Of a DNA stretch of 24,000 nucleotides, positions 1 through 24,000 are shown piece after piece (positions within the stretch are counted from its first letter, which is position 1; the number at the start of each line of letters is the position of its first letter). A model generated the notes under the pieces. That model ran no database searches, was not told the origin of the DNA, and saw only the letters and a program-made list of their open reading frames with translations. This DNA is from Crocinitomicaceae bacterium. Lineage in GTDB: Bacteria > Bacteroidota > Bacteroidia > Flavobacteriales_D > Crocinitomicaceae. The DNA is taken from contig JBBALI010000001.1 in assembly GCA_040403095.1 (NCBI GenBank), forward strand, positions 150,560 through 174,559. Reading direction: 5' to 3'. The translations under genes and the position numbers were made by a program.

Positions 1-468
1 AAATTCGATCAAGATTCTTCAACTGCTACCAGTATTGCAGCGCAAACGGAAGGCAATTTAATTGAAGCTATAGAAATGCTCAATTCCAATTTGGAAAAGA
101 ATATCAATCGTGAACTCTTTATACAATTGATGCGTGTTTGCTATAAAAAAGATGTCAATCCAATGCTGGACTGGGCTGAAGAGATAAGTGGAATTGGTAA
201 AGAAAGACAAAAGGCTTTTTTAAAATATGCTTTGCACATGTTTAGACAAAGTTTGTTGAGAAATTACACAGACAATCAACTTACAAAGACATCTGCTGAA
301 GAGGAAGCTTTTTTGAAAAATTTCTCCAAATTCATAACAGGAAACAACATTCATGGATTTATGGAAAACTTCAATGACGCTGTTTATCACATCGATCGAA
401 ATGCAAATGCCAAAATTTTATTTACCGAATTGTGCTTCAAAGTAATGCGTTTCATTCACTTTGCATAA
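1..468 (+). CDS. holB: DNA polymerase III subunit delta', C-terminal part (5' end outside window)
   Basis: Frame 1 is open from base 1 (KFDQDSSTATSIAAQTEGNLIEAIEML...), so the ATG at 76 is internal. Stop TAA at 466-468. The helical C-terminal region resembles clamp-loader delta' tails of Bacteroidota. Recognised by eye only. Confidence 0.5.
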   Translation, partial: KFDQDSSTATSIAAQTEGNLIEAIEMLNSNLEKNINRELFIQLMRVCYKKDVNPMLDWAEEISGIGKERQKAFLKYALHMFRQSLLRNYTDNQLTKTSAEEEAFLKNFSKFITGNNIHGFMENFNDAVYHIDRNANAKILFTELCFKVMRFIHFA

Positions 469-533
469 TTACTCGTACAAAAAAAGGACTGAAGTAAAGC
501 TCCAATCCTTTCAAAAATCTATTAAAAATTCGC

Positions 534-1730
534 TTATTTGTCGTTGATTGCTTTGATTCCTGGCAATTCAATTCCTTCCAAATATTCAAGCATTGCGCCA
601 CCGCCAGTGGAAACATAACTCACTTTATCGGCTAAATTAAATTTGTTAATTGCAGCAACTGAATCTCCTCCTCCAATCAATGAAAAAGCGCCATTTGCTG
701 TTGCATCTACAATTGACATCGCAACATCTTTCGTCCCTTGTTGGAAATTATCCATTTCGAAAACGCCCATTGGTCCGTTCCACAAAATTAATTTTGAATT
801 CAAAATAATTTCTCTGCAAGCTTTAGATGTTTCAGAACCAGTATCAAGCCCCATCCAACCGTCAGGAATTTCACCAATTTGCACTTCTTTGCGCTTCGCA
901 TCATTGTCAAACTTATCTGCTATAATAGTATCTGTTGGGATATATAAATTAACACCATTCACTTTAGCTTTAGTGATAATGTCTTTTGCCATCTCCAAAT
1001 AATCATCTTCAACCAATGAGTTTCCAACGTTTCCGCCTTGCGCTTTGACAAAAGTGTATGCCATTCCGCCACCAACAATTAAATTGTCAACTTTATCTAA
1101 CAACTGCTGAATGATGGTGATTTTCGAAGAAACTTTGGCTCCACCAACTATGGCTGTCAATGGTTTTTCTGTGCTATTCAACACTTTATCTACTGCTTTG
1201 ATTTCTCCTTCAAGTAAGAAACCAAACATTTTATCATGAGGGAAAAACTTTGCAACAACTGTTGTACTGGCATGCGCTCTGTGCGCTGTTCCGAAAGCAT
1301 CATTTACATAAACATCGCCCAATTTCGATAAAGATTCTGCAAAACTTTCTGAACCAGCTGTTTCTTGCTTGTAAAAACGTAGATTTTCCAACAACAAAAC
1401 TTCTCCAGCTTTCAAATTAGCGCTTAAATTTTCAGCTTCTTCCCCTATACAATCGGTGGCAAATTTAACTTCTCGGTGCAGTAAATCACTCGTATGTTTA
1501 ACAATGTGTTTAAGTGAAAATTTGTCTTCAAACCCTTCTTTCGGACGGCCTAAATGCGACATTAAAACTACGCTTCCACCTGCACCCAAAATGTGATTGA
1601 TTGTTGGAAGAGCGGCACGGATTCTTGTATCATCTGTGATTTCTAGCGTGTCTTTGTCTAAAGGAACATTGAAATCAACGCGAATTAAAGCACGCTTTCC
1701 ATTAAAGTCATAAGAATGAATATCAGCCAT
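534..1730 (-). CDS. pgk: phosphoglycerate kinase
   Basis: 398 aa with an ATG start. Hallmark motifs are [39 protein letters not shown] and [13 protein letters not shown]. Confidence 0.97.
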
Positions 1731-1755
1731 TTCTGTAAATTTTTATTTATGCTAG

Positions 1756-1763
1756 CAAATGTA
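1756..1763 (-). promoter_or_regulatory. candidate Bacteroidota -7 promoter box (TAcaTTTG) for pgk
   Basis: The minus-strand sequence TACATTTG matches the TAnnTTTG consensus exactly, 26-33 nt upstream of the pgk ATG. No clear -33 TTG was found. Confidence 0.35.
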
Positions 1764-1840
1764 GCAAAAATCTATAGACTAGAAGGCTGAAAAAAGGGAA
1801 TTAAATCTAGCAAGAAAATCTAAAATAAAGATTTAAATAA

Positions 1841-2242
1841 TTAATTATCAAGTAAATCTTGGCTAATTATTTTTTCTGAATCGATGTACTTCGCATCGCC
1901 AAAAGCCAAAATTGGAAAGAACACATAAGGCAGAAAAATCACACCAACTGTAAAACCTTCAGATTTACCAAAGTTTTTAACCATTCCATTGATAATCATG
2001 ATTATGAATACAAAATTGGCCAAAGGAACAAACATCATCCCAAACCACCATGTGGGTTTTTTGGCAATTTCAACCATCACATAGTAATTGTAAAAAGGAA
2101 CAATCGCTGCCCAGCCAGGTTGATTAGCTTTGACAAAAATCTTCCATATTGAAATGATCATCAATGCGATGACTCCAATGTATAGAAGAAAAAACAGAAT
2201 GAATAAAGCGATTAAAGGACCTGATGGAGACATAATTTGCAT
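1841..2242 (-). CDS. small polytopic membrane protein, DUF5684-like
   Basis: 133 aa with about 4 hydrophobic helices. The motif GWAAIVPFYNYYVMVEIAKKPTWW resembles the DUF5684 family. Begins 7 nt downstream of the GT2 stop. Confidence 0.6.
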   Translation of the reverse strand: MQIMSPSGPLIALFILFFLLYIGVIALMIISIWKIFVKANQPGWAAIVPFYNYYVMVEIAKKPTWWFGMMFVPLANFVFIIMIINGMVKNFGKSEGFTVGVIFLPYVFFPILAFGDAKYIDSEKIISQDLLDN

Positions 2243-2249
2243 GTTTTAA

Positions 2250-2969
2250 TTATTTAACGAAACGGTATTTTAAAATACACCAAATGGCTCTAAATCCATC
2301 TTTCCAGCCAATTTTCTTTCCTTCTTCATAGGTACGACCGTAATAAGAAATACCAACTTCATAAATTCTAATTTTTGGAACGCGCGCTAATTTGGCTGTA
2401 ATTTCTGGTTCAATCCCAAAGCGATTCTCTTTGATTTCAATGTTTTTAGCAATGGAAGTACGAATCAATTTATAACACGTTTCCATGTCTGTCAAATTCA
2501 AATTGGTCATGATATTTGACAATCTTGTCAGAAATTTATTTCCGATTGAATGCCAGAAAAACAAGATTCTGTGTGGATGATGTCCAACAAAACGAGAGCC
2601 GTAAACAACATCTGCATTGTCCATGAAAACTGGTTTTAACAACAAATTATACTCTTGTGGATCATATTCTAAATCAGCATCTTGAACTATCAAATAATCT
2701 CCCGTACATTCTTTAATCGCCCTATTGATTGCTGCGCCTTTTCCTTGATTGTGGGTTTGTGAAAACAAACGAATATTCATACCAGTGTTTTGTGCAATAT
2801 ATTCTTCCACTTTTTGAATTGTCTGGTCTTTAGAACAATCGTTTACTATCACGATTTCTTTCACGATTCCATTTGGCAGCTCAACTTCTTTGACACGCTC
2901 CAAGATCAATTGAATGGTATTTTCCTCATTATATGCAGGAATTAGAATGGACAATTTTTGGATGTTCAT
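2250..2969 (-). CDS. family 2 glycosyltransferase, polyprenyl-phosphate sugar synthase-like (DPM1/GtrB/ArnC type catalytic domain, no TM tail)
   Basis: Motifs are SILIPAYNEE, VNDCSKD, QDADLEYDP (DxD) and YGSRF. The track start at 2975 is a TTG; the first ATG is 2969-2967 (MNIQKLS...), which is used here. Confidence 0.85.
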   Translation of the reverse strand: MNIQKLSILIPAYNEENTIQLILERVKEVELPNGIVKEIVIVNDCSKDQTIQKVEEYIAQNTGMNIRLFSQTHNQGKGAAINRAIKECTGDYLIVQDADLEYDPQEYNLLLKPVFMDNADVVYGSRFVGHHPHRILFFWHSIGNKFLTRLSNIMTNLNLTDMETCYKLIRTSIAKNIEIKENRFGIEPEITAKLARVPKIRIYEVGISYYGRTYEEGKKIGWKDGFRAIWCILKYRFVK

Positions 2970-3018
2970 TATCAATTTTAAAATTTTAATAAGTTGAAAA
3001 ACTGGCTTAAAACAGAAA

Positions 3019-4752
3019 TCAGTCAGTAAAGAAACGAATTTTCATTGAATCTATTGTCAATGTTTCCTTTTTGGTCAAAATAACAAACACACATTTTATC
3101 TTTCTAGGCAAAGTTTTATCAATGTAAAAACAGTAATTGGCTAAATTTTTATTTGTCTTTTCATCAATCGTATGAAGAAGTGTATTGTAGTTGTTGAATA
3201 ACAGCGAATCATTTTCATTTAAGATTCTAATCTCCAAAGATTCACCTTGATCCTTGATCGTAGTATTGAATAAAATTTGTCCTCCATGAATGAAATTTTC
3301 TTCTGATAAATCAACCTCAAGAGTATCTAATATATACCATTTGTCATTTGACATTATCTTCCTGTTTTCCCAATTAGACTGATTGATGCAGGTTTTAAAA
3401 CTTATTTCTTCTTTCCACAAATAGAATACATACTTCGGGTCTGTCTTCATGAAAACCTTCCAATACGAGTCTTTATCCATGCCATCTAGTTTTAAAATAC
3501 TTTTTTGATATTGAAAAGTTTGAGTAATCATAACAACAGCAAAAACAGGAATGGAAATCAACAAAAAACTTTTTAGCAAATTTAGTTTTGAGGCTAAAAC
3601 GGGAGCAATAAAAACTATAAATACTGGATAAAAATCTACCAATGGTCTTGAACCAATACTCCCACCGTAACTCCAAATCCACCAACTAGATAACACATAA
3701 ATTAGCACTGAAAACGCCAATAAAAAGTACACCAGTCTTAGGCTTAATTTGAGAGCTAAATGGCCAATTATACCAACTAAAAAGACGATAAAAAACCAAG
3801 GTGCCCAAAGGAAAAATCCTTTTCTGTAACTGAAAAGAAAATCTGTAAAATGTGGATCAGACCAATTAAATGTTTCCTCTCCATAAGTATAGTAAATCCA
3901 TTTTCCAGTTTGAGCAAACCAAATTATACATTGAATTTGCGACAATAAAACAACTAATAAAACTGCTAAAATAGTTGTTTTTAAATGTTTGTTGTATAGA
4001 TTCTTAATTGTATTCAATAGCAAACTTGTTTTTTCGTTTAAAATAGGAATAAACAACAAGACCAATACGTTTGTTGGACGAACTAAAAATATAATTCCTA
4101 AAAACAAAACACTCCAAAAAAGTGATTTATTATTATCATCTAGAAAATGCTTTCTTGTGAAAAATAAGAACCCCGAAATCAGAAAAAATGAATACACATG
4201 ACTGTAAGCAGCGTCCCAATGCATATAGTTGAGCATGGATGTACAAAAAACAACGCCAAACTGAGCGACTAAAATCAAAATTCTGTTGACTTGATGTGAT
4301 TTTAAGATCAAACGTAAAAATATCAGACCGAAAAAAGTATAAAACAGCGCAGCGATGTAAATACAAATTTGATAAGGCGTAGAAAATCCATCAGCCGCAT
4401 ATTTTGTAGAATTTGTGGCCCAAAAATGTCCAATGGCAAAAAATGGCGTTTGTAAAATAGCCGTCCCAATGAAATACTTATCAAAGCGATTGCCATCATC
4501 TAATCTACTATATAGGCTAGTGGCAACTAATTCATCAGGATAAAAATCAGTTTTTAAAGTATCTAAGTACTTAAAATGTAAATCTTTGTAAATAAATGTT
4601 GCTGGCAAAAATTCGTAATAACCTCTTCCATCAGCTTCAATCAGATTGTCGCGTTTGGTCAAATAATTATTTGATACAATCAAGAAAAAAAATATCAATA
4701 ATAATTCACCTAAAAGTGAACGTAGAAGAAACAAAGCTGATTTCACGCTCAA
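3019..4752 (-). CDS. large polytopic membrane protein with soluble C-terminal domain, GT-C-like putative glycosyltransferase
   Basis: 577 codons with many hydrophobic helices, then a polar tail of about 170 aa. There is no ATG in the first ~170 codons. The start must therefore be TTG 4752-4750, directly abutting the scoB TAA at 4755-4753, or GTG 4746-4744. The N-terminal loop reads EADGRGYYEFLP. The functional call is tentative. Confidence 0.55.
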   Translation of the reverse strand: MSVKSALFLLRSLLGELLLIFFFLIVSNNYLTKRDNLIEADGRGYYEFLPATFIYKDLHFKYLDTLKTDFYPDELVATSLYSRLDDGNRFDKYFIGTAILQTPFFAIGHFWATNSTKYAADGFSTPYQICIYIAALFYTFFGLIFLRLILKSHQVNRILILVAQFGVVFCTSMLNYMHWDAAYSHVYSFFLISGFLFFTRKHFLDDNNKSLFWSVLFLGIIFLVRPTNVLVLLFIPILNEKTSLLLNTIKNLYNKHLKTTILAVLLVVLLSQIQCIIWFAQTGKWIYYTYGEETFNWSDPHFTDFLFSYRKGFFLWAPWFFIVFLVGIIGHLALKLSLRLVYFLLAFSVLIYVLSSWWIWSYGGSIGSRPLVDFYPVFIVFIAPVLASKLNLLKSFLLISIPVFAVVMITQTFQYQKSILKLDGMDKDSYWKVFMKTDPKYVFYLWKEEISFKTCINQSNWENRKIMSNDKWYILDTLEVDLSEENFIHGGQILFNTTIKDQGESLEIRILNENDSLLFNNYNTLLHTIDEKTNKNLANYCFYIDKTLPRKIKCVFVILTKKETLTIDSMKIRFFTD

Positions 4753-5412
4753 TTAAGCAAGGACCATTTCTGGAACAAATTCGGGCACAACCAAATCACC
4801 TTCAGTTTTGGAAATAATTTCTTCAACGGAAACACCTGGTGCTCTTTCAATTAAATGGAATTTTCCGTCTTTAATTTCCATTACAGCCAATTCGGTAACT
4901 ACTTTTTTAACACAACCAACACCCGTAAGCGGTAAAGTACATTCTTTCAAAATTTTAGATTCACCCGCTTTGTTACTGTGCATCATGGCAACAATGATGT
5001 TTTCTGCAGAGGCAACTAAATCCATAGCGCCACCCATTCCTTTCACCATTTTCCCAGGAATTTTCCAGTTAGCGATGTCTCCATTTTGAGAAACCTCCAT
5101 GGCACCCAGTACAGTTAATTGTACATGTTGACCTCGAATCATCGCAAATGACATAGCTGAATCAAAAAATGAAGCGCCTGCTGTTGTTGTGATCGTTTGT
5201 TTTCCTGCGTTGATTAAATCTGCATCTTCTTCGCCTTCGAATGGAAAAGGTCCCATGCCTAGCACGCCATTTTCAGATTGAAATTCAACTTCTATTCCTT
5301 CAGGAATATAGTTTGCAACCAAGGTTGGAATACCAATTCCTAAATTAACATACCAACCATCTCTCAACTCTTGAGCGATTCGTTTTGCGATTCCGATTTT
5401 ATCTAAAGCCAT
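4753..5412 (-). CDS. scoB: 3-oxoacid (succinyl-CoA:acetoacetate) CoA-transferase subunit B
   Basis: 219 aa with motifs YVNLGIGIPT and QSENGVLGMGP (the SENG catalytic-Glu motif) plus GAMDL. ATG start at 5412-5410. Confidence 0.9.
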   Translation of the reverse strand: MALDKIGIAKRIAQELRDGWYVNLGIGIPTLVANYIPEGIEVEFQSENGVLGMGPFPFEGEEDADLINAGKQTITTTAGASFFDSAMSFAMIRGQHVQLTVLGAMEVSQNGDIANWKIPGKMVKGMGGAMDLVASAENIIVAMMHSNKAGESKILKECTLPLTGVGCVKKVVTELAVMEIKDGKFHLIERAPGVSVEEIISKTEGDLVVPEFVPEMVLA

Positions 5413-5415
5413 TTT

Positions 5416-7212
5416 CTATTCTTTTAATTTGTAAAAATTTAATGTTCCATTTTTACAATTTATTCTACTATGTTGTGGATTCCAAATATACAATCTAAAT
5501 TCGATTTCTTCAGGATAAAAGCGTTTAAAAACTGAATTTATCTTCACTTTGAATTGACCCTGATTTGCACCATGAATCCATCTTTGATCGAAGGTTTCAT
5601 ACCGCACGGTTTCATTTTTTGAATTGAAAGTCGTGAATATTATCCTCACATCATGAAAAGGTGTTACAACCCTAAAATCACCAGCGAATTTGATTAATAA
5701 ATCTTCATTGCGCAATGAATCTAAACTTTTTAATTCCAATAAGTTGATATATTCTTCGGTAGATTCATTTGCTTCAATTTTCCAAGATTTAAAAATGTTT
5801 TTTTGATATGGTTTTAATCTCTTATAAGCCACAAAACCACTTGGTAAATCTTTGCAAAGCAATTGGTAATCTTTCAAATCTCGTGAATCAAGTTCTGAGG
5901 ATTTATTGACAATCACATCATACAATGGAGAAAACTCATTTAAAATATTGGGCTGGATCTTAACCTCATCGCTGGTTTGACGTTCTAATAAATCCCAATT
6001 CAAAGCCATTGTATGATAAACTGAAACAGTTGTAGATGTGTCAATTGATTTCTTTACTTGCTGATAAAAAGATGCATCCAACCGTTCGTCAGGGGTGAAA
6101 ACGGAAGTATTCAAATTCAATTGTAATATTGCCGTTATGGGAAAAAACAATAAAATCAATTGAATATATCGCCATTTAGGAAAATCATGGCTAAAAAATC
6201 CAACTAATAATATAATTAAAGGAATGAAATACATCCCCGCTCTGTCCTCTGGGTAATTGACTTTCATCAAAATCGCCAAGACAAAAATGGCAACAATATT
6301 GCCAAATAAAAACCATGACAAAATCGTTGTTTCTTTTACTACTTGATTCCAAAATCCGCGCTTAAAGAGCAAATAAATAAGCAATCCGAAAAACAATAGG
6401 AAGAGCAAAATGAAAAACCATTTCAACCATTCAGCATCGTAATAAAGCACATATTTGGAAAGTGTTTTACCTGTCACAATCCAAAATCCATCTAAACTTC
6501 CGTAATACAAAGCGCCATGTTCTTTCAATAATTGCCCAAAGGAAATAATTGGCAATAAGCAATAAATGAAACCAATGTGCACTATTAATAAAAACACATT
6601 TTTACCAACTGCAAATTCTCGAATGTTTTTCAAATGAATAATCAAAGCTAAAACGAGCGCCAAACAGGCAGAAACCAAAAAAACCAAATTCGAAAAAACT
6701 GCCAAAAAGCTGAAAACATAAAGAAGAATTAAACTTTTAGTTCTCGATTCTTTGACAAATCTTTGAGCAAAGACCAACATCCAAATGAAAAAGGAAATGG
6801 CCATGGCATAACCACGTGAATAAGAGAAATAATCGTTCATGTAAACGACCGTGACAGCCGCTGTGAGCAAGATTATTTGTGTAGACCGATTATCGATGGA
6901 TTTCAAAAAAGTATAAATTCCCCAAAAATAAATCGGGAAACAAAGCAGGCTTGGCAAACGAAAAAGAAAAAATTCATTTCCAAACAATGAATGAAGAAAA
7001 CTTCCTAAGAATGAATTAAATAAATGATTGTTTGCATCCAACATTACAGCATCACCAAACCATATTTCAGGTTCGATAAAGTGCAAAAAAGTAGCTGATT
7101 CATCGTGCAAAGGCGCCAAAAATATCGCGCGCAAAGTAAAATAAACCATCAAAAATGAAAAAAGTATCCAACTGTAATTTTTAAAGCTGAATACTTTTTT
7201 ATCTAATTTCAT
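5416..7212 (-). CDS. polytopic membrane glycosyltransferase-like protein (ArnT/PMT, GT-C type) with soluble C-terminal domain
   Basis: The first ATG is 7212-7210 (MKLDKKVFSF...), 10 nt after the scoA stop. The track start at 7296 is a TTG overlapping scoA by 74 nt. About 12 hydrophobic helices. The first loop, APLHDESATF, resembles the acidic D/E motif of ArnT/PMT-type enzymes. Polar C-terminal domain of about 200 aa. Confidence 0.6.
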   Translation of the reverse strand: MKLDKKVFSFKNYSWILFSFLMVYFTLRAIFLAPLHDESATFLHFIEPEIWFGDAVMLDANNHLFNSFLGSFLHSLFGNEFFLFRLPSLLCFPIYFWGIYTFLKSIDNRSTQIILLTAAVTVVYMNDYFSYSRGYAMAISFFIWMLVFAQRFVKESRTKSLILLYVFSFLAVFSNLVFLVSACLALVLALIIHLKNIREFAVGKNVFLLIVHIGFIYCLLPIISFGQLLKEHGALYYGSLDGFWIVTGKTLSKYVLYYDAEWLKWFFILLFLLFFGLLIYLLFKRGFWNQVVKETTILSWFLFGNIVAIFVLAILMKVNYPEDRAGMYFIPLIILLVGFFSHDFPKWRYIQLILLFFPITAILQLNLNTSVFTPDERLDASFYQQVKKSIDTSTTVSVYHTMALNWDLLERQTSDEVKIQPNILNEFSPLYDVIVNKSSELDSRDLKDYQLLCKDLPSGFVAYKRLKPYQKNIFKSWKIEANESTEEYINLLELKSLDSLRNEDLLIKFAGDFRVVTPFHDVRIIFTTFNSKNETVRYETFDQRWIHGANQGQFKVKINSVFKRFYPEEIEFRLYIWNPQHSRINCKNGTLNFYKLKE

Positions 7213-7222
7213 TGAAATATTT

Positions 7223-7921
7223 TTATGATTTTTGACGAACTGTTCTTTGCTCAATTCGCTTCTCAAATTTCTCTCCTTTGAAAATGCGTTGAACAAAAAT
7301 TCCAGGTGTATGAATCTGATTTGGATTTAATTCGCCCGCTGGAACCAATTCTTCTACCTCGGCAATCGTAATTTTTCCGGCCATGGCCATCATTGGATTG
7401 AAATTTCTAGCTGTAGCTTTGAAAACTAAATTCCCTTCTGTATCGCCTTTCCAAGCTTTGACAATCGCAAAATCTGCGGTCAATGCTGATTCTAAAATGT
7501 GCGGCTTTCCATTATAAATTCTCACTTCTTTTCCTTCTGCAACTTCAGTTCCGTAACCAGCAGGCGTAAAAAACGCTGGAATTCCAGCACCACCAGCACG
7601 ACATCTTTCTGCCAACGAACCTTGCGGAATTAAATCAACTTCCAATTCTCCTGACAACATTTGTCTTTCAAATTCATCGTTTTCTCCGACATAAGAACTG
7701 ATCATTTTTTTGACTTGTTTGTTTTGCAAAAGCAATCCCAAACCAAAATCATCAACTCCAGCATTGTTGGAAATACAAGTTAGATTTTTGACACCTATTT
7801 TAACCAATTCTGCAATAGAATTTTCAGGAATTCCACACAATCCAAAACCGCCAACCATCAAAGTCATATTGTCTTCAATTCCTTGACAAGCTTCTGAAAC
7901 ATTTTTTACTACTTTGTTCAT
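7223..7921 (-). CDS. scoA: 3-oxoacid CoA-transferase subunit A
   Basis: 232 aa with motifs [18 protein letters not shown] and [27 protein letters not shown] start. Confidence 0.9.
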
Positions 7922-7953
7922 CTTGATACTATTATTGTTCGTTTTGAACTAAT

Positions 7954-10491
7954 CTACATCGAAATAATTAGTTCGCCATTTTCATCTAATTCAGGCGTTT
8001 CCTCATCATCAGCTGGAGGCAATACGTTGTCAGAACCTATGCAAGAAAACTGACTGTCGTCGTATCCTTTCGGTTTTTCAAAATCAGTGGTCGAAATAGA
8101 AATATTTGCGTCTTTGTATACTTTTTGCATAAAATATCCATAAATCGGTGCAGCGGTTCTTCCTCCTTGTCCTTCTCGAGTTGAACGGAAATGTACACCT
8201 CTGTCTTCAGCACCAACCCAAACACCTGTTGCTAAATCTGGCGTCAAACCTACAAACCAGCCATCAGAGTTATTTTGTGTTGTACCCGTTTTTCCTGCTG
8301 TTGGATAAATCAAATTTCCCCAAGAAGCGCCACTTCTTAATGTACTAGCAGTTCCGCCTTGTACAACCGCTTCCATCATTTTCAACACAGAATAAGCGAC
8401 TTGCTCATTGATTGCTTCACGCATCGTTGGTTTTGCATTGTAAATTACGTGTCCGTTTCTGTCTTCGATTCGCAAAATGGTTGTTGGTTTATTGAAAATT
8501 CCTTTGTTTACAAAAGTTGCTTGTGCACCAACCAATTCATACAAAGACAAATCCATTGAACCTAGACACATCGCTGGTACAATATCGTTCGGACTCAATT
8601 CTATATCCAAACTTTTCATCAATTTGGCAACAGTTTGTGGTCCAGCCTGCGCGCCCATTTTTGCCATGATTGCAACCGTAATGTTGTTTTTTGACATTTG
8701 AAGTCCACGTCTAACAGAGCACATTCCACCAGAAATTTCACCGTCGGAGTTTTTAGGACACCACTGACCATCAGGATTACCACTAGGGTCAAATAAATCC
8801 ACACAATGTCTGATATCAGGAATTTGAGTACAAGGTTTTACCACATTCATGGCAATTCCAGAAGCGTAAATAAAAGGTTTGATTGTAGAACCAACTTGAC
8901 GTTTTCCTAATCGAACGTGGTCAAATGCAAAGTGATCAATATTTGTTCCTCCAACCCAAGCTTTTACAAATCCTGTCTCTGGTTCGATAGAAATCAAACC
9001 TGCTTGCAAGTATGATTTATAATACAACATTGAATCGTATGGAGACATCAAAGTATCGATATCACCATCCCAAGAGAAAACGCGCATTTGGACTTTTTCT
9101 TTGAAGCTTTTCTCAATTTGAGCCTCAGAAATTCCTTGTGCAGCCATGCTTATATAACGATTTGAACGTTTCATGGAGGTTCTCATGATTTTATCTACCT
9201 CCTCTTTGGTCAAATTATTTGAAAACGGGAAATTTTTCAATCCTCTATTATTTCGATCAAAAGAAGGTTGTAAATTTTCTTTCAAATGACGTTCAACAGC
9301 TTCTTCCGCATATTCTTGCATGTCAGCATTTAATGTAGTGTAGATTTTCAATCCGTCGCTGTAAATATTCCACGGAACTCCATCTTCACGTTTGTATTTC
9401 AGCGAACCATCAGGATTTTTTTCATTCAAAATCGTCGTAACTTCTGCTCTAACTGATTCTCTAAAATACGGAGCAAGTCCTTTTTTGTGGTCAACCACCT
9501 GATAATCTGTAATCAATGGTTTCACTTTCAATTGGTCGTATTCTGCTTGAGTTAATTTTATTCTCAAACTTTCATTTCCATCATTTGAGTTTTTCAACCA
9601 TTGAAACAAGACTTGATTTCTTCGTTCAAGTGCGCGAATACTGTCAGATGCTCTCGCCTCCCTGATTTCAGCTAGCGTAATTTGACCTGGTGGAACTTCT
9701 TTTTTGTTTGCTAATCTTTGTCTGTAGTTGCGGATTTTGAAAGTGTAGGGGTTATACAAATCAGGATTTTTACACATTCCAATCAACATAGCTGCTTCAT
9801 CTTTGGTAAGTTGAATGGGCTTTTTGTTGAAATAAACTTTCGAAGCATTAGCAATTCCAACTGCATTGTACAAGAAATCAAACTGATTCAAGTACATCGT
9901 GATAATTTCTTCTTTAGTGTAACGTTCTTCCAAACGAGTTGCGATGATATTTTCACGTGCTTTCTCGTTCAAACGACTGAAAATTCGGCCGATTTTCCCT
10001 GTACTTTCGTCACCAACATCTTCCCCATTTGCGCGTGCAATTGCTTCTCTGTCGCGCATTTGTAATGTAAACAAAAGTTTCGCCAATTGTTGAGAAATGG
10101 TAGAAGCACCACCTGCACCGCCGACACTTACTACAGCGCGCCCAATTGCTTTGATATCCACACCGGAATGTTCGTGAAAACGCTCGTCTTCGGTAGAAAT
10201 TAAGGCATCCGTTACAAAAGGAGAAATCGCTTTGTATTCAACACTTGAGCGGTTAATTTTCCAGTATTTTCCCAATTCTGTTTCACCATCGTCAGCATAA
10301 ATTACTGAGGCCAATAATTCAGGTGGATTATCGAGCATTGCTACTGGCGGCAAGTCATCTTCCGATTGAAAAAGCAATAAGCAAGCAATAAACAAAAGTG
10401 GAAATAAAGCGCCACCCCAAAAAACGATAGTCATTTTTTTCTTTCCTTGATCGGAAAAAAAGGGTGATGATTTGGATACTTTTTTACTCAT
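7954..10491 (-). CDS. mrcA: bifunctional class A penicillin-binding protein (PBP1A: glycosyltransferase GT51 + transpeptidase)
   Basis: 845 aa with an N-terminal TM anchor. GT51 motifs are TEDERFHEHSGVD and GASTISQQLAK. Transpeptidase motifs are STIK (SxxK), SKN (SxN) and KTGT. Confidence 0.92.
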   Translation of the reverse strand: MSKKVSKSSPFFSDQGKKKMTIVFWGGALFPLLFIACLLLFQSEDDLPPVAMLDNPPELLASVIYADDGETELGKYWKINRSSVEYKAISPFVTDALISTEDERFHEHSGVDIKAIGRAVVSVGGAGGASTISQQLAKLLFTLQMRDREAIARANGEDVGDESTGKIGRIFSRLNEKARENIIATRLEERYTKEEIITMYLNQFDFLYNAVGIANASKVYFNKKPIQLTKDEAAMLIGMCKNPDLYNPYTFKIRNYRQRLANKKEVPPGQITLAEIREARASDSIRALERRNQVLFQWLKNSNDGNESLRIKLTQAEYDQLKVKPLITDYQVVDHKKGLAPYFRESVRAEVTTILNEKNPDGSLKYKREDGVPWNIYSDGLKIYTTLNADMQEYAEEAVERHLKENLQPSFDRNNRGLKNFPFSNNLTKEEVDKIMRTSMKRSNRYISMAAQGISEAQIEKSFKEKVQMRVFSWDGDIDTLMSPYDSMLYYKSYLQAGLISIEPETGFVKAWVGGTNIDHFAFDHVRLGKRQVGSTIKPFIYASGIAMNVVKPCTQIPDIRHCVDLFDPSGNPDGQWCPKNSDGEISGGMCSVRRGLQMSKNNITVAIMAKMGAQAGPQTVAKLMKSLDIELSPNDIVPAMCLGSMDLSLYELVGAQATFVNKGIFNKPTTILRIEDRNGHVIYNAKPTMREAINEQVAYSVLKMMEAVVQGGTASTLRSGASWGNLIYPTAGKTGTTQNNSDGWFVGLTPDLATGVWVGAEDRGVHFRSTREGQGGRTAAPIYGYFMQKVYKDANISISTTDFEKPKGYDDSQFSCIGSDNVLPPADDEETPELDENGELIISM

Positions 10492-10539
10492 GAAACAAAA
10501 GATTTGGTGTAAAAATAACGAAAATCGCGACTTGATATA

Positions 10540-10555
10540 AAATTCGTTTCACAAA
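10540..10555. promoter_or_regulatory. 16-bp direct repeat copy 1 (AAATTCGTTTCACAAA) in the mrcA/AraC divergent intergenic region
   Basis: Identical to 10645-10660, exactly 105 bp away. Confidence 0.4.
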
Positions 10556-10644
10556 AGAATTAAAAAGGAGTTTTTAATAAACCACAAGGAGTTAAATTAA
10601 ATTTTAAAAGATGAGAATTTAGTTAAAAGTTATTTTTTTGAATT

Positions 10645-10660
10645 AAATTCGTTTCACAAA
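10645..10660. promoter_or_regulatory. 16-bp direct repeat copy 2 (AAATTCGTTTCACAAA), abutting the AraC start codon
   Basis: Identical to 10540-10555. Its last base is the A of the AraC ATG at 10660. Confidence 0.4.
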
Positions 10661-11514
10661 TGGATTATATCTTCAAAAATAAAGACGGTTTTGGGCAGGT
10701 AAGATTATTTTCAAACAAAATAGACTTAGAGCAATATTATTTTGAGCAAAAATCGGGTTTTAGTTTTCATACAATTGCATGGAATAGAGGAAAAAATCAA
10801 ATTATTACAATCGACGAAGTCCAATATCATTTTGAAGAAAACACTGTGCTGCCTCTCATGCTGAATCAGTCTTTTAAGTTTGAAAATCCACAAGATATTG
10901 TTGCTTGGCAATTTAACCAAGAATTTTATTGCATAGCAAATCACGATGCGGAAGTTGGCTGCGTAGGCTTTATATTTTTTGGTCCATCTCCAACCATGTT
11001 TGTTTTTTTGGATGAAGAACAAAAAAGGAAAATGCAAAGTATTTTCGAGTTATTTGAGGAAGAATTTAATTCGGATGAAGATATCAAGGGAGAAATGCTA
11101 AGAATGCTACTTGTTCGACTGATTATTAATATCACAAGACTTGCAAAAAAACAATACCTAGGTAGCGAAGAAGTCGTAGAAGAAAAATTTAATTTAATTC
11201 GTCAATTTAATTTGTTGGTAGAAATTCATTTTAGAAAAGAACATCAAATTGCCTTTTATTCAGACTTATTAAATAAATCCTCAAAAACGATTTCAAATTA
11301 CTTTTCACTATACAGCAGTAAAACACCACTTCAAATAATTCAAAACAGAATCATCAGTGAAGCCAAACGATTATTTTATTATTCTGATAAATCAGTAAAA
11401 GAAATTGCTGATGAATTAGGGTTTGAAGACGCTGCACATTTTAGTAAATTCTTTAAAAAACATACTTCTTTGAGCCCTACTGAGCTTAAAAAAGCTACTC
11501 AAAACCCTATTTAG
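10660..11514 (+). CDS. AraC/XylS-family transcriptional regulator
   Basis: 284 aa. The C-terminal double HTH reads FYSDLLNKSSKTISNYF and IADELGFEDAAHFSKFFKKHTSLSPTELKK. The N-terminal domain is of the ligand-binding type. Confidence 0.85.
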   Translation: MDYIFKNKDGFGQVRLFSNKIDLEQYYFEQKSGFSFHTIAWNRGKNQIITIDEVQYHFEENTVLPLMLNQSFKFENPQDIVAWQFNQEFYCIANHDAEVGCVGFIFFGPSPTMFVFLDEEQKRKMQSIFELFEEEFNSDEDIKGEMLRMLLVRLIINITRLAKKQYLGSEEVVEEKFNLIRQFNLLVEIHFRKEHQIAFYSDLLNKSSKTISNYFSLYSSKTPLQIIQNRIISEAKRLFYYSDKSVKEIADELGFEDAAHFSKFFKKHTSLSPTELKKATQNPI

Positions 11515-11543
11515 GGAACAATCTACACATATTCGGGAACAAT
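11514..11543 (+). promoter_or_regulatory. direct repeat GGGAACAAT x2 with 21-bp period, candidate AraC-type operator
   Basis: GGGAACAAT occurs at 11514-11522 and 11535-11543. A G-rich 9-mer is unlikely by chance in this AT-rich spacer. Located between the AraC stop and the first operon gene. Confidence 0.35.
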
Positions 11544-11582
11544 TTCTATTTTCTGTCCTATCAATTGATTGCATTTTTGCAT

Positions 11583-11612
11583 TGTCAAAATGAAAGGACT
11601 TTTATTTTGACA
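11583..11612. promoter_or_regulatory. perfect inverted repeat TGTCAAAAT-N12-ATTTTGACA upstream of the YHS gene
   Basis: The 9-bp arms are at 11583-11591 and 11604-11612. The repeat ends 32 nt before the ATG at 11645. Confidence 0.35.
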
Positions 11613-11644
11613 GATTAAGCAAATTAATAATCAAAATAAGAAAT

Positions 11645-12106
11645 ATGAAAAAATTCATTCTAACAGTAATTCTAATTGTTTTCGGTGTAGGTATAGCTAC
11701 TTCGCAAACCGCTTTAAGAAAAAAACACTTTAATATTGAAAAAGGAGTTGCAATTCAGGGATATGATCCTGTTGCTTATTTTATTTCAGGCAAAGCAATT
11801 TTAGGAAATAAAAGCTTGGCTGTTACAACAGAAGGAATCACCTATTATTTCTCCTCTCAAAAATACAAGGATTTTTTTCTAAAAAACCCAACAAAATTTG
11901 AACCACAATACGGTGGATGGTGTGCTTATGCGATGGGCGAGAATAATGAAAAAGTAGAAATTGACCCCGAAACTTTCAAAATTGTAGATGGTAAATTATA
12001 CTTGTTTTATCATTCTTGGACAAACAATACATTGACAAAATGGAATGAAAATCAAAAAACTTTAAAATCAAAAGCTGATAAAAATTGGTCAGTTATTTAC
12101 AAATAA
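11645..12106 (+). CDS. secreted YHS-domain protein (Cys form of the 'YHS domain (seleno)protein' type)
   Basis: 153 aa with a signal peptide (ILIVFGVGIATSQ). Motifs are GYDPVAYF, ITYYFSS..YKDFF..NP and PQYGGWCAYAM. Confidence 0.8.
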   Translation: MKKFILTVILIVFGVGIATSQTALRKKHFNIEKGVAIQGYDPVAYFISGKAILGNKSLAVTTEGITYYFSSQKYKDFFLKNPTKFEPQYGGWCAYAMGENNEKVEIDPETFKIVDGKLYLFYHSWTNNTLTKWNENQKTLKSKADKNWSVIYK

Positions 12107-12118
12107 AACCCAATCATT

Positions 12119-12523
12119 ATGAAATTAAAAACCATTGCATCTTGGATACTTAGGTTAGTCGCAGCATTAATTCTATTACAAACGCTTTACTTCAAATTTT
12201 CAGCGCATCCAGAATCGGTTGCTTTATTCACAAAACTAGGCGTTGAACCTTGGGGTAGAATTGGAACTGGCGTCCTAGAGCTAATCACTGCAATTTTACT
12301 AATTCTTCCAACTACGGTTTTTATAGGAGCATTTTTAGGGTCAGGCATAATGGGCGGAGCAATACTTTCTCACATTTCAATAATTGGCATTGAATCGAAA
12401 GGAGATGGCGGACAATTGTTTCTTCTAGCGATTCTTGTTCTTCTCTTTTGCACAACAATTTGCATCATGCATTGGAAACAAGGAATTTTAATTTATAATA
12501 AAATATTAAAAAGCAAAAAATGA
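12119..12523 (+). CDS. DoxX-family inner-membrane protein
   Basis: 134 aa with four hydrophobic helices and DoxX-like size and pattern. Its stop overlaps the next start (ATGA at 12520-12523). Confidence 0.65.
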   Translation: MKLKTIASWILRLVAALILLQTLYFKFSAHPESVALFTKLGVEPWGRIGTGVLELITAILLILPTTVFIGAFLGSGIMGGAILSHISIIGIESKGDGGQLFLLAILVLLFCTTICIMHWKQGILIYNKILKSKK

Positions 12524-13437
12524 AAATATATCTTTTCCTCTTATTTGCAATTTTAACTGCAAATGGATACGCACAGGGTTGCAGTGATGCTGGTTTTTGT
12601 ACTGTTGGAGATAACAATTCAAACGCAGAAGACACGTTAAAAGAATCGAAAAACAAATTAAGTCTATTGTTAACCAATAGCATAGGCGATCAAAACGTTT
12701 TTGTATTTACACCTGGCATTCAATATGAAATTGCATTAAATACTCATTTCACTTTGCAATCAAAAATCACTGGAAATTATGCATCAGGAGATTTAGGAAA
12801 AGCAACAGGTTTTGGAGATTTATTTATCTCTTCCGTTTATGAATTCAATACAAAAAAGAAAGTAAAACATACTTTTACCTTGGGAACAAAAATCCCATTG
12901 AATCTTGGAGATATTCGAAACGGTCAAAAACCATTGCCGATGCAATACCAAAGTAGCTTAGGTACATTCGATTTAATCCTTGGATATAAAATAAAATTCA
13001 AAAAAATATTCGCAAACCTTGCTTGGCAACAACCTCTGACAGGGAGAAATCGAAATACATTTTTGCCTCAATATTTGAATACTATTGAGGCTTTTAACTA
13101 TCCTCCAAGCAATGATTTCAATCGAAAAGGAGACGTTTTATTTCGTTTTGGATATCAATTTATTTCCAACACCAAATGGAAATGGAATTCCTCCATTCTT
13201 AGCATTTACCATCTCGGCGAGGATACCTACGTTGATGGGAACTTGAGTATTAATCCTATAAAAATTGCTGGTTCTGAAGGATTAACAGTAAATCTAACCA
13301 CAATGCTTTCCTGCAAAATAAATAAATCAATCACCATTGGTTTATCTGGTGGAGTGCCGTTGGTTGTCAGAAAAGTAAGACCCGATGGATTAACAAGGGC
13401 TTTTGCCTTAACCCCAGAATTGAATTTTAACTTTTAA
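12520..13437 (+). CDS. putative outer-membrane beta-barrel protein with N-terminal CxxxxxC
   Basis: 305 aa with a signal peptide ending ANGYAQ. The mature N-terminus is GCSDAGFCT. Alternating amphipathic beta-strand pattern, with a C-terminal ...ELNFNF ending in an aromatic residue, typical of OMPs. Confidence 0.55.
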   Translation: MKIYLFLLFAILTANGYAQGCSDAGFCTVGDNNSNAEDTLKESKNKLSLLLTNSIGDQNVFVFTPGIQYEIALNTHFTLQSKITGNYASGDLGKATGFGDLFISSVYEFNTKKKVKHTFTLGTKIPLNLGDIRNGQKPLPMQYQSSLGTFDLILGYKIKFKKIFANLAWQQPLTGRNRNTFLPQYLNTIEAFNYPPSNDFNRKGDVLFRFGYQFISNTKWKWNSSILSIYHLGEDTYVDGNLSINPIKIAGSEGLTVNLTTMLSCKINKSITIGLSGGVPLVVRKVRPDGLTRAFALTPELNFNF

Positions 13438-13449
13438 ACAACTACAATT

Positions 13450-13878
13450 ATGCGCTTTTTATTTTCCCTTTTGATTGTTGCTGGTTGTTTACTGGCCAAT
13501 TCTTGTAAAAAGAAAGAAAATTTTGCATCCACGCAAATTCTAAACGAAACAGTTAATACATCTGCAATTCTAAAATACAAAGGCACTTTTACCTCAGGCC
13601 CTTATGGAACAACGATTGGCACAGCAGAAATTTACTTGCAAGATTCCATTTATCTTTTAAAAATATCCAATTTCAATACCACGAATGGTCCAGCATTGCA
13701 TGTTTATTTGTCAAAAGAATCGATGCCAATCAATTACGTTGATTTAGGAAGTCTAAAATCTATCAATGGCAGTCATGTTTATGCGATTAACGGACAACTA
13801 GACTTTAGTCAGTACAAATTTATTTCTATCCACTGTGTCGAATACAATCATCTATTTGGATCAGCAATTTTAAATTAA
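13450..13878 (+). CDS. DM13-domain lipoprotein
   Basis: 142 aa. The signal ends in a lipobox-like LLANSC. The pattern GTFTSGPYG..G.AEIY...L.ISNF.T.NGPALHVYLSK...ISIHCVEYNHLFGSA matches the DM13 domain. Confidence 0.7.
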   Translation: MRFLFSLLIVAGCLLANSCKKKENFASTQILNETVNTSAILKYKGTFTSGPYGTTIGTAEIYLQDSIYLLKISNFNTTNGPALHVYLSKESMPINYVDLGSLKSINGSHVYAINGQLDFSQYKFISIHCVEYNHLFGSAILN

Positions 13879-13882
13879 AAAA

Positions 13883-14383
13883 ATGATTTTCAATCAATTA
13901 AAACAACAATTAAGTTCATTAGGCAATTTACTATTGCAATTAAATGACGAGCAATATTCCCAAAAAATTGCACATTTAGGAAGTGCAAGTATCGGTGGGC
14001 ACACTAGACATATTATTGAGCTATTAATTTGTGCAACAGATGGTTTTACATCTGGGACTGTTGATTACATCAATAGAACAAGAAATTTGACTTTGGAAAA
14101 TGATCGATTGTATGCAGAAATGGAAATTGCTAAACTGCAGGAAAATTTCAACAAACCGGACAAGCATTTAAATCTTGTTGTGGATGAATTGGAAGATACC
14201 TTTGGAACTCAAGTAACAACTACCTACTTCAGAGAAATTGTGTACAATACCGAACATGTTATTCATCATTTGGCTTTGATAAAAGTGGCCCTCATTGAGT
14301 TGAATTTAAATCTAGTAGATGACAATTTTGGAATGGCCTATTCGACCTTAAAATACAAAGCTTTAAAAATTAAAAACAATTGA
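13883..14383 (+). CDS. DinB-superfamily (DinB_2-like) metal-dependent protein
   Basis: 166 aa, helical. A candidate His triad lies in GGHTRHIIELL and NTEHVIHHLALIK. Confidence 0.55.
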   Translation: MIFNQLKQQLSSLGNLLLQLNDEQYSQKIAHLGSASIGGHTRHIIELLICATDGFTSGTVDYINRTRNLTLENDRLYAEMEIAKLQENFNKPDKHLNLVVDELEDTFGTQVTTTYFREIVYNTEHVIHHLALIKVALIELNLNLVDDNFGMAYSTLKYKALKIKNN

Positions 14384-14398
14384 TAAAAATTTAAAACC

Positions 14399-15148
14399 AT
14401 GTGCACTGTCGTATTTATTCCCGATGAAAACAAACAATACTTCGCATCATTAAGAGATGAAAGCCCTATCAGGCCTCAGGCAATTGTTCCAGCACTTTAT
14501 AAAACAAATGAAGCCAAATATTTGATGCCAAAAGATGCGCTTGCCGGAGGAACTTGGATTGGAATCAATGAATTTAAAAATGTGATTATTTTGCTAAATG
14601 GTGGATTTGAAAATCATAACAAAAAAGACTCTTACACTAAAAGTCGCGGGCAAATTGTTCATGAATTATTACAATCAATTATGCCGGTTGTAGATTGGCA
14701 ACTCATGGAATTAAATGATATTGAACCATTTACATTAGTGGTGTGGAGTGATAACCACTTATTTGAATTGGTTTGGGACGGTGCAACGAAACACAGAAAA
14801 GGCTTAGATTCATCAATCTTACATCTTTGGTCTTCTTCAACTCTGTATCAAAGTAAATTTAAAATAAAGAGAAGAGAACTTTTTATGCAATGGATTTCTG
14901 AAAAACCCTCTATTACAAAACATTCTGTGCTACATTTTTTTAAATCGAGGAATGATGCTGAGAATGGTTTCATAATAAACAGAAGCGCAAACATGAAAAC
15001 TTTAAGTTATTCATTTATAGAATTATCTGAAAATAATTTGGCACATTTTGATTATTTCGACTTACAAAATCAAAACCACACGCAAACAAGCATTGAATTG
15101 ATTGCAAAAACAAATAGCTGTCTATTGGAAAATCATTCTATTCACTAA
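14399..15148 (+). CDS. NRDE-family protein (bacterial TANGO2 homologue)
   Basis: 249 aa. Starts with MC (MCTVVFIP), as in Cys-Ntn-type folds. Contains an NRDE-like motif, SLRDESPIRP, then GGTWIG. Confidence 0.72.
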   Translation: MCTVVFIPDENKQYFASLRDESPIRPQAIVPALYKTNEAKYLMPKDALAGGTWIGINEFKNVIILLNGGFENHNKKDSYTKSRGQIVHELLQSIMPVVDWQLMELNDIEPFTLVVWSDNHLFELVWDGATKHRKGLDSSILHLWSSSTLYQSKFKIKRRELFMQWISEKPSITKHSVLHFFKSRNDAENGFIINRSANMKTLSYSFIELSENNLAHFDYFDLQNQNHTQTSIELIAKTNSCLLENHSIH

Positions 15149-15159
15149 AAATTTAAAAA

Positions 15160-15843
15160 ATGTCAATATTTAAATCAAAGCGCATACTGATAACAGCTGG
15201 ACCGACGCGGGAGGCTATTGATCCCGTTCGATATATCACCAATCATTCAACTGGTAAAATGGGATATGCACTTGCGTCTCATTTATTGAGCTTGGGAGCG
15301 GATGTTCGCGTCGTTTCTGGTCCTGTTTGTTTGAATCATCAATTTCCGAATGATAAAATTATCCAAATAGAATCTGCTGATGACATGCTAGCAGCTATGC
15401 AAAAAATAGCACACGAAGCAGATATTATAATTTTTGCAGCCGCAGTGGCTGATTATAAATGCGAGAAAATCGCTTATCAGAAAATAAAAAAGAAAGACCA
15501 AAGTATGTCAATTAGCCTTGTACCAAATCCTGATATCGCTTTGGAATTATCGAAATCAAAAAAGCAAAATCAAACGTTTATTGGGTTTGCTTTAGAAACT
15601 GAAAACGGTTTAGAAAATGCCAGGTCCAAAATGCAGCGAAAAGGATTTGATAGCATCATTTTAAATATTCACAATGAAAACGGAAGTGGTTTTGGACATG
15701 ACACGAATCGAATTCAAATAATAGACAGTGATTTCTCGATTACTGATTTTCCAATGAAACATAAATCACAAGTTGCCATTGATATAGTCAACCATCTTTC
15801 AAAAAAAATAATGTTTGAATCACTAGATTCAGAAATTGCTTAA
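15160..15843 (+). CDS. coaB: stand-alone CoaB-like phosphopantothenate--cysteine ligase domain protein (no CoaC flavoprotein domain)
   Basis: 227 aa. ILITAGPTREAIDPVRYITNHSTGKMGYALA, VSGPV, AAAVADY, LVPNPDI and GFALET align by eye along the whole CoaB half of E. coli CoaBC. Confidence 0.85.
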   Translation: MSIFKSKRILITAGPTREAIDPVRYITNHSTGKMGYALASHLLSLGADVRVVSGPVCLNHQFPNDKIIQIESADDMLAAMQKIAHEADIIIFAAAVADYKCEKIAYQKIKKKDQSMSISLVPNPDIALELSKSKKQNQTFIGFALETENGLENARSKMQRKGFDSIILNIHNENGSGFGHDTNRIQIIDSDFSITDFPMKHKSQVAIDIVNHLSKKIMFESLDSEIA

Positions 15844-15855
15844 GCCAAGAATTCC

Positions 15856-16911
15856 ATGGATAAATTAAAAATAAAATTGAAAAGGGCACGAATAAAAACA
15901 TTTAACTGGGAATATTGGCCGATGTGGCTGGTTTATTTTCCTGCTAGTTTTTACTTCTTGTACTTGGCTATAAAAGCGAGAAGTTTTTTCTTTTTCTCAG
16001 CATCCAATCCTACGATTGAAAATGGCGGAATGCTGTTTGAAAGCAAATGGAAAATTTTTAAACTTATCCCAAACGAACTTTTTCCAAACACGATTTACAT
16101 TGAGGAATTTGAAAATTTTGAATCAATAAAGGAAAAAGTCAAAGTAGCGAATCTATTGCTTCCACTAATTGCAAAACCAGACATTGGCGGCAGAGGATTT
16201 GGGGTAAAAAAAATACATTCAATGCTAGAACTTGAAAATTATCGAAACGCAGTAAAAGTGCCGTTTTTAATTCAAGAATGCGTGAATTATCCTTTAGAAT
16301 TAAGTGTTTTCTACTTTCGAAATCCCACGGAAAACAAAGGTCAAATCACTTCGGTAACATTCAAAGAGCTCCTAAATATCACTGGAGATGGTTATTCAAA
16401 AATAATTGATTTGATCAAAAAAAATGACAGGGCTTTTTTACAGTTTGAAAAATTGAAAAATGATCCAAAAATTGACATGAATGAAATCCTTCAAAAGGAT
16501 GAAAACCGGACTTTAGTTCCATACGGAAACCATGTTTTGGGTGCTAAATTTGTAAACTTCAATCATATCATTGACAATGAATTGACTGAAACATTTGATG
16601 CAATTAGTAAGCGAATTGATGGTTTCTATTTTGGAAGATATGACATTAGATGCACCAGTATTGAAGATTTAAAAAAAGGTAAAAACATTTCAATTCTTGA
16701 ATTAAATGGTTCAGGAGCTGAACCTGCGCACATTTACGATCCAAATTTTTCTTATTTCAAAGCACAAAAAGTATTGGCTAACTACTTTAAAAACATGTAC
16801 ATCGCATCTTTTGAAAACCATAAAAAGGGCACTTCATACATGAGCTATAAAGAGTTCAAATTGGTTAGAATACTAGAATCTGAGTATAAAAATAAAATTT
16901 CTCTGACATGA
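15856..16911 (+). CDS. ATP-grasp carboxylate-amine ligase with hydrophobic N-terminal segment
   Basis: 351 aa. The N-terminus is WEYWPMWLVYFPASFYFLYLAI. ATP-grasp signatures are IAKPDIGGRGFGVKKI and ILELNGSGAEPAHIYDP (E-x-N Mg site). The stop overlaps the next start (ATGA at 16908-16911). Confidence 0.7.
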   Translation: MDKLKIKLKRARIKTFNWEYWPMWLVYFPASFYFLYLAIKARSFFFFSASNPTIENGGMLFESKWKIFKLIPNELFPNTIYIEEFENFESIKEKVKVANLLLPLIAKPDIGGRGFGVKKIHSMLELENYRNAVKVPFLIQECVNYPLELSVFYFRNPTENKGQITSVTFKELLNITGDGYSKIIDLIKKNDRAFLQFEKLKNDPKIDMNEILQKDENRTLVPYGNHVLGAKFVNFNHIIDNELTETFDAISKRIDGFYFGRYDIRCTSIEDLKKGKNISILELNGSGAEPAHIYDPNFSYFKAQKVLANYFKNMYIASFENHKKGTSYMSYKEFKLVRILESEYKNKISLT

Positions 16912-17486
16912 TATTTTTTGGAATTTTAATTGGTTTTTATGGGTATTTATTTCCTGGAAACATCAACCTGATGGTGGTCGAAATCTACGCACAAAAAAAA
17001 TACCGTTTTTTAATCTTCACCCTCGTTTTGATTTTGGCGTTTGAAACAATTTATTGCTTGATGTCACTTCTTTTACTTGGAACATTTAAAAGCCACCCAA
17101 GCATTTTCACCTGGATCGAAGTAATTTCCTCATTAATGGTTTCTTTATTGGGGATTTGGATGATTTTTGAAAATAAAAATAACGCGCAAAAATCACAGAG
17201 AAATACGGTAGTTCGCGGAATTTTTTCCATTATTTTTCATCCACAACAAATACCATTTTGGGTAATAATGGGCGTATTTGTAAATCAATTTATTCAACTA
17301 AAAGCAAACAATTGGCCACTTTATCAATTTGCACTTTTAAATGCAGTAGGAACTTTTATCGCAATGGTTTTTTACATGATTTTTGGTTCAAAATTATTCA
17401 ACTATTTGCAATTAAATTTGAATCAAATTAATAAAATAATGGGTTCCATTTACCTTGTGGTTGGGTTTTATGGACTATTTAAATAA
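16908..17486 (+). CDS. LysE/RhtB-like small-molecule exporter
   Basis: 192 aa with about 6 hydrophobic helices. The N-terminal LFPGNINLMVV resembles the LysE-family PGP motif region. Confidence 0.5.
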   Translation: MIFFGILIGFYGYLFPGNINLMVVEIYAQKKYRFLIFTLVLILAFETIYCLMSLLLLGTFKSHPSIFTWIEVISSLMVSLLGIWMIFENKNNAQKSQRNTVVRGIFSIIFHPQQIPFWVIMGVFVNQFIQLKANNWPLYQFALLNAVGTFIAMVFYMIFGSKLFNYLQLNLNQINKIMGSIYLVVGFYGLFK

Positions 17487-17905
17487 ACAATTTCAGCAAC
17501 TAATCCTTTCAGGTTCTAAAACATAAAATTAAAATTTTAGCGTAAGAGCATCGATTAGTTAAATAAAAAATTTCTCCTGTTTGTTATTAAATTTATAACT
17601 TTGATAAAGGATGAAAATTGAAGAAAGCAAATTAAGGCAAATTCAAGAACTTTGTAAGATTAACAAGGTCAAATCACTATTTGCTTTTGGTTCCGTTTTG
17701 CGATCTGATTTTAATGACGCTTCAGATATCGATTTGATTGTTGATTTTGATGAAAAAGACCCCATTAAGTACTCTGATTTATACTTTAACTTAAAAGATA
17801 AATTAGAAACGATATTGACACGACACGTAGATTTACTTGAAGAAAGAGCAGTAAAAAACAAATTTTTCAGACAAGAACTAGATAGCACCAAAGTGAAAAT
17901 TTATG
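17262..17905 (+). repeat. segmental direct repeat, copy 1 (3' 225 nt of the exporter gene + intergenic + mntA up to the hepT ATG)
   Basis: Aligns with 18744-19385 at an offset of 1482 and then 1480. 17262-17713 is nearly identical (2 mismatches). 17714-17905 is about 9% diverged and includes indels. Confidence 0.9.
17596..17603 (+). promoter_or_regulatory. candidate -7 promoter box TAACTTTG for mntA-hepT
   Basis: Perfect TAnnTTTG only 7 nt upstream of the mntA ATG at 17611, implying a very short or absent leader. Duplicated at 19078-19085. Confidence 0.4.
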
Positions 17906-17913
17906 GATATTAA
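17611..17913 (+). CDS. mntA: MntA-type nucleotidyltransferase antitoxin (type VII TA)
   Basis: 100 aa with the minimal NTase motif FGSVLRSDF..ASDIDLIVDF (GS...DxD). Overlaps the downstream DUF86 gene by 11 nt. Confidence 0.85.
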   Translation: MKIEESKLRQIQELCKINKVKSLFAFGSVLRSDFNDASDIDLIVDFDEKDPIKYSDLYFNLKDKLETILTRHVDLLEERAVKNKFFRQELDSTKVKIYGY

Positions 17914-18241
17914 GATTAACGCTTGGCTACTTGACATTCAACAATGTATTGATGAAATATTGATTTTTAAGGGTGAAAACACTGATTTTTTGGCCTATAA
18001 ATCAGATTTAAAAACAAAAAAAGCAATCGAAAGAAACATTGAAATAATTGGGGAAGCAGTTAATAGAATATTGAAAGTTAACCCAGATTTTCAAATAAAA
18101 AACGCAAAGAATATTATTGGAACTCGAAATAGAATTATTCATAGTTATGATAATATCTCTGATGAAGTTATTTGGACCATTGTTCAGAGAGAATTACCTG
18201 ATTTAAAAATGCAAATTGAAAAATTGCTAAAACAAGAATAA
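17903..18241 (+). CDS. hepT: HepT-type (DUF86/HEPN) RNase toxin
   Basis: 112 aa. The HEPN Rx4HxY motif is present as RNRIIHSY. Shows the classic overlap with the upstream NTase gene. Confidence 0.85.
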   Translation: MDIKINAWLLDIQQCIDEILIFKGENTDFLAYKSDLKTKKAIERNIEIIGEAVNRILKVNPDFQIKNAKNIIGTRNRIIHSYDNISDEVIWTIVQRELPDLKMQIEKLLKQE

Positions 18242-18260
18242 ACTTTAATTCAAACACAAA

Positions 18261-18692
18261 ATGAAACTACTTTTCAAGCTTTTAATATTTACACTGTTCA
18301 TTTCTGGATGTTCAAACAAATTTAGTAAAACACCAGAAGAAAATTTCATTGGAATTTGGAAAATTGAGGGTAGAAGCATGTTTAATGGCATTCAAATAAA
18401 AATTGAAAAAGAAGACAAAGAATTTATTGGAAGAATTTTTAAACTCAACGACAATAAGTTAGTGCAGCTTTTTGCAGACTCTAATGACATTTGGGTTTCT
18501 GGGATTGAAAGAAAATCAAATTTTGAATTTGCTCTAACAGAAAAGAAAATTGCAAAAGATCTTTTTTCTCTTTACGGACTTTCCTCATCACAAGAATTTA
18601 AAGTTGAGTTTTTTAATAAAAATGCCTTTGGATTGGCGATTGAAAATTCTAAACCTCTAAACTCTAAAATTATTTATAGACGAATTCAATAA
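18261..18692 (+). CDS. hypothetical lipoprotein
   Basis: 143 aa. Signal peptide with a lipobox (LFISGC). No recognisable catalytic motif. Confidence 0.5.
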   Translation: MKLLFKLLIFTLFISGCSNKFSKTPEENFIGIWKIEGRSMFNGIQIKIEKEDKEFIGRIFKLNDNKLVQLFADSNDIWVSGIERKSNFEFALTEKKIAKDLFSLYGLSSSQEFKVEFFNKNAFGLAIENSKPLNSKIIYRRIQ

Positions 18693-18743
18693 GTAAATCT
18701 TAACTACTATTTTCCTAAAAAATTTCCATTCTCATTCCTTTAT

Positions 18744-18968
18744 GTGATAATGGGCGTATTTGTAAATCAATTTATTCAACTAAAAGCAAACAATTGGCCT
18801 CTTTATCAATTTGCACTTTTAAATGCAGTAGGAACTTTTATCGCAATGGTTTTTTACATGATTTTTGGTTCAAAATTATTCAACTATTTGCAATTAAATT
18901 TGAATCAAATTAATAAAATAATGGGTTCCATTTACCTTGTGGTTGGGTTTTATGGACTATTTAAATAA
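18744..18968 (+). pseudogene. 5'-truncated duplicate of the LysE-like exporter gene (last 74 codons only)
   Basis: Encodes the same 73 C-terminal residues as 17268-17486, with one synonymous change (17318 A versus 18800 T). The track 'start' is a GTG at the repeat boundary, and no upstream homology exists. Confidence 0.8.
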
Positions 18969-19385
18969 ACAATTTCAGCAACTAATCCTTTCAGGTTCTA
19001 AAACATAAAATTAAAATTTTAGCGTAAGAGCATCGATTAGTTAAATAAAAAATTTCTCCTGTTTGTTATTAAATTTATAACTTTGATAAAGGATGAAAAT
19101 TGAAGAAAGCAAATTAAGGCAAATTCAAGAACTTTGTAAGATTAACAAGGTCAAATCACTATTTGCTTTTGGTTCCGTTTTGCGATCTGATTTTATTGAC
19201 GCAGATATCGATTTGATTGTTGATTTTGATGAAAAGAACCCAATGTAAGTACACCGATTTATACTTTAACTTAAAAGAAAAATTAGAAACGATATTAACG
19301 CGCCACGTTGATTTACTTGAAGAAAGAGCAGTAAAAAACAAATTTTTTAGACAAGAACTAGATAATACCAAAGTTAAAATTTATG
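18744..19385 (+). repeat. segmental direct repeat, copy 2
   Basis: See copy 1. Homology begins abruptly at 18744 and ends at the ATG at 19383-19385. Confidence 0.9.
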
Positions 19386-19399
19386 TTCGCCAATCCTAA
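19093..19399 (+). pseudogene. frameshifted mntA copy
   Basis: The ATG at 19093 reads MKIEESKLRQ...DFDEKNPM, then TAA after 50 codons. The rest of the homology (KYTDLYFNLKEKLE...KVKIY) continues in the +1 frame (track ORF 19217-19399). Also carries a 3-nt deletion relative to copy 1. Confidence 0.8.
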
Positions 19400-19415
19400 C
19401 TCATTAAAAATTAAA

Positions 19416-21023
19416 ATGAAAGACATCGGAAATTTGAAATTACTTGGAGTGATAATTATTTTGGCTGCGTCAGTGCAGGCTTGCAAAAATTATGGATTTA
19501 GGGCTAATTATCAGGAAGCAAATAAGCTTTTACACGCTACTGAAAACATCCGAACAAAACCTTATTTAAAAGCCCACATGAAAAATGGGGATGTCTGCAT
19601 TCTCAAAGACACATGGATAATTGACACCAATAAAAATACTGTGTTCGGAAACGGGAAAAGGTTTGATTACAATAGAAAAGAAATTTTTTTAGGCGAAATG
19701 ACGCTACATATTGACAGCGTTAGCATATTTGAGACCAATAGTAAAATTCTTAAACCAGAAAAGGGGAGAATTGCCACTTTAAGTATCTTGACCGGAATTG
19801 ATGTTGCTTTGGGAGTTATTTGCATTACCAATCCAAAAGTATGTTTTGGATCTTGTCCCACTTTCTACATGAATGAAGACAACAATTTTCACTTTGCAGA
19901 TTCTGAAGGTTTTTCCAATGCGATTGCTCCATCAATGGAATATTCTGACATCGATGCACTCAATAATCCTCCAATTGAAGATCAGATTTTTTCGCTCACA
20001 ATGAAAAATGAAGCACTGGAAACACACTGTGTGAATGATGTAAAACTACTCGCCTATCCAAGAAAAAAAGGTGAGCGCATTTTTCAGTCCAAAAGTAACG
20101 AATTTTACTTGTGCCAAAACGATTACCTTCTAAGTCACGCTGAAGGGCAAGAAGGGATTGTTACAGCATTGCTTAAAAATGAAGATCGACAAGAACGCTT
20201 CAGCTTGGCGGACGAAAAAAATCTAAGTAGCAAGGAAGAAATATACTTAACTTTTGATGGTGTAGAAAATCAAAACGATTTGGGCTTGATTGTCAATTTT
20301 AGGCAGACTTTAATGACGACCTATTTTATTTACAGTGCAATTGGTTTTATGGGAGACCAAGTGGGTGATTTTTTTGCAAAAATAGAACAAAGCAAAGAAA
20401 TAAACTCCTCTTTAAAAAATGGAATTACCAAAGAACTTGGAAACATTGATTTGTATGCATTAAACTCCCGAACCAATGAATGGGAATTACAAGATGGACT
20501 TTATGAAACTGGTCCTATTGCAGTGAATAGACAAATAATTCCATTAAAAATTTACGGAAAGAATCAACAAATTAAATTGAAATTGGTCATGAACAAAGGT
20601 CTTTGGAGGATTGATTTCACAGCGTTGACAAATATAAAGGGAAAAGTAAAACCCCTCGAAATCAAACCATCAAGCATCTACAATAAAGGTCAAAACGACT
20701 TGGATGCACTCTCGGCAATAGAAAACCCTAACAAACATTTAATTTCGATGCCCGGAAATGAATATAGATTCCATTTTGAATTGCCTGAAAAAAACATGGA
20801 TTATGAGTTGTTTCTGTATTCAAAGGGATACTACTTGGAATGGATGCGCGAACATTGGTTGAAAGACAAAAACTTATTAAAATTACATGAAATGGTGTAT
20901 AATCCTAAAAAGTATCTCAGAAACGAAACAAAGGATTACAAAGAATATGAGAGTATGATGGAACAGGAATTTTGGAATTCTAAAATAGACACCAAAACTT
21001 TTATATACTATGAAAAAAATTGA
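19416..21023 (+). CDS. large hypothetical lipoprotein
   Basis: The ORF is open from the ATG at 19383, but that codon lies inside the repeat. The ATG at 19416 gives a classic signal, MKDIGNLKLLGVIIILAASVQAC. Contains an internal hydrophobic stretch followed by CFGSCPTFY. No family recognised. Confidence 0.6.
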   Translation: MKDIGNLKLLGVIIILAASVQACKNYGFRANYQEANKLLHATENIRTKPYLKAHMKNGDVCILKDTWIIDTNKNTVFGNGKRFDYNRKEIFLGEMTLHIDSVSIFETNSKILKPEKGRIATLSILTGIDVALGVICITNPKVCFGSCPTFYMNEDNNFHFADSEGFSNAIAPSMEYSDIDALNNPPIEDQIFSLTMKNEALETHCVNDVKLLAYPRKKGERIFQSKSNEFYLCQNDYLLSHAEGQEGIVTALLKNEDRQERFSLADEKNLSSKEEIYLTFDGVENQNDLGLIVNFRQTLMTTYFIYSAIGFMGDQVGDFFAKIEQSKEINSSLKNGITKELGNIDLYALNSRTNEWELQDGLYETGPIAVNRQIIPLKIYGKNQQIKLKLVMNKGLWRIDFTALTNIKGKVKPLEIKPSSIYNKGQNDLDALSAIENPNKHLISMPGNEYRFHFELPEKNMDYELFLYSKGYYLEWMREHWLKDKNLLKLHEMVYNPKKYLRNETKDYKEYESMMEQEFWNSKIDTKTFIYYEKN

Positions 21024-21507
21024 TCTTCTAATTTTTGGTGTCGTTTTTGCCCTTGTTTGCAGTTGCGGAACCACTAAAAATTTGCCGTTTTCAGAAGATA
21101 TTGACATAAATGAGCATGGCTCTTTTATCAAAATATATCAAAAGCCGTCAAGTATCTCTGGGGAATTAATTTCATTGGACAGCAACGAAATGGTTGTGTT
21201 AACTGAAAAGTCAGCGCAATGTGTAATCGTTCCTTTGAAAACAGTTAAAAAATTTAAATTGATTTTTGCAAACTCAAAAAAATATGGTTGGAGCGTCCCC
21301 CTTTTTACAATAGCGACTGCGCCGCTCGGTTGGATTGCAGTCCTGGGCGCCACTCCAGTGAATATTATAGTGACAACTGCAGTAAGTGAAAGTTCAAACT
21401 CAGCTTTTACTTATAAAAACAAAAATATTTCCTTTGAGGAAATGAAAATGTTTGCTCGTTTTCCTCAGGGAATTCCTACCAATATAAAAATTGATAGCAT
21501 AAAATAA
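21010..21507 (+). CDS. hypothetical lipoprotein with C-terminal hydrophobic segment
   Basis: 165 aa with the signal LLIFGVVFALVCSCG. Overlaps the upstream gene by 14 nt. A hydrophobic segment, WSVPLFTIATAPLGWIAVLGATPVNIIVTTAV, lies near the C-terminus. Confidence 0.55.
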   Translation: MKKIDLLIFGVVFALVCSCGTTKNLPFSEDIDINEHGSFIKIYQKPSSISGELISLDSNEMVVLTEKSAQCVIVPLKTVKKFKLIFANSKKYGWSVPLFTIATAPLGWIAVLGATPVNIIVTTAVSESSNSAFTYKNKNISFEEMKMFARFPQGIPTNIKIDSIK

Positions 21508-21596
21508 ATGAATCCGAATCTCAAAAACTTTTTGATCTCCTTTTCAAACAAATTATCATTCTATTCCTTTATAGAATTAGAAATAGAATAGAAAAT

Positions 21597-22313
21597 ATGG
21601 CGAAAACATTTCTATCAGCACGCTGGGAAAATTTGATCATGGCAAACTATGCGGTGAATCCTGAAGTATTGCTTCCATATTTACCTAAAGGTGTGGAACT
21701 GGACTTTTACGATGGAAAAGCGTGGGTCAGTTTGGTGGGTTTTATGTTTAAAAAAACAAGCTTGTTTCGCATTCCAATTCCCTTGATGGGTACATTTGAA
21801 GAAGTAAATTTGAGGTTTTATGTGAAACGAATTGATGGTGATGAAATCAAACGTGGAGTTGTTTTTATCAATGAAACAGTGCCTTACAAACCGGTTGCTT
21901 GGATTGCGAATAAACTTTACAAGGAACATTACATCGCTATTCCAACTAAAAATGAAATTCAAATAAATTCGGAAAATCAATTGATCCATTACGGATGGAA
22001 AATTAACCAACATTGGAACGAAATCAATGCAAATACTTCTATTGAAAGCGTTGAAATGATTCCAGAAGGCATTGAAGAATTCATCTTTGAGCATTATTAT
22101 GGTTACACAAAAATCAGCGAGGAAGTTTCTCAAGAATACAGCGTGAATCATCCGCGATGGAAAGTGAACAAAGTATTGGATTATTCTATCAATTGCGATT
22201 TTCAAGCGATGTATGGTACTGATTTTACTTTTCTCAATAAACAACAGCCACAATCGGTCATTTTTGCTTCAGGTTCTGATGTAACAGTTGATTGGAAAAG
22301 GAGAAAGTTTTAA
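21597..22313 (+). CDS. DUF2071-family protein (YgjF-like)
   Basis: 238 aa. The N-terminus [45 protein letters not shown] matches the DUF2071 pattern by eye. Confidence 0.65.
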
Positions 22314-22321
22314 TTCAAAAG

Positions 22322-22459
22322 ATGAAAAAGCGCGATTTACCAACTAAGATTTGCGTAGTTTGCAAACGTCCTTTCACGTGGCGAAAGAAATGGGAAAAGG
22401 TGTGGGACAACGTAAAATATTGCAGCGATAAATGTAGAATCAATCGCAGTAAAGATTGA
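22322..22459 (+). CDS. DUF2256-type small zinc-ribbon protein (not in the supplied ORF track)
   Basis: My own translation is [45 protein letters not shown] (45 aa). CxxC...CxxxC with RPFTWRKKW is the DUF2256 signature. Begins 8 nt after the DUF2071 stop. Confidence 0.7.
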
Positions 22460-22622
22460 ATCAATTCCCAAAACAAAACTTATAATTTTACAACAATCTA
22501 CTCAAATTGTGTAAGGTTTATTTTCGCAAAAGTAAACACCTTTAAACTTTGATTTATTTTCAGGCTGATTAGCTTAATTATTCAGCACAAAATTCACAGA
22601 ATCAATCTTTAAAACACAATTT

Positions 22623-23462
22623 ATGAAAAACTATCTTTCTATTTATTTGTATGGCGCCAGCATTATTTTAACTGGCGTTTTCCTTACAATTTCAGCGTTT
22701 AGCACTTACAAAAACATTGTTTTAACACTTGGGATAACCTTAACTGCTGGTTCATTGTTTGCCTTTATCGCAGCATTTTCGATTGAACGAAAACAAGTTC
22801 AATTTGCTTATCACAACCTGCACGCGCTGGTAATGTTGGTCTATGGGATTTTCATCTTGACTTTTTGCGACACGATGGACAAATTGCTCTCTGCCACTTC
22901 CTATCTTTTCATTTTCTATGCTGTTTCGGAAATTATTTTTTGCAGTTGGATTTTTAATTTAAGACAAAAAGTCGTTTTTAAAATCTTACTTATTCGGGTT
23001 GCTTTAGGACTAGCCATTGGAATCGGCACTGTCGTCTCAATCTATTTTACCACTTTTCAGCTTGAAAGCTTTGGTATATTGTTCATATTCATTGGAATTA
23101 ACATCCTTCTTTACGTGCCGATTATGAAAGGAAAAGAAACAATGGTAATGGAAAATGTCATTCATAAAGCAGAAAATTTCGAAGGATATCCGCACTATCC
23201 AGCATCAGAGGATATTTATAATCACCAAAAAGAAGAAACCGATTTGGATCCAGAAGATATTTCGAAGAAAAAAACTCCAAATGAAACAGAAGGTGGACAA
23301 AACGAAAAAGGTTTCAAAAACCATATGTCAGGGAACGATTTAGACATTCCCGGAACAGATTTAGACAACCAAGAAGAACAAATTGGAAATGAAGACGAAG
23401 AAAACAATTATTACAGTTTGGGTGGAGATGATCACAATGATTTAGAAGAAGATAAAGACTAA
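22623..23462 (+). CDS. membrane protein (5-6 TM) with highly acidic C-terminal tail
   Basis: 279 aa. The N-terminal ~165 aa are hydrophobic helices. The last ~110 aa are D/E-rich and end in GNEDEENNYYSLGGDDHNDLEEDKD. Confidence 0.6.
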   Translation: MKNYLSIYLYGASIILTGVFLTISAFSTYKNIVLTLGITLTAGSLFAFIAAFSIERKQVQFAYHNLHALVMLVYGIFILTFCDTMDKLLSATSYLFIFYAVSEIIFCSWIFNLRQKVVFKILLIRVALGLAIGIGTVVSIYFTTFQLESFGILFIFIGINILLYVPIMKGKETMVMENVIHKAENFEGYPHYPASEDIYNHQKEETDLDPEDISKKKTPNETEGGQNEKGFKNHMSGNDLDIPGTDLDNQEEQIGNEDEENNYYSLGGDDHNDLEEDKD

Positions 23463-23471
23463 AATTAAATT

Positions 23472-23852
23472 ATGGAAACAACAAAAAATATTGGTGTTTG
23501 GATGGATCATTCAATAGCCAATTTCATCAATTTAGATAAAGAGAAAAACAACTTTTCTATTCTCTCAAATTTCACTTTTACTGACAAAGAAGCTGCTTTG
23601 AAAAGAAGTGAAAACTTGATGCACAACAAAGAAAACAGCATGCATGAAACTTTCTATAAAGAAATTGGACATGAAATTTTGAAATACAACCACATTCTAA
23701 TATTCGGTCCAACGCAAGCGAAAATGGAACTTTCGAACTATTTGAAAAAGGATTTACATTTTAAAGACATTCAAATAGACTTTAAATCTGCCGATAAAAT
23801 GACAGAAAATGAAAAATATGCTTTCGTTTGTGCACATTTTGAAAAAGATTGA
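23472..23852 (+). CDS. hypothetical cytoplasmic protein
   Basis: 126 aa. Begins 9 nt after the preceding stop. No family confidently recognised. Confidence 0.5.
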   Translation: METTKNIGVWMDHSIANFINLDKEKNNFSILSNFTFTDKEAALKRSENLMHNKENSMHETFYKEIGHEILKYNHILIFGPTQAKMELSNYLKKDLHFKDIQIDFKSADKMTENEKYAFVCAHFEKD

Positions 23853-23891
23853 AAATTGCTGTATTAAAAAAATAAAAAGAGTAAACACAAA

Positions 23892-23920
23892 AAAAGCGCA
23901 TCCAATTAGGGTGCGCTTTT
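23892..23920. terminator. bidirectional rho-independent terminator
   Basis: AAAGCGCATCC-AATTA-GGGTGCGCTTT forms a stem of about 11 bp (one G-U pair) with a 5-nt loop. An A-run lies upstream and a T-run downstream. Located between convergent genes. Confidence 0.65.
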
Positions 23921-23939
23921 CAATTTATCAAAATATTAA

Positions 23940-24000
23940 TTATTTCTTCTTCAAAGACTCTTTGACAAAATTTTCAATGGCAGCTGTCATAGAAGGAACA
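23940..24000 (-). CDS. 3' end of an unidentified minus-strand gene (extends beyond window)
   Basis: This is the only minus-strand frame open to the window edge: ...VPSMTAAIENFVKESLKKK, then TAA at 23942-23940, just before the terminator. Confidence 0.35.
   Translation of the reverse strand, partial: VPSMTAAIENFVKESLKKK

What the first reader, a model, noticed from the sequence alone, without database searches (positions are those of the whole stretch)
14399..15843. Bacterial TANGO2 (NRDE) homologue placed 11 bp upstream of a CoaB-like ligase
Seen: the NRDE-family ORF (MCTVVFIP..., SLRDE motif) ends at 15148 and the CoaB-like ORF starts at 15160 on the same strand. Established: the biochemical role of the TANGO2/NRDE family is unresolved. 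Work on human and fly TANGO2 deficiency links it to CoA/acyl-CoA metabolism (pantothenate supplementation helps, and acyl-CoA binding is reported). A heme-handling role has also been proposed. Inference: a conserved operonic link between NRDE and an enzyme of the phosphopantothenate-cysteine step would be independent genomic evidence for a pantetheine/CoA-related substrate. The N-terminal Cys suggests an Ntn-type amidase acting on such an amide.
Basis: partly seen in the sequence, partly recalled or inferred. Interest (0 to 1): 0.65.

Follow-up and report, generated by a model that had tools for sequence, protein, structure and literature searches.

The report
TANGO2-like gene in a stress operon
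A bacterial relative of the human disease protein TANGO2 does sit 11 bp upstream of a CoaB-type cysteine ligase here, but across bacteria its steady partners are a DinB-like metalloenzyme and an ATP-grasp ligase (sometimes fused to it), while the CoaB gene is an occasional add-on.

Summary
A 249-aa NRDE/TANGO2 ORF (14399-15148) lies 11 bp upstream of a 227-aa stand-alone CoaB-domain ORF (15160-15843). Both belong to a tightly packed nine-gene run downstream of an AraC regulator.

I examined 80 species-level loci that encode relatives of this NRDE protein:
- 72 have a DinB-like gene just upstream.
- 71 have a 351-aa ATP-grasp ligase downstream.
- 5 have the stand-alone CoaB-like gene.
- 5 have canonical CoaBC nearby, 4 of them directly after the ligase.

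The ATP-grasp/DinB/NRDE trio, in Vibrio and Photobacterium with YHS and DoxX genes as well, recurs in Vibrionaceae in a different gene order and without CoaB. NRDE::ATP-grasp fusion proteins exist, for example in Pedobacter.

The CoaB-like protein belongs to an old, monophyletic paralogue clade. It keeps 45 of the 53 aligned CoaB positions that are at least 90% conserved in canonical CoaB domains. It also occurs in YHS-type redox clusters that lack NRDE. None of 76 control CoaBC loci had NRDE nearby.

A CoA or cysteinyl-amide link is therefore recurrent but accessory. The better lead to TANGO2 biochemistry is the undescribed DinB/NRDE/ATP-grasp module, which sits in a thiol, metal and oxidative-stress gene context.

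The parts
10660..11514 (+). AraC-family transcriptional regulator, likely controller of the downstream operon
   Evidence: PF12833 HTH_18, E 3.6e-19. A homologue lies upstream of the cluster in 33 of 80 related loci.
11515..11542 (+). Operator-like direct repeat GGAACAATcTACAcatattcGGGAACAA, between the AraC stop codon and the YHS gene
   Evidence: Read. A similar GGAAnAAT-N12-GGGAACnA repeat lies between the AraC and YHS genes in at least 13 related loci. Binding by the regulator is inferred.
11645..12106 (+). Exported YHS-domain (seleno)protein-family protein; this copy has Cys in the GGWCAYA motif
   Evidence: NCBIfam NF041384, E 5e-39. N-terminal signal-like hydrophobic segment. Present in 65 of 80 loci and in the Vibrio and Photobacterium clusters.
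12119..12523 (+). DoxX_2 family membrane protein
   Evidence: PF13564, E 1.4e-8. Present in 72 of 80 loci. Weak homologues in the Vibrio and Photobacterium clusters.
12520..13437 (+). 305-aa secreted protein with an N-terminal CxxxxxC motif; no family match (possibly an outer-membrane protein)
   Evidence: No Pfam or NCBIfam hit. Present in 25 of 80 loci.
13450..13878 (+). DM13-domain lipoprotein-like protein
   Evidence: PF10517, E 1.9e-13. Present in 20 of 80 loci.
13883..14383 (+). DinB-like protein with a conserved histidine cluster; the most constant upstream partner of NRDE
   Evidence: PF12867 DinB_2, E 0.0014, below the cutoff. H40, H43, H125, H128 and H129 are invariant in 18 homologues, including Vibrionaceae. 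It lies just upstream of NRDE in 72 of 80 loci. The homologue next to NRDE in Salinivibrio is 26% identical.
14399..15148 (+). NRDE/TANGO2-family protein, predicted Cys-Ntn amidohydrolase or acyltransferase
   Evidence: PF05742, E 9.3e-13. Invariant M1-C2-T3, R19-D20-E21, N67 and S82-R83-G84 across phyla. AlphaFold pLDDT 90.5. Foldseek top hits are 8sv7 TANGO2 (TM 0.71), 3gvz, 2x1d and bile-salt hydrolases.
15160..15843 (+). Stand-alone CoaB-domain ligase, a paralogue of phosphopantothenate-cysteine ligase with no CoaC half
   Evidence: PF04127, E 5.8e-68. Matches PDB 5int (E 3e-45) and E. coli CoaB 1u7u (E 1.3e-36). It keeps 45 of the 53 aligned CoaB positions that are at least 90% conserved in 67 canonical CoaB domains. 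It falls in a monophyletic stand-alone clade.
15856..16911 (+). 351-aa ATP-grasp carboxylate-amine ligase with N-terminal hydrophobic helices; the conserved downstream partner of NRDE
   Evidence: Profile search against PDB: 8fxh and 7ta5, E about 2e-6. AlphaFold pLDDT 87. Foldseek top hits are cyanophycin synthetases, GshF and Ddl. Downstream of NRDE in 71 of 80 loci. Fused to NRDE in P0282 and P0318. The Salinivibrio homologue is 31% identical.
16908..17486 (+). 192-aa multi-pass membrane protein with no family match; its start overlaps the ATP-grasp stop by 4 bp
   Evidence: No significant Pfam or NCBIfam hit. Follows the ATP-grasp gene in 33 of 80 loci.

Best explanation
The NRDE gene and the CoaB-like gene are two members of one AraC-controlled operon (about 11645-17486). 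The order is YHS, DoxX, a 305-aa secreted protein, DM13, DinB-like, NRDE, CoaB-like, ATP-grasp ligase, membrane protein.

The functional core is the cytoplasmic trio DinB-like / NRDE / ATP-grasp ligase, which works with the exported or membrane YHS and DoxX proteins.

Proposed mechanism (inferred):
- The operon is induced by thiol, metal or oxidative stress.
- The membrane-anchored ATP-grasp enzyme builds an amide bond on a small carboxylate or amino-acid metabolite.
- The Cys2 nucleophile of NRDE, exposed by removal of Met1, cleaves or transfers an acyl or aminoacyl group of that same metabolite through a thioester intermediate.
- The histidine-cluster DinB-like enzyme carries out metal-assisted thiol chemistry on it.

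The stand-alone CoaB is an ancient paralogue of phosphopantothenate-cysteine ligase that some Bacteroidota lineages have recruited into this and related YHS clusters. It keeps the full CTP-dependent cysteine-ligase machinery. It most likely raises or diverts synthesis of 4'-phosphopantothenoylcysteine, and hence CoA or pantetheine thiol, or of a close cysteinyl-amide analogue, when the operon is switched on. It is an accessory supplier. It is not the defining partner of NRDE.
For: Operon architecture:
- Gaps between successive genes from YHS to the 192-aa protein range from -4 to +15 bp.
- An operator-like repeat after the AraC gene is conserved in related loci.

Conservation in Bacteroidota: of 80 loci, DinB upstream in 72, ATP-grasp downstream in 71, both in 65, YHS in 65, DoxX in 72, stand-alone CoaB-like in 5, CoaBC in 5.

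Conservation across phyla:
- Vibrio and Photobacterium carry ATP-grasp, DinB, NRDE, YHS and DoxX in that order. Salinivibrio carries ATP-grasp, DinB and NRDE.
- The same 13-nt DinB/NRDE overlap is seen in Salinivibrio, the Emticicia plasmid and Pedobacter.

Fusion proteins: NRDE::ATP-grasp in Pedobacter sp. Hv1 (WP_055131527.1) and in a second cluster of 4 members.

Enzyme character:
- The proposed catalytic residues of NRDE (by alignment to human TANGO2) are invariant, and the predicted fold is Ntn-like.
- The 351-aa protein has an ATP-grasp fold close to cyanophycin synthetase and GshF.
- The DinB-like histidines are invariant.

Stress context in related loci: thioredoxins, DsbD, AhpC and CMD. 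Peroxiredoxin, thioredoxin, an FAD oxidoreductase and a GDCCVxC (seleno)protein. MsrB and DUF1223. An ECF sigma factor with a Cys-rich anti-sigma factor in 21-23 loci.

CoaB-like protein:
- It keeps 45 of the 53 aligned CoaB positions that are at least 90% conserved in canonical CoaB domains.
- It forms a monophyletic clade separate from canonical CoaBC, including Chitinophagales CoaBC.
- It is found inside or beside these clusters in several different arrangements.
- No NRDE, DinB-like or ATP-grasp (351-aa) gene was found in 76 control CoaBC loci.
Against: - No substrate is known for any of the three core enzymes. 'Thiol/redox stress' is read from neighbouring gene families, not from data on this organism.
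- The DinB assignment is below the Pfam cutoff, and no solved relative was found.
- No promoter or terminator signal above the shuffled background, and no expression data.
- I could not check whether genomes with the stand-alone CoaB also carry canonical CoaBC, so a housekeeping role is not excluded.
- The stand-alone CoaB differs from canonical domains at a few family-specific positions (N123, A127, F92, R17), so a different acyl substrate remains possible.
- The 80 loci are the nearest relatives of the query and are mostly Chitinophagales. The counts are therefore not phylogenetically independent.
Confidence: 0.5

Rival explanations
1. NRDE is an Ntn amidase whose substrate is a pantothenate-derived amide such as phosphopantothenoylcysteine, pantetheine or (acyl-)CoA. 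The CoaB adjacency reports that substrate directly.
For: - The CoaB function is linked to the module in at least two architectures: a stand-alone paralogue directly after NRDE (window, L008, L011, L012, L021, L030, L167, L169), and canonical CoaBC overlapping the ATP-grasp stop in L072, L076 and L085 and adjacent in L010.
- Chance would put a single-copy gene within 10 kb in roughly 0.3 of 80 loci (my estimate).
- Control CoaBC loci have no NRDE.
- Human TANGO2 binds CoA and acyl-CoA, and vitamin B5 helps patients (PMC11867700; PMC13044924).
- The closest enzyme of known function by fold uses acyl-CoA (2x1d).
Against: - About 88% of Bacteroidota modules and all 5 Vibrionaceae modules lack any CoaB gene.
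- The nearest species-level relative (L007, 68% identity) goes straight from NRDE to the ATP-grasp gene.
- The stand-alone CoaB clade occurs without NRDE in other YHS clusters.
- The fusion partner of NRDE is the ATP-grasp ligase, not CoaB.
Confidence: 0.15
2. A lipid-amide or acyl-CoA model. NRDE is an acyl-CoA-dependent N-acyltransferase, or a hydrolase of N-acyl amides on membrane-associated lipids or lipo-amino acids. The membrane-anchored ATP-grasp enzyme adds the amino-acid head group. Any CoA link runs through the acyl donor.
For: - Fold neighbours include isopenicillin N acyltransferase, bile-salt hydrolases and penicillin V acylase.
- Human TANGO2 has been proposed to use fatty-acid derivatives and to bind acyl-CoA (PMC13044924, PMC11867700).
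- The ATP-grasp protein has N-terminal hydrophobic helices.
- Small membrane proteins (192 aa, 194 aa) and an alpha/beta hydrolase are frequent in the cluster.
Against: - No lipid-biosynthesis genes are conserved in the module.
- The conserved neighbours are redox and metal families: YHS, DoxX, DM13, DinB, thioredoxins, MsrB.
- NRDE has many invariant arginines (R19, R25, R83, R158), which suggests an anionic, polar substrate. That reading is inference.
Confidence: 0.15
3. A heme-trafficking model. The NRDE protein is a heme chaperone like Shewanella HtpA, delivering heme to envelope redox proteins of the operon. The CoaB adjacency is irrelevant.
For: - Bacterial TANGO2 homologues were reported to bind heme and to aid cytochrome c maturation (PMC10470608).
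- The operon encodes envelope electron-transfer-type proteins (DM13, DoxX). The related CoaB-like clusters that lack NRDE carry HbpS-like genes.
Against: - Heme binding by human TANGO2 was found to be nonspecific in crystals (PMC13044924) and has been challenged in vivo (PMC12782551).
- Strict invariance of an N-terminal Cys, RDE and Asn across phyla points to catalysis.
- So does the fusion to an ATP-dependent ligase.
- No cytochrome c maturation or heme synthesis genes lie in the module.
Confidence: 0.07
4. Hitch-hiking. The CoaB-like gene is simply the organism's housekeeping or spare phosphopantothenate-cysteine ligase that happens to lie in this operon, with no functional relation to the cluster.
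For: - It keeps essentially all canonical catalytic residues and is 45-50% identical to authentic PPCS enzymes.
- Most modules do without it.
Against: - The stand-alone clade is old, monophyletic and distinct from Bacteroidota CoaBC.
- All 18 examined contexts of the stand-alone gene that hold more than about 3 kb of flanking DNA carry at least one cluster family (YHS, DinB-like or NRDE).
- No CoaC partner is present in the window.
- It is usually translationally coupled to a cluster-specific 194-aa membrane protein.
Confidence: 0.1

Closest known systems
Human TANGO2 (PDB 8sv7, 9bwa), Chromobacterium CV2077 (3gvz) and Shewanella HtpA: the NRDE family, Pfam PF05742
   Same: Pfam membership. 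N-terminal Met-Cys. The RDE motif and the LLN asparagine align with human R26-D27-E28 and N75. The predicted fold matches at TM about 0.7.
   Different: About 15% sequence identity to the human protein. The motif is S-L-RDE here rather than NRDE. This subfamily is embedded in a DinB/ATP-grasp/YHS/DoxX operon and is sometimes fused to the ligase. Nothing comparable turned up for the eukaryotic or Shewanella proteins in the papers I searched.
Cys-Ntn hydrolases and acyltransferases: acyl-CoA:isopenicillin N acyltransferase (2x1d), bile-salt hydrolase, penicillin V acylase
   Same: Predicted alpha-beta-beta-alpha fold, with the nucleophilic Cys at the mature N-terminus.
   Different: No propeptide, so the Cys would be exposed by Met removal rather than by autoproteolysis. 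9-13% identity. Substrate unknown.
CoaB domain of bifunctional CoaBC (E. coli Dfp, 1u7u/1u7z) and stand-alone PPCS (5int; TIGR02114 type)
   Same: Motifs GPTRE-IDPVR-I-N-S-GKMG, AAVADY, KIKK, ET and DTN are all present. 45 of the 53 aligned CoaB positions that are at least 90% conserved in canonical domains are retained.
   Different: No CoaC half. It scores below the equivalog cutoffs of all three NCBIfam CoaB/CoaBC models. It forms a separate monophyletic clade. It lives in stress and redox clusters rather than in a housekeeping context. Family-specific residues are N123, A127 and F92.
ATP-grasp peptide ligases: the cyanophycin synthetase G domain, CphA2, the C-terminal half of GshF, and Ddl
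   Same: ATP-grasp fold. Best sequence and structure matches.
   Different: The usual N-terminal substrate domain is replaced by hydrophobic helices. No Pfam family reaches its gathering cutoff. It is a single-domain protein of about 350 aa paired or fused with NRDE.
Thiol pathways that combine a DinB-fold enzyme, an amide ligase and an amidase: ergothioneine EgtA/EgtB/EgtC, and mycothiol or bacillithiol S-transferase plus Mca/Bca amidase. This is an analogy from my own knowledge, not a test.
   Same: The same three kinds of activity (DinB-fold metal-dependent thiol enzyme, ATP-dependent amide ligase, N-terminal-Cys or other amidase) work on one cysteine-containing metabolite. The gene context is also redox.
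   Different: No sequence relationship was shown between these proteins and Egt, Mca or Bsh enzymes. The DinB protein here is a stand-alone 166-aa protein. The metabolite is unknown.

Membership tests
NRDE / TANGO2 (Pfam PF05742) | Profile HMM score above the Pfam gathering threshold | tested here: met
   49.3 bits against a cutoff of 22.6, E 9.3e-13, residues 1-182.
NRDE / TANGO2 (Pfam PF05742) | N-terminal Cys2, the (N)RDE motif and the downstream Asn that are proposed as catalytic in human TANGO2 | tested here: met
   C2, R19-D20-E21 and N67 are invariant in 49 and in 7 cross-phylum sequences. They align with human R26-D27-E28 and N75. The first motif residue is Leu here rather than Asn.
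NRDE / TANGO2 (Pfam PF05742) | alpha-beta-beta-alpha fold like the solved TANGO2 structures | tested here: met
   AlphaFold pLDDT 90.5. Foldseek 8sv7 E 1.3e-8, TM 0.71; 3gvz TM 0.69. This is a predicted structure only.
Cys-Ntn hydrolase superfamily | Amide hydrolysis or acyl transfer through the N-terminal cysteine | not testable with these tools
   Needs purified wild-type and C2A protein and candidate substrates.
Phosphopantothenate-cysteine ligase (CoaB; PF04127, TIGR00521, TIGR02114, NF005231) | DFP C-terminal domain profile above the Pfam threshold | tested here: met
   228.8 bits against a cutoff of 22, covering 185 of 186 profile positions.
Phosphopantothenate-cysteine ligase (CoaB; PF04127, TIGR00521, TIGR02114, NF005231) | Score above an NCBIfam equivalog cutoff (bifunctional CoaBC or stand-alone CoaB) | tested here: not met
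   TIGR00521 205.9 against 219.7 (only the CoaB half matches). NF005231 80 against 265. TIGR02114 73.3 against 217.2.
Phosphopantothenate-cysteine ligase (CoaB; PF04127, TIGR00521, TIGR02114, NF005231) | Conserved nucleotide-binding and catalytic residues of canonical CoaB domains | tested here: met
   45 of the 53 aligned CoaB positions that are at least 90% conserved in 67 canonical domains are the same and at least 90% conserved in 114 stand-alone proteins. These include N28 (aligning with E. coli N210, from memory) and the K108-x-K110 motif.
Phosphopantothenate-cysteine ligase (CoaB; PF04127, TIGR00521, TIGR02114, NF005231) | Orthology with housekeeping CoaB (same clade, with a CoaC partner) | tested here: not met
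   The stand-alone proteins form their own clade in a neighbour-joining tree, apart from canonical CoaBC including Chitinophagales CoaBC (no bootstrap). No CoaC or flavoprotein domain in the window.
Phosphopantothenate-cysteine ligase (CoaB; PF04127, TIGR00521, TIGR02114, NF005231) | CTP-dependent ligation of cysteine to 4'-phosphopantothenate | not testable with these tools
   Needs an enzyme assay or complementation of a coaB-deficient strain.
ATP-grasp carboxylate-amine ligases | ATP-grasp fold with a conserved nucleotide and Mg site | tested here: met
   Profile against PDB: 8fxh and 7ta5, E about 2e-6. Foldseek: cyanophycin synthetase E 2e-9, then GshF and Ddl. K107, E282 and N284 are invariant. 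No Pfam model reaches its gathering score.
DinB superfamily (PF12867 DinB_2) | Profile score above the threshold, and a metal-binding histidine triad | tested here: inconclusive
   19.5 bits against a cutoff of 24.8, and no PDB relative by profile. However, H40, H43, H125, H128 and H129 are invariant, and the homologues in Salinivibrio and Emticicia are annotated as DinB family by NCBI.

The most novel reading that the evidence does not exclude
The ancestral, conserved job of the NRDE/TANGO2 family is to act as the N-terminal-cysteine amidase or transacylase partner of a dedicated ATP-grasp ligase and a DinB-type metalloenzyme. Together they form a stress-induced pathway that builds, edits or recycles a cysteine-containing amide metabolite. 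That metabolite may be a pantothenoylcysteine- or pantetheine-like thiol, which would explain the recurrent recruitment of CoaB and CoaBC. If so, the bacterial operon would give TANGO2 a defined reaction and a genetic system in which to find its substrate.
Probability: 0.15. Interest if true: 0.85.

Novelty: new variant of a known kind. Interest (0 to 1): 0.6.

Why it matters
The biochemical function of TANGO2 is disputed. Heme trafficking, acyl-CoA binding and Ntn hydrolase activity have all been proposed, and its loss causes a severe human metabolic disease.

This locus does not deliver the hoped-for clean NRDE-CoaB rule. It does expose a cross-phylum module (DinB-like, NRDE and ATP-grasp ligase, with YHS and DoxX), including natural NRDE::ligase fusions, that I could not find described in the literature I searched. 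The module names specific partner enzymes and a likely physiological setting of thiol, metal and oxidative stress. It occurs in culturable bacteria such as Pedobacter, Emticicia, Vibrio and Salinivibrio, where knockouts and thiol metabolomics could identify the substrate.

The work also defines a distinct clade of stand-alone CoaB paralogues tied to redox clusters. That clade is of interest for CoA and low-molecular-weight-thiol biology in Bacteroidota.

Tried and rejected
- The 49-sequence NRDE alignment (A1) was too diverse for the locus scan. I replaced it with the 14-sequence alignment A2.
- The metagenome scan with the stand-alone CoaB alignment was swamped by canonical CoaBC: only 3 of the 80 loci returned carried a stand-alone gene. 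I could not use it as the intended reverse survey, so I used it as a negative control. I did the reverse survey with eight encoding-contig look-ups instead.
- The A2 profile against PDB at E <= 0.01 found nothing. The broader A1 profile found TANGO2 at E 0.0018.
- The DinB-like profile against PDB gave only noise.
- The promoter and terminator consensus scans were no better than shuffles, so they give no evidence for or against co-transcription.
- The Emticicia 'DUF6695' protein downstream of NRDE is not a homologue of the ATP-grasp protein.
- The 194-aa membrane protein, the 248-aa HELAH protein and the 192-aa membrane protein are mutually unrelated.
- Literature searches for an NRDE gene-neighbourhood, DinB, ATP-grasp, YHS or DoxX description returned nothing relevant.
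- I considered the idea that the stand-alone CoaB is a recent split or duplicate of the cluster-adjacent CoaBC. I rejected it on the tree.
Full report
**1. The observation**

The window holds an ATG ORF at 14399-15148 (+, 249 aa, MCTVVFIPDENKQYFASLRDE...) and an ATG ORF at 15160-15843 (+, 227 aa). They are 11 bp apart.
- The first ORF matches Pfam PF05742 TANGO2 (49.3 bits, cutoff 22.6).
- The second matches PF04127, the CoaB (DFP C-terminal) domain (228.8 bits). It aligns with positions 184-391 of the bifunctional CoaBC model TIGR00521, so it is a CoaB half without a CoaC half.
- Both have thousands of homologues.

**2. Local anatomy**

The two genes lie inside a run of co-directional genes with gaps of -4 to +15 bp:

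| Coordinates | Product |
|---|---|
| 11645-12106 | YHS-domain (seleno)protein family |
| 12119-12523 | DoxX_2 |
| 12520-13437 | 305-aa secreted protein |
| 13450-13878 | DM13 |
| 13883-14383 | DinB-like |
| 14399-15148 | NRDE |
| 15160-15843 | CoaB-like |
| 15856-16911 | 351-aa protein |
| 16908-17486 | 192-aa membrane protein |

An AraC-family gene (10660-11514) precedes the run. Directly after the AraC stop lies a direct repeat, GGAACAATcTACAcatattcGGGAACAA. A similar repeat occupies the same position in at least 13 related loci, which suggests an operator. The consensus promoter and terminator scans did not exceed shuffled sequence. Co-transcription is therefore inferred from spacing and conservation only. 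The window contains no CoaC or CoaBC gene.

**3. What the proteins are**

NRDE:
- M1-C2-T3, R19-D20-E21, N67, S82-R83-G84 and several other positions are invariant in 49 Bacteroidota sequences. They remain invariant when Vibrionaceae homologues of about 25% identity are added.
- A profile search aligns R19-D20-E21 and N67 with human TANGO2 R26-D27-E28 and N75.
- An AlphaFold model (pLDDT 90.5) best matches human TANGO2 (TM 0.71). Next come the bacterial NRDE protein CV2077, acyl-CoA:isopenicillin N acyltransferase, bile-salt hydrolases and penicillin V acylase.
- The Cys-Ntn reading is therefore reasonable. It has already been proposed for human TANGO2 from its crystal structure (PMC13044924).

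The 351-aa protein:
- It has no Pfam family above threshold.
- A profile of 25 homologues hits CphA2-type ATP-grasp proteins, cyanophycin synthetase and GshF.
- A confident model (pLDDT 87) matches cyanophycin synthetases, GshF and D-Ala-D-Ala ligases.
- It is an ATP-grasp carboxylate-amine ligase whose usual N-terminal domain is replaced by hydrophobic helices.

The DinB-like protein scores below the Pfam cutoff, but five histidines are invariant.

The CoaB-like protein:
- It matches authentic PPCS structures (5int E 3e-45; E. coli CoaB E 1.3e-36).
- It keeps 45 of the 53 aligned CoaB positions that are at least 90% conserved in 67 canonical CoaB domains.

**4. Is the NRDE-CoaB link conserved?**

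I scanned one genome per GTDB species with an NRDE alignment. The scan found at least 576 relatives. I analysed the best 80 loci, which are mostly Chitinophagales with some Cytophagales, Flavobacteriales and Sphingobacteriales. Homology searches with the window's proteins, plus de novo clustering of all neighbouring ORFs, gave these counts:

| Feature | Loci (of 80) |
|---|---|
| DinB-like just upstream | 72 |
| 351-aa ATP-grasp ligase downstream | 71 (immediately next in 49) |
| Both | 65 |
| YHS | 65 |
| DoxX | 72 |
| Stand-alone CoaB-like between NRDE and the ligase | 5 (L008, L011, L012 truncated, L021, L030) |
| Canonical ~400-aa CoaBC nearby | 5 |

Of the five CoaBC cases, CoaBC overlaps the ligase stop in L072, L076 and L085, which form one clade. 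It follows the ligase after 79 nt in L010, which belongs to another clade. In L045 it lies about 5 kb downstream of the ligase gene.

The nearest species-level relative (L007, 68% identity) has NRDE, the ligase and the 192-aa protein in a row, with no CoaB gene.

**5. Cross-phylum evidence and fusions**

A tblastn search of plasmid and chromid records found NRDE homologues in Vibrionaceae.
- Salinivibrio carries ATP-grasp ligase, DinB-like and NRDE in that order.
- Vibrio and Photobacterium carry ATP-grasp ligase, DinB-like, NRDE, YHS and DoxX in that order.
- The ligase is 31% identical to the window's over its full length, and the DinB-like protein is 26% identical.
- No CoaB gene is present.

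Two representative proteins of about 596 aa are NRDE fused to the ligase. They are real. One is WP_055131527.1 of the Pedobacter sp. Hv1 isolate genome, with a second independent copy. The other is a cluster of four members on five contigs. The Pedobacter locus reads ECF sigma/anti-sigma, YHS, DoxX, DinB-like, NRDE::ligase, DUF1223, MsrB.

The defining partners of this NRDE subfamily are therefore the DinB-like protein and the ATP-grasp ligase.

**6. What the stand-alone CoaB is**

In a neighbour-joining tree, 39 stand-alone CoaB-like proteins form one clade. That clade is separate from 35 canonical CoaB domains, including those of the Chitinophagales CoaBC genes found next to the module (no bootstrap). 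The gene is therefore an old paralogue, not a recent split.

Genomic contexts of the stand-alone gene, from eight encoding-contig look-ups plus the loci found in the two collection scans:
- Inside the module directly after NRDE: the window, L008, L011, L012, L021, L030, L167 and L169.
- Upstream of DinB-NRDE: L091.
- 2.7 kb from NRDE and the ligase, among DsbD, thioredoxins, AhpC and CMD: L004.
- In a YHS-YHS-DinB cluster without NRDE: L002.
- Near a YHS gene and directly followed by an AraC-family gene, on a 10-kb contig with no NRDE: L087.
- For a second subclade, in a different conserved cluster with no NRDE: two YHS proteins, HbpS-like, SGL, SDR, ferric-reductase/Rieske, S8 peptidase, glyoxalase and MIP.

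In most module instances the gene is followed, with an 8-nt overlap, by a 194-aa multi-pass membrane protein. That protein is absent from the window.

As a control, 76 canonical CoaBC loci from metagenomes had no NRDE, DinB-like or ATP-grasp (351-aa) gene within the retrieved flanks.

CoaB-type function is thus recurrently recruited to these redox clusters. It follows the YHS-type cluster more faithfully than it follows NRDE.

**7. Interpretation**

Shown computationally:
- The operon-like architecture.
- The conserved module, within Bacteroidota and across phyla.
- The NRDE::ligase fusions.
- The paralogue status and the intact catalytic residues of the CoaB-like protein.

Inferred:
- The module responds to thiol, metal or oxidative stress. 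The neighbours in related loci include thioredoxins, peroxiredoxin, DsbD, CMD/AhpD-like proteins, MsrB, a GDCCVxC (seleno)protein, an FAD oxidoreductase and an ECF sigma factor with a Cys-rich anti-sigma factor.
- The ligase and NRDE make and then cleave or transfer an amide on one small metabolite.
- The DinB-like enzyme performs metal-assisted thiol chemistry on that metabolite.
- The CoaB paralogue supplies a cysteinyl amide, either phosphopantothenoylcysteine feeding CoA or a close analogue, in the lineages that carry it.

The resemblance to pathways that combine a DinB-fold enzyme, an amide ligase and an amidase (ergothioneine EgtA/B/C; mycothiol or bacillithiol transferase plus amidase) is an analogy from general knowledge. 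It is not a tested relationship.

**8.

- The adjacency is real and is not confined to one genome.
- CoaB or CoaBC is linked to the module in at least two architectures, more often than chance would give.
- However, it is present in only about 12% of Bacteroidota modules and in none of the Vibrionaceae modules.
- It therefore cannot serve as a general indicator of the NRDE substrate.

A pantothenate-derived substrate remains possible; I put that rival at about 0.15. Heme trafficking (PMC10470608) fits poorly with the invariant catalytic-type residues and with the fusion to a ligase.

**9. Novelty**

I found no description of this module in the searchable literature. Each protein belongs to a known superfamily. 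What is new is the combination, the fusion and the stand-alone CoaB clade. I rate the finding as a new variant of known kinds. Interest is moderately high because it makes the TANGO2 question testable in bacteria.

**10. Limits**

- The 80 loci are the closest relatives of the query and are not phylogenetically independent.
- More distant NRDE subfamilies were sampled only through the plasmid collection.
- I could not inspect whole genomes for a co-resident CoaBC.
- The tree has no support values.
- All functions are predictions.

Noticed in passing
window 17257-17556 and 18739-19038: A 300-nt direct repeat (99% identical) duplicates the 3' end of the 192-aa membrane-protein gene. It brackets an MntA-like nucleotidyltransferase / HepT toxin-antitoxin pair (17611-18241) and a 143-aa lipoprotein gene (18261-18692). 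This looks like an insertion with duplication of the target, or an assembly artefact.
   Followed up: partly
window 11515-11542; L009, L018, L023, L029, L040, L044, L046, L054, L056, L059, L066, L074 and other loci, upstream of YHS: A conserved direct repeat, GGAAnAAT-N12-GGGAACnA, lies between the AraC-family gene and the first operon gene. It is a candidate operator of the AraC regulator.
   Followed up: partly
P0282 (Pedobacter sp. Hv1, WP_055131527.1; locus L179 8001-9794) and P0318: Natural fusion proteins of about 596 aa join NRDE (N-terminal) to the ATP-grasp ligase (C-terminal). In Pedobacter the fusion is flanked by DinB-like (13-nt overlap), DoxX and YHS upstream and by DUF1223 and MsrB downstream.
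   Followed up: yes
L168, L170, L171, L172 (stand-alone CoaB-like, second subclade): A different conserved cluster surrounds this CoaB-like subclade: YHS, a 320-335-aa double-YHS protein, HbpS-like, SGL, SDR, CoaB-like, a 248-aa secreted HELAH metalloprotease-like protein, ferric-reductase/Rieske, S8 peptidase, glyoxalase and MIP. There is no NRDE.
   Followed up: partly
L002 8683-9267, L167 8698-9279, L169 8710-9294, and 17 of the 80 NRDE loci: A 194-aa multi-pass membrane protein with no family match usually follows the stand-alone CoaB-like gene with an 8-nt overlap. In 10 loci it follows NRDE directly without CoaB. It is absent from the window.
   Followed up: partly
L004 8709-8924; L174 5712-5918 (Emticicia oligotrophica plasmid pEMTOL01): Small Cys-rich GDCCVxC-type proteins occur next to the CoaB-like gene in Sediminibacterium and in the Emticicia plasmid NRDE cluster. 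The plasmid cluster also carries peroxiredoxin, thioredoxin and an FAD oxidoreductase, which hints at metal or thiol handling.
   Followed up: no
window 4753-5412, 5416-7296 and 7223-7921 (minus strand): The two CoA-transferase subunit genes (PF01144) are separated by a large membrane-protein gene of about 600 aa with a weak PMT_2 match. That is an unusual arrangement for a two-subunit enzyme.
   Followed up: no
23 of the 80 NRDE loci, e.g. L011 16953-17797; L179 5140-6014: An ECF sigma factor and an ~85-aa Cys-rich (CxxCC) putative anti-sigma factor recur beside the module. This suggests a second, redox-sensing layer of regulation.
   Followed up: no
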